Below, piece by piece: positions 1 through 64,000 of a stretch of DNA of 64,000 nt. Each line of letters opens with the position of its first letter. Within the stretch, counting starts at the first letter, position 1. A program made the translations under genes and the position numbers. Origin of the DNA: Planctomycetota bacterium (GTDB lineage Bacteria > Planctomycetota > MHYJ01 > WSZJ01); assembly GCA_038060895.1 (NCBI GenBank), contig JBBTCT010000022.1, positions 192,001 to 256,000 of the forward strand, read 5' to 3'. The notes beneath the pieces were generated by a model. It was given only the letters and a program-made list of their open reading frames with translations, was not told the DNA's origin and made no database searches.

Positions 1-34
1 GGATTCGAAGCGCTTCGCGACGGCGGTCGAGCAA

Positions 35-2746
35 ATGTGTGCGGGCGAAGGCTCATTGGCGGAGACGCCCGTTCCCACGACCCGCACTCCGGCGCCGCGC
101 CCTTCGCAGGCCGGAAATCCAACGATTCTCGTCGCGCTGAAGCAGAAGCTGGGAGTTGCCGGGACCACTCCTGAAGTCCCCCACAGCGAAACGGGGGCCG
201 ATCGCTTTTCACTGCGCGCGGACTCGCCCTTAGGACCCGAACACGAAAAGCTCAACGCCGTGATGACCGAGGTCGTTGGCACGACGAACTACTACAGCCC
301 GGATTTCAGGAAGCTCGCGTCAGGACGCGCCGTGCTCGACACCAGTCGACCCGAACGCGGCCGGATGCTCTTGGCTGGAGCCGAGCGTCGCATCGGCGTC
401 CTCCTTGCTCCGGCGGCCGCGTTGAACGAGCCTGCCGTCTGGCAATCGCGCTATGCGGCCGCCGCCACAGTTTCTGCCCTGCGGCACTCTCCCGTGGACC
501 TCGATCGCGCGCAGCTGTTCGATTTTCTTCTCTACCTGTCCGCGCTTCAGGGACGCGAGATTCTGAACTGGGCGGAAGACTTCCCACGATTCCTGACGCA
601 GTTGGAGAGCGAGTCGGCGAGGGATCCGCTGACCGAGGGCGAAAGATACGTGCTCTTCCTCTGGCGTGCATGCCTCATGTCGGGGCCCCCGCTCGGGACG
701 TCGTCTCAGGAAATTGCGAAGCTCACGGCCCTCATTGGCGATGGCGCGATGTTCTTTCTCGTTCCGGGCGAAGCCTGGAGCGACGCTTTGAACACCTCGC
801 TGACGGAATTGCCGGCGCGTGGACGCGCCGCATGGAAGGATCTCCTCGTGCACGCTTTGACGGCCACCGCGTCCAGACCTTCCGAAAAGTGGTTGAAGAC
901 GGGGCGAAAGCTGATCGAAGGGGTCGGAGCCGAAACTGCGCGCGACTTTCTCTCAGCCTGGCTCGCACTCGTCCAGAAGGGCCAGACTATCAGGAAGCCG
1001 GGCGCGGGAGACGTCATCCACGAAGAGAACGCGACCTGCCTGCGCGGCTTGCTGTGGCTTGTCCCGCTTCTTCTTCGCCGGGACGACCTGGCGCGGACTG
1101 TCTCCTCCGTCGCGCTTTCCGCATATCGAAAGATCCCGGGCGTCGGTCCCCGCGCAGTAAAAGTGGGAAACGCCGCTGTTTACGCCCTTTCCGAGCTCGG
1201 CTCGACGGACGCCGTCGGGCAGCTCGCCATGCTAAAGGTGCGTGTGAAGTTCGGAACCGCACAAAAGGAGATCGAGAAAGCCTTCGATGCTTCGGCACAA
1301 GCGCTCGGCTTGCCACGTGATCAGATTGAAGAAATGGGAGTTCCGTCCTACGGGCTTGAAGAAGTGGGGCGGCTCAAGGAATCGATCGGGCAGTACCAGG
1401 CCGAGCTCCTGGTGACGGGGAGCGACGCCGAGCTGAAGTGGTCGGACGCAGCTGGAAAGGCGCTCAAATCAGTGCCCGCTGCATTGAAGAAAGAGCACGG
1501 GGAAGAGTTAAAGGAACTTCAGCAGTCGCTGAAAGACATCCAGGCAATGCTGCCGGCTCAGCGCGACCGGATCGACGCTCTCTTTCTCTCGCAGAAATCA
1601 TGGCCGCTCGGGGCATGGCGCGAACGCTATCTGGACCACCCGCTGGTCGGCTCGATCTCGCGGCGCCTCATCTGGTGCGTCGACGGCGCGCCCGCACTGT
1701 TCCTGGACGGAACTGCATCCGATGTTCACGGGAAGTCATTCCGCGCTTCGGAAGGGGCGACGATCACCCTTTGGCACCCCGTCGGCCGGAGTGTCGTCGA
1801 GATAACGTCCTGGAGGCGCCGCCTCGAGTCGCTCGGAGTCACTCAGCCCTTCAAGCAGGCCCATCGCGAGATCTACCTGCTGACCGACGCGGAGCTGCGC
1901 ACGAGGACCTATTCCAATCGCTTCGCGGCCCACATCCTCCGGCAGCACCAGTTCAACGCTCTCTGTGCGGCTCGCGGCTGGAAGAACAAGCTGCGCCTCA
2001 TGGTGGACGACACTTACCCACCTGCGACTCGCGACCTGCCCCAGTGGGGGTTGCGAGTGGAGTTCTGGATCGAAGGCGTCGGCACCGAGTACGGCGGGGA
2101 CACGAACGAGTCCGGGGTCTACCTGCGCGTCGCCACGGATCAAGTGCGCTTCTACCGCAGAGAAACCGCCGAGAGCCGCGCCCATGCTGGCGGCGGCGGC
2201 TATGCAGCGAACGCCGGCGGGCCGGCGCACGGCAATGACATCGAACCACTGACTCTCGACCTCATTCCGCCGCTGGTCTTTTCAGAGAGCATGCGCGATG
2301 TTGACTTGTTTGTCGGCGTCGGCTCCGTCGGAAACGACCCCACCTGGCAGGATGGCGGTCCTCAGGGTGCCTTCCGCGCCTACTGGCAGAGTTACTCGTT
2401 TGGCGAGCTCTCCGCGAGCGCGGCGACGCGGCGGGAGGTGCTTCAGCGTCTCGTCCCGCGCCTCAAGATCGCCGACCGATGCTCCTTCGCGGACCGCTTC
2501 CTCATCGTGCGTGGTGAGAAGCGCACGTACAAAATCCACCTGGGCTCGGGAAACATCCTGATGGAACCGAATGACCAGTACCTCTGCATTGTTCCGGACC
2601 AGCGAGCTCGCTCGGCCGAAGAGAGCCTGTACCTCCCATTCGAGGGTGATTCCGTGCTCTCCATCATCATTAGCAAGGCGCTCCTTCTCGCCGCTGACTC
2701 GAAGATCAAGGATCCCACGATCGTGACGCAGATCGAGAAGGTCTGA
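35..2746 (+). CDS. DUF4132 domain-containing protein (probably 5'-truncated by the window edge)
   Basis: Motifs YLDHPLV, QPFKQAHREIY, FSESMRDVDLFV and YKIHLGSGNILM are typical of DUF4132 proteins; the frame is open back to position 2. Confidence 0.85.
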   Translation: MCAGEGSLAETPVPTTRTPAPRPSQAGNPTILVALKQKLGVAGTTPEVPHSETGADRFSLRADSPLGPEHEKLNAVMTEVVGTTNYYSPDFRKLASGRAVLDTSRPERGRMLLAGAERRIGVLLAPAAALNEPAVWQSRYAAAATVSALRHSPVDLDRAQLFDFLLYLSALQGREILNWAEDFPRFLTQLESESARDPLTEGERYVLFLWRACLMSGPPLGTSSQEIAKLTALIGDGAMFFLVPGEAWSDALNTSLTELPARGRAAWKDLLVHALTATASRPSEKWLKTGRKLIEGVGAETARDFLSAWLALVQKGQTIRKPGAGDVIHEENATCLRGLLWLVPLLLRRDDLARTVSSVALSAYRKIPGVGPRAVKVGNAAVYALSELGSTDAVGQLAMLKVRVKFGTAQKEIEKAFDASAQALGLPRDQIEEMGVPSYGLEEVGRLKESIGQYQAELLVTGSDAELKWSDAAGKALKSVPAALKKEHGEELKELQQSLKDIQAMLPAQRDRIDALFLSQKSWPLGAWRERYLDHPLVGSISRRLIWCVDGAPALFLDGTASDVHGKSFRASEGATITLWHPVGRSVVEITSWRRRLESLGVTQPFKQAHREIYLLTDAELRTRTYSNRFAAHILRQHQFNALCAARGWKNKLRLMVDDTYPPATRDLPQWGLRVEFWIEGVGTEYGGDTNESGVYLRVATDQVRFYRRETAESRAHAGGGGYAANAGGPAHGNDIEPLTLDLIPPLVFSESMRDVDLFVGVGSVGNDPTWQDGGPQGAFRAYWQSYSFGELSASAATRREVLQRLVPRLKIADRCSFADRFLIVRGEKRTYKIHLGSGNILMEPNDQYLCIVPDQRARSAEESLYLPFEGDSVLSIIISKALLLAADSKIKDPTIVTQIEKV

Positions 2747-3134
2747 GAGGCCCCGGACCCTGCGCGCTTAAGGCAGTCTCGGAATCTCGCCGTGCCGGAC
2801 GGAAGTAACTGCATCGGATAACCGAGCCCAGACCGGCGAGTTCTTCGTTGCTTGAAAAGGGCTCCCCGATCAGAACTCGAACTGATTGCGCGAGCATTTC
2901 GCGATGATGGCGCTTCATGCATCGAAGCTGTCAAGGCGCCGCGTCCACGGGACAGGGCCTACTCGTGCGCTCAGCGGAAAGTTCGGATTTCATCCAGACT
3001 GGTGACCAGACTGGATACGAATACGAACTATGGCCGAGATGGCGAAGGGCCTCCAGTTCAGCTAACTGAAGCCAGCGGCGGAAGTTGCATCAATTTCTGC
3101 CTGCGACAGCTGATAGTTCGTATTTCATCCAAAG

Positions 3135-3207
3135 TGCCCCCCGCAGGATTCGAACCTGCACAAGACCGGTTTTGAATCGGTCGCCTCTGCCGTTGGGCTA
3201 CGAGGGC
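3135..3207 (-). tRNA. trnL: tRNA-Leu(CAA), short variable loop
   Basis: Cloverleaf; anticodon loop TT-CAA-AA; T-loop TTCGAAT; A73. Confidence 0.85.
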
Positions 3208-3219
3208 CTGCGAATCAAA

Positions 3220-3290
3220 AGCTCCCGATGGGAATCGAACCCACACCCTCCTGCTTACGAGGCAGGTGCTCTCCTTTGAGCTACAAGAGC
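3220..3290 (-). tRNA. trnT: tRNA-Thr(CGT)
   Basis: Stem CCTGC/GCAGG, loop CT-CGT-AA; T-loop TTCGATT. Confidence 0.9.
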
Positions 3291-3293
3291 GGA

Positions 3294-3364
3294 TGCGCTC
3301 GTCAGGACTCGAACCTGCATCGGCCGGTTATCGACCGGCTGCTCTACCGCTGAGCTACGGGCGC
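3294..3364 (-). tRNA. trnI: tRNA-Ile(GAT), C33
   Basis: Stem GCCGG/CCGGC, loop TC-GAT-AA; single mismatches in the acceptor and T stems. Confidence 0.8.
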
Positions 3365-3367
3365 GCA

Positions 3368-3438
3368 AGCCTCTCGAGGGGGACGATCCCTCTTCTCCTG
3401 CCTGGGAAGCAGGCGTTCCACCGTTAAACCAGAGAGGC
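3368..3438 (-). tRNA. trnG: tRNA-Gly(CCC), atypical T-loop
   Basis: Perfect acceptor stem, loop TT-CCC-AG, U73; T-loop ATCGTCC. Confidence 0.75.
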
Positions 3439-3442
3439 GAAG

Positions 3443-3514
3443 TGCTCTCGGCAGGAATCGAACCTGCGGTCTTCAGCATGTCGGGCTGCCGCTCTTCCGC
3501 TGAGCTACGAGAGC
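3443..3514 (-). tRNA. trnV: tRNA-Val(GAC), C33
   Basis: Loop CC-GAC-AT; acceptor GCTCTCG/CGAGAGC; A73. Confidence 0.85.
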
Positions 3515-3581
3515 CGTTCGACTCGCTTCGCTCGCTCACGGCGGAGCAGACGAGTTCGGTCGAATCGCGGGCAAAACCAGA

Positions 3582-3652
3582 TGGTCCCAGGAGGAGTTGA
3601 ACCTCCGTCGCCGGTATGTGAGACCGGCATTCTCCCGTTGAACTACGGGACC
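3582..3652 (-). tRNA. trnV: tRNA-Val(CAC)
   Basis: Stem CCGGT/ACCGG, loop CT-CAC-AT. Confidence 0.9.
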
Positions 3653-3654
3653 GA

Positions 3655-3727
3655 TGCTCGGGGGAGGATTCGAACCTCCACTGACCAGCTTCTGAGACTG
3701 GTGCCTCTGCCGTTGGGCTACGCGAGC
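3655..3727 (-). tRNA. trnL: tRNA-Leu(CAG), short variable loop
   Basis: Loop CT-CAG-AA; 5-nt variable region TCAGT; A73. Confidence 0.85.
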
Positions 3728-3856
3728 GTTGTGGTTGTCGCTGGGGACGACTGGATGTGGGCGGCCGTGCGGCGGAGGCGAAGGGTGCCCCGGCGCGCGC
3801 CTGGTTCATCAGCACTCTTGCGCCCGCAGCCTCCGACGCCGGGCGCCCACGTCCAG

Positions 3857-3932
3857 TCGGGATGGCTGGATTTGAACCAGCGATCTCCTCGTCCCGAACG
3901 AGGCGTGTTGAGCCAGGCTTCACTACATCCCG
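3857..3932 (-). tRNA. trnP: tRNA-Pro(CGG)
   Basis: C1-G72, A73, loop TT-CGG-GA. Confidence 0.9.
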
Positions 3933-3934
3933 GA

Positions 3935-4006
3935 AGCGACTGGTGGGACTCGAACCCACGTCGACCACCATGGCAAGGTGGCGCTCAGCCTCTGAGCCAC
4001 AGCCGC
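3935..4006 (-). tRNA. trnG: tRNA-Gly(GCC)
   Basis: Loop TT-GCC-AT, U73. Confidence 0.9.
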
Positions 4007-4020
4007 GTTTTGATTCAAGA

Positions 4021-4093
4021 AGCCCTCGGCGGGGATCGAACCCGCATCAGCTTGTTTGGAAGACAGGCGCCTTCGCCGTTCGGCCACGAGAGC
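4021..4093 (-). tRNA. trnG: tRNA-Gly(TCC)
   Basis: Loop CT-TCC-AA, U73. Confidence 0.85.
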
Positions 4094-4109
4094 GGAATTG
4101 TTGTAAGTG

Positions 4110-4185
4110 GGCCCTCGACGGGAGTCGAACCCGTCGTCTCCCTTCCTCATACGGAAGGGTGTCTCGCCGCTCGACTACGAGGACC
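4110..4185 (-). tRNA. Atypical tRNA: 8-bp acceptor (G-1:C73, His-like) and 20-nt anticodon arm; anticodon undetermined (possibly ATG)
   Basis: Acceptor GGTCCTCG/CGAGGGCC; normal D and T arms (TTCGACT); anticodon arm CCCTTCC-GTATGA-GGAAGGG. Confidence 0.7.
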
Positions 4186-4189
4186 GTTA

Positions 4190-4273
4190 TGGGTGCGGCA
4201 GGAGTTGAACCTGCTGAGCCCGCGAGGGCTGCTGGGTTACGGCCAGCTCAGTTTTCCGATTCCGTACACACCC
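4190..4273 (-). tRNA. trnY: tRNA-Tyr(GTA), C33, long variable arm
   Basis: Loop CC-GTA-AC; variable hairpin AGCCC-TCGC-GGGCT. Confidence 0.85.
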
Positions 4274-4320
4274 TGAGTTCGCGCGACGGGTCGGCGAGTC
4301 GCGCAATTGACGGTGGGCGC

Positions 4321-4457
4321 TTCGACTCGTGTCCGGGCGCTTCGCGCCCGGCACTCGCTCAGGGCATTCGCCTCGCCAGAGCCACCGTTCGCGGTCGGCT
4401 CCGCCATGAGCGAGCCCCCGTGAGAGGCGCGGTGCGCCTCTCACGGTGCGAGTCGAA
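4321..4457. repeat. REP-like palindromic repeat pair (TTCGACTCG...CTCGCTCA core)
   Basis: Inverted copies at 4321-4365 and 4403-4457; related copies at 3517-3542 and 5284-5339. Confidence 0.7.
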
Positions 4458-4529
4458 TGGAAGCGGCAGGGTTCGCACCTGCGTCGGCTCGTTTAGGAAA
4501 CGAGGGCCTGTCTACTCGGCCACACTTCC
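4458..4529 (-). tRNA. trnR: tRNA-Arg(CCT), A18/G55
   Basis: Loop TT-CCT-AA; D-loop AGTAGAC; T-loop TGCGAAC. Confidence 0.85.
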
Positions 4530-4531
4530 GA

Positions 4532-4602
4532 TGGGGACGGAGGGAGTTGAACCCGCATCACGAGGTTCGTAGTCTCGTGTCCTTCCGTTGGACGACGTCC
4601 CC
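4532..4602 (-). tRNA. trnR: tRNA-Arg(ACG)
   Basis: Loop CT-ACG-AA; A20 present. Confidence 0.85.
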
Positions 4603-4608
4603 GACTCA

Positions 4609-4681
4609 TGGTGAAGGGTGGGATCGAACCACCACATCCTGGTCTTCAGCCAGGCGCTCAGACCCTCTGAGCTACTTCACC
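4609..4681 (-). tRNA. trnF: tRNA-Phe(GAA)
   Basis: Perfect stems; loop CT-GAA-GA. Confidence 0.9.
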
Positions 4682-4686
4682 GCAAA

Positions 4687-4757
4687 TAGGCGCGGCGGGA
4701 ATCGAACCCGCTCTTTCAGGTTGAAGGCCTGGGTGCCTGCCATTAGCTGACGCGCCC
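4687..4757 (-). tRNA. trnE: tRNA-Glu(TTC), C33
   Basis: Loop CC-TTC-AA; T-loop TTCGATT. Confidence 0.8.
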
Positions 4758-4768
4758 GCACGATTGGA

Positions 4769-4841
4769 TGGGAGCGGAGGGATTCGAACCCTTCCTCGTC
4801 CGGGTTAAAAATCCGGTGCTCAGCCACTGAGCGACGCGCCC
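4769..4841 (-). tRNA. trnK: tRNA-Lys(TTT)
   Basis: Loop TT-TTT-AA; a few stem mismatches. Confidence 0.8.
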
Positions 4842-4849
4842 TTGCGCAA

Positions 4850-4921
4850 TAGAGTCGGTGGGACTTGAACCCACATAGGCCTGCTTAAGAGGCAGGAGCT
4901 CGGCCGTTGAGCGACGACTCT
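4850..4921 (-). tRNA. trnK: tRNA-Lys(CTT)
   Basis: Perfect stems; loop CT-CTT-AA. Confidence 0.9.
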
Positions 4922-4925
4922 GTAA

Positions 4926-4998
4926 TAGGGATGGAGGGATTCGAACCCTCGTCTCCAGGCTGAGAACCTGGCCGCCTTGGCCACTGGCCGACATCCCC
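4926..4998 (-). tRNA. trnE: tRNA-Glu(CTC)
   Basis: Loop TT-CTC-AG. Confidence 0.85.
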
Positions 4999-5009
4999 GG
5001 GCGTAGAAA

Positions 5010-5080
5010 CAGGGGGGGCTGGATTCGAACCAGCAGAACGAGTGTCAGAGGCTCGGGGGTTACCGTTACCCGACCCCCCT
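5010..5080 (-). tRNA. trnQ: tRNA-Gln(CTG)
   Basis: Loop CT-CTG-AC; G73. Confidence 0.85.
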
Positions 5081-5087
5081 CTTTTGA

Positions 5088-5158
5088 CAGAGGCGGAAGG
5101 AATCGCACCCTCATCACCGGACTTGGAAACCGGAGTCCTGCTGTTGGACGACGCCTCT
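5088..5158 (-). tRNA. trnW: tRNA-Trp(CCA), A18/G55
   Basis: Loop TT-CCA-AG; A1-U72, G73; T-loop TGCGATT. Confidence 0.85.
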
Positions 5159-5163
5159 ACGAA

Positions 5164-5235
5164 TGGAAGTGGTGGGAATCGAACCCACAGTCTCCTGCTT
5201 GCGGAGCAGGCGCCTTCCCGTTGGGCTACACCCCC
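5164..5235 (-). tRNA. trnA: tRNA-Ala(CGC), C33
   Basis: G3:U70 identity pair; loop TC-CGC-AA. Confidence 0.9.
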
Positions 5236-5276
5236 GAATGCAAGTCCTTCAACTGGTCAAAGCCTCCGTCCCGTCT

Positions 5277-5339
5277 CGGCTCCGCCATGAGCGAGCCCCC
5301 GTGAGAGGCGCGAAGCGCCTCACATGGGGGCGAGTCGAA
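5277..5339. repeat. REP-like repeat, near-identical to 4396-4457
   Basis: cggctccgccatgagcgagcccccgtgagaggcgc...gcgagtcgaa is shared by both copies. Confidence 0.8.
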
Positions 5340-5411
5340 TGGAAGCGGCGGGAATCGAACCCGCATGGGCCTGTCTGCCGGACAGGTGCCTTCCCGTTAG
5401 GCAACGCCCCC
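5340..5411 (-). tRNA. trnA: tRNA-Ala(GGC), C33
   Basis: G3:U70; loop CC-GGC-AG. Confidence 0.9.
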
Positions 5412-5546
5412 GACGTTTTCGTCGTTTTCCATTCCCGTGCGCGAGGATGTCGTGCGGCGCAGCGAGGAGGTGCGTCGGGCCCGCGCCGGCCATTTGGCGC
5501 GGAGTCCGGCGCGCTTCCTCGCGAAGCCGCACGACATCCTCGCGCA

Positions 5547-5638
5547 CGGGGAGTGGGGTTTTCTACCCCCGGGGGCCGCCTTGAGGGCGGCCCGCCTCGT
5601 TAGCAATGAGGTGCTTTAAGCCGCTCAGCCACCTCCCC
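5547..5638 (-). tRNA. trnS: tRNA-Ser(GCT), degenerate T-arm (possible pseudogene)
   Basis: Loop TT-GCT-AA, long variable hairpin; T-loop reads TAGAAAA. Confidence 0.7.
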
Positions 5639-5666
5639 GGATTTGCGCGATGGGATCGCGCATTGA

Positions 5667-5755
5667 AGGAAGGTGAAGGATTCGAACCTTCGTCCCCCTC
5701 GCGGGGGCTCCTGTTTTCGAGACAGGCGCGATAAGCCGGACTCTGCCAACCTTCC
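5667..5755 (-). tRNA. trnS: tRNA-Ser(CGA)
   Basis: Loop CT-CGA-AA, long variable arm. Confidence 0.9.
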
Positions 5756-5760
5756 GTGGA

Positions 5761-5833
5761 CAGGGGCACCAGGATTCGAACCTGGATCAACCTCCTTAAC
5801 AGGGAGGTGACTTACCGGTTAGCCCACACCCCT
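5761..5833 (-). tRNA. trnN: tRNA-Asn(GTT)
   Basis: Loop CT-GTT-AA; G73. Confidence 0.9.
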
Positions 5834-5950
5834 AACTTGCACGGGCCTTTCCGCTCGTGCCGCGTGCGGCGGAGCGAATCTGGACGCCGCGCCCGCGCCG
5901 GACTTTCGGCGCGGCGTGCGGCGTCCGGATTCGCGGAGCCGCATGCGGCA

Positions 5951-6024
5951 CGAGGGCGACGGGATTTGAACCCGTGATCTCCGCCGTGACAGGGCGGTGT
6001 CTTGAGCCTCTGGACGACGCCCCC
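5951..6024 (-). tRNA. trnD: tRNA-Asp(GTC)
   Basis: Loop CT-GTC-AC; G73. Confidence 0.92.
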
Positions 6025-6028
6025 AGAA

Positions 6029-6100
6029 TCGCGCCTGCAGGAATCGAACCTGCCTGCTCCTGGTTCCAGGCCAGGCGCGCAGCCACTGCGCCAAGACGCG
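6029..6100 (-). tRNA. trnP: tRNA-Pro(TGG), C33/A37
   Basis: C1-G72, A73; loop CC-TGG-AA. Confidence 0.85.
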
Positions 6101-6216
6101 AGGAATTGCTTTTTTGCCGGGCCGTTCCATTTGCGGAGGGGTGGGAGTCGAAGGAACGCGGAGTCGCGCGGCCGTTCGTGCGACTCCGCGTTCCTTCGAC
6201 TCCCACCCCTCCGCAA

Positions 6217-6290
6217 AGCGCGGAAGTGGATTCGAACCACTGCGCACCGGTTTTGCGGACCGAGCCGTTGAGCCACTCCGGCATCCGCGC
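6217..6290 (-). tRNA. trnC: tRNA-Cys(GCA), C33
   Basis: Loop CC-GCA-AA; U73. Confidence 0.85.
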
Positions 6291-6296
6291 GCTTGA

Positions 6297-6367
6297 TAGC
6301 GGGAAGGGGAATCGCACCCCTGTGTGCGGCTTATGAGACCGCCGATCAGCTACTGATCCATCCCGCA
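6297..6367 (-). tRNA. trnM: tRNA-Met(CAT), unpaired 1x72, A18/G55
   Basis: Loop CT-CAT-AA; T1xT72 mismatch; T-loop TGCGATT. Confidence 0.8.
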
Positions 6368-6567
6368 GGGATTTGAGGTGGGAGGTTGTTGATTTGCGAG
6401 GCGAGACGAACGGCCGCCTCGCCTCGCACATCAACAACCTCCCACCTCAAATCCCCGGTACGGCAATGACCGCACGAACAGGGGAGAAAAGAACCGGCCC
6501 GGGCGCGTCGCCGTGAGGGGGGGAGGGGCGGACGTCGGGGGAGGGCCATTGTTGCCCGGGCCGGGGA

Positions 6568-6640
6568 TGTGTCCGGCAGGAGTCGCACCTGCAACCTCCA
6601 GATTCGGAGACTGGGGCTCTTCTGGTTGAGCTACAGACAC
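6568..6640 (-). tRNA. trnR: tRNA-Arg(CCG), A18/G55
   Basis: Loop CT-CCG-AA; T-loop TGCGACT. Confidence 0.85.
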
Positions 6641-6789
6641 AGGGAAGAAGGGTCGTTTTGCCGTTCGCCAATTCGCGCTTCGGGATGATGAAGCGACGGG
6701 GTCGGGGCGAGCGGCCACACTTGAAGGCAAGCTGACCAGAGATTGTGAGCGAGCTCCGACTCCGTCGCTTCATCATCCCGAGGCGCGAA

Positions 6790-6860
6790 TTGGGGCGGCA
6801 CGACTCGAACGTGCACGGCGAGGTTCAAGGGCTCGCGGCCTACCTTTAGCTGACGCCCCA
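6790..6860 (-). tRNA. trnQ: tRNA-Gln(TTG), C33
   Basis: U1-A72; loop CC-TTG-AA. Confidence 0.85.
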
Positions 6861-6994
6861 GAAGTTTCGTTGCCGTCCTGAATGCAGGGGTGTGATCGAT
6901 CGATTGGCTTGTCGTTCGGCCCGGGCGGAGCCGGCCGTATGGCGGAGGTCGGGACGAACGACGAGCCAATCGATCGATCACACCCCTGCATTCA

Positions 6995-7067
6995 TCGGGG
7001 TTGAAGGAGTTGAACCTTCATCTGCGCATTGAGGGGGCGCCGTCCTCAGCCATTAGACGAAACCCCA
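6995..7067 (-). tRNA. trnE: tRNA-Glu(CTC), second copy, C33
   Basis: Loop CC-CTC-AA; T-loop TTCAACT. Confidence 0.75.
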
Positions 7068-7089
7068 GGAAGGCGAGGGCAGCAGAGAT

Positions 7090-7230
7090 TCAGAAAAACC
7101 GGCTCCCGATTCCCGGGTTGGGAATGGGATGACATGGAACCGGAAGCCGGTTCGGGAAGATCCGCCGGTTATCAAAGATCACTTCGCGCTGCGTCGGTTG
7201 ACCGCAACTTGCGCTTCCATCTCCTGGCAT
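7090..7230 (-). CDS. Putative 46-aa leader peptide (MPGDGSASCGQ...GSRFF)
   Basis: AGGAGG 6 nt upstream of the ATG; the ORF runs through a terminator-like hairpin and stops just after its U-tract. Confidence 0.4.
   Translation of the reverse strand: MPGDGSASCGQPTQREVIFDNRRIFPNRLPVPCHPIPNPGIGSRFF
7094..7150 (-). terminator. Intrinsic terminator or attenuator hairpin inside the tRNA array
   Basis: 15-bp stem CCGGCTTCCGGTTCC/GGAATCGGGAGCCGG followed by TTTTT. Confidence 0.55.
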
Positions 7231-7245
7231 GACGTTCCTCCTGCA

Positions 7246-7316
7246 AGGGACCGGTCGGGGTTGCACCGACGTCTCCCGGGCCACAGCCGGGCGGTCTGCT
7301 GTTGAGCTACAGTCCC
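7246..7316 (-). tRNA. trnH: tRNA-His(GTG) without G-1:C73, A18/G55
   Basis: Loop CT-GTG-GC; position -1 is C and N73 is T; T-loop TGCAACC. Confidence 0.8.
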
Positions 7317-7375
7317 GTGGCGGCGCCGGTCTGGAAGGTTGATGAGTGAAGCGGCGAAAAGGTTCGCGCGTGTGG

Positions 7376-7409
7376 AAAACGAAAACGCCGCCGAGTGATC
7401 GGCGGCGTT
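7376..7409 (-). terminator. Intrinsic terminator downstream of the small secreted-peptide gene
   Basis: AACGCCGCCGA-TCAC-TCGGCGGCGTT followed by TTCGTTTT. Confidence 0.7.
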
Positions 7410-7435
7410 CTGTTTGATCCTGGTCTGGCCGGCGG

Positions 7436-7663
7436 CTACATGCACTCGTTGCCCATTCCGACGTCTTCCGAACCGGCGCCGGATTCCGAGTCCATGCCGC
7501 CTTCGGTCGCGTCGCCGCCGGAGTGATCGTCCGTGCCGGGGAGCGGGCCGTCGCCGGTGCCGCCACCGTCGTAACCCGGCGCGGGCGGGGGAGGGCAGGC
7601 GAACGTCAGGACCGGGCTGGACAGGACTGCGAGGGTCACGAGCGCGATGATGAAGAGTTTCAT
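7436..7663 (-). CDS. Small secreted acidic Gly/Asp/Pro-rich peptide (75 aa)
   Basis: RBS AAGGAG, signal peptide MKLFIIALVTLAVLSSPVLTFA, own terminator. Confidence 0.65.
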   Translation of the reverse strand: MKLFIIALVTLAVLSSPVLTFACPPPPAPGYDGGGTGDGPLPGTDDHSGGDATEGGMDSESGAGSEDVGMGNECM

Positions 7664-7919
7664 GGTTATCTCCTTGATTTCTTTGTTTGAAGGCGTTTGT
7701 TTGTTTCGTACGACGGAAGTATGTATAGCAACGGGGGTGCCACTCGTTCCGCCTGCCGCCAACATCGACATAAAGCGTGTATTAGTAGTGTCTTGCGAGC
7801 GAATCACGATTTCCATGGCGCTCGAATTGAGCCATTAGCGTACGAAAACAAGACGATAACGCCGTACGCGAGTATGGGATTCGATCCCAAGCGGGTGCCA
7901 GCCTCTGCCAGCCACGCGC

Positions 7920-7964
7920 TTGACAGTTGCCGCCTTATGTCATATATTTCTGTATAGACAGAAC
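7920..7964 (+). promoter_or_regulatory. Sigma70 promoter with overlapping palindromic operator
   Basis: TTGACA-17 nt-TATATT; inverted repeat TTCTGT-atag-ACAGAA; a related site lies at 8540-8557. Confidence 0.65.
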
Positions 7965-7987
7965 AATCAGAAACGGAGGTCTCCCCC

Positions 7988-8512
7988 ATGAATCTCACCA
8001 CCACCGAAAAGAAGTTCATCCTCCACTGGGGCGAAATGGGAACCCGCTGGGGGATCAACCGCACCGTCGCCCAGGTCCACGCCCTTCTCTACATCTCGGG
8101 CCGCCCCGTCCCCGCCGATGAAATCGCCGAGACGCTCTCCGTCGCGCGCTCCAACGTCTCCACCTCGCTCCGCGAACTCCAGGGCTGGGGCCTCGCCAAG
8201 GTGACCCACGTCCTCGGCGACCGCAGGGATCACTTCGAGACCTTCCAGGACGTCTGGGCCATGTTCAAGCTCGTGGCGCAGGAGCGGAAGCGCCGCGAGA
8301 TTGACCCGACGCTGGCGATGCTGAAAGAGGCGATCGAGCAGGCGAACAAGGATGGCGAGAAGGCGGCCAGGGAGAGACTCGAGCACATGCTGGAGTTCTT
8401 CGAGACGCTGACGGCCACCTTCGACGAGTTCGTGAAGATGTCGCCGGGGGCGCTTCGGAAGGTCGTGAAGTATGGCGGGAAGCTGCAGAAGCTGCTGGGG
8501 GTCGGGACTTAG
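7988..8512 (+). CDS. GbsR/MarR family transcriptional regulator
   Basis: FILHWGEMGTRWGINRTVAQVHALL...ARSNVSTSLRELQGWGL signature. Confidence 0.9.
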   Translation: MNLTTTEKKFILHWGEMGTRWGINRTVAQVHALLYISGRPVPADEIAETLSVARSNVSTSLRELQGWGLAKVTHVLGDRRDHFETFQDVWAMFKLVAQERKRREIDPTLAMLKEAIEQANKDGEKAARERLEHMLEFFETLTATFDEFVKMSPGALRKVVKYGGKLQKLLGVGT

Positions 8513-8564
8513 GCCGGTCTTTTTTTTCGCGCTGAACATTTCAAAACTTACAGAAAGAACGGTT

Positions 8565-9803
8565 ATGACAGCCCACAGGCGATCTGCGTGGTTCTTCACC
8601 GAAGCGGCTCCGGCCCCCAGGGCCTGGGTCTGCTACGACGCGGAGTGCGCCCTGTGCACCGCCGGCGCCCGCCGCTTCGCCCCCCTCCTCGCCCGCCGCG
8701 GCATCGAAACCGTGCCGCTTCAGGCCGAGTGGGTCCGCGCGCGCCTCGGCCTGCGCCCCGACCAGATGGCGTTCATTGCTGCCGACGGGCAGACGTTCGG
8801 CGGGGCGGAAGCCGTGGCGCGCGTCTGCCGCGAGATCGGGTGGGCGTGGCCCGCGTGGGCGGCGAGCCGCGTGCCCGGAGTCGGCGCCCTCATGCGCGCC
8901 GGGTATCGCTGGGTCTCCGCGCGCCGGCATTGCGCGGGCGGGGCGTGCCGGATCGAGAAGCGGTCCGACGCCGTGACGTGGGAGCCGCTGGTGGTCCTGC
9001 CCGCGGCGGTGTTCGCGCTTCGCGAAGCGCTTCCCGCGTGGCTGTGGATGTGGGCGCTGTGCGCGGCGTTCTTCGCGGGATTCAAGTGGGTGACGCTCCG
9101 GAAAGCGCCGCCCGCCCGGCTCGGTGCGAGTCTCGCGTACGTCTTCACGTGGCCCGGCATGGACGCGAAGCGCTTCCTCCACGGCCGCGCGAAATCCGCG
9201 CCACGCACTTCCGAGTGGGCCGCGGCCGCGGTCAAGGTCGCCGTCGGTGTGGCGCTGTTCTTCTGCGTCCCTCGCTTCGTCGCCGACCCGCTCCTCGCCG
9301 CGTGGATCGCCATGGCCGGCCTGATCTTCGCCGTCCACTGCGGCGCCTTTCACCTCGCCAGCTGCGCCTGGCGCGCCGCCGGCCGCGACGCCGACCCCGT
9401 CATGAACGCGCCGCTCCTCGCCACGTCCCCCTCCGGTTTCTGGAGCGGCCGCTGGAACCGCGGCTTCAGCGACCTCGCCCGCGACCTCGTCGTGCGGCCC
9501 CTCCGCCGCGCCCCCGGCCTCGCGCTCTTCACCGTCTTCGCCCTCAGCGGCCTCGTCCACGAACTCGTCATCAGCGTCCCCGCCCGCGGCGGCTGGGGCC
9601 TGCCCACCGCGTACTTCGTCCTGCAAGGCGCCGCCGTCGCGCTCGAGCGCAGCCGGCTGGGGAAGCGGCTCGGTCTCGATCGCGGCCTGACCGGAAGGCT
9701 CTTCGCGTGGACCGTCGTCGCAGGCCCCGCGTTCTTCCTCTTCCACCCCCCGTTCGTGCACGGCGTCGTGCTGCCGATGCTTCGAGCGGCGGGGGTGAAG
9801 TGA
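8565..9803 (+). CDS. DUF393 (DCC-type) thiol-disulfide domain fused to an MBOAT/wax-synthase-like acyltransferase
   Basis: YDAECALC motif; FWSGRWN and FALSGLVHE (catalytic His). Confidence 0.85.
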   Translation: MTAHRRSAWFFTEAAPAPRAWVCYDAECALCTAGARRFAPLLARRGIETVPLQAEWVRARLGLRPDQMAFIAADGQTFGGAEAVARVCREIGWAWPAWAASRVPGVGALMRAGYRWVSARRHCAGGACRIEKRSDAVTWEPLVVLPAAVFALREALPAWLWMWALCAAFFAGFKWVTLRKAPPARLGASLAYVFTWPGMDAKRFLHGRAKSAPRTSEWAAAAVKVAVGVALFFCVPRFVADPLLAAWIAMAGLIFAVHCGAFHLASCAWRAAGRDADPVMNAPLLATSPSGFWSGRWNRGFSDLARDLVVRPLRRAPGLALFTVFALSGLVHELVISVPARGGWGLPTAYFVLQGAAVALERSRLGKRLGLDRGLTGRLFAWTVVAGPAFFLFHPPFVHGVVLPMLRAAGVK

Positions 9804-9816
9804 AAGGGGGATCAAG

Positions 9817-10221
9817 GTGGAAGTACTTTTCGCTGCGTTCGCCGGGATGCTGCTGGCGCCGATGCTGTTTCAGCCTCTCGTGGTGCTGTGGTGTCTGAGC
9901 CGGGTGACCGGTCCCGTTCGGCCGGAACCCAGCGCGGACCTGAGACAGGGGCTGTTGGCCTTCTGGGTACTAGTGACCGTCGCCCAAGTCGGTGGATGCG
10001 CTCTCATGCTCTGGCTCATGAATCGCAGAGCTTTGTGCGACGTCCTGACGCCTCTCGCGGCCGCCTTCTTCGGCTGGGGACTTTGGCCCGCGCGCCCTGT
10101 CGTGCTGCTCCGAATTCTGCCGACCCTTAGTCGACCGATCCGCTTCGTGGTTGTCGCAGGAGAGACGCTGATGACTGCCATTTACGGGGCCTGCACTGTT
10201 GCCTTGATTCGCAATTGGTAG
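9817..10221 (+). CDS. Hypothetical membrane protein
   Basis: Hydrophobic ORF inside the operon. Confidence 0.55.
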   Translation: MEVLFAAFAGMLLAPMLFQPLVVLWCLSRVTGPVRPEPSADLRQGLLAFWVLVTVAQVGGCALMLWLMNRRALCDVLTPLAAAFFGWGLWPARPVVLLRILPTLSRPIRFVVVAGETLMTAIYGACTVALIRNW

Positions 10222-10232
10222 GAGGGACCACG

Positions 10233-10640
10233 ATGACTCTCATCACCGCTATCCGGCTGGCCGGCCTGCTCCAGCTCGCGCTCATCCCGGTGAACTTCGT
10301 CGCTCCCTACAAGCTCCGCTACGCCGCGAGCCTCGCCGGCGCGACGCCGGTCGTGCGCAACATCTTCTACGTGCACGCGGGCTACATCGTCTTCGTACTC
10401 GCCGGCCTCGGCGCGCTTTGCCTCGGCGCGGCGGACTTCCTGGGAAGCGGCGCCCCGCTCGCCCGCTGGACCTGCGGTTACCTCGCCGCGTTCTGGGGAA
10501 TCCGCGTCCTCGTGCAGATCTTCTACTACGACCGTGAAGAACGCCGGCGCAACCGCGCGCTCGACGTCGCGTTCCTCACGTTGTTTGGGTTCCTGGCGGC
10601 GGTGTTCGCCGCGGCGGCGAGCACAGGAGGCCTGCGATGA
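10233..10640 (+). CDS. Hypothetical 4-TM membrane protein
   Basis: RBS GGAGG; resembles 10765-11199 (FW..R..V..FYY/F). Confidence 0.75.
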   Translation: MTLITAIRLAGLLQLALIPVNFVAPYKLRYAASLAGATPVVRNIFYVHAGYIVFVLAGLGALCLGAADFLGSGAPLARWTCGYLAAFWGIRVLVQIFYYDREERRRNRALDVAFLTLFGFLAAVFAAAASTGGLR

Positions 10641-10762
10641 TCGTCTTCTTCTTGCACCCACTGACGCACGTGCTGGGCGTAACCCTGATAGCGATCTCAC
10701 TCGGAGCTCTCGCGATCCTCGTCGTGACGTACCACGCGCGGCGCTACGGGTACTGGAGGTGA
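10637..10762 (+). CDS. Small single-TM protein (41 aa), below the ORF-track cutoff
   Basis: ATGA overlap with the upstream stop; RBS GGAGG; MIVFFLHPLTHVLGVTLIAISLGALAILVVTYHARRYGYWR. Confidence 0.55.
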   Translation: MIVFFLHPLTHVLGVTLIAISLGALAILVVTYHARRYGYWR

Positions 10763-10764
10763 CC

Positions 10765-11199
10765 ATGCTTCCCGAACTCATGCCGAGGTGCCTTCTGATG
10801 GCCGGTCTTGGACACTTCCTCGTCCTCGCCGCAAGCTTCCAGGTCCCTGCGCGTCTGGGCTGGAAGGAAGAACTCGCGCGCCTCCGCCCCCTGAACCGCA
10901 AGCTGATGTGGATCTACGGCGGATTTACCGTCCTCACGATCGTCGCGTTCGGCTTCCTGACGCTCTTCCTCCGCGACGAAATGCTCCTCGGCGACAAGGC
11001 CGCGGTCGCGCTCGCGGCGTTCATCGGCGTGTACTGGGCCGCGCGCATCGGCGTCGACGTGTTCTATTTCAGTCACGACGACTGGCCGAAGGGGCGCCAG
11101 TTCGTGGTCGGGCATGCGCTGCTGATGATGCTGTTCGCGTTTCTGGCGGTGACGTACTTCGGGCTCGTCGTGTGGCAGCTCTCGGGGGGCGCGCGATGA
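10765..11199 (+). CDS. Hypothetical 4-TM membrane protein
   Basis: RBS GGAGG; VPARLGWKEELARLRPLNRKLMWIYGGF. Confidence 0.8.
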   Translation: MLPELMPRCLLMAGLGHFLVLAASFQVPARLGWKEELARLRPLNRKLMWIYGGFTVLTIVAFGFLTLFLRDEMLLGDKAAVALAAFIGVYWAARIGVDVFYFSHDDWPKGRQFVVGHALLMMLFAFLAVTYFGLVVWQLSGGAR

Positions 11200-12044
11200 G
11201 AACGGACTTCGATGAGCAGTGCACCGTCGGTTGCACCGCCTTCATCGGCCTGGGGATTCTCTGCATTTCGGGACTCGCCCTGGCGAGCTCGGCCATCGAA
11301 TTCAGCATCGTCGTGATCGCCGTCGCGGTCTTCGGGCTTTTCATTGGCCTTGCGATCACCTTGATCGCAGTGGACAGCCCGCGCCCGGCTATCAATTTCA
11401 GGTCGAAGCGAAACGCCTTGCCCGCGCCGGCAAGCCCGGCCTCCCTTCGCCTCGAGCCTGTCCCGCATGCGGAACCCATCTGGACCCGCGGAGGCCCGGC
11501 GATGCGCGCCCACGTCGAGGCCCGCACGCGAATCGAGACGATCTTCCTCGCACTCATGGCCTCCGTGGCCGTCCAGGCGATTGCAATGACTGCGCTCTTC
11601 GCGCGCAGCGACGAGAATCCCACGATGGCCGCTCTGGGCGCAGTCGCATTCCTTCCCGTCGCCCTGGCGACGCTGACCGCCTCGCGCCGCGATGGAGGCG
11701 ACTGCGCGGTGACCACCGCGACCCTGGTCGCCGTGCTCGGCGGCGGTTCCAACATCGGACTCTCCATCACCGTCTGGTTCGCCGCGCCCCCTTTCGGCCA
11801 GCTCGACCCCACGCTGTTCACGGAACATCCCGGCCGCGACTTCCTCTGGAGTCCCTTCGCAGGCGCCGGGGGACCCTGGTTCCTCTCCGGCCTCGCCACA
11901 CTTCTCGTCGCCCGCGCTTCACGCCCCGGTGGATGGCCGGGGAGTTCCATCCATTCGCGCGAAGCGGCGGCGTGGTGGATGAACGGCGTGCCGGTCATCA
12001 GCCTGCTGGCCTACGGATTCGCGATGCAGATGGCACGCCGCTGA
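11196..12044 (+). CDS. Hypothetical multi-pass membrane protein
   Basis: ATGA coupling; several hydrophobic segments. Confidence 0.55.
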   Translation: MRTDFDEQCTVGCTAFIGLGILCISGLALASSAIEFSIVVIAVAVFGLFIGLAITLIAVDSPRPAINFRSKRNALPAPASPASLRLEPVPHAEPIWTRGGPAMRAHVEARTRIETIFLALMASVAVQAIAMTALFARSDENPTMAALGAVAFLPVALATLTASRRDGGDCAVTTATLVAVLGGGSNIGLSITVWFAAPPFGQLDPTLFTEHPGRDFLWSPFAGAGGPWFLSGLATLLVARASRPGGWPGSSIHSREAAAWWMNGVPVISLLAYGFAMQMARR

Positions 12045-12100
12045 TCGTCGGCGCCCGGCGTTTCTGGTCCGACCCAATCGCTGCCCTTACGATCTCGACG

Positions 12101-13633
12101 ATGCACTCCGAGCTCGCCTACCTCTTTCGCCATGCCCTCCTGCGCGACGCGGCCTACCAGCTGCAGCTCCCCGGGGACCGCGCGCGGCTGCACGGGCTGG
12201 CGTTCGCGGTGATCGAGAAAGTGTGCGGCGGTCGCCCGCCGGAGCCGCCGGCTCTCGGGCACGCGGAGAGTCCGCCCGAACGTCCTCATCCGACGGACGG
12301 ATTTGCGGAAGCGCTCGCGGAGCATGCCGGGCTCTCCGACGGAAGCCTGAGTCCGGCGGGGATCCTGCGAGTGCGCCGGCTTTACCTGCGCCGCGCGGCG
12401 GAGTTCGCGGCGAAACGTTTCCGCCCAGGCGCGGCCGTCCGCCTGTGGGAGCAATTCGCAGGACTCTCGGAAGAGCGCGAGAAAGCGGCCGCGCTCCTGC
12501 AGGCGGGCCGGCTCGCGATCCAGGATGGCCGGACAGGGTCGGTGGAAGCGCACCTTTCGACGGCACTCGAGCTCTTTCGAAAGAGTGGCGAAGCGCGCGG
12601 CGAGGGCGCGGCGCTGGGTTACTTGTCGAGCGTCTTCGGCGAAAACGGCCAGGTCGAGAAGGCGGAGCGCATGGCGGAAGACGCGCTGCGCGTGCAGCGG
12701 GCGGCCGGGGACCGGAAGGCCGAAGGGTCCACGCTGGGGAACCTGGCGACGCTTCTGATGCGGACGGGCCGGACCGGGCCGGCGGAACGGGTGTATCGGG
12801 AGGCGCTGGACCTCCACCGTGAAACCGGGAATCGGCATCAGGAGGCGATCGCTCTGACGAACCTGGCCAGTCTCCAAAGGGACATGGGGCAATTCCGGGA
12901 AGCCGAGCCCGCATATCAGGAAGCGTTGAAGATCAATCGGAGTCTCGGCAATCGGCGCTCCGAGGGGATGGCACTTGCGAACCTGGCGATGCTCTTCGAC
13001 TTGACGGGAAGGCGCTCGCAGGCGCTGGACGGCTTCGAGCGCGCCCTCGCCATCGCCCGGGAGGTCGGGAGCAGGCTGCTGGAGGCCAGCGTCCTGGGCA
13101 ACCTCAGCAACATCTTCCTGGACACAGGCCCCCCAGGCCAGGCGGCGGACCTGCTGGCGCGCTCGCTGTCGATCGCTCGCGAGATCGGAAACAGGCACAC
13201 GGAAGCTCTTCTCCTCGCGAACCTCGCCCGTCTGCACCTGCGCGAGGGGCGGCTCGGCGAAGCCGGGCAGGGATTCGCGGAAGCGATGGCGATTCTTCGC
13301 GACATGGGAGACACGAGATCCGTGGGGATCATGGAAGCAAACCTGGCCGGCCTGCACGAGCGCGCGGGACGGATCGAGGAGGCCGAGGCCTCGCTCGGCA
13401 GGGCCCGGGAGCTGCTCCGGCAGGTCGGCGATCTGCAGACGGAGGCCAGCGTGCTGTGCGCGAGCGCCATTCTGCAGGTCCAGCGGGGGAGGCGCGACGC
13501 CGCGCTTCCCGACTGGCAGGAAGGTGCCCGCAGGCTGCGCGACTGCGGCGATGTCCAGGAACTGGAGCGCCAGATGTCCGCGATGAAGGAGGCATGCGGG
13601 AAGGCCGGCGTGCCTGCGCTTCCGGACGAATGA
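12101..13633 (+). CDS. TPR-repeat protein with a STAND-type N-terminal motif
   Basis: YLFRHALLRDAAYQ followed by about 8 TPRs (GNRR.EG..L.NLA). Confidence 0.85.
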   Translation: MHSELAYLFRHALLRDAAYQLQLPGDRARLHGLAFAVIEKVCGGRPPEPPALGHAESPPERPHPTDGFAEALAEHAGLSDGSLSPAGILRVRRLYLRRAAEFAAKRFRPGAAVRLWEQFAGLSEEREKAAALLQAGRLAIQDGRTGSVEAHLSTALELFRKSGEARGEGAALGYLSSVFGENGQVEKAERMAEDALRVQRAAGDRKAEGSTLGNLATLLMRTGRTGPAERVYREALDLHRETGNRHQEAIALTNLASLQRDMGQFREAEPAYQEALKINRSLGNRRSEGMALANLAMLFDLTGRRSQALDGFERALAIAREVGSRLLEASVLGNLSNIFLDTGPPGQAADLLARSLSIAREIGNRHTEALLLANLARLHLREGRLGEAGQGFAEAMAILRDMGDTRSVGIMEANLAGLHERAGRIEEAEASLGRARELLRQVGDLQTEASVLCASAILQVQRGRRDAALPDWQEGARRLRDCGDVQELERQMSAMKEACGKAGVPALPDE

Positions 13634-13772
13634 CAGGCGGCGTCCTTCGCTTCAGCGCTGCCTCGCGCGCGTGAGGAGCGCGCAAGGCATTTCAAACCGG
13701 CTGCGGCACGCCAGCGCGGGTAGGCCGCACCGCGCAGGAAGGCATGACGAAAGAGAGATGCGGAATCGGCGT

Positions 13773-15209
13773 TCACGCGGGGCTTGTCCGGAACTCGGAT
13801 ATCCCTGCCTTCGCGCACGCTTCCCGCATCCGCTCCAGCTCAGGCTCGAGCGCCGACGGTCCTTGGGGACCCATGAGGCGAAAGCCCTCGAGCCAGGTAC
13901 GCCGCGAGTCGTCGATTCGACCCTGCTGCAGCAGGAGCAGGCCCAGGTCGCAGAGGTGGGCGGCCTCGAAGTGCGCGTTGTGGACCTCGCGGTCGATCAC
14001 CAACGCCTCCATGAAGAGGCGCCCGGAAGAATCCAGACGACCCGTCAGCTGGTGGAGGGTTGCGAGATTTCCCAGTGTGATGCCTTCGGAACGCCGGTTC
14101 CCGGTCTCCTGATGAATTGCCAGTGCTTCCTCGCCCGTCCGTTCCGACTCGCCGAACCGGCCCAGCGTCGCCAGAAAGCTTCCGAAATTCGTCAGGATTC
14201 CGCCTTCGGATCGTCGGTCGCCTACTTCCCGGAGGATATGCAGGGCCTCAAGGAGCGAGCTCTCAGCGCGTCGCATCTCCCCGGTCTGCGCCAGGACGTT
14301 CGCATAATTCCCAAGCGTGAGCCCTTCAGAACTGCGGTTCCTGACTTCTCGGTGAATGGCGAGAGCCTCTTCCTGCAACGTCAGTGCTTCCTGAGTCCGT
14401 CCCCCCAGCCGCGCGATGGTGGCGAGATTGCTCAGCCCGACGCCCTCCGCGCGACGATCGCCGGCGGCGAGGTGAAGAGAGAGGGCGCGCCGGAAAAGGC
14501 GTTCCGCCTCCTCGAGTCGTCCTGTCTCGCGATAGAGCCGGCCGAGATTCGCCAGGGCGTTTCCCTCCAATCGCGGGTCAGGATTGTCGCCGAGGAGCTT
14601 GAGAATCTCCTGATGAAGCTGCTCAGCGTCGGTCACCCGACCCGACTCGTGCCGCACCATCGCGAGACCGCTCAGCGAGAGGATTTCACGACGCCGGTCC
14701 CCGTTCCGGCGGTGGATGAGAAGCGCCTGCTCATAGGACGGGGCGGCGCGAATGGGATGGCCTGCACGAAGGGCCACGTCGCCCGCCTTGCGGAACGACT
14801 CGCCTCTCTCGGCCCCGGTTGTCAGAGAAGCGTACTTGAGCCACTGGGCCTCCGCTTCGAGATACTGAAATCGTTTTTCGGCGAACCCTGCGGAGCGGCG
14901 CACGTATCGCCGCTCTTCTGCCCGCGCGTTTCGCCCGGGAGCCAGTTCGGGATCGGTGTCGCCTTCAGACTGTGCGAGACGGGCGTGCTCGGACAGCTCC
15001 GAAGCGAACTGGTCGGCTGGATGCGGCTCCGGAAGAGGCTCGGAACCGTCCAGCGACGGCAGGAGCGGGGGAGGTCCGCCGGCCAGGCCTTCGATCGCCG
15101 CGAATGCCAGCGCATGCAGCCTCGTGCGGTCGCCGGGGAGCTGGAGCTGGTACGCCGCATCGCGCAGCAATGCGTGACGAAACAGGTACGCAGTTTCTCC
15201 TGTGATCAC
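13773..15209 (-). CDS. TPR-repeat protein, paralog of 12101-13633
   Basis: Shares the N-terminus AYLFRHALLRDAAYQLQLPGDR and the C-terminus EACxKAG. Confidence 0.85.
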   Translation of the reverse strand: MITGETAYLFRHALLRDAAYQLQLPGDRTRLHALAFAAIEGLAGGPPPLLPSLDGSEPLPEPHPADQFASELSEHARLAQSEGDTDPELAPGRNARAEERRYVRRSAGFAEKRFQYLEAEAQWLKYASLTTGAERGESFRKAGDVALRAGHPIRAAPSYEQALLIHRRNGDRRREILSLSGLAMVRHESGRVTDAEQLHQEILKLLGDNPDPRLEGNALANLGRLYRETGRLEEAERLFRRALSLHLAAGDRRAEGVGLSNLATIARLGGRTQEALTLQEEALAIHREVRNRSSEGLTLGNYANVLAQTGEMRRAESSLLEALHILREVGDRRSEGGILTNFGSFLATLGRFGESERTGEEALAIHQETGNRRSEGITLGNLATLHQLTGRLDSSGRLFMEALVIDREVHNAHFEAAHLCDLGLLLLQQGRIDDSRRTWLEGFRLMGPQGPSALEPELERMREACAKAGISEFRTSPA

Positions 15210-15453
15210 GTCCGAATCCTAACAGGGCCCGGCGCGAAGATTGTCGAAGCGGCACCGGTTGTGAAAGCCGAGGCGGCGCCCGCCCACGGGTCGCATGGCC
15301 CGCTGCTGAAATCCGCTGACGCCTTGGCGGTTCGATAGTCTGCACCGGCGCGGCGGAATTCCTGGCGGGTGGGACGCCGCTCGCGCGGTGTAATCTGGGA
15401 GGCCCGAGGGACGGGCTTGCATCCCCATTGTCCGCGGAACCGAGGAGATCGAC

Positions 15454-15936
15454 ATGCTCCTGCCCCTGATCGTGCTCGGTCTCATCCTCATGGCGACGCC
15501 CCTGTTCCAGGTGGTGCTCGCGCTTGTCTGCGCGGCCATGTACTGGAACCCGGCCCAGCCCCAGAAGATCGGTGAGGCGCCCGCGAGAGAGCCGGGCCCG
15601 AGGAGCCCCTGGTACAAGGACACGACGGAGTGGGAAACCCGGCGAAGGATGCTCCTCTGGTGGGTGGTTACGTTCATCGTTTTCGGCGGCGCGGCGGCAA
15701 GCGTCCTGCGCATGGCCAACGATGGGAGCCTGAAGGAACCGTTGGACCTGGCCGCGTTCGTCGTGGGCCACGCATTCTGGTTCGCCCGGCCGCTCATTCT
15801 CTTCCGGCTGATGATGGCCCCCGACGCAGGCTTGCGGCGCCGCGTCCTCTCCCTGGAGCTGGCGTTCACCGCGCTCTACACGCCGGCATGCCTCTTCCCG
15901 CTGCTCGCCTTCTTCGACATCGGTCCCTGGAAATAG
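15454..15936 (+). CDS. Hypothetical membrane protein
   Basis: RBS GAGGAG; four hydrophobic segments. Confidence 0.6.
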   Translation: MLLPLIVLGLILMATPLFQVVLALVCAAMYWNPAQPQKIGEAPAREPGPRSPWYKDTTEWETRRRMLLWWVVTFIVFGGAAASVLRMANDGSLKEPLDLAAFVVGHAFWFARPLILFRLMMAPDAGLRRRVLSLELAFTALYTPACLFPLLAFFDIGPWK

Positions 15937-16065
15937 CCTCACGTCTGCAGGGTCAGCCAGCATCAAGCCAGGTCGAGGGACTTGGACGGCTCGACCGTTC
16001 CTACGGAACCTTGACCCCGACGTGCGTCCTGCGAAGCTCGCGGGCCGCTTCAAAGGAGGAACGAC

Positions 16066-17382
16066 ATGGCCGACACGCTGCCCGACCCGAATTCTGACCT
16101 CGCCGCCCTTCGCAACGTCCCGTACATGGGCGTGATCTACGTCGTGGCCGAAGCGGTGAAGCTCGGTTTCCGCAACGGCCACCCGGAGTGGTGCAACCTG
16201 GGGCAGGGGCAGCCTGAGATCGGGGAGATGGCGGGGGCGCCGAAGCGGATTTGCGACGTGCATCTTGAGCCGGCGGATCATGCCTATGGGCCGCTGGAGG
16301 GAACGCCCGAGCTTCGCGAAGCGGTCGCTTCGCACATCAACCGGCTGTACCGCAAAGGGAAGAAGCCGTACTCCGCGAAGAACATTGCGATCGCGCAGGG
16401 CGGGCGGCTGGCGCTGACGCGGGCGATGGCGGCGCTGGGAAGCGGCACGGTCGGGTATCAGCTTCCGGACTACACGGCGTACGAGGACATGTTCAACATG
16501 CACCTTGCGCGGCTGGGGCCGATTCCGATCCGGACGCGGGAAGCGGACGGGTTTGTGCTGACGGCGGAGACGCTGGAAAGGGAAGTCGCAGACCGGGATC
16601 TCGGCGCGGTCGTGATTTCAAACCCGTGCAACCCGACGGGGAACGTGATCCAGGGCGAAGAGCTGTCGCGGATGGTGGCGCTCGCGGGCGAGCGGCGGGT
16701 GACGCTGCTGATGGACGAGTTCTACTCGCACTTCATTTATACGGCAGACGGCAAGCCCGGCGCACGGCCCGTGAGTTCCGCAGCGTTCGTCGACGATCCC
16801 GACCGCGATCCCGTGCTGATCTTCGACGGCCTCACGAAATCGTTCCGCTACCCGGGCTGGCGCATCGGCTGGGTCGCCGGCCCGCCCGCGATGGTCGAGT
16901 CGATGGCCCGCACTGCGAGCGCCATCGACGGCGGCCCGTCGCGCATCGCCCAGCGCGCGGCCCTCATGGCGCTCGAGCCGAAGCGCGCCGACCAGGAGAC
17001 GACGGCGCTCCGGAAAGTGTTCTGCGAGAAGCGGAATCTCATGGTGAAGCGGCTCAAAGCGATGGGAGTGCGCTTCGCCGCGGAGCCGCGCGGGACGTTT
17101 TACTGCTGGTGCTCGCTCGACCGGCTCAAGCCTCCCTTCAACGACGCGATGACGTTTTTCCGCAAGGCTCTGGAGCGGAAAGTGATGACGGTGCCGGGGG
17201 AGTTCTTCGACGTGAACCCCGGCAAGTACCGGCGGAACCCGTCGCCGTACAAGCAGTGGATGAGATTCTCGTTTGGGCCGCCGATGGAGAACGTCGAGAT
17301 GGGATTGGGGCGGATAGAGGAGATGCTGGGCGCTCGCGGCAAGGAAGGGCGTGTTCGTGGGAAGAGGGCGTTGGCGAAGTGA
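16066..17382 (+). CDS. PLP-dependent aminotransferase class I/II
   Basis: SNPCNPTG, DEFY, GLTKSFRYPGWRIGW. Confidence 0.92.
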   Translation: MADTLPDPNSDLAALRNVPYMGVIYVVAEAVKLGFRNGHPEWCNLGQGQPEIGEMAGAPKRICDVHLEPADHAYGPLEGTPELREAVASHINRLYRKGKKPYSAKNIAIAQGGRLALTRAMAALGSGTVGYQLPDYTAYEDMFNMHLARLGPIPIRTREADGFVLTAETLEREVADRDLGAVVISNPCNPTGNVIQGEELSRMVALAGERRVTLLMDEFYSHFIYTADGKPGARPVSSAAFVDDPDRDPVLIFDGLTKSFRYPGWRIGWVAGPPAMVESMARTASAIDGGPSRIAQRAALMALEPKRADQETTALRKVFCEKRNLMVKRLKAMGVRFAAEPRGTFYCWCSLDRLKPPFNDAMTFFRKALERKVMTVPGEFFDVNPGKYRRNPSPYKQWMRFSFGPPMENVEMGLGRIEEMLGARGKEGRVRGKRALAK

Positions 17383-17406
17383 GAGTGCTGGTGCCCGGAA
17401 ACAGAT

Positions 17407-17548
17407 AACTTCAAATTTCAACATTCAATTTTCAAGCAACGGGAAAACTGCAAGACGACAACCGCAAGGCCCGCTCCGCCAGCGGTTCTTGAAGTTGAAA
17501 GTTGAAGTTCTCCGTTTGCTTGAAACTTGAAAGTTGAAGGTTGAAGTT
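17407..17548. repeat. Imperfect palindrome built of TTCAA/TTGAA heptamer units
   Basis: aacttcaaatttcaacattcaattttcaagcaa ... ttgcttgaaacttgaaagttgaaggttgaagtt. Confidence 0.7.
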
Positions 17549-17601
17549 CTCCCTTTCCCGCCGTCCCGCGCGCCCCGTCATTCCTGATACCCTTCGCTCC
17601 C

Positions 17602-19695
17602 ATGCCCCGCCTCTCCTTCCGCATCGCCGTCCTCTGCTTCCTCACCGCGGCCTTCCTGTTCGCGTGGGGCGTCCTCACCCACTCCTTCCCGCCGGTGCTC
17701 GGCCAGTCGCTCATGACCGCGATGGGCGCCGGCGTGGGCGCCGTGCTCCTCTGGATCTACGTTCGCCCTCCGCTGCCGAAGCCCGGCTTCGGCCCCGCCG
17801 CGATCGCGCTCATGGCCGCTTCACAGGTCGCCTACTACCTCCTCGTCTGGACGGACGCGAAGCAGCAGGGCGACCTCTGGCGGATCTGGTGGGGCGCGGC
17901 GGTGCCCTCGCTGGTCGCCGCGCACCTGCGGGTCATGCGGATGCTGGAAATCGACTGGACCACGCGCTTCGGCAAGATCACCGCGGCCGGGATCTGCCTG
18001 CACGGGCTGTCGTGGGTTTTGCTGGTGTTGCGGAAGGACATGATGGCGGATCCGCCGAAGTGGTACTTGGCGATCATGGCGGCGTTCGGGGGGACGTCGG
18101 TGGTCTGTTCGCTGATGGTGTATTACCGGTATCGCAAGGCGCACGCCGGGCTGCTCTCGGTTTTTCCTCTCTGGGCGCGGTGGACGGCGTTCGGGATCTC
18201 GCAGGTCGTGCTGGTGCTCGCGGGGTTTTACATCGGGCGGATCACGGGCGGGGACGAAGCAGTGTTCGAAGCGTTTCCCTCCGCGCTCGCGGGTATGTCG
18301 CCCGAGGAAATCGAATTGTCCGTCCGCGCCGACGCGGCGCGGCTCAAGACCGTGACGGCCGGCATCGACGAGGTCTCAGCGCGCTTCCCCGGCCTGCGCG
18401 CGAGACTCGAAGGCGCGATGAAGGCGGAACGGCGCGAGTACCTCAAGGCGCCCGAGGACGACGATCTGCGCGCGACGTACATGACGTTCCTCACGTACCG
18501 GTCGGCGCTTCTCCGGCACGTCGCGATCTACTCCGGCTTCGAGGCCGTGCGCGACCCGGCGCTGAAGGCACGCTGCTTCCTGGTCGCCTATGCGGCCGCG
18601 ACGGCGCTTTTCGAATCGTCGGGCCGGCTCGTCGTCACGTTCCAGACGTGGAGCATCGCTCGCAGCAAGCTGAACGAGCCCGACTCGCGCTGGGGGATTT
18701 CGTCGGGGATATTCGACCGGATTGCCGCGAGCGTCGGCTCCGACTCGAACGTGGAGCGCTTCGAGGAGATGGCGGCCTACTACGAAGGGCGCAAGTCGCT
18801 CTGGCGGGAGGACGGAGTCTTTCCGCCGGAGGAGATGGACTGGTTCGAGCAGCGGATTTCGAAGGGGATCGAGGCGGCCCGGGCGCTGGACGTGCACTCG
18901 CACCGGAACTGGCTGAGGCGGGTGGTTTCGAAAGTGAGGAGCGACGCGTATTCACCGGTGTACGTCGTGCAGTCGCAGCTGTCGCAGTGGATCGGGGACA
19001 CGCGCGTGGTCGCGCGGCCGCCGCTGATTCGCGCGAAGCAGATCGGTGAGTTGCGCGCGAAGATGCAGCCCGGGGACATCATCCTGGAGCGGCGGAACTT
19101 TTTCCTCTCGAACGCGTTCCTGCCGGGGTTCTGGCCGCACGCGGTCATGTATGTCGGGAACGAAGAGGAGCTGAAGGCGATGGGGCTGCTCGAGAATGCG
19201 GACGTGAAGGCGAAGCTCGAGGCGTGGCGCAAGCCGTGCGAGGACGGGAACCGCCATGCGGTGATCGAGGCGGTGAGCGAAGGCGTGATCTTCAATTCGC
19301 TCGAGCACTCGATGCATGCGGACTTCGTCGCCGTGCTGCGGCCGCGCGTCTCGAAGGAACTGAAGGCCGCGGCGATCGCGCGGGCGTTCGCGCACGAGGG
19401 AAAGCCGTACGACTACGAATTCGACTTCAAGACGACCGACAAGCTCGTCTGCACCGAGCTCGTCTATCGCTCCTACGAGGGCACGGTGCACTTCATGCTG
19501 CAGCACGTCATGGGGCGCGACACGCTTCCCGCCGTCGAGATCGCGCGCAAGTTCCGCGAGGAACGCGGCGCCTCAGGGCAGGAACTGGATTTTGTCGCGT
19601 TCCTCGACGGCCGGCCGTCCGAAGGCGAAGCGGTGTTCGCGAGTGAAGAGGAATTCTGTAAGTCTGTGGATCGACCGCGGGAGTTTCACGAATAG
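17602..19695 (+). CDS. Membrane protein with a C-terminal permuted papain-like (YiiX/YebB NlpC/P60) domain
   Basis: QPGDIIL, GFWPHA, IEAVSEGV, GKPYDYEFDF, LVCTELV. Confidence 0.85.
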   Translation: MPRLSFRIAVLCFLTAAFLFAWGVLTHSFPPVLGQSLMTAMGAGVGAVLLWIYVRPPLPKPGFGPAAIALMAASQVAYYLLVWTDAKQQGDLWRIWWGAAVPSLVAAHLRVMRMLEIDWTTRFGKITAAGICLHGLSWVLLVLRKDMMADPPKWYLAIMAAFGGTSVVCSLMVYYRYRKAHAGLLSVFPLWARWTAFGISQVVLVLAGFYIGRITGGDEAVFEAFPSALAGMSPEEIELSVRADAARLKTVTAGIDEVSARFPGLRARLEGAMKAERREYLKAPEDDDLRATYMTFLTYRSALLRHVAIYSGFEAVRDPALKARCFLVAYAAATALFESSGRLVVTFQTWSIARSKLNEPDSRWGISSGIFDRIAASVGSDSNVERFEEMAAYYEGRKSLWREDGVFPPEEMDWFEQRISKGIEAARALDVHSHRNWLRRVVSKVRSDAYSPVYVVQSQLSQWIGDTRVVARPPLIRAKQIGELRAKMQPGDIILERRNFFLSNAFLPGFWPHAVMYVGNEEELKAMGLLENADVKAKLEAWRKPCEDGNRHAVIEAVSEGVIFNSLEHSMHADFVAVLRPRVSKELKAAAIARAFAHEGKPYDYEFDFKTTDKLVCTELVYRSYEGTVHFMLQHVMGRDTLPAVEIARKFREERGASGQELDFVAFLDGRPSEGEAVFASEEEFCKSVDRPREFHE

Positions 19696-19737
19696 GCCCT
19701 TCGACCAGGACAGGCTCGCAGAGGCTTCGGTCGAAGA

Positions 19738-21372
19738 TCAGCGCTCGATGACACCACCGTCGTCGGCCTGTGTTTTCCCGGAGACACTGGTCCCCGTGAG
19801 CTTGACGTGTCCTGCTTCGACCGCCCGCACGTCTCCCGTCACGTCGCACTCGACGAGTTCGATCCGCGAACACGTTCGCGCCACGACGAGGCACGTGATT
19901 TTGCAGCGCACCAGCCGGATGACACTGTCGTCGTGCGCGCCGACGTAGCCGCCCTTGCCGTCCACCGTTGAATCCTCGAGCTCGATCCGCCCTTTGCCGA
20001 AGGTCATTGCTTCGCCGATCGTCGATTTGCGCAGTCGGACCACGGCGTCGTCGGAAGCGTAGATGTTCCAGGCTCCGACGGTGGCGTTGCGGAAGACGAG
20101 CGCGCGGTCCGGCGCAGGGACGCGCCACTCGGCCATCGCGCGGCCGTTCTGGAGGTCGTCGATCGTCAACGCCGTCTTGTGGCCGAAGAGCAGCCCCACG
20201 GCCATCGGGTTGCAGTCCTCGACGGAACCGGCCGCGTCAGGGAGCGACAGCAGCGTCCACTTCACTCCTTTGCTTCGCTCGACCGAAACGTTCAGCCCGT
20301 GGCCGCTCTTCCAATTGGCACCGACGTCGGGGCCGGGGAAGCGCATCGCGCCCGTGAGATTCGCGCCGAACGTGTGCCAGAGGATGACGTTCTCGCAGTC
20401 AGAGACTTCCACCGTGCCGCCCGGTGCGATCACGAACTCCCCGGGGTTCTTCGTCTTTGAGAGCAGGATCTTCGCCTTCGGAGGCACGTCGCCCGTGAAG
20501 CCGCCGATGCACTCGACGCCGGTCATTGCGACCGTCTGCGCACCGTCGAGTTTGAGACCGGCGGGGAAATGAGTGAAGACGAGCGCGTCGTGGAACGAAA
20601 GACGCGCTTCGCCGGAAAGCCGCACGTCGCGCTCGTGCTGAAAGCGCTGCAGGATGTCGACCACGCCGCCGCGGAACTCTGCGATGCCGCCCTGGAGGGA
20701 GATCTCGCCGCCCGCCACGAATCGTGGCGCGGTGACGGTGAGCTTGCCCGGCTTTTTCACGGTGATGCGGCCGGTGTGTTTCCGGCTGGTCGCGACCAGT
20801 TGCTCGGTCTCGACGACCCACTCGCCCGTGGTTTCGTCGATCGGTGCGCGCACGACGCGGACTTCGTCCACACGCAGTTCGTTCCGGCCTTTTGCATTCC
20901 CGACGATCGCCGCCGCGTCGAGCATGACCCACCCCGTGCCCAGCCGCGCGGAGTCGAGGCGTTCCTTCTTCACCGCCGAGTCCGCGTTCAACGCAAACTT
21001 CCCCGCCTCGAGCGTCACGTCCGTCCAGGCGCCGCCGACGAGGCGGAACGGCTGGTTCCACGTCGCGCCGTCGCGGTCCTTCAGGACCACCACCCACGTC
21101 CCCGTCTCGTCCGAGCGGATCCGGAGGCGCAGCTCCTTCAACTCCGTCAGCAGCGCGTAGTTCGCCAGCGGCGCCATCTTCGACCGCTCGTAGCCAAGGA
21201 CCAGGTGACCGCCCTCCGCCTTCAACTCGGCCTCGGCGGGCTTGTCGCCTCCCGGAAGCGCCGTCTGGAAGCCGTCCGCGGAGTCGCAGGCGAGGATTTC
21301 CTCGTCGTCCCCGGCGAAGGCCAGGCGGGACAGGAGCACCAGCGAGGCGACAAGGGAAGCGCGCATCATCAC
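19738..21372 (-). CDS. Secreted protein with a carbohydrate-binding-like N-domain and a beta-helix-like C-region
   Basis: Signal peptide; beta-rich repeats at the C-terminus. Confidence 0.6.
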   Translation of the reverse strand: MMMRASLVASLVLLSRLAFAGDDEEILACDSADGFQTALPGGDKPAEAELKAEGGHLVLGYERSKMAPLANYALLTELKELRLRIRSDETGTWVVVLKDRDGATWNQPFRLVGGAWTDVTLEAGKFALNADSAVKKERLDSARLGTGWVMLDAAAIVGNAKGRNELRVDEVRVVRAPIDETTGEWVVETEQLVATSRKHTGRITVKKPGKLTVTAPRFVAGGEISLQGGIAEFRGGVVDILQRFQHERDVRLSGEARLSFHDALVFTHFPAGLKLDGAQTVAMTGVECIGGFTGDVPPKAKILLSKTKNPGEFVIAPGGTVEVSDCENVILWHTFGANLTGAMRFPGPDVGANWKSGHGLNVSVERSKGVKWTLLSLPDAAGSVEDCNPMAVGLLFGHKTALTIDDLQNGRAMAEWRVPAPDRALVFRNATVGAWNIYASDDAVVRLRKSTIGEAMTFGKGRIELEDSTVDGKGGYVGAHDDSVIRLVRCKITCLVVARTCSRIELVECDVTGDVRAVEAGHVKLTGTSVSGKTQADDGGVIER

Positions 21373-21400
21373 CGCTTACAGCCGAATGAGGACCCGGGTT

Positions 21401-21742
21401 TCATGCCTTACGCCGCCCTTCCCACGCCGCAAGGACCTTCTTCGGCGCGATCGCTCGCCAGGCCTGCTCGAGCAGGTGCGCGTAGTGCGCCTTGCCGATT
21501 CTCGAGAACTGCACGATCAATGCGCTTCCGCCGAATGCGCTCTGGAAGGTCACCGGCTCCGAGTCGGCCAGCGTCGCGGTCCGGTCAGCGCCGAGGCGCA
21601 GAAGCGCGCCCTTCCGTCCTCCCGGATGGATCGTCGCAAAGATCTTCTTCCGTACGCGGAAGTCGGCAACCTCAAAGTGCGACGACTCGACTGCTTCCGG
21701 GAACGAAAGCGCGAGCTTGCGCACGGCGTCTTCGGTGATCAC
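21401..21742 (-). CDS. MmcQ/YjbR family protein
   Basis: LALSFPEAVE...DFRVRKKIFATI...LLEQAWR. Confidence 0.85.
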   Translation of the reverse strand: MITEDAVRKLALSFPEAVESSHFEVADFRVRKKIFATIHPGGRKGALLRLGADRTATLADSEPVTFQSAFGGSALIVQFSRIGKAHYAHLLEQAWRAIAPKKVLAAWEGRRKA

Positions 21743-21766
21743 GCGTCAAATGTACACTGGATCCGC

Positions 21767-21865
21767 ATGAGACAGATCATCACGCTCGGCGGCGGCGGCT
21801 TCAGCATGGAGCCGGACAACCCGCGGCTCGACGACTACATCCTCCGGAGCACGGGTCGCAAGCGC
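21767..21865 (+). pseudogene. N-terminal fragment of peptidase E (S51)
   Basis: MRQIITLGGGGFSMEPDNPRLDDYIL matches the PepE start; similarity ends after 33 codons. Confidence 0.7.
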
Positions 21866-22633
21866 GGTAGTCAGCCCGTCGCTCGAGAACAGCTGTCCGT
21901 CGACCTGGAGTTGCTTCAGCATCACGATTCCGAGCACTGCCGAGACGATGCCGAACACCGTTCCGCCGCCGCCGAAGAACATGACACTCCAAAATGAGGG
22001 AGCAGAATTGACGGCATGGGGCGCAGGCTGCCCGCGGAGCCTGACGGTTATTGCGAGAGTTACCATGACGACGCCGATCGCAAAGAGCGGCACCATCGTG
22101 CTGAGCAGGCACTTCAGCGCGTACTCAATCGGATCCATGACGAAGAATGGATTCCCCTCCAGGCTTGCGAGTCTCGCAACTAGAGCCTGGAAGAGCGTGG
22201 CGATCGACATGAACACGCCGACGCTGAGGCAGAGGGACGCCGGGACCCCCGAGCCGCAGGACAGAACGACTGGGATCCATGCGAGTGACGTCAGAGTGCC
22301 CACCAGCATGGGACCGAAGAGAAGGGAATAAGCGACCAGGTAACGAACGATTCCGCGCGGCTGCCACTTCATGATGTCAATGTCCCGCCAGAGCTTCTCG
22401 GCATCCTCGAGGTCCCCGTTGGCAATAAGCACCGAATTCAGAGCGCCGACGGACGTGCCTGCGATGTACCGGAAATCTGACAGTCCCCTTTCACGGAGAG
22501 CTTTCCAGGCGCCGATCTGGTATCCGCCTTTGAATCCTCCGCCGCAGAGAACGAGTCCGATTCTTCGGCCGGCAAACTTCCCATGGGCATCGACAGCCAC
22601 AACGTAACCCTCCCACGAAGTATCCTTCCCCAT
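21866..22633 (-). pseudogene. Patatin-like phospholipase with TM insert, 3'-truncated
   Basis: GLVLCGGGFKG and AGTSVGA present; catalytic DGG motif absent; the frame runs into the antisense pepE fragment. Confidence 0.65.
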
Positions 22634-22742
22634 TCTCGCATCGGTGGGGGGGGCGGGCGAAGGATCCCGCCTGGACACTACGGGCCGAGAACGACCTTCG
22701 GCCTTGCGACCACCCCCGCACCAGCGTAAGCTCTTCCCCCCC

Positions 22743-24110
22743 ATGCCCACCGGCAACGTTCACTTCATTTCGCTCGGCTGCCCGAAAAACCTCGTGGACA
22801 GCGAGGTGCTCCTCGGCCGGCTCGTCCTAGACGACTTCGCCGTGTGCGAGAAGGCGGAGGACGCGGACATCATCGTCGTGAACACCTGCGGTTTCCTCGA
22901 GGCGTCGCGGCAGGAGTCGATCGGGGTGATCCGGGAAGCGTGCGAGCACAAGAAGAGCGGCGGCGCTTCGGGCGTGGTCGTCGCGGGGTGCCTGGCGCAG
23001 CGGGACAAGGACTCGCTCGTCGCGCTTCTGCCGGATGTGGACGCGTTCCTGGGGATCATGGGCGAGGACAAGATCGCTGAGCTCTGCGAGCAATTGACGC
23101 AGCGCGTCAAGTCGAAGCGGAAGAGGTCGCCTGCGAAGTACCAGGTCGAGCGCAACGACCGCGAGTGCCAGGCGGACGTCGGGCGGCTGCGCCTCACGCC
23201 GCGGCACACGGCGTACGTGAAGATCAGCGAGGGGTGCGACAACGTGTGCACCTTCTGCATCATCCCGAAGATCCGCGGGCGGCACCGTTCAAAGCCGGTG
23301 GAGATGGTCGTCAAGGAGGTCCGCGAGCTTGCGGCGGACGGTGCGAAGGAGATCAACCTGATCGCGCAGGACACGACGAGCTACGGCAAGGATCTCTACG
23401 AGAGTTTCGAGCTGCCCCGGCTCCTGCGCGAGGTCGCCGCGGTCCCGGGCGTGCGCTGGGTGCGCCTCATGTACGCGTACCCGTCGTATTTCACCGACGA
23501 GATGATCGACGCGCTCGCCAGCACGCCCAACGTCGTCCGTTACGTCGATATGCCGCTTCAGCACATCTCCGACCCGATGCTGAAAGCGATGAAGCGCAAC
23601 ATCACGAAGGCCGAGACGCTCGACCTGATCCGCCGCCTGCGCGAGCGCGTTCCCGGCCTCGTGCTGCGGACGACGTTCATCGTCGGGTTTCCCGGCGAGA
23701 CGGACGGGGACTTCGAGGAACTGCTGGCGTTTGTGAAAGAAGCGAAGTTCGACCGGGCGGGGGCGTTCAAGTACTCGCCGGAGAAGGGGACGCCGGCCGG
23801 GCGGTATGAGGACCAGGTCGCCGAGGACGTGAAGGAGAAGCGCTTCGACCGCCTCATGCGCGCGCAGCAGGCGGTTGCGTTCGACCGGCAGAGGAATTGG
23901 CTGGGGAAAGAGATCGAGGTGATCGTCGAGTCGCGCCAGGGCCGGCGCACGGTCGGGAGGACGGCGGGGGACGCGCCCGACATCGACGGCGTGATCTACC
24001 TGACGGGGAAGGATCTGCCGATCGGGGAGATCATCACGGTGAAAGTCACTCGCGCGGAGGGCTACGACCTCCACGGGACGGCAAGCGTCGCCGAGAGCGC
24101 GTTGCGATAG
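22743..24110 (+). CDS. rimO: Ribosomal protein S12 methylthiotransferase
   Basis: SLGCPKNLVDSE, VNTCGF, CDNVCTFC, TRAM domain with APDIDG. Confidence 0.95.
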   Translation: MPTGNVHFISLGCPKNLVDSEVLLGRLVLDDFAVCEKAEDADIIVVNTCGFLEASRQESIGVIREACEHKKSGGASGVVVAGCLAQRDKDSLVALLPDVDAFLGIMGEDKIAELCEQLTQRVKSKRKRSPAKYQVERNDRECQADVGRLRLTPRHTAYVKISEGCDNVCTFCIIPKIRGRHRSKPVEMVVKEVRELAADGAKEINLIAQDTTSYGKDLYESFELPRLLREVAAVPGVRWVRLMYAYPSYFTDEMIDALASTPNVVRYVDMPLQHISDPMLKAMKRNITKAETLDLIRRLRERVPGLVLRTTFIVGFPGETDGDFEELLAFVKEAKFDRAGAFKYSPEKGTPAGRYEDQVAEDVKEKRFDRLMRAQQAVAFDRQRNWLGKEIEVIVESRQGRRTVGRTAGDAPDIDGVIYLTGKDLPIGEIITVKVTRAEGYDLHGTASVAESALR

Positions 24111-24161
24111 AACAGACGGCGCCGGGGTCTTCACGGAAGTCCTCCCACGAAAGGAACGCCC

Positions 24162-24809
24162 ATGTCCCTGCCACGCATGCTGCTGACCCTCCTGGCGCTC
24201 TTCGCTTTCTCCGCGGTTTGCCGAGCCGAGGATGCGGCCGCGGAGAAGAAAAAGGCCGAAGCGGCCGCGAAGGAGAAGAAGAAAAACGACGCGGAGCTCG
24301 CGAAGCTCGACGCGCAGATCAAGAAGACGCCGGACGATCCGGCCCCCCACACCCGGCGCGCTCAGCTGCTCATGAAGATGGAGCGCTGGAACGACGGATA
24401 CGACGCCGCGCAGAAATCGATGCAGTGCTCCATCAAGGCCGGGGACAACCTCGCTTCGATTGCGCTGGAGAGCATCGAGCTCGAAGGCGGATTCCGCGTC
24501 GACGTGGTCTTCAACATGGGCTCGAGGGAGCGCAAGCCGCCCGAGATGGGAATCGTCCGGCCGCTGACGTTCCGGGTCATCCAGAAGGCGGAGCCGGCCA
24601 TGAAGGAGTCCAAGGACATGCTTCTGGAGTCGATCGACTTCGAGCTCGGCTACATGGGCACGAAGGCCGAGACCGCGGCGTTCGGGATCACCGATGGGAG
24701 GGAGCACAAGAACCTCGGCATGCAGAAGGTCGACATGTCGTACGGGGAGATCCGCACGGGCCTCATCGACCTGGTCCGGCGGCGGCACCCGCCTGAAGAG
24801 ACGAAGTAG
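24162..24809 (+). CDS. Secreted protein with a TPR-like segment
   Basis: Signal peptide and a helical repeat. Confidence 0.7.
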   Translation: MSLPRMLLTLLALFAFSAVCRAEDAAAEKKKAEAAAKEKKKNDAELAKLDAQIKKTPDDPAPHTRRAQLLMKMERWNDGYDAAQKSMQCSIKAGDNLASIALESIELEGGFRVDVVFNMGSRERKPPEMGIVRPLTFRVIQKAEPAMKESKDMLLESIDFELGYMGTKAETAAFGITDGREHKNLGMQKVDMSYGEIRTGLIDLVRRRHPPEETK

Positions 24810-24835
24810 CCGCGCGACGGGAGTAGAATCAGGGC

Positions 24836-25162
24836 ATGAGTCCCGTTGCCATCCTGCGCCGGCGCTGTCCGCGGTGCCGCCGCGGAAAGATTTTCGCGGG
24901 CGTCCTCCGGATGCATGCGCGGTGCCCGGAATGCGACCTCGGGTACTTCCCGGAGCCGGGGTACTACCTCGGCGCGATCTATTTCAGCTACGCGCTGAGC
25001 ATTCTCATCGGCGCGCCCTTCGCGATAGGGCTCTTCCTGGCCGGCCTCACCTACTGGCAGGCCATCGCGGGAACCGGCGCGCTCTTCTGCCTTCTCTGGC
25101 TCCCGATCTTCCAGTACTCGCGCGTCCTCTGGCTCCACTTCGACAACGCGCTGACCGGGTAG
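24836..25162 (+). CDS. DUF983 family protein
   Basis: CPRC...CPEC, EPGYYLGAIYFSY, SRVLWL. Confidence 0.85.
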   Translation: MSPVAILRRRCPRCRRGKIFAGVLRMHARCPECDLGYFPEPGYYLGAIYFSYALSILIGAPFAIGLFLAGLTYWQAIAGTGALFCLLWLPIFQYSRVLWLHFDNALTG

Positions 25163-25339
25163 CGAGGATCCGTCCGGGCGCCCTGCGCGCGCTCTCTGGC
25201 ACAGCGGTTGCAATCCGTCCCGAGTGAAACGCGGAAACCGCAAAACACCGGTGGTTCGCCGAGGGACAGGGGCACTTTTACCGGGGTGCGCCCTCGGCCC
25301 GGCAAGTCCTACCTGACTCATTTTGAAAAGGAGATCGCC

Positions 25340-25942
25340 ATGAAGCTGAGAATCGCATTGAGCGCCGCCGCCGTCGCGGCATTGACCGTCAGCATCCTCC
25401 TGCCGCTTCGGTCAGAGGACAAGGCCGCCGGATCGAGCCCGAAGACAGGGAAGGAAGCGCCCGAGTGGATGCAGACCGGGCCGGAACACGCGCAGCTCGT
25501 CTCGCGCGCGGGCACCTACGACGTCACGGTGCACTGCCTGGCGAGCGCGACAACGCCCGAGAGCGACAGCGTCGGCAATGCCGAGCTCGAAGTCATCCTG
25601 GACGGCCGCTTCCTGCAGCAGTCCTTCGAGGGCGAGTACAACGGCCAGAAGTTCAAGGGCCTCGAGATCAGCGGCTACGACCGCGTCTCGGGGAAGTACA
25701 CGAGTTTCTGGTTCGACTCGCTCGCCACGGCGAGCATGTCGTTCACCGGCGAGGGCAAGAACGACGGGAAATTCGTCGAGTACAAGGGCCAGGGGATCGA
25801 CCCTGAGACGAAAAAGGTCGTCCACACCCGGAGCGTGCTGAAAGAGAAGAGCGCCGACGAGTTCACGATCGAGATGTACTGCGACCGGGAAGGTTCCGAG
25901 AAGAAGACGATGGAAATGACCTACAAGCGCCACAAGCCGTAG
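25340..25942 (+). CDS. DUF1579 family secreted protein
   Basis: GPEH..L, ILDGRFLQQ, GYD...KY...WFDS. Confidence 0.85.
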   Translation: MKLRIALSAAAVAALTVSILLPLRSEDKAAGSSPKTGKEAPEWMQTGPEHAQLVSRAGTYDVTVHCLASATTPESDSVGNAELEVILDGRFLQQSFEGEYNGQKFKGLEISGYDRVSGKYTSFWFDSLATASMSFTGEGKNDGKFVEYKGQGIDPETKKVVHTRSVLKEKSADEFTIEMYCDREGSEKKTMEMTYKRHKP

Positions 25943-25958
25943 TCGATACCGATCCAGG

Positions 25959-27362
25959 TCAGGCCACGGGACCGCTCCCGTGGCCTGGCCGCGTTTCCAC
26001 GGCGCCGTTGCGGTTCGCGAGGTCTTTGAGCGACACCGCCGCCAGCGCATCGGTCGCGCGCGCTTCGGCCTGGTCCACCAGCTGGTAAACGGCGGCCGCT
26101 TCCGTCCCGTTCGGAAGCGTGTACGCGTCGCCGGCGGTCCTCATCGCGTGCAGGACGTCGCGCGCCGAGAGCTTTGAGGGGTCGCGCGCCGGCATGTACC
26201 CCGGGTCCTTGTTCCCGCCCAGGCCGACTTCACGGAGTATCCCCTTCTCTGCAAGCTGATAGAGGATGTCGTGCACGACGCGCACGGGCGCGTTCATGCC
26301 GGCCGCGATGACTTCGGCCGTGGGCGGCGGCGCGCCGATTTCGAAGGGCCTGACGGTCTGGATCGCGATCACGAGGGACAGCCTGTCGCGGTCGGCGGTG
26401 CTGATCTTCACGGCATCGATCTCGCGCTTGTACGTGTCCACGTGCTGCGCGGCGAAGGCGACTTCGGCGCCGAAGAGGACGACGACCCAGGAGAGGTAAA
26501 TCCAGAGAAGAAAGACCGGAACCGAGCCGAGCGACCCGTAAAACGCGTACGACGTCACGATCTTCGTGTTGTACCAGACGTAGGCGCTCTTCATGCCTTC
26601 CCAGCACGTCCCCGCCACCAGCGCGCCCGTCAGCGCCGCCCGGAACTGGACCTTGGTGTTGGGCATGATGAGGTAGATGCCCGTGAAGAGTCCCCAGGCG
26701 AAGAGGAACGGCGCGAGGGTCAGCGTGAAGACGCCGAAGAACGGGACGTGTTCGGTCAGCCAGGTATAGAGACCGTTGCTCTGCACGAACGTCGTCGCGG
26801 CGACGGAAGCGACGAGGAGGATCGGGCTCAGGGTGAGGATCGTCCAGTACACCATGAAGCGCCGGAGGAACGGCCGGTGAGTCTTGACGCCCCAGATCTT
26901 GTTGAAGGTCTTCTCGATCGTCTGCATGAGCGAGAGGGCGGTGTAGAGCAGCGCGAGGAACCCGACGACGCCGATGGCGGCCGCGTTGATGTTCGCGACG
27001 AAGGAGTCGATCGTAGTGACGACCTTGTCGCCGACCTCAGGAGTGATGTAGCGGAGCAGGTAGTCTTTCGCCTTGCCTGAAACTCCCGACAGCCCCCCGA
27101 ATCCCTTGAACATCGAGAGCACGACGGCGAGAAGGGGCACGAGTGCGAAGATCAGCTGGTAGGTCAGCGCCGCGGAGAGGAGGAAGACGTCGCTTCGCAT
27201 CGAGCCTTCGACCGTGAGCGTGCCCATCCGCAGCATGTGGTACCCGAAGCGGCGGATGCGGCTCTCGGGTTTGTGGAGCCAGATGTCGCGCTTGAAGAAG
27301 TCCTCGATCTGCTTCCAGCGCAGGGCCAGTCGCTCGCCGAGGCTCGCGGTTTCGTTGGGCAC
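25959..27362 (-). CDS. YihY/BrkB family membrane protein with an Rrf2-like C-terminus
   Basis: SAALTY..IFALVPLL, YGSLGSVPVFLLWIYLSW..VLFGAE; GTG start inferred. Confidence 0.88.
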   Translation of the reverse strand: MPNETASLGERLALRWKQIEDFFKRDIWLHKPESRIRRFGYHMLRMGTLTVEGSMRSDVFLLSAALTYQLIFALVPLLAVVLSMFKGFGGLSGVSGKAKDYLLRYITPEVGDKVVTTIDSFVANINAAAIGVVGFLALLYTALSLMQTIEKTFNKIWGVKTHRPFLRRFMVYWTILTLSPILLVASVAATTFVQSNGLYTWLTEHVPFFGVFTLTLAPFLFAWGLFTGIYLIMPNTKVQFRAALTGALVAGTCWEGMKSAYVWYNTKIVTSYAFYGSLGSVPVFLLWIYLSWVVVLFGAEVAFAAQHVDTYKREIDAVKISTADRDRLSLVIAIQTVRPFEIGAPPPTAEVIAAGMNAPVRVVHDILYQLAEKGILREVGLGGNKDPGYMPARDPSKLSARDVLHAMRTAGDAYTLPNGTEAAAVYQLVDQAEARATDALAAVSLKDLANRNGAVETRPGHGSGPVA

Positions 27363-27457
27363 GGGCGGGAGTCTATCACGGGGAACCCGGGTCCTCTTCG
27401 ACGGGCCGGGCCGGCGGTGGTAGCGTCTGGCGACCCCGAGTGAGGAGGACTTTCGCC

Positions 27458-28633
27458 ATGGCAGCCGCTGCGCGAGGGGTCGTGGGCCTGAGGATCGGGA
27501 TCCCGCTGGAGACATCGCCCGACGAGCGCCGGGTGGCGATCGTCCCGGAGACGGTGCGCAAGCTTGCGGCGAAGAAGCTGGAGTTCGTCGTGCAGGCGGG
27601 GGCGGGGGAGGGGTCGTTCCTGCCGGACGCGGAGTATGTGACGGCGGGGGCGAAGATCGCTGCGACCGCGGAAGAGCTGTATGGCGCTGTTGATGCCGTC
27701 GCGAAGGTCAACGAACCTTCAGTCGAAGAAGTCGCGAAGCTGCGCGAAGGGACGGCGCTGGTGTCGCTGCTCTACCCGCTCTCCAATCTCCCGCTCGTGA
27801 AGCTCCTGAACGACCGGAAGATCACGGCGATCTCGCTCGACATGATTCCGCGGACGACGCTCGCGCAGTCGATGGACGTGCTGAGCTCGCAGGCGAACAT
27901 CGCGGGGTACTGGGCGGTGGTCGCCGCGGCGACGCGGCTGCCGAAGTACTTCCCGATGCTGATGACGGCGGCGGGGACGCTGATGCCCGCCAAGGTGCTG
28001 GTCATGGGCGTGGGCGTCGCGGGGCTTCAGGCGATCGGGACGGCGCGGCGGCTGGGCGCGGTCGTTGAAGCGACGGACGTGCGGCCCGAGACGAAGGAGC
28101 AGGTCGAGTCGCTGGGAGGGAAGTTCCTGCAGGTGCAGGGTGTCGAGGTGAAGCAGGCGCAGGGCGGTTACGCGCAGGAGCAGTCGGAGGAGTTCAAGAA
28201 GAAGCAGGCGGAACTCATCAGCGCGGCGATCGGGAAGGCGGACGTCGTCATCACCACGGCGCTCATCCCCGGCCGCAAGGCGCCGATCCTCGTCACGGAG
28301 GAACACGTCCGCTCGATGAAGCCGGGGTCCGTCATCGTCGACCTGGCCGCGAGGCAGGGTGGAAACGTCGCCGGCTGCGAACCCGGGCGGGACGTCGTGA
28401 AAAACGGCGTGCTCATCATGGGCCCCACGAACGCCCCTTCCAATCTCGCCCAGCACGCGAGCCTTACGTTCTCGCGCAACATCGAGAAGCTGCTGCTGCA
28501 CATCACGGCGGACGGGGCGTGGAAGCTGAACCTGAACGAGGAAATCACGAAGGGATGCGTCATCACACGGGAGGGACAGGTGGCCAACGCGAAGGTGCTG
28601 GAGGCCGTTACGAAAGCGGGAGGCGCGCCATGA
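27458..28633 (+). CDS. pntA: NAD(P) transhydrogenase subunit alpha, part 1
   Basis: ERRVAIVP, AQSMDVLSSQANIAGY, GVGVAGLQAI. Confidence 0.95.
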   Translation: MAAAARGVVGLRIGIPLETSPDERRVAIVPETVRKLAAKKLEFVVQAGAGEGSFLPDAEYVTAGAKIAATAEELYGAVDAVAKVNEPSVEEVAKLREGTALVSLLYPLSNLPLVKLLNDRKITAISLDMIPRTTLAQSMDVLSSQANIAGYWAVVAAATRLPKYFPMLMTAAGTLMPAKVLVMGVGVAGLQAIGTARRLGAVVEATDVRPETKEQVESLGGKFLQVQGVEVKQAQGGYAQEQSEEFKKKQAELISAAIGKADVVITTALIPGRKAPILVTEEHVRSMKPGSVIVDLAARQGGNVAGCEPGRDVVKNGVLIMGPTNAPSNLAQHASLTFSRNIEKLLLHITADGAWKLNLNEEITKGCVITREGQVANAKVLEAVTKAGGAP

Positions 28634-28923
28634 CCGAGCCGATCCTGTCGGGGCTGTTCGTGTTTATGCTCGCGGCCTTCATGGGGTACGCGGTGATCTC
28701 GAAGGTCCCCGCGCTTCTTCACACGCCGCTCATGTCGTTCACCAACGCGATCTCCGGCATCTCGCTCGTGGCGTCGCTCGTCGCGGCGGGAAGCGACTGG
28801 GGCCTGGCCGCGCGCATCCTCGGCGTCGTCGCCGTCACGGCCGCGACGATCAACGTCGTCGGCGGCTTCTTGATCACCGACCGGATGCTGAAAATGTTCC
28901 GCAAGAAGCCGGGGGCGAAGTGA
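28630..28923 (+). CDS. pntA: NAD(P) transhydrogenase subunit alpha, part 2
   Basis: VPALLHTPLMSFTNAISG, NVVGGFLITDRML. Confidence 0.95.
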   Translation: MTEPILSGLFVFMLAAFMGYAVISKVPALLHTPLMSFTNAISGISLVASLVAAGSDWGLAARILGVVAVTAATINVVGGFLITDRMLKMFRKKPGAK

Positions 28924-30383
28924 CGCCAGCTCTTCTCGCGGCGGGAACGGCCGGCATGGAAGGGCGGCAGCTCTTCACGGCCGCGGCGTACCTCGCGGCG
29001 AGCTTCCTCTTCATTTACGGCATCGTCTGCCTGACGCATCCCGACCGCGCGCGCCGCGGGAACACGATGGCGGCGTTGGGGATGCTGCTGGCGGTCGCGG
29101 GGACGCTGGTGGTGCAGGGCCTCAGCTACGAATGGATCGCCGGCGGGATCCTGCTCGGCTCGGCCATCGGGGTGCCGATGGGGCTGAAGATCCCGATGAC
29201 GAAGATGCCGGAGCGGATCGCGCTTTCGCACGCGTTCGGCGGGCTCGCGGTCGCCCTGGTGGGCGTCATCTACTACATCCACGAAAGCGGATTCGCGGCG
29301 CACGGCCGTGTGGACAGGTTTCACATGGGCGCGGTCGGCTTCGAAGTGCTGATGGGGGCGATCACCTTTACGGGGTCGCTGATGGCGTTCGGGAAGCTGC
29401 AGGGTTTTCTCCCCGGCAAGCCGACCGTGTTCCCGATGCAGAACGCGATCACCGTCGGGGCGCTTCTCGCAGCTGCGGGAATGGTCGTGTTCCTCGTCGC
29501 GCGGCCCGCCTCGATCTCCATCGGCGCCGCCGACGCCGTCTTCTACCTCACGCTCGGCGTCGCCTTCCTCCTCGGCGTGCTTCTCGTTCTCCCCATCGGC
29601 GGCGCCGACATGCCCGTCGTCATCTGTCTCCTGAATTCCTACGCAGGGCTCGCCGCTTCCGCCTCCGGCTTCGCCCTCGACAACAAGGTCCTCATCATCT
29701 GCGGCGCCCTCGACGGCGGCTCCGGCTTCATTCTCGCCATGGTCATGAGCAATGCGATGAACCGCTCGTTCGCCAACGTGCTGTTCGGGGCGTTCGGAAG
29801 CGACGCGGGCCCCGCGAAGTCTTCGGCGGGCGGAACAGCGGCGAACGTCAACGAGGCGTCCGTCGAGGAAGCGTCGGAGCTGCTCAGGAGCGCGGGGTCG
29901 CTCATCATCGTCCCCGGCTACGGCATGGCCGTCGCGCAGGCCCAGCACGCGGTCCGCGAAATCGCTTCGCTCCTCGAGAAAACCGGCGCGCGCGTCCGCT
30001 ACGCGATCCACCCGGTCGCAGGCCGCATGCCGGGCCACATGAACGTCCTCCTCGCCGAAGCGAACGTCCCCTACGACCAGCTCTACGACCTCGACCAGAT
30101 CAACGACGATTTCGTGAACACCGACGTCGTCCTCGTCGTCGGCGCCAACGACGTCGTCAATCCCGCCGCGAAAACGTCGCCGGGCAGCCCGATCTTCGGC
30201 ATGCCCGTCTTCAACTGCGAGCAGTCGAAAGCCGTCATCGTCCTCAAGCGTTCCATGAACCCGGGCTTCGCCGGCATCGAGAACGAACTCTTCATCCACC
30301 CGCGCACGGTCATGGTCTTCGGCGACGCCAAACAGACGCTCCAGAAAGTGGCCACCGAGCTGAAATCCACGGCGGGGCATTGA
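28920..30383 (+). CDS. pntB: NAD(P) transhydrogenase subunit beta
   Basis: PIGGADMPVV, HPVAGRMPGHMNVLLAEA. Confidence 0.96.
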   Translation: MTPALLAAGTAGMEGRQLFTAAAYLAASFLFIYGIVCLTHPDRARRGNTMAALGMLLAVAGTLVVQGLSYEWIAGGILLGSAIGVPMGLKIPMTKMPERIALSHAFGGLAVALVGVIYYIHESGFAAHGRVDRFHMGAVGFEVLMGAITFTGSLMAFGKLQGFLPGKPTVFPMQNAITVGALLAAAGMVVFLVARPASISIGAADAVFYLTLGVAFLLGVLLVLPIGGADMPVVICLLNSYAGLAASASGFALDNKVLIICGALDGGSGFILAMVMSNAMNRSFANVLFGAFGSDAGPAKSSAGGTAANVNEASVEEASELLRSAGSLIIVPGYGMAVAQAQHAVREIASLLEKTGARVRYAIHPVAGRMPGHMNVLLAEANVPYDQLYDLDQINDDFVNTDVVLVVGANDVVNPAAKTSPGSPIFGMPVFNCEQSKAVIVLKRSMNPGFAGIENELFIHPRTVMVFGDAKQTLQKVATELKSTAGH

Positions 30384-30502
30384 GAGCGCGAGAAACAATC
30401 GAGCGCCGTCGGCAGTCGGACCTCGCTGCCCGGCGTCGGTACTGCTCGACTCCGCGCAGCGAGCCCCGACCGCGCGCCATCGCTCGCTTGTTTCTCACGC
30501 TC
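30384..30502. repeat. ~120-bp palindromic intergenic repeat, copy 1
   Basis: Terminal IR gagcgcgagaaaca/tgtttctcacgctc; similar to 50491-50615. Confidence 0.7.
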
Positions 30503-30522
30503 AGTGGGCCCCGTCGAGCCGC

Positions 30523-31389
30523 TTACGGCAGCCGCCACACGTCGAGCACGGTGAGGTCGTCCGAAGGTGGCGCGATCCCCCGGTGGTGCAGAACCGCGTT
30601 GACGACTTCCTGCGCCATCCCGCCGGCGTCCTTCCGGCCGCCGCGCATGATCGCCTTGAAGAGCTGGCCGTCGCCGAACTCGTTCGCGTTGACGTCCATG
30701 GCCTCGTTGACGCCGTCCGTGTGGAACAGAAGGTGCTCGCCCGGCGCGAGGGGAATCTCGCGCTCGACCAGCGCGCGTTCGAAGGCGCTTCCCCGCACGA
30801 GCCCGATCGCGGGGCCGTTGACCAGGACGGTTTCGACCAGCGGGCGCTTCTGGAGCGTCGTCCAGAGCAGGGGAGGATTGTGGCCGCAGTTGACGACGGA
30901 AACCGAACCCCGCTTCGGGTCGAGGATCCCGTAGGCCAGCGTCAGGAAGATCCCGGCCGGGAGGTCGGGAGCGATCCGCTCGCAGGCTTCGAGGACCGTC
31001 GCCCGCGGCGACGCCATCGCGGGCGCCAGCCCGTGAAACACCGTCCGGACCATGACCATGATCATCGCCGCCGAAACGCTCTTGCCGGAGACGTCGGCCA
31101 CGACGATTCCGAAGCGGCCGCCGCGGAGAGGCAGGACGTCGTAGTAGTCGCCGCCGACGTGGGTGGCGGGGAGGTACCGGGCGGCGAGGTCGAATCCGGG
31201 CACCGCGGGGAGCTGGCCCGGGAGGAGCCTGGACTGGATGAGGCGGGCGCGGTCGAGTTCGCTGGCCAGCATCGGGTCGGACTCGATCGGCTCCGCGAAC
31301 GTGCTCGGGAAGTCCGGGGGCGGCGTGAGGTCGCCGACGGCGCCGGAGTTGGAAGCGGCTCGGGAGGGGCGCTTTGGATCCTGTTTCAC
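30523..31389 (-). CDS. PP2C/SpoIIE-family protein phosphatase
   Basis: VGGDYYD, VADVSGK, HTDGVNE, DDLT. Confidence 0.92.
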   Translation of the reverse strand: MKQDPKRPSRAASNSGAVGDLTPPPDFPSTFAEPIESDPMLASELDRARLIQSRLLPGQLPAVPGFDLAARYLPATHVGGDYYDVLPLRGGRFGIVVADVSGKSVSAAMIMVMVRTVFHGLAPAMASPRATVLEACERIAPDLPAGIFLTLAYGILDPKRGSVSVVNCGHNPPLLWTTLQKRPLVETVLVNGPAIGLVRGSAFERALVEREIPLAPGEHLLFHTDGVNEAMDVNANEFGDGQLFKAIMRGGRKDAGGMAQEVVNAVLHHRGIAPPSDDLTVLDVWRLP

Positions 31390-31608
31390 GTGGAGAGGTC
31401 CGAAAGAGGCCTTCGGGCGGCAAGGCGCGCGAGGGGGAGGGGCCGGATGTTCAGGACTGGACGGGGAAGTGGGGGTGTTTTGTGATCAATAAGGATTTTA
31501 CTATTTTTAAGCATATCACAGGATGCTATTTGAAGGAATTGCCGGTGTTCCTGTTCCACCTCTTCTCGTGCCAAACCGACCCCCTGCCGCAGGTTATATT
31601 GTCTGCCC

Positions 31609-34600
31609 ATGCCCCCCCGTCCCGACGACCTGAAACAGGACCGCCTTGTCGCTTCCTTCCCCCGCGATAACAAGGGCCGCCCCGTCATCGGCGACGTCTC
31701 CCTCCTGCGCAGGATCGGCGTCGGCGGCATGGGAAGCGTCTACCTCGGCCGCCAGGGCGCCCTCCGGCGCGAAGTCGCCGTCAAAATCCTGCCCTTCACC
31801 CTCGTCGAGGCCGACCCCGGCCTTGCGCGCCGCTTCGCCTCCGAAGCGCGCCTCGCGGCCAAACTTGAAAGCGACCACGTGGTGCGCGTCTACGGCGCGG
31901 GCATCCAGCACCGGACGCACTTCTTCGTCATGCAGTACGTCCCCGGCGAGAGCGCGGGGCAGTACCTGAAGCGGTCGCTGGAGGAGGAGGAGTTCATTCC
32001 CGAGGACGTGGCGCTCGAGATCACGATTGCCGCGACGAAGGGGCTGGCGGCGGCGCACGACAAGGGGATCATTCACCGGGACGTGAAGCCGGACAACATC
32101 CTGATCCCGGAGGGAGACTTCGAGGGCGCGAAATTGGCGGATCTCGGGCTCGCGAAGCCCGAAGGCTCCATGCAGACGTTCGGGACGCTGTCGAACGTCG
32201 CGATGGGAACGCCGGGGTTCATGGCGCCGGAGCAGGCGGAGAACGCGAAGTCGGCGGGCCCCGCCGCGGACGTCTTCGCGATGGGCGCCACCTTTTACGC
32301 CCTCCTGATGGGCGGCCCGCCGTTCCGCGGATCGAGCCTCGTCGCCGTGATCCGAGCCGCCATGGAAGAAGACCATCCGCCGCTGCCGGACACCGTGAGC
32401 GGCGGCATCCGCTGGGTGATCGACCGCTGCCTCTGCAAGAACCCGAAGGACCGCTTCCGCGACGGCTCGGAACTGCTCGCGGCGCTTCTGCGCGTGCAGA
32501 AGAACCCGAATGCCACGATGGCGAAGCAGCGGAGCGTGGTGGAGCACATTCCGGAAAAGAAGCGGAGCAAGGCGCCGCTCTGGGCGGGGGCGACGTTGCT
32601 GGCCGCGGGGCTGCTGGTTGCGGGGTTCTGGTACCTGAGGCACCGCAGGGGCAACGAAGCGCCGCCGGAGCCGCCGCGGGACATGGCGGCAGAGAAGCTC
32701 GACGAGCTTTTCGCGCAGGCCGCGAAGCAGGAAACGGCGGGGAGGCACGAGGACGCGCTCTCGACGCTGACGCGGGTTGCGGCGTACGCGCCCGACGACC
32801 GGCGGCTGAGGGAGATGCGGGAGAGGATCGGCGAGAAGATCGTCGCGGCAAAGGCCGCTTCCGAAAAGTCCGCCTCTTACCGCTCGTACCTGCCGGCGGC
32901 CGATGCGACGCGGCTGGCGGCCGACGCGGCGGACACGGTCGAGCTGTGGGACAAGATGCTGGAGGCCTGCGCGAAGCTCGAGCCCTCGGCACAGACGGAT
33001 ACGGAAAAGCAGATGGTGGGGCAGATGAAGTCGGAAGCGACGCAGCGGCGTCACTGGGCGGCGGCGCGGGTGGCGGAAAAGGGAGGGGACCTGGCGGGGG
33101 CGCTTGAACTGGCGCGGAAGGCCGCGGCGTCGGGGGGCCCGAAGAACGATTTTCTCGACGCGTACATCGCTGCGATCGAACTGAAGGCGAAGGAGACGGA
33201 AGGGAAGCTCCGCAAGAAGAAGGAATTCGACGCGGCGGTGGCGGCGGCGGAGCGCGAGCCGGACGTCATGAAGGCGCGCGCGCTCTGGACGACCGCGGTC
33301 GGGCTCGCGGAGGATCCCGCGGACCTCAGCCGCGCCCAACTGAAACTGCGGGAGGTCACCGACCGGCTGCAGGGCGCCGAGCGCGACACGCTCTTCGACG
33401 CCGCGATGCGCGAAGGCAACGAGGCGCTCTCCTCCGGAAACCTTGACGCGGCCGCGAAGCGATTCCAGGACGCGCTGGATCTGAAGCCGGACGAACCGAA
33501 GGCGCTGGAGATGCAGCGTGCGGTGGCGGACCGGAGGGTGGCGAAGGAGTGGGAAGCGGTGCTGAAGGAGATCGAAGCGGCGAAAAAGGGCGGGGACCCG
33601 GCCGTATTGAAGCTGGCCTACCGGAAGGCACTGGCGTTGAAGGACGACCGGGACATCGCCCGGGCGCTGACGGAGCTCGAGAGCGAAGACACGGCCATCA
33701 AGCCGAAGGTCTCCGGCGACCGGATCGAGGCCGTCCTCGACGCCGGGAGCGGGGTGAAGATGGAGTTCGTAAAGGTCAAGCCGGGAACGTTCACGCTTGG
33801 GGCCTCCTCGGACGCCAGAAAGGTCATCCTGACGCGGGAATTCTTCATACAGTCCACCGAAGTGACGCAGGACCAGTGGGCCGCGATCATGGGGACCAAC
33901 CCTTCGTACTTCCGCGGGGGCAACCTCCCCGTCGAGCAGATCAGCTGGTACGACGCGATCGAATTCATCGAACGGCTCAATCTCCGCCTCGCCGGCTGGT
34001 CGGCAGCTCTTCCGTCAGTCGCGCAGTGGGAGTGCGCCTGCCGGGCGGGGTCAAAGTGGGACTGGGGCGCGGCCGAATCGCAGGAAGCGCTTGCCGAATT
34101 CGCGTGGCTCCCGAAGAACTCGGGCGAGAAGACGCATCCGGTGGGCGCGCTGAAGCCGAACGCCTGGGGGCTGTTCGACATGCAGGGGAACATCTGGGAA
34201 TTCTGCTGGGACTGGATGGCGCCCGTTCCGTCGACGCCGGAGCTGACCGATCCGGTCGGGCCTGCGTCGGGGACTCTCAAACACATCCGCGGCGGCTGCT
34301 ACAACGACGGAAACGCCGCCACCCCCGCGACGCGCAGCGAGGCCGATCCCCGCAAGCGCGTCGGGAGCGTCGGGTTCCGCATGATCCTGGTGCCTGGGAA
34401 GGAAGGCAATCCGCACCTGAAGCGGATGTCGGTGATGCTCGACGAATCGAAGAAGCTGCGGATGGACTTCGTCCACATCCGTTCCGGGAAGTTCGTGGCC
34501 GGCGCGCCCGGGAGCGTGAACCCCGACGCGGCCGCGCACTCCGTGACGATCACGGAGGACTACTGGATCTCCACGACGGAGACGACGCAGGCGCAGTGGG

Positions 34601-35109
34601 AGTCGATCGTCGGCCGGAAGACGTTTTCACGCCGGGCCGCGGACCTGCCCGCCGACACGCTGAGCTGGAACGATCTCCAGGATTTCACGAGGCGGCTCGC
34701 GTCGAAGACCGGCAAGCTCAAACCCGCTCTTCCGACGGAAGCCGAGTGGGAGTACGCCTGCCGGGGAGGCGCATCGAGCGTCTACCAGAGCGGCGACACG
34801 CTCGACCGCATTGGCGAGTTCGCGTGGCATGCGGCAAACGCGAAGGAAGCGCAGACGGTCGGGAAACTCCGGCCGAATTCCTGGGGCCTCTACGACATGG
34901 CCGGCAACGTCCGCGAGTGGTGCTCCGACTGGTACGCGCCGTACAGCGGCGACGCGACGGACCCGCACGGGCCGGACAAAGGGACCGAGCGGGTGATCCG
35001 CGGCGGCGCCTGGGACGAGCCGGCGTCGGCGACCGCTTCCGGCGCGCGCGCCCGGCTGGCGCCGGACAAGCGGATCCCGAACGTCGGGTTTCGCGTCGTG
35101 CTGCGGTAG
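31609..35109 (+). CDS. Ser/Thr protein kinase - TM - TPR - two FGE-sulfatase domains
   Basis: GVGGMG, VAVK, HRDVKPDN, GTPGFMAPEQ; two KPNxWGLxDMxGN..E...GFR domains. Confidence 0.92.
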   Translation: MPPRPDDLKQDRLVASFPRDNKGRPVIGDVSLLRRIGVGGMGSVYLGRQGALRREVAVKILPFTLVEADPGLARRFASEARLAAKLESDHVVRVYGAGIQHRTHFFVMQYVPGESAGQYLKRSLEEEEFIPEDVALEITIAATKGLAAAHDKGIIHRDVKPDNILIPEGDFEGAKLADLGLAKPEGSMQTFGTLSNVAMGTPGFMAPEQAENAKSAGPAADVFAMGATFYALLMGGPPFRGSSLVAVIRAAMEEDHPPLPDTVSGGIRWVIDRCLCKNPKDRFRDGSELLAALLRVQKNPNATMAKQRSVVEHIPEKKRSKAPLWAGATLLAAGLLVAGFWYLRHRRGNEAPPEPPRDMAAEKLDELFAQAAKQETAGRHEDALSTLTRVAAYAPDDRRLREMRERIGEKIVAAKAASEKSASYRSYLPAADATRLAADAADTVELWDKMLEACAKLEPSAQTDTEKQMVGQMKSEATQRRHWAAARVAEKGGDLAGALELARKAAASGGPKNDFLDAYIAAIELKAKETEGKLRKKKEFDAAVAAAEREPDVMKARALWTTAVGLAEDPADLSRAQLKLREVTDRLQGAERDTLFDAAMREGNEALSSGNLDAAAKRFQDALDLKPDEPKALEMQRAVADRRVAKEWEAVLKEIEAAKKGGDPAVLKLAYRKALALKDDRDIARALTELESEDTAIKPKVSGDRIEAVLDAGSGVKMEFVKVKPGTFTLGASSDARKVILTREFFIQSTEVTQDQWAAIMGTNPSYFRGGNLPVEQISWYDAIEFIERLNLRLAGWSAALPSVAQWECACRAGSKWDWGAAESQEALAEFAWLPKNSGEKTHPVGALKPNAWGLFDMQGNIWEFCWDWMAPVPSTPELTDPVGPASGTLKHIRGGCYNDGNAATPATRSEADPRKRVGSVGFRMILVPGKEGNPHLKRMSVMLDESKKLRMDFVHIRSGKFVAGAPGSVNPDAAAHSVTITEDYWISTTETTQAQWESIVGRKTFSRRAADLPADTLSWNDLQDFTRRLASKTGKLKPALPTEAEWEYACRGGASSVYQSGDTLDRIGEFAWHAANAKEAQTVGKLRPNSWGLYDMAGNVREWCSDWYAPYSGDATDPHGPDKGTERVIRGGAWDEPASATASGARARLAPDKRIPNVGFRVVLR

Positions 35110-35146
35110 GCTTGCATGACCGCCGCCCGCGCCGCTGAACTGCCGG

Positions 35147-35395
35147 GTGCAGCTCGAAACTTCTGCAGTGCGTCAGTTCGAGGCGCTCGAAGCGGCGGCG
35201 AAGGCGCGCATCAGCGACGCCATCGACGATCTTGCGGGGAATCCCAGGCCCGCGGGCGCGAAGAAGCTCGCGGGTACGACCGGGTACCGTGTCCGGACGG
35301 GGGATTGGCGCATTCTCTACACCGTGGACGATCCCGTCCGGCTGGTCCGCGTCTATCGCATCGGGAACCGACGGGACGCGCACAGAAACCTTTAA
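35147..35395 (+). CDS. relE: RelE/ParE family toxin, apparently orphan; start uncertain
   Basis: LAGNPRPAGAKKL, YRVRTGDWRILY. Confidence 0.8.
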   Translation: MQLETSAVRQFEALEAAAKARISDAIDDLAGNPRPAGAKKLAGTTGYRVRTGDWRILYTVDDPVRLVRVYRIGNRRDAHRNL

Positions 35396-35646
35396 GCCAC
35401 GTGCTCCACCATCCGCCGCGCCGCCGGCGCCGCGAGGTGCCGCGGGTAGCCGCCCTTCCGCAGAATCGCCCTCATGGCCACGTCGCACTCCCCGGGCAGC
35501 ATGACGCCCGAAACCGCGTCGCGAGCCGCTTCGGCGAGCCGCGCTGCGATGAGGCGAAGCAGGTCCTCGCCGAGCGTCGAAACTTCCGGCGCGAACGGGT
35601 CCAGCAGGTCGAAAATCGCGGACTCGAGTTCGGTCATCGCGGACAC
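35392..35646 (-). CDS. Hypothetical protein
   Basis: Short ORF convergent with relE. Confidence 0.4.
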   Translation of the reverse strand: MSAMTELESAIFDLLDPFAPEVSTLGEDLLRLIAARLAEAARDAVSGVMLPGECDVAMRAILRKGGYPRHLAAPAARRMVEHVA

Positions 35647-35721
35647 TCCGATGGATTGCGGCTGATCTCCTATCGGTTCAAATCCGCGCCAGCTTGAGGG
35701 GAAAAACCGGCTTGAGACGAC

Positions 35722-36201
35722 TCAGGCCATTCGAAGAGCCGACTCGAGCCGGTGAAGCCATCCCTTCAGGTCAATGGAGACGCCTCGGGCCGCGAACTCC
35801 AGCAATGCCGCGATCCGGTCGAGCAGCACCGGGACGTGAAGCCGCGTCAGCGTCTCTTCGTCCTCGGATTCGCACATGAGCCACTCGTACCCGCGTTCGT
35901 AGACGTAACCCATCCCGCATCCCGGGCAGCGGATCTCCTCGTAACAGCGGCTGTTCCCGCGCAGCCCCGGCGGGATGATCCGGGAGCACCCGGCGGGCAG
36001 CGACCCGGGATTCGAACTCCTCGATAGCACCGCGCTCGAATCCGGGACGTCGCGGCAGACGGCACAGGTCGCGGAAACGGGCGCCGCCTCGATGCGGGAA
36101 GCGCGGAAGGCGACGAGCGCCGCGCGCGCTTCCTCGACGGCCGGCGGATCGGGTCTGCGGATGACAGCATGAAGGGCGTCCAGCAGGCGGATCTGAGTCA
36201 T
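35722..36201 (-). CDS. Hypothetical protein with CxxC pairs
   Basis: CAVC and CPGC, a possible zinc site. Confidence 0.5.
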   Translation of the reverse strand: MTQIRLLDALHAVIRRPDPPAVEEARAALVAFRASRIEAAPVSATCAVCRDVPDSSAVLSRSSNPGSLPAGCSRIIPPGLRGNSRCYEEIRCPGCGMGYVYERGYEWLMCESEDEETLTRLHVPVLLDRIAALLEFAARGVSIDLKGWLHRLESALRMA

Positions 36202-36285
36202 GGCGTGTCCGGTTCTCGCGCGTGGACCGCGCCGACGCCGGACATGCTGAAGCTGAGGATGGCAACGCGGGTCATGATCGCGGCT

Positions 36286-36531
36286 TCAGGCGGGCGGAAG
36301 CGACTTGTGCGACCCATCGCAGAGGTGGCCGTTCTTCGAGTGCTTGCACATACAGAGGGCGACGCGCTCCTTCGCCGTGATCGTGAACACCTTCGGCGTG
36401 AAGATCGAGCCCTTGTGGGACCCGTCGCAGTACGGCTGCTTCTGTGAGGACCCGCACGAGCACCACGCGTAGGTTCCGGGGTCGACTTCGGCCACGGCGG
36501 GACGGCGATCGGCGATTTTCGGGTCGGGCAT
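36286..36531 (-). CDS. CDGSH iron-sulfur domain protein (tandem CDGSH, MiNT-like)
   Basis: WCSCGSSQKQPYCDGSH and LCMCKHSKNGHLCDGSH. Confidence 0.93.
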   Translation of the reverse strand: MPDPKIADRRPAVAEVDPGTYAWCSCGSSQKQPYCDGSHKGSIFTPKVFTITAKERVALCMCKHSKNGHLCDGSHKSLPPA

Positions 36532-36705
36532 GGCGCGTTCTCCCGCAATTTGGGTTGCCGGAATCGTAGTGCCGGCGGGGTCGCTGCGATAGGGGGATGA
36601 AGCGGGCGCGGCAGGCCCGGCAATTTCGGCGCGTGGCCCGGTGCCGCGGCCGTAGTGCAGGGCGCCCGCTTGCCGGGCCCCCCTGGACGGACTATCGTTG
36701 GCCGC

Positions 36706-37185
36706 ATGACAAAGCGCGCCGTGCCGGTTCTTACCCTGATCTTCGCCGCCTGCATGCCGGCCACTCCGCCGCAGGCGAAGGTCACGATGGCGATTTCCGT
36801 GCGCGTTTCGGAGAACGCGGACGTCGCGGCCGTCTCCGTGAACGGCCAGCCGCGCGGGAAGACGCCGCTCGAGCTCGACGCACTGACGCTGCCGTTTGAC
36901 GCGGCGATCAAGCCCAGGTCCTGGCCTCCGCCCGGCGCGCAGGTCTTCTCGCCCACGAGCACAACCCACGGCAAACAGGAGTCGAGCTTCGCCCTCGCCA
37001 TCGCCGGCGACATCGTCTACGTCCGCACGCTCCTCCACGGCGCTGAGACGATCGGCGCCGTCCGTCTCTCGGTTGCCGGCGCCAACGGCGCTTCGCTCGA
37101 GTTCGACAGCGCCGAGAAGGAACTGAACTCCTCCATCGGCCGCGCGGAGCACAAAGTCCGGCTGTACTACAAGGCACGCAAGTAG
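36706..37185 (+). CDS. Putative lipoprotein with a PEGA-like segment
   Basis: Lipobox FAAC; VNGQPRGKTPL. Confidence 0.65.
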   Translation: MTKRAVPVLTLIFAACMPATPPQAKVTMAISVRVSENADVAAVSVNGQPRGKTPLELDALTLPFDAAIKPRSWPPPGAQVFSPTSTTHGKQESSFALAIAGDIVYVRTLLHGAETIGAVRLSVAGANGASLEFDSAEKELNSSIGRAEHKVRLYYKARK

Positions 37186-37211
37186 ATTCCGGAAACTCTC
37201 GGAGGCACTTC

Positions 37212-37586
37212 ATGAAGAAACTCGCGCTTCTTGTCCCCGTGGCCTTCCTCTCCCTCGCCTGCGGCGCAGCCCCCGGCTACCTCAACACCGACGTCATGGC
37301 CCCCGAAAACCTCGGCAACCCCGTCGCCGCCGGCGTCCGCGTCCAGGGAGAACTCATGACGGACGGGACGCTCACCTGCCAGGGCGCAGGCGAAGTCCAC
37401 AAGGCGTACACCGACTACGTGGAAGCGATGCGCGGCCAGGGCTGGGAGCCGCGCTCGGCCGACGGCGACGACGTCAGCAGCATGAAGTGTTCGCTGAAGA
37501 AGGACACGCGGCAGGTGGACGTCGCGATCACCGCCGAGGGGAACGGGGCGATCAAGGTGGTCGTCACGGTGGGGACGGCGAAGTAG
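37212..37586 (+). CDS. Putative lipoprotein
   Basis: RBS GGAGG; lipobox SLAC. Confidence 0.75.
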   Translation: MKKLALLVPVAFLSLACGAAPGYLNTDVMAPENLGNPVAAGVRVQGELMTDGTLTCQGAGEVHKAYTDYVEAMRGQGWEPRSADGDDVSSMKCSLKKDTRQVDVAITAEGNGAIKVVVTVGTAK

Positions 37587-37845
37587 GCTCGACCTTTGCC
37601 CTGAATCCTCGCCGCCCTCGCTATGGCCGCTTCGACCTGCTCCGCCGGCGAGTCTGAGAACGTGGTGCTCTGCGACTGCCAGTGGAAGAGCGAGGAGGTG
37701 CGCGCGTGTTGGCGGCAATTGGATTTCGGAGGGAAATCGAGCGCCGATTCCAGAGCGGCAGCAAGCTGCGGATCGGCAATTCCTGAGCAGTTGGCCGGAA
37801 GATGTTGGTCGCACTTCGATACTCGACCGATATCATCTAGAACTA

Positions 37846-39669
37846 ATGAGTTCTGCTTCCTGCGCTTGGCAAGGCTCTGTCTCTTCCTTCCTGGAAACTT
37901 CGGAGGAACGCGTCCTTTCCGATCTCACCGCGTTTCTGCGCGAAACCGGCGCGCCTCAGATCCTCGCCTGGGATCGCTCTCTCCGCGTCTTGCGAGACCA
38001 GCTCCATACGTGTATGCCCGACGCCTCGAACTTCGCACTCGTCCTCGAATTCGAACTTCCGCGAAGCGGTGGCAGGCGCCCGGACTTGATCGTTCTGGAG
38101 AACGGCCTCGTCCTCGTCATCGAATTCAAGAATCGCGTAACTGCGGAAGCGGCGGACCTCGCCCAGGTGAAGGGGTACGTGCGCGACCTCGAGGACTACC
38201 ACGCCGCTTGCCGCGGCAAGACGCTCGTTCCGATCCTCGTGCCGATCGGGATGGAAGGGGAGCCCGAGGAGCGTGACGGCGTGCGCGTCGTCCCGTCGCG
38301 TCTGTTAGGCAGGGTGATTCGCGAGATCTCCAAAGGCGGCGAGGGGAAGCGCGGCGACGGGGAAGCGTTCGTTCTGGCACCATTTGAGCCTCTCCCCGCT
38401 CTTGTCGACGCCGCACGCCTACTATTCGAGCGCAAGCCTCTCCCTCGTATCAGAGCTGCCGAATCGGCACGCATCCCGGCGACGGTGGCCCGCCTCGAGC
38501 GGCTCGCTCGAGAAGTGCGCGGCACCGGAAGGCGGTCGCTCGCGCTTGTCTCGGGAGTGCCGGGAAGTGGCAAGACGCTTGTGGGTCTTCAACTGGTGCA
38601 CTCGCGCGACCTCGGTGTCCCGGCGGTGTTCCTCTCCGGAAACGGGCCGCTCGTCAACGTTCTCCAGTACGTCCTGGAGAACAAAGAGTTCGTGCGCGAC
38701 ATGAAGAAATTCATTCACGACCACCTCGTGCGTACGACCTCGGCGCCGCGGGAACACGTCGTTGTGTTCGACGAAGCGCAGCGAGCGTGGGACCGAGACC
38801 GTGTGCTCAAGAAGCATCGCGGGGCACTGGCGGACGGCGAGCCGGCTCTTCTCGCGAGGATTGCGACCAAGGTGAGCGACGGATTTGTGCTTGTCGCCCT
38901 GATCGGGACAGGGCAGGAGATCCATGAGGGAGAAGAAGGCGGGATTGCCCAGTGGGTGGGCGCGCTGAAAGAGGTCGGCGGGTGGGATGTGCTTGGACCC
39001 CCCGGGTACCGGGAGGAATTCGTGAAGGCCGGAATCGAATACACGGCGGATGACCTGCTTCATCTCACGGTAGCGCTTCGGAGTCACAGGGCGTCCGACA
39101 CGGCTCTGTGGGCCGGGCTCCTTCTTGAAGGTCGCCTGACCGAAGCGGCGAGCGTCGCTGCCGGCATGCGCGACAACAATTTCGAGATTCTCGGTTCACG
39201 ATCGCTGAACGCTCTTCGCGACTATGCGCGTGAGCGATACAGCAATGAGTCCGGAAAGAGGTTTGGGCTGGTGACTTCGTCGAGATTCCGAAATATCGAC
39301 GAGTACGGAGTGCGAACGCCACCCGCGAAATTCTTTCCGCATGGGCCGTGGTATGAGAGCCATCGTGACGATCCGAAATCCTGTTGTCGCCTCGAGGTCG
39401 CCGAAACGGAATTTGGATGCCAAGGACTGGAGCTAGACTTTCCGATCGTCTGCTGGGGACCGGACCTTGTCTGGCGCGGAGCTCACTGGGAAGTGGTGAT
39501 CAAGCGACGGAATCCCGACGTAAGGAATCCGGCCAAGCTGAGGCTCAACGCATACCGAGTCCTCCTGACGCGCGGCCGAGACGGCATGGCCGTGTTTGTG
39601 CCTCCTGGCCAAGCCGGAGACGCAACCTGGAGTGCACTCTTGGCGGGCGGGATCCGCGAACTGGCTTAG
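37846..39669 (+). CDS. DUF2075 family (Schlafen group 3-like) helicase with an N-terminal nuclease-like domain
   Basis: RPDLIV..VIEFK, GVPGSGKT, FDEAQRAW, CQGLELD, NAYRVLLTRGR. Confidence 0.88.
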   Translation: MSSASCAWQGSVSSFLETSEERVLSDLTAFLRETGAPQILAWDRSLRVLRDQLHTCMPDASNFALVLEFELPRSGGRRPDLIVLENGLVLVIEFKNRVTAEAADLAQVKGYVRDLEDYHAACRGKTLVPILVPIGMEGEPEERDGVRVVPSRLLGRVIREISKGGEGKRGDGEAFVLAPFEPLPALVDAARLLFERKPLPRIRAAESARIPATVARLERLAREVRGTGRRSLALVSGVPGSGKTLVGLQLVHSRDLGVPAVFLSGNGPLVNVLQYVLENKEFVRDMKKFIHDHLVRTTSAPREHVVVFDEAQRAWDRDRVLKKHRGALADGEPALLARIATKVSDGFVLVALIGTGQEIHEGEEGGIAQWVGALKEVGGWDVLGPPGYREEFVKAGIEYTADDLLHLTVALRSHRASDTALWAGLLLEGRLTEAASVAAGMRDNNFEILGSRSLNALRDYARERYSNESGKRFGLVTSSRFRNIDEYGVRTPPAKFFPHGPWYESHRDDPKSCCRLEVAETEFGCQGLELDFPIVCWGPDLVWRGAHWEVVIKRRNPDVRNPAKLRLNAYRVLLTRGRDGMAVFVPPGQAGDATWSALLAGGIRELA

Positions 39670-39674
39670 CGTTT

Positions 39675-40049
39675 TCAACCACGTTTTACAGTTCTTGCCG
39701 TCCGGACCCTGTGGACGACGGGAGGGGGGTCCGTTTTCGTGGCGTCGACTTGCCTGAACCTGCGTCGATCTCCTTTCGATTTCCTAGCCCAACTTTCGTC
39801 GGTCACCGACCAGTCGCCGTAGTACATGCCGTCGTAGTAGAGCAGGCACTCGCACGTCACCTGCAGGTCGGCGCTTGCGCACTCGTCTGGCTGCCCCTCA
39901 CCGTCGAGAGGACAGCACTTCAGGTCGCCCGCGTATGTCGTGTGGACGTAAGAGAGCGGACCGAGAATCGGGCCCTGTTCGCCCCAATCGTTGAGTTCTG
40001 ACCGATCGGTGGTCTCGGTTCCATGGAAGAGTTCGAGGTAGACGGGCAT
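39675..40049 (-). CDS. Hypothetical protein
   Basis: RBS AAGGAGG; YLELFHG...DWGEQGPILGP...YYDGMYYGDWSV. Confidence 0.7.
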   Translation of the reverse strand: MPVYLELFHGTETTDRSELNDWGEQGPILGPLSYVHTTYAGDLKCCPLDGEGQPDECASADLQVTCECLLYYDGMYYGDWSVTDESWARKSKGDRRRFRQVDATKTDPPPVVHRVRTARTVKRG

Positions 40050-40313
40050 GGAACCTCCTTGATCCGTGTGAGTTCAGAATTCCAATCGTGTGACATTGAT
40101 ACGTCCCGATCGAAAAACTCCTGGAGGAATTCCCAGGAATTCGGACAAGGTTCCACCGCGCCTGCCACCTCCTAGAACTCCTCAATGTGATTCCCCGTCC
40201 TCTTCCGCTTCACCCGGTCGAACTCCTTCACCGTCTTCGGGGATGAGGTCGAGGAACGCTTCCGATGCCACGACCTCGCGAGGCCGGGAGGAGTGGCGGG
40301 TTATCCTGCAACT

Positions 40314-41111
40314 ATGCGAGCGCCGGCCCACTACGAATACACCGGCCTCATGGCCCAATCCTGGGACCTTCTCCGCGGCGACACTTCCGCCTGGCCCGAC
40401 CGTGCGTTCTACCTCGAGGTCATCCGCCGGCACGGGCAGCCGGTGCTGGATGTCGGGTGCGGGACGGGGCGGCTGCTGCTGGATTTTCTCGCGCAAGGGA
40501 TCGACGTGGACGGGGTGGACAACTCACCGGAGATGCTGGCGTTGTTGCGGGAGAAAGCTCGGGTGGCGGGACTGCAACCGCGCGTCTACGAGCAGCCGAT
40601 GGAAGCGCTCTCGCTGCCGCGGCGCTACCGGACGATTCTCATTCCGTCGAGCTCGCTTCAGCTGGTCACGGACGTCGCGGCGGCCGGAGCGGCGCTGCGC
40701 GGGATGCGGTCGCTTCTCCCGGAAGGCGGCGTCCTGGTCGCGCCGTTCATGACGCTCTGGCACGAAGGCCAGCCGCTGGAGTCGGGGCGCGAGACGAGGG
40801 CGGTGCGGCCGGCGGACGGGGCGGTTTTCCGGCGGATCGAGAAGTGCCGCTTCGACCCGGCGAATGGATGCGAGCACACGGAGGACCGGTATGAGGTGAT
40901 CGTGGACGGCCGCGTGGTCGGGGAGGAGACGCACCGGCGGTCGCCGGCGACGCGGTCGTACACGCAGGAGGAGGCGCGGCGGCTGTTTCTGGAAGCGGGG
41001 TTCGCGGAGGTGACGGTGACCAGCGGGTTCAGGTTGGTCGCCGCGAAGGCGGACGACCTGTTGTTCTGCGTGACCGCGCTGGATTCGAGGGCCCGTCCCG
41101 GGATAAGCTGA
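40314..41111 (+). CDS. Class I SAM-dependent methyltransferase
   Basis: VLDVGCGTGR, GVDNSPEML. Confidence 0.9.
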   Translation: MRAPAHYEYTGLMAQSWDLLRGDTSAWPDRAFYLEVIRRHGQPVLDVGCGTGRLLLDFLAQGIDVDGVDNSPEMLALLREKARVAGLQPRVYEQPMEALSLPRRYRTILIPSSSLQLVTDVAAAGAALRGMRSLLPEGGVLVAPFMTLWHEGQPLESGRETRAVRPADGAVFRRIEKCRFDPANGCEHTEDRYEVIVDGRVVGEETHRRSPATRSYTQEEARRLFLEAGFAEVTVTSGFRLVAAKADDLLFCVTALDSRARPGIS

Positions 41112-41115
41112 ATCC

Positions 41116-41394
41116 ATGTCAACGCTTCCCGACCACGGCGACTTCTTCGTCAAAACCACGCTCAACGAAGACCTCAAGGCGATTCGCCAGGCCACCGAGA
41201 TGGCGAAGCAGAACCCCTCGAAGCCGGGGCACTACTGGCTGCGGGCGGTGATCAAGGGGGACGGGCCGGAAGGGAAGTTCGAGGTGATCAAGATGTATCA
41301 CGTGGACCTGAACGCGGGGATCGTGGAGATCACGGAGACGATGGAAGGCGAAGAGCGGGCGCGGCGGACGCGCAAGCTGGACGATCTGGGGTAG
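41116..41394 (+). CDS. Hypothetical protein
   Basis: GC3-biased ORF following the methyltransferase. Confidence 0.6.
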   Translation: MSTLPDHGDFFVKTTLNEDLKAIRQATEMAKQNPSKPGHYWLRAVIKGDGPEGKFEVIKMYHVDLNAGIVEITETMEGEERARRTRKLDDLG

Positions 41395-41420
41395 GCTCGT
41401 TTGCGGCGAGGGTCGAAACG

Positions 41421-41489
41421 ATGGGCTATGACGAAAAGCTGGCCGGCCGGATTGCCGGGAAGCTCGACGGGAAGAAGCCTCGGAAGTGA
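41421..41489 (+). pseudogene. Possible TfoX-N family start remnant
   Basis: MGYDEKLAGRI resembles the TfoX_N start MAYDE.LA.RI; stop after 22 codons. Confidence 0.4.
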
Positions 41490-41542
41490 GCGGCCCGCGG
41501 AACCGATCAGGCTTTCGCCGCACGAGCCGCTAACATGAGGGC

Positions 41543-42514
41543 ATGATCCGACTTGCCGCTCTCCTTCTGCCGTTCCTGGCCGGCGTTTCCGCGGCCCAGT
41601 CGCCGGCGACGCAGGTCACTTTCGAGCTGAACGACGCGTTCGTGAAAGGAAAGGCGCTGGAAGGGGTGGAGGTTTCGCTTCAGCGAAGCCCTGAAGGTCC
41701 TGTCGAGCACTCGGGGTTCACGGGCGCGGGCGGTCGCCTGGTGATCATCGTGGAGCCTGGGAAGTGGCTCGTGTCGTACCGGCTGCGCGGATACGTGCCG
41801 GTCGTGCGGAGCGAGACGGACTTTGTCCGCGGTGCGGCGATCGTGACGACGAGCCTGTCGATGAACCTTGAGAGCGAAGGGAGCGACGGCGGCCGCCGGG
41901 TCCGGATGATCCTGAACTGGGGATCCGGCGCTGACCAGGTCCGCGACCTGGATGCGCACGCGCTGTGTGTGTGCGTGCCGGCCAATCCGCACATCTACTA
42001 CCAGGCGAGGATGCACGAGGCCGGTGCGCACGAGGTGTCGCTGGATGTCGACGACCGGGACGGGGGCGGGCCGGAGACGATCACGCTACGGGATCCCACG
42101 CCGGGACAATATCGGTACTTCGTGCACAACTTCAGCGGCGCGCCGGCGCGGCTCGGCGCTTCGGACGCCGTCGTGCGCGTCCTCTCGGGGGACGAACTGA
42201 TCGGGGAATTCCGCGTGCCGCCCGACGTCGCGGAGCGGGTGTGGCGGCCGTTCAAGGCGATCGAAGTGACGCCCGAGGGAAAAGTCTGGATCGTGCCGTT
42301 CGCGGAGTCCGAACTGAAGCGCGCCGAGGACCGGCGGGCACCTGTCGGGACGTCGACGTTCCGGGAACCGGCGGATGAGGAAGGGGCGCCGGTGCGTGCC
42401 GCCGCGCCGGCGAAGAAGGACAACTCCTCTTCCTTCGGGGTCCCGATCGCCGTACTGGTTGTCGTCCTCATCATCCTGGCCGAATTGTTTTTGCGCCGCA
42501 GGCGCGCTTCCTGA
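41543..42514 (+). CDS. Exported protein with a DUF2135/YfaP-like domain and a C-terminal membrane anchor
   Basis: Signal peptide; LNWG...DLDAH, LDVDD.DGGGPETIT, YFVHNF. Confidence 0.7.
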   Translation: MIRLAALLLPFLAGVSAAQSPATQVTFELNDAFVKGKALEGVEVSLQRSPEGPVEHSGFTGAGGRLVIIVEPGKWLVSYRLRGYVPVVRSETDFVRGAAIVTTSLSMNLESEGSDGGRRVRMILNWGSGADQVRDLDAHALCVCVPANPHIYYQARMHEAGAHEVSLDVDDRDGGGPETITLRDPTPGQYRYFVHNFSGAPARLGASDAVVRVLSGDELIGEFRVPPDVAERVWRPFKAIEVTPEGKVWIVPFAESELKRAEDRRAPVGTSTFREPADEEGAPVRAAAPAKKDNSSSFGVPIAVLVVVLIILAELFLRRRRAS

Positions 42515-42619
42515 CCGGCGACGAGGTTTCCCGGGACCTTCCGGCGGCCTCCCGGCGCCGACGCGTCGCAGGTGAGCGTGCTGCTCACGCTCGGCGGCGT
42601 GGTCGACGAGGTCCTGAAG

Positions 42620-43032
42620 TAGCCGCGCGCCGACTTCAGGCGCGCACCACGCTTCGAGTACCTGCGAGCCGAGTTCCTTCTGGTCACGGCCGATTTTCTC
42701 CAGCGTCGTCGAGCGCAGCCGCCGGCGAGTGCGTGGCCGTTGATGGCGGCGACGAGGGGTTTGGGGAACGTGAAAGCGGCGCGGAGCGCGTCGTGAAGTG
42801 CCGGGATCAGATCGCGGATGTACGTGGGCCCGCCGTCGGCGAGTTGTTTGATGTCGAGCCCGGCGGAGAATATCGGGCCGTCTGCGGCGAGGACCACGGC
42901 GCGCGACCCGGATTTCGCCTCGCTCGCGAACGCCGCTTCCAGCTCGCGCAGCAGTCCGACGTCCATCGCGTTCGCCTTGCCCTGTCGGAGGCGCAGGATC
43001 GTGATCGCACTGCGGGATTCGGTGGCGAGCAT
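42620..43032 (-). pseudogene. Enoyl-CoA hydratase with an internal deletion
   Basis: KANAMD, FSAGLD and AAINGHALAGGC, then a frame switch to C-terminal-like LRSTTLEKI...EAW. Confidence 0.75.
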
Positions 43033-43096
43033 GGAGGTCCATGGAACCATGCCCGCGGCCGGGGCGCACGCCGTTCGGAATTCTGCGAAATTCCGC

Positions 43097-43150
43097 TTGA
43101 CATGAAATGAATTATAATGGATCATAATGACATGAAACGATATGAGACGG
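43097..43150 (+). promoter_or_regulatory. Promoter with five phased 10-bp imperfect direct repeats
   Basis: TTGACA, then catgaaatga/attataatgg/atcataatga/catgaaacga/tatgagacgg. Confidence 0.55.
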
Positions 43151-44265
43151 ACTTCGACGCCGCCCTGGCGTTCCTCCAGGTCAGCCGCTCCACCCTGAAC
43201 CGCTGGGTCCACGACGGCAAACTCCCCGCCCGAAAGGTCGGCGGCCAGTGGCGCTTCTCCGAAGAAGACCTCACCAGACTCCGCGACGGATCCGGGGAGC
43301 CCGCCCCGCTCGTCCGCGCTCGAGAAGAGCTGAAGACTTTCCTCGAATCCTCACGGGCCAACCGAAAGGGACCGAAAAACATGAACGCCATCGACACGAA
43401 ATCGCAGCCGCTCGCCGAAGCCCTGGTCTGGGAAGCGCACGACCGCAAGGCCTCCGAGCTGCACCTCCAGCCGAGGAAGGACGGCGTCCACATCTCCGTG
43501 GGCAAAGAAGCGCGGCTCGAGACGATCCGCGTCATTCCGGCGGACCTCGCGCGCGAACTCGAGCAGGCATGGGAAGAAATCGGGCTGCCGTTCGGCGACT
43601 CGGGCATCCGCCGGATCTTCCTCAGTCGCGCCGGGGACCAGGCCGTGAACGAAGTCTCCGTGCTACTCCAGGCCATCGACACCCTCCAGGGGCGCCGCGT
43701 CACGCTACGCTTCATGGGCGGCGGCCGCATCGCCGACCTCGATACCGTCGCGCCGAAAGCCGACGACCGCGCCGTCTTCGAGCGCTGGCTCAAGCGCCCC
43801 AACGGGATCATTCTCTTCTCGGGCCCGACCGGCTCCGGCAAGACGACGACGCTCCTCTCCTGCCTTCAGCATCTCGCGAAGGACGCCGGGCTGGCCGTCT
43901 TCAGCCTCGAGTACCCCGCTTATGTCCGCGTCGATGGCGTCGACCAGGTTGAGGTTCCGAGCGAAGACGGCCCGGTCGTCAAGGCCGCGCTCGAGCGCAT
44001 CATGAGGATGTATCCCAACGCGATCGGAATCTGCGTCGAGACCGAAGAAGCCGCCGCGGCCGCGCTGAACATGGCGATCACGGGGCATCTCGTGCTGATG
44101 CAGGTGCATGCAGAAGAGCACGAGGCGGCGGTGAAGCGCCTCGAGCAGCTCGCAGGCAGGCCGGTCGCGCCGTCCGTGATCGGGGTGATCTCGCAGCGGC
44201 TCAAGCGCGGCGACGCGGGCGGGAAGGTGGCTGAGTACCGCTTCTGGGAGCCTGGCGGGAGATAG
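43132..44265 (+). CDS. Excisionase-type HTH (HTH_17) fused to a GspE/PilB-like ATPase
   Basis: LQVSRSTLNRWV..GKLPARKVGGQWRF; ASELHLQP; GPTGSGKTTT; AITGHLVL. Confidence 0.85.
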   Translation: MKRYETDFDAALAFLQVSRSTLNRWVHDGKLPARKVGGQWRFSEEDLTRLRDGSGEPAPLVRAREELKTFLESSRANRKGPKNMNAIDTKSQPLAEALVWEAHDRKASELHLQPRKDGVHISVGKEARLETIRVIPADLARELEQAWEEIGLPFGDSGIRRIFLSRAGDQAVNEVSVLLQAIDTLQGRRVTLRFMGGGRIADLDTVAPKADDRAVFERWLKRPNGIILFSGPTGSGKTTTLLSCLQHLAKDAGLAVFSLEYPAYVRVDGVDQVEVPSEDGPVVKAALERIMRMYPNAIGICVETEEAAAAALNMAITGHLVLMQVHAEEHEAAVKRLEQLAGRPVAPSVIGVISQRLKRGDAGGKVAEYRFWEPGGR

Positions 44266-44296
44266 GCTCCCGCGCGACGGCGGCCCGTTGCGTAAG

Positions 44297-45613
44297 ATGC
44301 CGGGGATGCCTCTGCTTCGCCGCCCGGGCTGGATCTGCGCCGCCGTCGCGCTCGCTTGCCTTGCCGGATGCGGGCAGAAAAAGCCGGCCGCATCCCGAAC
44401 TTCTTCGCCGGCGCCTCAGGAAATCACCGAACTCGACGCGGGGGAGCTCTTCACGAAGCTTCTTCCCGAAGGACTCCAGGCGCGCGTCACCCGCCGCGAG
44501 TACGCAGGCTACCGCGAGGGAGGCGTCTTCGTCATCGACGGCGACTACCAGTTCTTCCTCACCGTCATCAACAGCACGGCCGCGCCGGCGCGTGCGACGT
44601 GCCCGAAGTACCTGCTCGGCAAGGGCGAGGGGTGGAGGAACCCCAATCCGGGCGAAGGGCGGGAGCCGGAGTTCCTCTATTTCATGGTCGTCCGCGACCG
44701 GGAACTGCGGATCCCCGCGGGACAGGAGACGCGCGTTGAGCTCCGTGAAGCGCATTACCTGGGCAACGTAAACCGACCGCCCTATTTCGGGCCGGGGACG
44801 GAGCCGGAGCTGCGGATCTCGGTGCCGGCTGCGGATTCGCAGTATGTCAGAGCCGCTGAAGCGCTCGAAGCCCTGAAACCGTCGCTGGCGCCCTGGTTCC
44901 CGGGCCTCGCTTTCAGCCTCATTTCCGACGCGTCCCCCGACGAGATCCAGCGCAAGCGAATCCTGGCGTGGGAGTGGGTCGGGCTGAAGAGGCTTCGCGA
45001 GGCGCTGGAAGGGGCCGGTGTCCGGCCGCGGCAGGCATCGTCCTTCGAGGAGGCCGCGAAAAAGCGCGAGGGCATTCTCGGGAAGCTGCGCGCGGCCGTT
45101 GACGCCGCCGAGGCGATCCGCGCGGTGGACGAGCGATCGTGCGCCGGCGACGTCGAGGTCGCCGTCGCGGTCGCAGCTTTCCTCAAGCCGGAAGCCGACC
45201 GGACGGAGAAGTCACCGCTTCCCCTGGTCCTGGGCCGCCTCAAGGTCCGCGACCCCCGCATTCTCGACCGGCTCTTCGAATTCGCCCTGCGCGACGGCCA
45301 CGAATTCAGCCGCGTGCAGGCGGCCATGGAGGGAGCGAAGCTCGGCGACCCCCGGTGCATTCCGCTGCTCGTGCAGTACAGCCGGAACCCGGCCATGGCC
45401 GATGGCGACGTGGCGAAACTGGCCCAGGAATGCACCGGCACGCTGGTCGAGTTGTGGGAAGCGCAGGGAAAGTTCGCGCGGGGAGGGAAATGGAAAGAAG
45501 CCATCGACCGCTTCGGCGGCCTGGATGCCCCCGATCTGGCGGCCGTCCCGCAGGGGCAGCTCGCCGAGCTCAGGACCTTCCTCGAGTCCGGAAAAAACCT
45601 CCGCAGGAAATAG
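44297..45613 (+). CDS. Putative lipoprotein with HEAT-like repeats
   Basis: Lipobox LAGC; LGDPRCIPLL. Confidence 0.65.
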   Translation: MPGMPLLRRPGWICAAVALACLAGCGQKKPAASRTSSPAPQEITELDAGELFTKLLPEGLQARVTRREYAGYREGGVFVIDGDYQFFLTVINSTAAPARATCPKYLLGKGEGWRNPNPGEGREPEFLYFMVVRDRELRIPAGQETRVELREAHYLGNVNRPPYFGPGTEPELRISVPAADSQYVRAAEALEALKPSLAPWFPGLAFSLISDASPDEIQRKRILAWEWVGLKRLREALEGAGVRPRQASSFEEAAKKREGILGKLRAAVDAAEAIRAVDERSCAGDVEVAVAVAAFLKPEADRTEKSPLPLVLGRLKVRDPRILDRLFEFALRDGHEFSRVQAAMEGAKLGDPRCIPLLVQYSRNPAMADGDVAKLAQECTGTLVELWEAQGKFARGGKWKEAIDRFGGLDAPDLAAVPQGQLAELRTFLESGKNLRRK

Positions 45614-45685
45614 CCGCCCCGTCCGTGGCTACAATGCCCGTGTCCTTTCGCCGTTCCGTGGAATCGCGGTCGCAGGGGGTGCGGC

Positions 45686-47908
45686 GTGGGCAGGGAGCTC
45701 GAGATTCTCGCTGGACTCATGGCAGTCCAGCTGCGCCTCGTGCCGGGCCCCCGATTCATCCACGCCGGCGCGCAGACCGAATCGGACCCGACGAAACTCC
45801 TCACCCGGCGACTGGTCGAGGAACGGGACATCGGCGAAGCCGAAATGGCGTCGATTCTCATGCTGGCGTCGGGGCAGGTCCGGCAGCACGGCGGGGACGA
45901 GACCGCCGCCCTGGCCTCGGCGCCGATCGACCCGAAGCTCCTCGACGCGCTTCTGGAGTGCGGGCCGTCTCCGAAAATGAAAGGGTTGCTGCGGCTGCTG
46001 CGTCCCGCGGAAAAAGTCGGCACTTCGGTGCTGCCGGGGCACGCACCGAAGCTGTCGCTCATCGACACTTCGGAGCTGGACGACGTTCTCGGCGGCGGCG
46101 AAGTCGACCTGGAACAGGAGCTCCGCGGCGCGCGGCCGATGGGCGGCGGCCTGGCCATCCCCGCTTCCATTCCGGCGCCGACCGCGGAATCGGCCGAGGC
46201 GGACGACGTCCGCAGGGTTGAGCGCGCGCTGAAAACGTACGCGGATTCGCTGGCGGCGGCGCAGGGGCAGAAAGGGTTCCATGCCAGGGGGATGACGCGC
46301 GGCGTCTCGGAGTCGAACGTGACGGCGCTCGGGTCCGACCAGTCCGCGACCCGGGAAGCCAGGCAGAAAGCGGCGACCTTGTTCGAGGGATTGCGCAAGA
46401 CGATCGAGGAAGCGGTCGCGCGCCGGCCCGCGAACCGCGCCATCCGGCACGCCGCGGCGGAGTTCTACACGCGCGCGGCGAGCCAGCGCGAAATCGAGGG
46501 AGAGGCGGCGGCTTCTTCCGAACTCAAGGCCCGCGCCCGGCTGCTCGACACCTCCGTTCACTCCGCGGTCCGGCGCTCCGGGACGCTGGGCGTGCGGACC
46601 CGGGCGTTTTCCTGCGCGTGCGTGCGCGAGGGACGCGAGTTCGCGCCCGGCGCGCTGGCACTTCGCGGCCTGAGCCTGTTCACCGGCCTCCCCGCAGTCA
46701 AATCGCCCTCGAAAGTTCCGGGAGATTCCGGCGAATCGGATCGCCCCGTCCGGCTGAAGGCCCACGGGCCCGAGTGCGTTCCGGCGCCCCTTCCCGGAGC
46801 CGACGTCTGGCTCTTCCGGTACGACCTCGGCACGGATCACTCCACGCTCACGACGCCGAAGGACGTGGCCGGGCGCGGGACCGATCCGCTGCCGGTTCAT
46901 CTGCGCGAAGCGCTTTTTGCGAAGAACTCCCCGCACGCGCCGGAAGGGCCCGGCGTCCACCTCGGGAAGACGCCGGTGGAGGGCCTCGTCCTCCCCTCCG
47001 GTTCGTGGATGCTGCTGGTCTGGCAAGCCGGCCGCAATCCGGCGCGGGTGCCCGTGCGCACGGGCGTCAGCGGCGACACTTCCATCGACGTGACGCTGTC
47101 GCTCCCCACGGAAGTTCCGCCGAAGTTCGCTTCGATCGCCGAAGGAACGTTCCTGTACCAGGGGGACGTGAAGAACCCGCACTCGGAGCCCGGCCAGTCC
47201 GGATCGACGCACGAGTTCCTGCTGGCGAAGTACCCGGTCACCGCGAGGGAGTACGCCGAATTTCTGAACGCCCGCTGCCAGGCGGAACTCGACCTCGTCG
47301 TGCGCCGGAGCGCGCCGCGGGACGTGGAAAAGGCGACCACTCTCTGGCCCGGGCCTCCGTTTGCCGTGCCGACGGCGCAGGCCCTCGAGGCCGCGCCCGC
47401 GGAGTTCCGCGCCGCCGCGAAGAAACTCCCCGGCTGCACCGCCGACTGGAATGAACGGTGGCCGATCGTCTCGATTTCGTGGCGCGACGCGATGATGTTC
47501 TGCGAATGGAAGCGCGCCACCACGGGATGGCTCATGACGCTTCCCCACGAAATCGACTGGGAGAAAGCCGCCAGGGGAGTGGACGGGCGGACGTTTCCGT
47601 GGGGGCACGGCCTGAAGCAGGGCAACTGCAATACCGTCAGCGCGCGTCCCGACTCGGCCAGCCCCTCGGCCGTGGAGGAGTTCCCGGCCGACGAGTCGCC
47701 CTACGGCGTCTTCGGGCTCGGCGGGAACGCGCGCGACATGTGCCTCAACCAGCCCGGGCCGGAATTCGCCGGGCAGCGCGTCATGCGCGGCGGCTACTGG
47801 GCGAGCGACGGCCTCCGCTGCCACTCCAGCTACCGCACCTGCGCCAGGCAGGACCACGTTTCCGCGAACGGAGGCTTCCGGCTGATGTGCATCACACGGC
47901 TCTCCTGA
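45686..47908 (+). CDS. FGE-sulfatase (SUMF1) domain protein
   Basis: KYPVTAREY, WEKAARGVDGRTFPWG, SPYGV..LGGN, GFR. Confidence 0.85.
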   Translation: MGRELEILAGLMAVQLRLVPGPRFIHAGAQTESDPTKLLTRRLVEERDIGEAEMASILMLASGQVRQHGGDETAALASAPIDPKLLDALLECGPSPKMKGLLRLLRPAEKVGTSVLPGHAPKLSLIDTSELDDVLGGGEVDLEQELRGARPMGGGLAIPASIPAPTAESAEADDVRRVERALKTYADSLAAAQGQKGFHARGMTRGVSESNVTALGSDQSATREARQKAATLFEGLRKTIEEAVARRPANRAIRHAAAEFYTRAASQREIEGEAAASSELKARARLLDTSVHSAVRRSGTLGVRTRAFSCACVREGREFAPGALALRGLSLFTGLPAVKSPSKVPGDSGESDRPVRLKAHGPECVPAPLPGADVWLFRYDLGTDHSTLTTPKDVAGRGTDPLPVHLREALFAKNSPHAPEGPGVHLGKTPVEGLVLPSGSWMLLVWQAGRNPARVPVRTGVSGDTSIDVTLSLPTEVPPKFASIAEGTFLYQGDVKNPHSEPGQSGSTHEFLLAKYPVTAREYAEFLNARCQAELDLVVRRSAPRDVEKATTLWPGPPFAVPTAQALEAAPAEFRAAAKKLPGCTADWNERWPIVSISWRDAMMFCEWKRATTGWLMTLPHEIDWEKAARGVDGRTFPWGHGLKQGNCNTVSARPDSASPSAVEEFPADESPYGVFGLGGNARDMCLNQPGPEFAGQRVMRGGYWASDGLRCHSSYRTCARQDHVSANGGFRLMCITRLS

Positions 47909-48026
47909 TGGCCCGTCCGGCGGCGCCTCCCTTGTCCGGCGCCTGGAGCAGGAGGTACGCTTGCAGACATCCATCAGCGGGGAAGCCGGCGATCCGCGCC
48001 GGGCGCTGGATTCAGGGGAAGCGGCG

Positions 48027-49856
48027 GTGACAGAGCAAGAGAATCCGGGCCGGTGCCGGAACTTCGTGAACGCCTGCCGTGAACGGCGGTCGGTGAAGGT
48101 CCTCGCCGCGGGGGTGTTCCTCCTCGCGGCCGCGTGGGTCGTGCAGATCGCCTCACAGCCCGAGGGCCCGCGCTTCCGCGAAGGCCTCGCTCTCTACGCG
48201 ACTCGCTTCTGGCCGCTTCTGGGAAGCGCCGCCGTGCTCTTCGCCGTGTGGGTCGCGCTGTGGGCCGCGACGCACCGCGCGAAGCTCTCGGCGGTCCTGC
48301 TCCTCGTGCTGTGGCTGCCGCCTGCGATCGCCAACGCGGCGAAGCTGGCGAGCCTCGACCTCCCGCTGATGCCGCTGGACGCGTACCGCACGGGGGACAT
48401 GCTGTCGATTTTTCACGCGGACCTCGTGCGGCCGGGGGGGTGGCTGAAGCTGTCGCTCCTGGTCGCGCTCACGGCGCCGCTCGTCATGGCATTCGCGGTG
48501 ATGCCGTCGCCGAAGACGCGGCCGCGCGTCCGCATCGCCGCCGGCGTGGCGGCCCTCGCGTTCCTGGGCTCGCTCTTTCTCCCGGCGACGAACGTCTTCG
48601 CGCAGCTCTCGGGACCGTTCACGCGCTACAGCTGGGACAGCCGCGGCACCCACGACCAGAACGGATTCGTCGTGTTTTTCGCCATGAACTGCCGGTACGT
48701 GAGGGTCGAAGAGCCGCGCGGCTACTCGGAGGAAGCGGTCGCGCGCATCATCCGCGAGCTGCCGCCGTCCACTGCGAAGACGAGCGGCCTCCGCCCGAAC
48801 GTCATCGTCGTCCTGAGCGAGTCGTTCAGCGACGTGACGCGCATCCCGGGCGTCGAATTCGAAACCGACCCGCTCCCGACCCTCCACGAACTCCAGCGCG
48901 ACTTCGGCCGCCTCGACCTCGTCAGCCCCGTCTACGCCGGCATCACGTGCAACGCCGAGCTCGAGATCCTCACCGGATTCAACATGCGCTTCTTCCCCGA
49001 ACCCTCCGCCGCCTGGGTCGATTCGATCCGCCGCCCGGTGCCGTCTCTCGCTTCCATCCTCCGCGGCCACGGATATCGCGCGATCTCGCTTCACGCCGCC
49101 GGCGGGTTCCACAACGACGCGCAGGTGCAGCCGCTTCTCGGTTTCGAAAAGTGCATTCCCGGAAGCGACTGGGTCAACCGCGACGCGATCGGCTGGCTCG
49201 TGACGGACGAAGCGGTGACGAAGGAGGTCATCCGCGTTTCGCGCGAGCTGCCGCGGCCGTGGTTCGTGTGCGTGAACACCATCGAGGGGCACGCGCCCTA
49301 CGACGGCAAGTACCCGGACCCGAAGTGCGGGATTCGCTTTACGAGGCCGCTCTCGGAGAAGTCGCGTGAGATTCTCGAAGGGTACGCGTACGGACTGAAC
49401 CGAGCCGACCGCGCGCTGCGCGCGCTCATCGACGGGTACCGCGACTCGCCCGAGCCCACGCTCATCCTGTTCTACGGCGACCACCTTCCCGACCTCGGCG
49501 AGAACTTCCTCGCCTGGAGCGAAACCGGTTTCCTCCCGCCCGGACAGGGAAGCTCCTCCCTCGCCATGCGCACCGTCCCCGCCGCGATCTGGAACAACTA
49601 CGGGAAGCGGCTTCCCGTGCTCAACGGTCCCGTCGGCATGTCGCGAGTCCTGCCGCTTCTCCTCGACGCGCTCGAGTTGCCGAAGCCGGCGCACGTGCGC
49701 GTCGTCGAGCAGGTGGGCGCCCGCTGGCCGGTCGTGAGCACCGCGGGATGCTTTGACGCCAGCGGGACCGGCGCGGACGCGGATCTCGCCGATTACTCCC
49801 TCATGCAGTACGACCTGCTGTTCGGCAAGCAGCACTTCCTGCAGGGCGGGCGCTGA
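48027..49856 (+). CDS. LTA synthase family (sulfatase-like) membrane protein
   Basis: PNVIVVLSESF, GITCNAELE, GHAPY, FYGDHLP. Confidence 0.88.
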   Translation: MTEQENPGRCRNFVNACRERRSVKVLAAGVFLLAAAWVVQIASQPEGPRFREGLALYATRFWPLLGSAAVLFAVWVALWAATHRAKLSAVLLLVLWLPPAIANAAKLASLDLPLMPLDAYRTGDMLSIFHADLVRPGGWLKLSLLVALTAPLVMAFAVMPSPKTRPRVRIAAGVAALAFLGSLFLPATNVFAQLSGPFTRYSWDSRGTHDQNGFVVFFAMNCRYVRVEEPRGYSEEAVARIIRELPPSTAKTSGLRPNVIVVLSESFSDVTRIPGVEFETDPLPTLHELQRDFGRLDLVSPVYAGITCNAELEILTGFNMRFFPEPSAAWVDSIRRPVPSLASILRGHGYRAISLHAAGGFHNDAQVQPLLGFEKCIPGSDWVNRDAIGWLVTDEAVTKEVIRVSRELPRPWFVCVNTIEGHAPYDGKYPDPKCGIRFTRPLSEKSREILEGYAYGLNRADRALRALIDGYRDSPEPTLILFYGDHLPDLGENFLAWSETGFLPPGQGSSSLAMRTVPAAIWNNYGKRLPVLNGPVGMSRVLPLLLDALELPKPAHVRVVEQVGARWPVVSTAGCFDASGTGADADLADYSLMQYDLLFGKQHFLQGGR

Positions 49857-49859
49857 TGC

Positions 49860-50261
49860 CTAGGGCGGGCAAAGCAGCGGGATCGCTTCGCGTTTGTTCC
49901 TGCGATAGACATGAAAGTCGGTTCGGTCAGTCGTGATCACGATGTGGCGCGGGTACATCTCGCTCATGCGGATGAGGCAGAGATCGGCAAAATCGGGTTT
50001 CAAGTCGGCGTAACGCTTCGCCAGGGCTGCCAGCTGCGGAATATGCGCGCGGGATTCGAATGACGGAAGCACCAGGCCTTCCTCGATCATCGCCAGGACG
50101 ATGGCAGAGTCCTGTACGTGGAAGGCCGCTTCCGCAAGGACCGCATCGCAGGTGAGCAGCGGTTCCGTCATGCCTTCCGCCACGCTGACGGCCCAGTCGT
50201 GGTGCATGTCGTTCCGGCGGATGAAGGCGACGATGAAGCCGGTGTCGGCGATCCCCTTCAA
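49860..50261 (-). CDS. vapC: PIN-domain (VapC-like) toxin
   Basis: ADTGFIVA, VLAEA, DFADLCL, TTD.TDF. Confidence 0.88.
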   Translation of the reverse strand: MKGIADTGFIVAFIRRNDMHHDWAVSVAEGMTEPLLTCDAVLAEAAFHVQDSAIVLAMIEEGLVLPSFESRAHIPQLAALAKRYADLKPDFADLCLIRMSEMYPRHIVITTDRTDFHVYRRNKREAIPLLCPP

Positions 50262-50473
50262 TGCTTGCTGAAGCCCTTGCGCATCGAAAGGTCGCGAGGC
50301 CCTCCGCGGATGATGCCTGCGAGCCTCATGAATTTGCGTTGCTCGCCGGCCGCGCGAGCCTTCTCCAGCTGCTCGCGGACGAGACGGCCCTGTGAAATCC
50401 CGCTCCGGGCGGCGGCTTTTTCAAGCCAGTCGGCGAGGTCGGGGGTGAGGCGGATGGAGAGTGTACGACTCAT
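50258..50473 (-). CDS. vapB: CopG/RHH antitoxin
   Basis: TLSIRL...GISQGRLVRE; ATGA overlap with the toxin. Confidence 0.85.
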   Translation of the reverse strand: MSRTLSIRLTPDLADWLEKAAARSGISQGRLVREQLEKARAAGEQRKFMRLAGIIRGGPRDLSMRKGFSKH

Positions 50474-50490
50474 ATGGCAGAAGTGTACTC

Positions 50491-50615
50491 AGAGCGCGCG
50501 AAGAAGTCGAGTGCCGTCGGCGGTCGGACCTCGCTGCGCGACGCCGCCGAACGGCCGGCGTCGTCGCTTCGCTCGCCCCGACCGCTCGCCGTCACTCGAT
50601 TTCTTCGCGCGCTCT
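50491..50615. repeat. ~120-bp palindromic intergenic repeat, copy 2
   Basis: Shares gccgtcggc.gtcggacctcgctgc and gccccgaccgc.cgcc.tc.ctcg with 30384-30502. Confidence 0.7.
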
Positions 50616-50642
50616 CACCTGGCCCGCACCGGTCAATGCGCC

Positions 50643-52229
50643 CTACTTTTCCGCCTCCAGCCGGACGGTCACGTTTTGCACCGATCGATCGCGGACTCTC
50701 AATTCCGCGCTCAACTTCTCTCCGTCCACTTCCCCCCACGCCACCAGGTCCAGCCGGTCCACGTCCTCGGAATCGAAGAGCAGGCTGAACCGCCCGTCCG
50801 CCCCGACGACGACGATGCCGGAGTCGGGGCGCTTGATGAGGGTGCAGACGCTCGCTCCCGCGCAGGGTTCGCCGTCGGGCTTGAGGACGACCCCGGCGAT
50901 GCGGAAGCCGGCGCGGAGGCGGACGACGAGTTCTTGCCCCTGGGGCTCGACGTTGCGGACGAGTCCCTTGACCCAGTCGATCGCGGCGGGGTCGTCGTCG
51001 GGAGGAGAGACCTCGACGAGCAGTTTCACGGGAGGGAGGCCGGTGAACGCGGCGACGCCGAGCTGATCCGTGACGCGGGCGCTGGCCGGGCTCTCGTAGA
51101 CTTCATAGAGCCGCACGGCCGCCGCGGCGACAGGCCCGCCCGTCGGCGATTCGACCTTGACCCGCAGCGTCCGGTCGAGCGGCTGCACCTGGAGCTGCAG
51201 GACGAGGTCGCGCGCGCCGGCGCTCACGCCGGGCAGCGAGCCGGTGACGCGGACCGGCCACGTGTCTTCCGCTTCCTGAAGCGCCGGCGCCTTCTCGCCG
51301 AAGTCGATCGCGAGCGTGACGGTTTCGCCTTCGGGGACGGTGGCTTCGAAGCGGCCCTCGGCGTCGGTTTTGGCCGTCGAGACCGTGTCCTTCCCCCGGA
51401 GAGTGGCGACGACGCCGCCCTTGAAGGGTCGCCCGCGAGGAGTCAGGACGACGCCTGAGGCGATGCCCGCATCCTCGAGCACGAAGCGCACGTCGTTGCC
51501 GTCGTCCGGGTACAGCTGCGTCTGCATCGGCAGCACGTAGCGGCGTCCGAAGGCGGGGGTTTCGACGACCTCGACCACGGGAAAGTCCCCGTACGACGTC
51601 AGCCGGGCGACGCCGAGCTCGTTGGTGGGGACGCACCCCTGCTTCGGGTCGTCGTTCGCGCGCTCCGACGAAACCACGACCTGCGCGCCGGCGACCGCGG
51701 CGCCGCGGGCGTCGACGACGGTCACGGTGATGATCCGCGCCTGCGGAAGGCGCAGTTCGAGGCCGTCGCGACTTCTTCCATCGGACAGGTCGAAGGGAAG
51801 CGTCACCACGCTTGCGGGGAAACGCAACGCGTCACCCGCCGAGAGGATTCCTGTGCTGGCGGGCAGGCCGTCAAACCGGAAAGCCCCGTCGGACCCTGTC
51901 TCCACGCCATTCATGAAGATGTCCGCAACCGATCTCGTCGAGCGAACCTGCACCAGGCAGCCGGCCGCGGCCGTCCCGTCGTGATTCAGCACCCGACCCG
52001 CGATGAAGAGTTTCCCGGCGGGCGCCGGAGCCCGCAGGCCCGTCGAACTTTCCTTCGGCGGGCTGCCTTCGCCGCCCTCGCCTGCCGCCGGCCTCTCGGG
52101 GCCCCGCGCCAGGTCCGCGGACGAGTCTTCGACAACGGGGCGCTCCGCCCCACGGAACCGGAGCCAGAGCCCGGCCGCCCCTGCCATCAGCAGGCAAAAG
52201 ACGACGCCGATGACAACGCGGTTCCGCAC
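50643..52229 (-). CDS. Carboxypeptidase-regulatory-like repeat exported protein
   Basis: Repeated IxGxVxxxDGxPxAGAxV...TDxxGxF units. Confidence 0.8.
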   Translation of the reverse strand: MRNRVVIGVVFCLLMAGAAGLWLRFRGAERPVVEDSSADLARGPERPAAGEGGEGSPPKESSTGLRAPAPAGKLFIAGRVLNHDGTAAAGCLVQVRSTRSVADIFMNGVETGSDGAFRFDGLPASTGILSAGDALRFPASVVTLPFDLSDGRSRDGLELRLPQARIITVTVVDARGAAVAGAQVVVSSERANDDPKQGCVPTNELGVARLTSYGDFPVVEVVETPAFGRRYVLPMQTQLYPDDGNDVRFVLEDAGIASGVVLTPRGRPFKGGVVATLRGKDTVSTAKTDAEGRFEATVPEGETVTLAIDFGEKAPALQEAEDTWPVRVTGSLPGVSAGARDLVLQLQVQPLDRTLRVKVESPTGGPVAAAAVRLYEVYESPASARVTDQLGVAAFTGLPPVKLLVEVSPPDDDPAAIDWVKGLVRNVEPQGQELVVRLRAGFRIAGVVLKPDGEPCAGASVCTLIKRPDSGIVVVGADGRFSLLFDSEDVDRLDLVAWGEVDGEKLSAELRVRDRSVQNVTVRLEAEK

Positions 52230-52235
52230 GAAGGT

Positions 52236-52964
52236 CTATTTGTCCTCCGTTTCGTCCGGCTTCCCGTGTTTCACCAGCTTCGCCGGCCCGTCCTTGATCA
52301 GCCCGATCCCCTTCACGTAGTACTTGTACTCAATGTGCCCGGGCTCGAGCGGCGTCGATTCCTGGATCTTGAGCACGTCCTTGAACTTCCCGGCCGGCGT
52401 CGTGACCTTGCGGTCGAGGCCGACGATCTCCGCCCGGTCCATCGCGACCCCGGGGGCGACTTCCTGCATGTAGCGGGCGCCCAGAAGCGCCGTCCCCGGC
52501 ATGATCATTCCGAACTTCGCGCCGTCCTTGCCGGCGAGCCAGGAGCCGTCGTGCGAGACGACCTTCCCGCCCTTGTACATGTCCACGTCCTCGCCGAAGT
52601 AGTACACGGCGTTGGTGCGCTTCGAGATCACGAAGTAGTTGCGCGAGACCTCGATCAGTTCGTCTCCTTCCCACTCTTTCTCCTCGACGATGCGCGTGTT
52701 GATGTCGCCGACCTTCTTCGTCTCTTTGAGGACGGTGATCAGGAGCTTGAGCTTCTTTTTCCCCTCCATCCCTTCGTACTCGAGCACGTAACCGGGATCG
52801 AGAATGAAGTAAGGGTTCTTGCCGGATGTCTCGAAGTCCGCGGGGTCCTCGCCGAAATCCTGTGTGAACACGGGCTCGTCCGGCGGCGGCGCTTTCGGGT
52901 CTTCTGCGCAGACGGTCAGGACGAGAAAAAGGGCGGAGGCGGTGAAAAGGGAAGCGCGGATCAT
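52236..52964 (-). CDS. Conserved secreted hypothetical protein
   Basis: RBS AGGAG; signal peptide; NPYFIL.PG, YYFGE, GSWLAG, KYYVKGIG. Confidence 0.8.
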   Translation of the reverse strand: MIRASLFTASALFLVLTVCAEDPKAPPPDEPVFTQDFGEDPADFETSGKNPYFILDPGYVLEYEGMEGKKKLKLLITVLKETKKVGDINTRIVEEKEWEGDELIEVSRNYFVISKRTNAVYYFGEDVDMYKGGKVVSHDGSWLAGKDGAKFGMIMPGTALLGARYMQEVAPGVAMDRAEIVGLDRKVTTPAGKFKDVLKIQESTPLEPGHIEYKYYVKGIGLIKDGPAKLVKHGKPDETEDK

Positions 52965-53098
52965 GGGGGCTCCTGCGGGCAGGTAGAAGTGCCTTCGACC
53001 ATACGCCCCGGAGCGTGGGCGGTTCAAGGACCATATGCGGGCTCCGCGGGCCGAAGTCTCGAGCAGACGATTGCCTGCTCCATGATTTTCAGTCCAAG

Positions 53099-54109
53099 TC
53101 AGCCACCGAGGATCACGCACGAGTCCCCGAACTCGTGGCAGAGGTAACCTTCGGATTCGGCGTGCCGGTAAGACTCGCGCAGCAGTTCCTCCGCCGCGAA
53201 TGCGCACAGCAGCCGGTAGTGGCTGGTGCCGGGTTCGTGGATGCCGGTGAAGATCCCGTGGACGACGCGGGGCCGGGTGTCCGGGGTCACGAGGTGCGTC
53301 GTGCGGCCGGCGCCGGCGCGGATTTCGCCATCGTGCGAACAGGCGCTTCCTTCGAGCGCGCGCACAACGCTGGTGCCGACGGCGATCACGCGGCGCGCGA
53401 CGGCGATCGCATCCACCGTGGCCTGCGGAATCTCGAAGCTTTCCCCGAACGGCAGGCGCGCGTCGAGCGCGGCGTCGCCGGAAGAAGAGAGCCCCGCCGA
53501 GTGCGTGATCGACGCGACGCGCACGCCGGCGCGCGCGAGCCCGAGCAGCGTCGCCCACGACAGCGGGCGCCCCGCCGACGGCGCTTCCGCCGCCCACGGC
53601 CGTGCGGCCCAGCCGGTCTGGACGTCCCAGAGCGCGAGGGGGCGGTCGAGGTACGAGTACTGCACGGGACGGCCGGCGCGATAGAGCGCGGGCCAAAAGG
53701 CGTCGGGGGGTTCGTCGAAACGGAGGTGCACGAGGCGGGGCGAAACGGCGTCCACGGCGGTGACGATGGCGTGCAACTCCGCGCCGAAATCGAGGTGCGT
53801 GCCGGCCGGAAGAAGCGGCGGCGCCGGTCGGTCCTCGGTGCGCGCACGCCAGTCGCCGGCGCCGAAGGCGATCGCTTCCCAGGAATCTGCTGACGGTGCG
53901 CCGCACAGGCGAAGCTCGACGGGATGCGAGGTGGAATTGAGGGAAGCGGGGAGAGTCGCGGCGTCGTTGACGACGACGAGGTCGCGGGGACGAAGGAAGG
54001 AGGGGAGGTCGCGGACGCGTGAGTCGTGGAAAGCGCCGGTGGATGGGTCGATTCGGAGAAGGCGCTCGGCGTCGCGGTCCGTGCGGGGGTGGCGGGCGGG
54101 GCTGAGCAT
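53099..54109 (-). CDS. QueA-like S-adenosylmethionine:tRNA ribosyltransferase-isomerase family protein
   Basis: DLVVVNDAAT, EAPSAG, IAVGTSVVRALE, YLCHEFGDS. Confidence 0.88.
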   Translation of the reverse strand: MLSPARHPRTDRDAERLLRIDPSTGAFHDSRVRDLPSFLRPRDLVVVNDAATLPASLNSTSHPVELRLCGAPSADSWEAIAFGAGDWRARTEDRPAPPLLPAGTHLDFGAELHAIVTAVDAVSPRLVHLRFDEPPDAFWPALYRAGRPVQYSYLDRPLALWDVQTGWAARPWAAEAPSAGRPLSWATLLGLARAGVRVASITHSAGLSSSGDAALDARLPFGESFEIPQATVDAIAVARRVIAVGTSVVRALEGSACSHDGEIRAGAGRTTHLVTPDTRPRVVHGIFTGIHEPGTSHYRLLCAFAAEELLRESYRHAESEGYLCHEFGDSCVILGG

Positions 54110-54114
54110 GGTCT

Positions 54115-54885
54115 TTAGCCTCCGCCAGCTTTCGCCAGCCTCGGCCAGCCTTCGCCAGCCTCACCTTCCATTCCCGGCAAACCGCTGAGCCGCGTTCCGC
54201 TGGGGATTTCCTCAACCCCCTCGATGCACCGCACGATCCGCTTCGCCACTTCCGCCGGATCCGCCAGCGTCGCGGGGTCGGCCTCGGGCATTGCTTCGGC
54301 ATGCATGCGCGTGTTCATCTCGCCGGGGTCGATGCCGAGGAAGCGCACGCCGGTGCCTTCGAGTTCCGCGGCCCAGATGCGGGCGAGGTGATCGAGGGCT
54401 GCCTTGGAAGAGGAGTAGGCGCCCCAGCCGGGGTAGGCGCTTGTGGCGGCGTCGCTGGAGATGTGGAGGACGAGGCCGCGGCGGCGGAGGACCATGGAGC
54501 CGGCGAGGGCTTTGGTCAGGCGGAAGGGACCGACGAGGTTGACCTCGAGGACGCGGGAGAGGTCTTCGCACTCGGTGTCGAGGAGGAGGGGAAGGGGCGT
54601 TTTGCCGAGGGTGCTGGCGTTGTGGACGAGGAGGTCGATCGGGCCGACGAGGGCGGCCGCGGCGCCGGCGAGAGGGTAGATCGCGGACTTGTCGCCGATG
54701 TCGGCGGGGAGGGGGTGGGCTTCACCGCCTTCGGCGCGGATTTCGGCCGCGACGCGATCGAGATCCGTTCTTGAGCGGGCGACGAGGACGACGCGGGCGC
54801 CGCGGCGGGCGAGTTCCTTCGCGAGCGAGGCGCCGAGGCCGCGGCCGGCGCCGGTGACGAGAGCGGAAAGACGGTTGAGATTCAT
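54115..54885 (-). CDS. SDR family oxidoreductase
   Basis: TGAGRGLG, HNAS, YSSSK; the 3' end includes a 10-bp tandem repeat (54118-54161). Confidence 0.92.
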   Translation of the reverse strand: MNLNRLSALVTGAGRGLGASLAKELARRGARVVLVARSRTDLDRVAAEIRAEGGEAHPLPADIGDKSAIYPLAGAAAALVGPIDLLVHNASTLGKTPLPLLLDTECEDLSRVLEVNLVGPFRLTKALAGSMVLRRRGLVLHISSDAATSAYPGWGAYSSSKAALDHLARIWAAELEGTGVRFLGIDPGEMNTRMHAEAMPEADPATLADPAEVAKRIVRCIEGVEEIPSGTRLSGLPGMEGEAGEGWPRLAKAGGG

Positions 54886-54911
54886 TGAGAGCCCTCCGGA
54901 TTGTGTTCCCT

Positions 54912-54946
54912 ACTTAATAAAGTAACTCCTTTACTAAGTTTGTCAA
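54912..54946 (-). promoter_or_regulatory. Promoter and palindromic operator of the SDR-QueA-like operon
   Basis: TTGACA-16 nt-TACTTT on the minus strand, overlapped by the IR ACTTAATAAAG-N6-CTTTACTAAGT. Confidence 0.6.
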
Positions 54947-55093
54947 GCGGGTTGGGTAGAAAGGCGGGAGAGAACGGAACCTGGCCCTTGCCCAGGGGAC
55001 GGAATGGGAGCGCCTGGGATTGAAGTTTGGTGGGCAAGGGCAAGGGCGAGGGCAACGACTGCGCTGTGACCGAATTCCGGTAACATTCCGGCG

Positions 55094-56458
55094 ATGCGCA
55101 TCACACTGCTGCTCCTGTTCCTGACCTCCACCGCGTTCGCCGATCGCTGGGGGGCATACGTGGAAAACCGCACGGTGTCCCCCAACGGAAAACACTACGT
55201 CGTCGCCAGAAGCCCCGAGTTCATGAAGCTCTCCTTCCAGATCTGCCGCCGCCGCGACGGTGTCGCGCCCCTTCTCCCGGCCGAGAATCCCGATCCCATC
55301 GATCGCGATTCCGAGGACAAGCTGCTGGCGGAAGGGCAGCTCGACTGGTGCCCGATTGCGATCCGGGTGCTGGACTCGGAGCCCTCGGCGGTGCTGTTCG
55401 AGAAGCACGGCGGAGTCGGGCGCGGAAACTCGCTGGCGCTGGTGGACGAGAAGGGACAGACGCGGTGGACGGTGCAGCTGGACGACCTCTTCACGGCGCA
55501 GGAGATCGAAAAGTTCATGCGCACGGTGTCGTCGATCTGGTGGTCGCAGGGGTGGTGGATTGACGAAAAGCGCGGAAAGGTCGTGGTCGTCGCGACCGGG
55601 GACGCGCTTCGCGAGGTTGACCTCAAGGACGGCAAGGTTTCGACGCCGCCGGCGAAGGTGCTGCTCCTGCGCGTGGAGGAAGGACCGGTGGCGGACCGGT
55701 GCCTGGCGCTTGAGGTGATGTCGCGGATACTGCCGGAGGGGATGACGCCGTGGGTCACGACGGTGGCGCAGGATGAGAAACAGCCGGTTGCGGTGCGGCT
55801 GCGCGCCGCGATTGCGTCGAAAAAGGCGGGTGAGGATCCGAGGGCGGGAGATCTTTTCCTGGCGGCGATCCCGAAGGGACAGCCGATCGACGAGCGGCGG
55901 TACGCAATCGGGCATCTCGGGGAGATTCTCGGTGAGAAGGCGATCCCTCACCTGCGTGAAGCGATGCGCGGGACTGCCGACGGGGCCTGGGGCTCGGCGC
56001 AGGAGGGTCTGGCGGCGTTCGGGGAGCACGCGGTGCCCGTGCTGATCGAGATGATGAAGGAAGTCAAGGAGACGCCGGACTACCGTGGAGGCGCGGCGCA
56101 CGTGCTGGCGAAGATCGGGGCGAGGTCGTCGGTGCCGGCGCTGGTCGAGACGATTTCGGACCCGGTTGAATACGTTGCGAATGCCGCGGCAAACGCGGCG
56201 ATCGCGATCGGGGCGCCGGATCTGGAGGAGAAGCTCGCCGCGATTCTGCTGAAGGGATCGACGCAGGACTCGCGCCTGGCCGGGTACTTCGAGGATCACC
56301 CGGGCGAGCGGGCGGTGGAAGCGCTCGTCGCGGCGCTAGGGCGGACGAAGCCGGATACGTACGACCGGCGGAGGGTGCTGCAAACGCTGAGGAAAATTAC
56401 GGGGAAGGATTTCGGTGAAGAGGCGGAGGATTGGAAGGCGGGGTTGAAAGGGAGGTAA
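55094..56458 (+). CDS. Secreted HEAT-repeat protein
   Basis: Signal peptide; AVP.L..., L..ITG.DFG...DW HEAT cap. Confidence 0.8.
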   Translation: MRITLLLLFLTSTAFADRWGAYVENRTVSPNGKHYVVARSPEFMKLSFQICRRRDGVAPLLPAENPDPIDRDSEDKLLAEGQLDWCPIAIRVLDSEPSAVLFEKHGGVGRGNSLALVDEKGQTRWTVQLDDLFTAQEIEKFMRTVSSIWWSQGWWIDEKRGKVVVVATGDALREVDLKDGKVSTPPAKVLLLRVEEGPVADRCLALEVMSRILPEGMTPWVTTVAQDEKQPVAVRLRAAIASKKAGEDPRAGDLFLAAIPKGQPIDERRYAIGHLGEILGEKAIPHLREAMRGTADGAWGSAQEGLAAFGEHAVPVLIEMMKEVKETPDYRGGAAHVLAKIGARSSVPALVETISDPVEYVANAAANAAIAIGAPDLEEKLAAILLKGSTQDSRLAGYFEDHPGERAVEALVAALGRTKPDTYDRRRVLQTLRKITGKDFGEEAEDWKAGLKGR

Positions 56459-56573
56459 CGACGGCGGAAGGAAGCTGTCCTCGCGGCGCCATTCCTCTCA
56501 GGGCGGTGCCATTTCCCATTCCCTCATGCCGGGTAGGAGGGAAAGGACAAGACGGGCGGCTGAATTGGCCTGG

Positions 56574-58391
56574 TTACTTCGCTCCCAACGTCCTCGCCCG
56601 AACAAGGTAAACCCAGACCTCCCGCCCCTTCGCCCCGTTCCTTGTGACCGCCGAGGCCACGAACGCTCTCCCGTCCTGCAGATGCGCGTCGCATCCCAGC
56701 GACACGACCTCGCAGGTCGGCGTCTGCACGGCGCCCCCTGTCTCGGACTCGGTCTCCAGTGCCTCCGCCATCGAGGCTTCGGCCAGACCCGACTGAAGCT
56801 TCACCTGCAGCCGTCCCTCGGTGGCCTGGAGGACGCCGGCGTGGAGAAGGAAGCCGTCGTTCAGCGAATCGATGACGGGATCCCAGGCCTTGGCGCCCCA
56901 GGCGATTTCCACGTCGTGCTCCGCGACGAAATCGGCGTGGCGGCCGCGAAGCGAATGGAAAGGACTCCCGGTGCGGCCGAGCGCGGACGACTGGGCGACG
57001 AGGCGCGCGGTCCCTTTCTGCACGAGCCCGAGGATGTCGCCGAAAAGCGCGTCGGGGAGCCCGCCCGCCCGCTCCAGGACGTCGCGGCGGGCGAGCCACT
57101 CGGACTCGGGGAACGCGAGAAGCCACGACTCGGCCGCGAGGTTCGCGCCAAGGCGCAACTCCAGGTCGGTCAGCGTGCGCCGGATCTTGTCCTGCACTTC
57201 CGGCGGCGCGTGCACGACGAGGTCGTCGCCGATGATGGCGTAGCGGCAGCCGTCTTCGCTCCAGGTTTCTTCGCCGGTGCCGGCCTTGATCCGCTCGTCC
57301 AGTTCGTCGAGGTCCAGGCAGGTCGGATCGGGACCCGGGCCACATCGGATTCCCCCTCCGTTCTCGGGCGGATCGTTCAGCCCCAGATGGGGGGGCCTGC
57401 GATCGAACCAGGGGAGGCGCAGCAGAGCGCCGATGCTGTAGGCACGGAAGACCTCCGCGTTTCCCGCCCGCTCGGCGACGGCGTCGGAAGCGCCCTCGAC
57501 GCGTGCGCGCAGGAGGACGGCCGTGGTCCAGCCCGGAGTGAAGGGGCGGTAATCGGTCGCAGCGAGGAGGAGGGTCCGGCCCGGCTGAAGCGCGACGTAG
57601 GTGCGGATTTCCGTGGAATCCATGCGCGGAAGTTCGAGGCGTCCGCCGGACGCCGCCGGGAGTTTGAAATCGGCCAGCTCGGCCAGGCGCGCGGTCTGGA
57701 TCAGGAGCTCGAGGTGCAACAGGTCCTCGCCCGCCGAAAAATGCGGCCGCATCTCCAGGACCGCACCTTCCTGAAGTTCGTCCATGATCGGGTCGGCGAT
57801 CGCAGACTGCTGCGCAATCTCGATGTCGAAATCTCTCACATAGGTCTTCCGCCGGAGCGACGACGCAACCGCGTAGCGCCCCCCGCCCCCGCGGGCGACC
57901 AGCCGGTGCGCCACCCGGCCGCGCGCCTTGTCAGCCGCCGCGGCCCGAAGCCCCGCCGCCGCCGCTTCGTCCAGCAATCCCGGCGCAAGCCCGTCCGCAA
58001 CCCCGGGCGCCAATTCCACCATCTCCATCTCCACCACGATCGTCCGCGCCGCCCGCTTTTCGAGCAGCTCGAGCGCTGCGGCAATCGACTGAAGCACTTC
58101 CGGCCCCGCCGTCACGCGCAGCGTCCCGTTGGCGTACTCGAGCGTGTCCACGCCGCTGTCCCACGCGCCGGCATTCACGGTCTGGCCGAGGAGAAGCGCG
58201 ATGCTGTCTCCGGTGCCCTCCGTCTCGGGGGCCGCGCCCACCGGGGGCTCGTAAACGACAAAGCCGATCCGCGGCCCGCGCTTTTCGGGACGAGGGTCCG
58301 TCAGGGAGCGCAGATCCCACGTGCGGCGCTCCTGCGCGGAAGCGGCCGTTGCGAAGGCGAGGACGGCGAGGATGGCGATTGAGACCCGCAT
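56574..58391 (-). CDS. Secretin-like (type II/III secretion D-type) protein with two repeats
   Basis: Signal peptide; two D.DIEIA....DP.....EG..L..R units. Confidence 0.6.
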   Translation of the reverse strand: MRVSIAILAVLAFATAASAQERRTWDLRSLTDPRPEKRGPRIGFVVYEPPVGAAPETEGTGDSIALLLGQTVNAGAWDSGVDTLEYANGTLRVTAGPEVLQSIAAALELLEKRAARTIVVEMEMVELAPGVADGLAPGLLDEAAAAGLRAAAADKARGRVAHRLVARGGGGRYAVASSLRRKTYVRDFDIEIAQQSAIADPIMDELQEGAVLEMRPHFSAGEDLLHLELLIQTARLAELADFKLPAASGGRLELPRMDSTEIRTYVALQPGRTLLLAATDYRPFTPGWTTAVLLRARVEGASDAVAERAGNAEVFRAYSIGALLRLPWFDRRPPHLGLNDPPENGGGIRCGPGPDPTCLDLDELDERIKAGTGEETWSEDGCRYAIIGDDLVVHAPPEVQDKIRRTLTDLELRLGANLAAESWLLAFPESEWLARRDVLERAGGLPDALFGDILGLVQKGTARLVAQSSALGRTGSPFHSLRGRHADFVAEHDVEIAWGAKAWDPVIDSLNDGFLLHAGVLQATEGRLQVKLQSGLAEASMAEALETESETGGAVQTPTCEVVSLGCDAHLQDGRAFVASAVTRNGAKGREVWVYLVRARTLGAK

Positions 58392-60199
58392 CAGCGCACC
58401 TCCGGAAAGCGGACCCGGATGAGGAGAAGGAGCGTTTCGGCGGGGCCTTCGCGTCGCGCCTCCGTCACCGCCGTCCACTCGCCGGCCTTGACGGTCGAGT
58501 CCGTCCGGATTTCGAGCAGGTCGATCGTGGTCCGGTGGATGTCGCCGCCGTGCTCCGCCCCGGTTCCAAATGCTGCGATTTCCGAACGCCACCCGAACTG
58601 GCCCTGGAGTTCCACCCGCGCGCGCCCGCCAGCGTCGGCCGCAAAGGGCCTCACGTCAAGCAGGAGCCCTTCGCGCAGGACGTCGTTGACCGGGTCCGTC
58701 GCCGCCGCTTCCTGCGCAATCTCGACGTCGCGGTCGCGCACGAAGAGCGACTCGGCGCCCGCGAACGCGTGGACGCGCTGGCCGGTGAGCCCGAGAGCCG
58801 TCGCGCCTGCGACCACGCGCGCACGGTCGCCCTTGCGCGCCGCCGCGAGAACGTCCGCCGCCGGGAGGTCGCCGCGCTCCCTGCCCTCGAGGGCCACCAC
58901 GACCGCGTCCACCGCGACCCGCTTCAGCCGGAGTTCGGCCATTCCCTTGAGCGCCGCTTCCGTCGCTTCCAGGATCCCCTGCGGTGCGACGGCCATGATG
59001 CGGTCGTGCCTGAAGCGCAGTTCGCGGCCTTCCACCGACCAGGCGTCCTCCCCGCCGGCCGACTGGCGGAGCAGCGCCCCGAGAGTGTCGTCGTCGAGCC
59101 CGGGATTGCGCGGGTCTTCGATGAAGATGACGCCGCCCTGCTGTTCGTCCCAGTCCGAGAGGTCCAGCCGCTGCCCGGGGAAATCCGTCACGTTCCATTG
59201 GAGGGTGCCGGCCTCGAGGAAGCGCATCTTGAGATCGTCGAGGCCCGCCGCGAGATCGCCGAGGGGCTCTTCGACGCGCTTGGCGCGGACCAGCGCCACG
59301 AGCGTCCAGCCGTTCTCGATGCCTTCGACGCCGCCGGGGACGAGCAGGACGGTGCGCCCCGAAGGGCACGGCCACGTCCCGGCCGCGAACCAGGCCGCGC
59401 GCGAGGGGAGCTGGATCTTTCCCTCGGGTTTCGCCTTCGCGTCGAATTCGAGCACCGTGCCCGGGCGGGCGCACTGGAAGCGGTACTCCAGGAGGACCGT
59501 CGCGCCGTCGGGGGCGAGCACCGGCCGCACGTCGAGCACGGTCCCATCCAGCACTTTCTGCACGAACGGGTCGGCGACCGTGGCCGCCTGCGCAATTTCG
59601 ATGTCGTAGTCCACCACCAGTTGCCGCTCGCGCACGTCGGCCGCGTGAAACCGAAGCCCCGGCGCGCCGCCCGATCGCAGCACCGCCACTGTCCGCCCGC
59701 GCGTCCCGCCCGCCGCCGCTTCCCGCAACGACTGCTCCTGCGCATCCGTCACGACGCCCGCTTCGAGCCCGGCCGTTTCAAGCACCCCCGGCGCCAGCAG
59801 CATGACCTCCGCATCCACCACCACCCGGCGCGCGCCGATCCGCGCGAGCACGTTCAGGGCCGCGACGATCTTCTCCTGGGCCTGCTTCGTCTGCTTGACC
59901 GTCATCCACCCGTCGCCGGCGATGTCGAGCGACGCGTCCCCCGCTTCCCACGACTCCGGCTCGACCATCCGCTGGATCGCCCAGGTCAGCGTCTCGGCGT
60001 CGAAGGCGGCCACTTCCTCGTACTCCTCGCCGTTCTCAACGGCCGAAGTATCCGGAATGGTTTTCAGGCTCAGCCTCGGTCCCGGCTTCGAACTGCCCGT
60101 AGCCCGGAGCGCGCGGACGTCGTGCGTGCGCGTCACAAAGCCAGAGTCCTCGGCCCAGGCAAGTCCCGCGGCGAGGAAGAGGACGGCGATCGGTCGCAT
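58391..60199 (-). CDS. Secretin-like protein with two repeats, paralog of 56574-58391
   Basis: VVDYDIEIAQAATVADP and VRDRDVEIAQEAAATDP; TGATG coupling. Confidence 0.6.
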   Translation of the reverse strand: MRPIAVLFLAAGLAWAEDSGFVTRTHDVRALRATGSSKPGPRLSLKTIPDTSAVENGEEYEEVAAFDAETLTWAIQRMVEPESWEAGDASLDIAGDGWMTVKQTKQAQEKIVAALNVLARIGARRVVVDAEVMLLAPGVLETAGLEAGVVTDAQEQSLREAAAGGTRGRTVAVLRSGGAPGLRFHAADVRERQLVVDYDIEIAQAATVADPFVQKVLDGTVLDVRPVLAPDGATVLLEYRFQCARPGTVLEFDAKAKPEGKIQLPSRAAWFAAGTWPCPSGRTVLLVPGGVEGIENGWTLVALVRAKRVEEPLGDLAAGLDDLKMRFLEAGTLQWNVTDFPGQRLDLSDWDEQQGGVIFIEDPRNPGLDDDTLGALLRQSAGGEDAWSVEGRELRFRHDRIMAVAPQGILEATEAALKGMAELRLKRVAVDAVVVALEGRERGDLPAADVLAAARKGDRARVVAGATALGLTGQRVHAFAGAESLFVRDRDVEIAQEAAATDPVNDVLREGLLLDVRPFAADAGGRARVELQGQFGWRSEIAAFGTGAEHGGDIHRTTIDLLEIRTDSTVKAGEWTAVTEARREGPAETLLLLIRVRFPEVR

Positions 60200-60528
60200 G
60201 AAGCGGTCTCCCGGGTGAATTGGCAGGGCGTCCCCCGGTGCATGAGACGGCCCGACGGGGGTGCGGGTCAAGCGCATTTCTGAAGTTCTGGGCTGGCATG
60301 GGCCGGCATGAGCTGGCGTTGGCTTAGTTCAGCAGGAAGACCAAGACCCGTACAGAGGGTGGGCTGAAACGCCAGTGACTCGGGGCCGGCCAGGGGACTA
60401 TACTCTGGTCGGGGGAGATTTTTCCGAGTGGACCGCTGCTTTGCGCTGAGATCGCTGGTGCGGGAGGGAGAAGTAATGAGCGACCTGCTCTGCGTTGGAC
60501 TTTCGAAACGCTCCGCCCCCTCTCGTGT

Positions 60529-60552
60529 GCAAGCAAGCAAGCAAGCAAGCAA
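60529..60552 (+). repeat. (GCAA)6 simple sequence repeat
   Basis: Six perfect tetranucleotide units. Confidence 0.9.
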
Positions 60553-60694
60553 GGTAACCCACCTCTCAGCGCTGTTTGCGCGCCGCCGAAAGTCGAGATG
60601 CGGAAGACCGCATGGACGCCAGATGTCGCTGTGCCTCCCAGTCTGAAGGTTTCAATGCCAAGTTTTGCCTGGTGCCTACGAGAGGAAATCGCCC

Positions 60695-62224
60695 ATGGAA
60701 CGATTTGAGGCCGCACGTCGCGCACGCGCAGTTCTGCAAAATCTGGTCATCGCGGCGGCTCCGGCTGGTCAAATCCTGAATGCCACGCTTCGCGAGTGCC
60801 TCCTCCTGACTGGGGCGCGAACCGCGCTCTTCATTGGCGCCGCCGAGGTCCCAGAGCACCTTCGAAGCGTTCCCATGACCTTCGATGGACCGGGAAAGTG
60901 GCCGCCGCTTTCACCGAAACTGCTCGAAACGGTCATGCGTACGGCGAAGCCCTGGGTTCCCGTGGCAACGCCCGCGGATGGAAATGGCACTCCACCCCAC
61001 GTCTCCGAAGTGCTGTGCCTGGGCGATCGTTTCATGGGGGTCGCAGGGTTCATGCCCTGCTCGTTGGAAACTCTCGGTGAAGCGGGGCGTGAACTGCTCA
61101 CAGAGCTCCTACAGTCCATCGCCGAAGCTCTCTCCGCGGCCGTGTACCAGACGGCAATCGCCCGATTGGAGTCGGACCTGCGGCTTGCGAGAGTTGGCAA
61201 TGCCCTCACGCCGCTACCTCTCGTCGGCGGACCGACGAAGCTGCAGTCAAAGCGGCTGGTCGGCAATTCATCCCAGATGCGCGATTTGGACGGACGGATC
61301 GATCGTGCAGCCGCCACCGATGCAACGGTCCTGATCCAGGGGGAAACAGGAACGGGGAAGGAACTTGTCGCCCAGGAAATTCACGCCCGTTCGCCGCGGC
61401 GGCGGGGCCCGTTCGTCGATCAGCACATGGGAGCCTTGCCCGACGACCTGATCGAAGCGGTCATCATGGGGTACGTCAAGGACATCCACTCGCAAGCCCA
61501 CAAAGACAAGCCCGGCCAGTTCGAGCTAGCCGACAAGGGCACCTACTTCATGGACGAGGTCGGGCTGACCACCCTGATCGTGCAGGAGAAATTTCTGCGT
61601 GTTCTCCAGGAGCGAAAGGTCCGCCGCATCGGGTCGGAAGTGTCGTTCGATTTCGACACGCGCATCATTGCGGCGAGCAATCGCGATCTGCAGGAACTCG
61701 TCCGTGAAGGAAAAATGCGTGAGGACTTTTTCTACCGGCTCAAGGTCGTGACCATTCCCATCCCCCCGCTGCGTCACCATCTCGAGGACTTGCCGGCACT
61801 GTTCGAGTATTTCACCGAGCGCCTCGCCTGCAAGTGGAGCCTGCCCGCGCTTCGCGACCACAAATTCGATTCCGCCTGGGCCGCTCTCCTCGGGGGATGG
61901 TCGTGGCCCGGAAACGTTCGGGAACTTGAAAACACCGTTGAGGAGGTCGTAACGAATTCGGGAGGCGCGCCAAAGCTCGAGGAACTGGAAAAGATCATGG
62001 ACGCGAAGCGGAATGCGGCCGGGATCGAGGAGGCAGCGTCCGGCGAGCGGATTTCGCACGCCAAGCGGATGGAGAATGCCGAAGCGAACTTCCTGCGAAG
62101 CGACCTGCGCGAGAGCAACGGCAGCGTCCGCAAGGCGGCAGAGAAGAACGGCCTCTCGGAGCCGACCATGCGAAGGAAGGCAACCCGGTATCACCTCTCG
62201 ACTTCGTCAGGCGCTCAGAAATGA
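60695..62224 (+). CDS. Sigma54-type enhancer-binding protein (GAF-like - AAA+ - Fis HTH) with a degenerate GAFTGA loop
   Basis: GETGTGKE, FMDEV, DFFYRL, WPGNVREL; the GAFTGA position reads DIHSQA. Confidence 0.88.
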   Translation: MERFEAARRARAVLQNLVIAAAPAGQILNATLRECLLLTGARTALFIGAAEVPEHLRSVPMTFDGPGKWPPLSPKLLETVMRTAKPWVPVATPADGNGTPPHVSEVLCLGDRFMGVAGFMPCSLETLGEAGRELLTELLQSIAEALSAAVYQTAIARLESDLRLARVGNALTPLPLVGGPTKLQSKRLVGNSSQMRDLDGRIDRAAATDATVLIQGETGTGKELVAQEIHARSPRRRGPFVDQHMGALPDDLIEAVIMGYVKDIHSQAHKDKPGQFELADKGTYFMDEVGLTTLIVQEKFLRVLQERKVRRIGSEVSFDFDTRIIAASNRDLQELVREGKMREDFFYRLKVVTIPIPPLRHHLEDLPALFEYFTERLACKWSLPALRDHKFDSAWAALLGGWSWPGNVRELENTVEEVVTNSGGAPKLEELEKIMDAKRNAAGIEEAASGERISHAKRMENAEANFLRSDLRESNGSVRKAAEKNGLSEPTMRRKATRYHLSTSSGAQK

Positions 62225-62381
62225 CGAAGCGCCGCTCATCTTTGACGAAACGCACTTCGTAAGTCGAAGCCCTGTGGTGCGCGAAACTTGTGTCGCGTGC
62301 CGCACCGGCCGGTTCCGTTGAATTCGTCAAGAGTGAGCGAGTGCCGGATCCTTTTCCGGATCCCGCCCCGGGGAATGTGAG

Positions 62382-62397
62382 TGGCCCGCGGCTTGCG
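62382..62397 (+). promoter_or_regulatory. Putative sigma54 -24/-12 promoter
   Basis: TGGCCCGCGGCTTGCG with exact GG-N10-GC spacing; predicted +1 near 62408. Confidence 0.65.
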
Positions 62398-62409
62398 ATA
62401 AAGATTCGC

Positions 62410-62937
62410 ATGGGAGCCTGCTGCGGCGGATGCGATGAGGGCGCGAGTTGCGCTGGCAAACAGCCTGCGGCGGTTTTGCTGCCTCCGGACCTGATCATCC
62501 CGGGACCCGACCCGGATCGCACGGGAGTGCTTGAGCTGGAAGAAGTTCCGGATGAGACGACGAGCGATGAATCGGTCCCGCTGATCACGAAGTCGCTCGG
62601 CCCCACCCGGCCAGTCGCACTTAACACCCGTCTCGTCCTCACGGACGGCGGAACGACTGTCAGCGAAGCGCTGCACGTCCGGGGTTGCAACTCGGGTAGC
62701 GTCGACCTTGTCGTCTTCCTTCTGAATTCGATCTCGACCATAGACGCGGTCCTGGAGGGCGGAATCGACGGAGAAAACTACCGCCGGATTTCCTCGACGC
62801 GATTCAGCGCAGCCGGGTTTGCGAGGTTCCGATTTCGCCGGGTGGGTTACCGCTTTCTCCGAGTGTATTACAGCGCTTCCGGCTCGGCCGGTGGCGTCGC
62901 TGTCCTGACCACAACGATCAACGGTTCATCCAACTGA
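62410..62937 (+). CDS. Hypothetical beta-rich, phage-like protein
   Basis: Cys-rich start; LEGGIDGENY motif. Confidence 0.6.
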   Translation: MGACCGGCDEGASCAGKQPAAVLLPPDLIIPGPDPDRTGVLELEEVPDETTSDESVPLITKSLGPTRPVALNTRLVLTDGGTTVSEALHVRGCNSGSVDLVVFLLNSISTIDAVLEGGIDGENYRRISSTRFSAAGFARFRFRRVGYRFLRVYYSASGSAGGVAVLTTTINGSSN

Positions 62938-62956
62938 CCCCCAAAGGAGGACGTTC

Positions 62957-63280
62957 ATGGCCTATGCCAAGCTCTTTACAAACTTGTCCGTCGTCAACGG
63001 AGTTTCGCAGTACTCGCAACCGTTCAGTATGGCGGGGAACAACGCGTTCCGGTTCGGAGTGACGGTCTTCAGCAACTCCGCGACGAGTCTGACCTGTACG
63101 CCCCAAGGTTCCATCGACGGACAAAACTGGCGGGACCTCACCGCCGCAACCGGGCTCGTCGTCGGGTGGGCCTCGTTCACGCAAGGGAGCATCACCGACC
63201 TGATGGTGAGACTCGTCTGCACGGTCGTAGGAACCGGGACGATCGTCCTGGCCGCTGATGTGTACACGAGCCAGCAGTAG
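62957..63280 (+). CDS. Hypothetical beta-rich, phage-like protein
   Basis: RBS AAGGAGG; QGSIDGQNW motif. Confidence 0.75.
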   Translation: MAYAKLFTNLSVVNGVSQYSQPFSMAGNNAFRFGVTVFSNSATSLTCTPQGSIDGQNWRDLTAATGLVVGWASFTQGSITDLMVRLVCTVVGTGTIVLAADVYTSQQ

Positions 63281-63400
63281 GAACACGAAGAGTCGGAGCA
63301 GTCGCAACCCTCGGACCAGTCGGGGCGGAGGAGAGCCGTCGTCCGGCTCTCTTCCGTCCGGCTTCCGAAATAAAAACATCGTCGTTACAAAGAGGTCGAA

Positions 63401-63967
63401 ATGCCCGAACTTCCGCTGACCTACGTCTACGAGCCGCCGAACTGGCTTGCGCGCGCGAACGCCTACGGCTCCTGCGTCGGCGGCCGGAGATTCTCCGTCG
63501 CGCATCAGACACCCGGGACGACCGTGACGGGGCAGACCTCCTTCGTGGCCACGACTCCCACGTTCCTGATCAACCAGGCGAGCGCCGCGCACCGCGTCGT
63601 GCTCTCGAACTTCGCGCTCTGCCAGATCGGGACGCCCGCGGGAGGGACGATCCACGTGGCGCTGGCGATCGACTCGTCGGATCGATACTCCTCAGGAGGG
63701 ACGTCGATCACCCCGCAGGCGACCGCGATGCCCAGTGCGCTCACCGCGGGCTTCAGTTTCCGGTTCAACCCGACCGCCGCCGCCGCCAGCGCCGTCCGGA
63801 TCCTGAACGAGTGGACCCAGCCCGCGTGGGCCGGTTCGATTTTCAATCCCGACCTGCATGACGGCGTCCTGATCGGATACACGGGTTCGATTCTGATCTA
63901 TACGTGGGCGGCCACGACGGCGCCGACGTGGATCATCGGCGGCTTCGACGTCCTGGAGGACGAGTAG
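63401..63967 (+). CDS. Hypothetical Thr/Ala-rich, phage-structural-like protein
   Basis: RBS AGAGG; beta-rich composition; the next ORF starts at 63969 and leaves the window. Confidence 0.7.
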   Translation: MPELPLTYVYEPPNWLARANAYGSCVGGRRFSVAHQTPGTTVTGQTSFVATTPTFLINQASAAHRVVLSNFALCQIGTPAGGTIHVALAIDSSDRYSSGGTSITPQATAMPSALTAGFSFRFNPTAAAASAVRILNEWTQPAWAGSIFNPDLHDGVLIGYTGSILIYTWAATTAPTWIIGGFDVLEDE

Positions 63968-64000
63968 GATGCCGACGATCCGAGACCTGAGCCAGGGCGG

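Follow-up and report, generated by a model that had tools for sequence, protein, structure and literature searches.

In an ordinary tRNA, G18 of the D-loop inserts between T-loop bases 57 and 58 and bonds to pseudouridine 55 (Psi55), a nearly universal contact that maintains the L shape of the molecule. The non-proteinogenic cell-wall tRNA-Gly of staphylococci carries U-G-Y in place of T-Psi-C, a contact-dependent-inhibition toxin cuts between positions 54 and 55, and phage tRNAs that escape anticodon nucleases are supernumerary and differ from host tRNAs at a conserved site. A review of T-loop modification (PMC7912444) calls Psi55 the most universally conserved modification of tRNA; its sections covered here mention neither G55 nor A18. 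Of 47 tertiary-pair variants of yeast SUP4oc, 45 are reported as non-functional. A natural tRNA with G55 is tRNA-Pyl, which is described as lacking G18-G19 and T-Psi-C (PMC1851642). Among other RNAs, the T-loops of FMN and cobalamin riboswitches are reported to follow Y-G-N-R-A with an intercalated adenosine, the adenine making two hydrogen bonds to the sugar edge of G; in FMN riboswitches, the intercalating base is A in 99.96% (bioRxiv 10.1101/2022.12.26.521914). For long tRNA gene arrays, the terms T-loop, D-loop and G18 have no occurrence in the covered text of PMC8421152, and the tRNA elbow is not addressed in the covered parts of PMC8421152 and PMC4758250. A literature search found no paper naming an A18-G55 pair.

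The window, that is, the whole 64,000-nucleotide stretch analyzed, contains one such array according to ARAGORN:

3134-7316, minus strand: array of 34 tRNA genes in a single orientation (4183 bases, about 8 genes per kb)

The array lies well within the range of long tRNA gene arrays (at least 20 tRNA genes at 2 or more per kb) and fits the definitions in the covered parts of PMC4758250 and PMC8421152 by its 34 genes, its density of ~8 per kb and its supernumerary character. It is supernumerary to a dispersed housekeeping set: 51 additional ARAGORN calls are located on separate contigs or at a distance from the array, with dispersed genes for His, Trp, Met and Arg-CCT among them. A second Arg-CCG gene was not called elsewhere in this genome, which is 86.5% complete. 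The gathering score of Rfam RF00005 was passed by 30 of the 34 array genes, and no integrase or phage gene was seen in the array flanks. A homologous array was present in all seven congeneric genomes and thus, with the window genome, in 8/8 of this genus labelled Planctomycetota; 53 other genomes of the order, class and phylum yielded only single tRNA-sized matches. Like members of long arrays generally, the window tRNAs have homologs in arrays of other phyla, the short-arm Leu tRNAs showing 72-80% identity to those of Verrucomicrobiaceae, Haliangiales and Kofleriaceae arrays. Unlike known long tRNA arrays, this one is not sporadic within its genus, as it is kept in all eight genomes searched.

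According to the original prediction, made from the window alone, five array tRNAs with a T-loop starting TGC instead of TTC are exactly those with AG instead of GG in the D-loop. ARAGORN calls and loop extraction confirmed this coincidence. T54-G55-C56 begins the T-loop in exactly five of the 34 genes, and the same five carry A18-G19:

4458-4529, minus strand: tRNA-Arg(CCT); A18 at 4513, G19 at 4512, G55 at 4476; D-loop gagtAGaca; Rfam 49.5 bits
5086-5159, minus strand: tRNA-Trp(CCA); A18 at 5142, G55 at 5106; D-loop aacAGca; Rfam 47.7 bits
6297-6367, minus strand: tRNA-Met(CAT); A18 at 6351, G55 at 6315; D-loop cagtAGctg; Rfam 50.2 bits
6565-6641, minus strand: tRNA-Arg(CCG); A18 at 6623, G55 at 6586; D-loop aaccAGaa; Rfam 58.3 bits
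7246-7316, minus strand: tRNA-His(GTG); A18 at 7300, G55 at 7264; D-loop aacAGca; Rfam 48.3 bits

Position 18 was assigned through alignment to the GG slot, and all five genes match RF00005 (gathering score 29 bits) at model positions 1-71. Their D-loops comprise 7-9 nt and their anticodon stems 5 bp. T54, C56, R57, A58 and G19 are retained throughout, and the T-loop starts TGCGA in four genes and TGCAA in His, all fitting U-G-N-R-A. Of the canonical elbow features, G18 paired with U/Psi55 is absent from all five; the bases for the G19-C56 pair, the U54-A58 pair and purine 57 are present in all five. The other 29 array tRNAs keep GG, as predicted, and none has G55, but their T-loop is TTC in only 27: Gly-CCC (3368-3438) has ATC and Ser-GCT (5546-5639) an aberrant TAGAAAA loop. 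The resulting 5/0/0/29 table (AG+TGC versus GG) places the coincidence beyond chance (Fisher exact p = 3.6e-6). Rfam and the orthologues set the boundaries of tRNA-Arg(CCG) at 6568-6640. The tRNA-His gene, the first of the array, encodes no G-1 (the preceding base is C), and in most copies of tRNA-Met, position 1 and its partner are both T.

In the eight congeneric genomes, the five families comprise 37 orthologues, and A18, G19, G55 and C56 are invariant in every one of them, in contrast to positions 17, 57, 59 and 60, which vary. Thirteen stem pairs are doubly compensated, the cloverleaf being kept by compensatory change. Every family is uniformly A18/G55: Arg-CCT (seven orthologues, position 17 being T, A or G, four doubly compensated pairs), Trp (seven orthologues, two pairs; the copy of congeneric genome G006 was found by covariance model only), Met (seven orthologues, three pairs), Arg-CCG (eight orthologues, four pairs; C54 in the G006 copy) and His (eight orthologues). 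In all five genes, the pair would predate the divergence of the eight species.

We aligned 114 unique class-I tRNAs from four congeneric arrays with a covariance model blind to GG/AG identity. The mutual information between columns 18 and 55 of this alignment is 0.611 bits, the 15th highest value among 2485 column pairs and the highest outside helices, since each of the 14 pairs scoring above it is a Watson-Crick stem pair. Among the 242 ARAGORN tRNAs of the eight congeneric arrays, 206 have GG without G55 and 32 have AG with G55, and A18 with U55 does not occur. Three further G55 tRNAs have a D-loop that aligns as G17-A18-G19 with orthologues, and a single tRNA, Leu-GAG of genome G001, is discordant (GG with G55).

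Outside the genus, counts come from samples and hold among the matches listed; viral samples were drawn from IMG/VR contigs, some of which may not be viral. When viral-contig tRNAs were picked on G55 alone with a T-arm pattern (matches listed, n = 25), 22 had AG without GG, three were ambiguous and none had a clear GG. Picking on A18 alone with a D-arm pattern gave, among the matches listed, G55 in 65/68 viral tRNAs (not de-duplicated) and in 51/57 unique genomic tRNAs, with three of the 68 and up to six of the 57 being A18 with U55 discordants. Of 245 unique, unselected neighboring tRNAs (matches listed), 21 had G55 (19 with A18, one ambiguous and one neither), and A18 was found in none of the 224 without G55 (Fisher 2e-26). 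Discordants of the GG with G55 type were two Asn genes in Verrucomicrobial arrays and a Streptomyces tRNA-Gly family. At least 187 unique A18/G55 tRNAs from 19 amino-acid families were collected among the matches listed; of the 187, C56 and the G19-C56 pair are retained in 185 and U54-A58 in 151. Elsewhere, A18/G55 tRNAs have canonical neighbors with the same anticodon at 76-87% identity (Thr-GGT, Gly-GCC, Met, Tyr and Arg-TCT), which indicates that the swap arose repeatedly. A genome of the marine SAR11 bacteria with 23 tRNAs carries A18/G55 in one of these dispersed housekeeping tRNAs, the sole tRNA-Phe found; a role for mobile elements is therefore not required. AG with a standard 7-nt TGC T-loop occurred in none of the 51 ARAGORN calls elsewhere in the window genome, and G55 in none of 83 tRNAs of five cultured phages.

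The association thus held in larger datasets, in which A18 and G55 were not seen to occur independently. With the association running in both directions in partner-blind samples, invariance in 37/37 orthologues and the riboswitch precedent, the data support the predicted compensatory A18-G55 pair under selection. We consider this pair, with a probability of roughly 80%, to be a recurrent structural replacement of G18-Psi55 that needs no special function, a reading favored because U-G-N-R-A with an intercalated adenine is usual in riboswitch T-loops. What is observed is that the two positions covary, that they do so widely, that the pair is conserved and that the remaining elbow is kept; the three-dimensional geometry of the contact is inferred from riboswitch T-loops. 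By analogy with these, and in line with the arrangement of most T-loops outside tRNA, A18 would fill the G18 slot, intercalated and bonded to the sugar edge of G55, and the five tRNAs would lock the D-loop into the T-loop by a second, structurally equivalent route. The remaining elbow bases (U54-A58, purine 57 and those of the outer G19-C56 pair) are retained, so that the L shape and partners docking on the outer face should be unaffected. Selection would act against a single change at 18 or 55, which would explain their joint change, and purifying selection would maintain the pair after fixation. It may represent a rare but recurrent alternative that is commoner in fast-evolving supernumerary tRNAs. 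We infer that all five tRNAs are expressed and put to use.

Five arrays in records labelled Verrucomicrobiaceae, Verrucomicrobiota or Prosthecobacter have G55 in 14/15, 8/9, 10/10, 8/8 and 5/6 tRNAs. Of these 45 G55 tRNAs among 48, 38 have AG and no GG. In two such genomes, the 30 top-scoring dispersed loci contain 35 unique tRNAs, every one GG+TTC and none A18/G55. Array tRNAs scored 35-59 bits compared to 60-76 bits for dispersed tRNAs, a warning to annotators that A18/G55-type genes score lower. Mean internal similarity in the converted arrays is 0.59-0.67, versus 0.61 in the window array; lacking excess internal similarity, they are not explained by recent duplication. Homologous short-arm Leu tRNAs (76-80% identity) are GG/TTC in the window genus and AG/TGC in one converted array, and an HNH endonuclease gene adjoins one converted array.

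Near-total conversion of some arrays next to canonical dispersed tRNAs in the two genomes sampled keeps alive an adaptive explanation, to which we give a minor but real share of the probability: the same structural compensation could be favored in supernumerary sets, such as long arrays and phage tRNAs. G55 might remove a T-Psi-C signature that is read, cut or modified by a host or competitor factor, or it might make the elbow independent of TruB, TrmA or TrmH; either way, array tRNAs would stay functional under conditions in which ordinary tRNAs suffer attack or undermodification. At the DNA level, the tRNA gene could possibly be protected from a homing endonuclease targeting the conserved T-loop sequence; homing endonucleases beside long tRNA arrays are discussed in PMC8421152. 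The rarity of uncompensated singles further indicates that the arrays are under selection rather than decaying, and a purely neutral view has more difficulty with the rarity of the pair in dispersed housekeeping tRNAs and with the 45/48 count. However, the pair is present in only 5/34 tRNAs of the window array and would leave the array at large unprotected, and both its presence in the SAR11 housekeeping tRNA-Phe and the lack of G55 in the cultured phage tRNAs speak against an adaptive role. So do the unaltered outer G19-C56 face and the flanks examined, which yielded no toxin, nuclease or RNA-repair gene. A broader formulation, which we regard as speculative and improbable to a similar degree, would make A18-G55 a second 'standard' elbow of auxiliary translation sets (long arrays and phage tRNA sets), devoid of the T-Psi-C signature and hence indifferent to T-loop readers, cutters and modifiers, be it as RNA or, where homing endonucleases are concerned, as a gene. 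Ribosome, RNase P and synthetases would still accept such tRNAs through the outer G19-C56 face, and within this family of arrays, conversion would be partial in the window array and nearly complete in its Verrucomicrobial relatives.

The original prediction had gone further in proposing a TruB-independent elbow that could evade elbow-reading toxins or RNAs. Independence holds only in a trivial sense: with A at 18 and G at 55, neither Psi55 (TruB) nor Gm18 (TrmH) can be made. TruB itself is encoded by the host genome. Evasion is unsupported because the known elbow readers (ribosomal L1 stalk and L5, RNase P and T-box) are described as docking on the outer G19-C56 face, which is unchanged. No T-loop-directed toxin or RNA-repair gene adjoins the window array or two Verrucomicrobial arrays in the flanks examined, and our literature search found no paper describing a T-loop-directed defense nuclease.

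That a single A18/G55 ancestor gave rise to all five genes through duplication and a change of anticodon, so that one event would be counted five times, is very improbable. In its favor, the T-stem GCAGG/CCTGC is common to both Arg genes, the closest pair among the five is His with Arg-CCG (66% identity), and no switches of state occurred within the genus, which alone thus provides no independent events. Mean identity is nevertheless 53% among the five, 53% among the other tRNAs and 51% between the groups, and the nearest neighbors of Arg-CCT, Trp and Met are canonical tRNAs. The association, moreover, recurs in unrelated viral and bacterial tRNAs of 19 amino-acid families (matches listed), with canonical same-anticodon relatives at up to 87% identity. 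Degeneration into pseudo-tRNAs of a silent array, with AG/TGC lacking functional meaning, would accord with the poor transcription of long arrays in the few cases studied (PMC8421152, covered parts), the degenerate Ser-GCT T-loop, unlike its orthologues, and the missing G-1 of tRNA-His, but is least credible given five genes above the Rfam threshold with full cloverleaves, 13 doubly compensated pairs and invariant A18/G19/G55/C56 over eight species, and given that decay would yield uncompensated singles, of which one was seen among 242 tRNAs.

Natural, recurrent and coupled, A18-G55 replaces features treated as nearly invariant, G18 and Psi55. The tRNA elbow would accordingly have a second viable solution, one used by other RNAs, and the pair offers a clean natural experiment on the purpose of Psi55, m5U54 and Gm18. 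It identifies whole tRNA sets that must work without Psi55, namely the Verrucomicrobiaceae-labelled arrays, besides part of the window array, many viral-contig tRNAs and the SAR11 tRNA-Phe. tRNA engineers gain a tested substitution pair. Were array enrichment adaptive, it would hint at an unknown T-loop-directed activity.

Compared to the canonical tRNA elbow, the five tRNAs share the cloverleaf, U54-A58, purine 57, G19-C56 and a D-loop slot giving the intercalating purine; they differ by A at 18 and G at 55. With FMN and cobalamin riboswitches, they share a T-loop in which U-G-C-R-A fits UGNRA and a partner loop offering adenine at the intercalating position. The riboswitch partner is a T-loop receptor, whereas here it is the tRNA D-loop; tRNA T-loops are reported to differ from riboswitch T-loops by U at position 2 (bioRxiv 10.1101/2022.12.26.521914), and, unlike in riboswitch T-loops, the third base here still forms the tRNA-specific C56-G19 pair. 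tRNA-Pyl shares G55 but lacks C56 and G19 and has a 5-nt D-loop and a compact core, in contrast to the normal D-loop and G19-C56 found here; a tRNA-Pyl-like compact tRNA was rejected on the basis of the 7-9-nt D-loops, the kept G19/C56 and anticodon stems of 5 rather than 6 bp. The staphylococcal tRNA-Gly concerns glycine only and acts outside translation, whereas the window genes cover five amino-acid families in an otherwise ordinary set; the Streptomyces tRNA-Gly(TCC) family with G55 may be its nearer analogue. Phage anti-nuclease tRNAs carry changes in the anticodon loop that answer a known nuclease, whereas the change here is at the elbow, with no nuclease known.

The array holds 34 tRNA genes at 3134-7316, all on the minus strand and at a density of about 8 per kb (ARAGORN), 30 of which score above the Rfam tRNA threshold. 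By the definitions in the available text of PMC4758250 and PMC8421152, it qualifies as a tRNA array unit or long array. We extracted the D- and T-loops from all 34 tRNAs. A T-loop starting with TGC and an AG at the D-loop GG slot occur in exactly the same five genes:

4458-4529, minus strand, tRNA-Arg-CCT, TGC T-loop with AG D-loop (A18 at 4513, G55 at 4476)
5086-5159, minus strand, tRNA-Trp, TGC T-loop with AG D-loop (A18 at 5142, G55 at 5106)
6297-6367, minus strand, tRNA-Met, TGC T-loop with AG D-loop (A18 at 6351, G55 at 6315)
6565-6641, minus strand, tRNA-Arg-CCG, TGC T-loop with AG D-loop (A18 at 6623, G55 at 6586)
7246-7316, minus strand, tRNA-His, TGC T-loop with AG D-loop (A18 at 7300, G55 at 7264)

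The remaining 29 all carry GG, with a TTC T-loop in 27, ATC in Gly-CCC and TAGAAAA in Ser-GCT; the original prediction, which set five TGC and AG tRNAs against 29 with GG, was correct as written. The resulting 5/0/0/29 table gives a Fisher p of 3.6e-6. All five variant tRNAs retain T54, C56, a purine at 57, A58 and G19. A recent paralogous origin of the five was rejected, as they are on average 53% identical to one another and 51% to the remaining 29 genes, which themselves average 53%. The five are presumably made and used. Exact contigs from two metatranscriptome runs cover 3516-3820, 4813-4974 and 7202-7500 (tRNA-His lies in the third), at a depth of 2-3 that could reflect DNA carry-over and so does not count as a sign of transcription; other array positions were uncovered in these runs, which carries no weight either way.

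Several further features of the array were recorded. The T-loop of tRNA-Gly(CCC) at 3368-3438 reads ATCGTCC, so that the 54-58 pair is swapped to A54 and T58; its orthologues in three congeneric genomes (G002, G003 and G005) share this loop, and A54...T58 loops (ATCGTAA, AGCGTTA) were also seen in viral and Verrucomicrobial tRNAs. The tRNA-Ser(GCT) at 5546-5639, with its degenerate T-loop and a score below the Rfam threshold, is probably a pseudogene in the source genome only, orthologues elsewhere having TTCGAAT or TTCGAAC. The Leu tRNAs (3134-3207, 3655-3727 and, in the source genome G000, G000:C22:182028-182102) are 73-75 nt long and lack the long variable arm normal for bacterial tRNA-Leu; arrays labelled Verrucomicrobiaceae, Haliangiales and Kofleriaceae contain comparable Leu tRNAs with a short arm. 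The third Leu gene of the source genome, Leu-GAG, is separated from the other array genes by about 13 kb that include a DUF4132/DUF7737 gene (35-2746); in the other congeneric genomes it closes the array, and the flank lacks the DUF4132 gene. At 4109-4184, ARAGORN called a tRNA with an 8-nt anticodon loop and the four-base anticodon TATG, below the Rfam threshold, and the corresponding slot in other genomes contains an 82-83-nt gene whose call differs from genome to genome. The larger spacers between tRNA genes contain six long hairpins with arms of 37-45 nt that are 86-98% complementary, several of them similar to each other on the opposite strand:

5434-5550, long hairpin
5854-5954, long hairpin
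6130-6217, long hairpin
6368-6455, long hairpin
6668-6793, long hairpin
6879-6994, long hairpin

The source assembly (5.4 Mb, 47 contigs, 86.5% complete) encodes TruB. Outside the array, it contains 51 further ARAGORN calls, none of which combines AG with a standard TGC T-loop, and the dispersed tRNA set is therefore canonical. Each of the seven other congeneric genomes carries a homologous array; in 53 genomes from the wider order, class and phylum, the only matches were single and tRNA-sized. The eight congeneric arrays together comprise 242 ARAGORN tRNAs: 206 with GG and without G55, 32 with AG and G55, and three with G55 and a D-loop that aligns with orthologues as G17-A18-G19. The sole discordant gene is Leu-GAG of the congeneric genome G001, with G55 and GGG; A18 together with U55 was found in none of the 242. 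In genome G006, the His and Trp genes were recovered by covariance model, and both are AG/TGC. Across the 37 orthologues of the five families, A18, G19, G55 and C56 are invariably kept; each of the four bases occurs at position 17, positions 57, 59 and 60 are variable, and two-sided changes are seen in 13 stem pairs. As judged from these alignments, the five families are tRNA genes under purifying selection. The same comparison places A18/G55 before the divergence of the eight species, so that the genus alone adds no independent switches.

For the statistical coupling of positions 18 and 55, the tRNAs of four congeneric arrays were aligned with a covariance model built from the class-I tRNAs of the array, chosen because it avoids aligning D-loops by the very bases under test. 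When the 30 class-I tRNAs were aligned with MAFFT alone, some D-loops moved by one column; in the model-guided alignment used instead, the Asn D-loop remains out of place in three rows, which are read as ‘C18’. Pair counts limited to G-C, A-U and G-U would score A-G as broken, and mutual information, the measure proposed with the original prediction, was therefore computed. Among 114 unique sequences, columns 18 and 55 share 0.611 bits, which accounts for nearly all of the entropy in either column. This places the pair 15th of 2485 column pairs, behind 14 that are all Watson-Crick stem pairs and ahead of the 15-48 Levitt pair.

Independence of A18 and G55 in larger datasets, the outcome that would speak against a compensatory pair, was not observed: coupling held in viral contigs and in genomes, scanned in both directions with patterns in which one position was specified and the other unconstrained. 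These counts are samples among the matches listed, and some IMG/VR contigs are perhaps not viral. With G55 fixed through a common T-arm (GCAGG-TGCRANN-CCTGC), at least 120 viral loci were obtained; the 25 tRNAs among the matches listed included 22 with AG and without GG, three ambiguous cases and no clear GG. With A18 fixed through a common D-arm, at least 119 viral loci were obtained, and G55 was present in 65 of 68 tRNAs among the matches listed, not de-duplicated (T-loops TGC 58, AGC 5, GGC 2, TTC 3). Their 2-kb flanks provided, among the matches listed, 245 unique neighbouring tRNAs unselected at either position. G55 occurred in 21 of these, 19 with a clear A18, one ambiguous and one with neither AG nor GG, versus no A18 among the 224 without G55 (Fisher 2e-26). 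In bacterial and archaeal genomes, the G55-fixed scan gave at least 121 loci, with 14 tRNAs among the matches listed; these include six distinct A18/G55 tRNAs and one Streptomyces tRNA-Gly family with G55 that seems to retain GG. The A18-fixed scan of genomes found G55 in 51 of 57 unique tRNAs among the matches listed.

Pooling yielded at least 187 unique A18/G55 tRNAs from 19 amino-acid families, with C56 in 185 and U54-A58 in 151 of the 187; Glu was absent from this sample, which is biased by the D-arm pattern. Same-anticodon relatives of the canonical type, 76-87% identical, exist for several of them (Thr-GGT, Gly-GCC, initiator-like Met, Tyr and Arg-TCT among others), so that the double change must have arisen many times. 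No cultured phage can be named as a carrier, since G55 was absent from all 83 tRNAs of five cultured phages (Myrna 0/29, Satis 0/10, Lacusarx 0/23, RHph_Y65 0/18, V1VFA-S 0/3); for the viral contig richest in A18/G55 examples, no cultured relative was found.

Other departures at the elbow were also noted. Position 19 covaries with 56 as well: U56 (T-loop TTT) accompanies G18-A19 in all four viral tRNAs examined (L413, L414, L421, L473), tRNA-Glu of Sphingobium phage Lacusarx (L411) has GA with TTT, and a SAR11 tRNA-Thr(GGT) (L672) has T at 19 with A56. C55 (T-loop TCC) with GG kept was seen in seven viral tRNAs (L426, L428, L440, L466, L509, L413, L451). In Streptomyces, two tRNA-Gly(TCC) families carry G55 (L302, L304, L316, L336 and others; L535, L557, L571, L579 and others), one with D-loop CAAGGAAA and T-loop TGCAAGG and the other with an AGTAGTA D-loop, a 6-nt T-loop and its genes in sets of three; these glycine tRNAs may act outside translation. 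A near-identical tRNA-like family with T-loop GGCGGAA, mostly from Streptomyces, differs almost only in the anticodon, which corresponds to Pro, Gly, Arg, Ala, Leu, Gln or His (L544, L559, L563, L606, L612, L613, L628, L630, L639, L650).

A18/G55 is seldom seen in dispersed tRNAs and is frequent among supernumerary ones, without being confined to the latter. In one SAR11 genome with 23 tRNAs, the sole tRNA-Phe is A18/G55 and 21 others are canonical; this tRNA-Phe, with an encoded CCA end, recurs at no fewer than 13 loci titled Pelagibacter or Pelagibacteraceae and at least four more of the same sequence. Single examples were found, among the matches listed, in candidate-phyla bacterial records and a Nanoarchaeia record. 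In arrays, the share ranges from 2/10 (Kofleriaceae-labelled), 2/17 (Haliangiales-labelled) and 5/34 (the genus of the source genome) to near-complete conversion in five arrays labelled Verrucomicrobiaceae, Verrucomicrobiota or Prosthecobacter, where G55 occurs in 14/15, 8/9, 10/10, 8/8 and 5/6 tRNAs. As we read the tabulated loops, 38 of these 45 G55 tRNAs have AG without GG, two keep GG and five have neither. In two genomes with converted arrays, every one of the 35 unique tRNAs from the 30 dispersed loci with the best scores is GG/TTC. Recent duplication as the source of the converted arrays was rejected, since within-array similarity (0.59-0.67 versus 0.61 in the window array) shows no excess. 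Their short-arm Leu tRNAs are 76-80% identical to the Leu tRNAs of the window array, which are canonical. In two converted arrays (L704 and L705, Verrucomicrobiaceae/Verrucomicrobiota), the CCA end is mostly encoded, unlike in the window array, and array tRNAs score 35-59 bits with Rfam versus 60-76 bits for the dispersed tRNAs of these genomes.

Residue 18 of the canonical elbow inserts into the T-loop between 57 and 58, where it bonds to 55, and residue 19 pairs with 56, giving a flat outer face (PMC4810234, PMC7912444). A18-G55 is most likely a structural equivalent of G18-Psi55, with either single change being deleterious. The compensatory pair of the original prediction is supported in this structural half and greatly extended by the genus, viral and genome samples. 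In a yeast suppressor tRNA, 45 of 47 tertiary-pair variants were dead and only a shifted G rescued G18A (PMC4117946); because the yeast T-loop doubles as part of the promoter, this support is indirect.

TruB independence, also proposed, applies in the literal sense only: G55 cannot become pseudouridine, nor A18 Gm18. Evasion of elbow-reading toxins or RNAs found no support, as the docking site of the L1 stalk, L5, RNase P and T-boxes is the outer G19-C56 face (PMC4810234), which is unchanged, and no toxin, nuclease or RNA-repair gene was found in the flanks examined. Immediately upstream of the window array, on the same minus strand, lies a 210-aa frame (7967-8599) with 61-77% identity in all seven other congeneric genomes, which partly overlaps a DCC1-like/MBOAT_2 gene on the opposite strand; neither it nor a 126-aa frame (7436-7816) matched Pfam or NCBIfam. 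Two Verrucomicrobial array flanks contain ordinary metabolic genes and one HNH endonuclease gene, which adjoins one of L704 and L705. A broader adaptive explanation, in which a T-loop without the T-Psi-C signature serves auxiliary tRNA sets, gains from the existence of nearly fully converted arrays in genomes whose sampled dispersed tRNAs are canonical, and from the scarcity of uncompensated singles, both of which argue against a purely neutral view. We consider it unlikely, given that a SAR11 housekeeping tRNA uses A18/G55 and that only five of the 34 tRNAs in the window array carry it.

We found no paper naming an A18-G55 pair in a literature that largely excludes subscription journals, where an earlier description is possible. 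The elbow is not discussed in the available text of work on tRNA arrays (PMC8421152), nor A18-G55 in that of a review of non-canonical tRNAs or of a T-loop modification review (PMC7912444). Among known tRNAs, G55 is found in tRNA-Pyl, from which the entire G18-G19/T-Psi-C system is missing (PMC1851642). The T-loop is not peculiar to tRNA but a motif found in RNA generally. In FMN and cobalamin riboswitches it has the consensus Y-G-N-R-A, differing from tRNA with its U at position 2; among FMN riboswitches, 99.96% have adenosine as the intercalating base, which in the structure described is joined to the sugar edge of the position-2 G by two hydrogen bonds (bioRxiv 10.1101/2022.12.26.521914). 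The five tRNAs have U-G-C-R-A with an A in the intercalating slot, and by this analogy we infer the same geometry for A18-G55, which we read as the general T-loop solution inside a tRNA.
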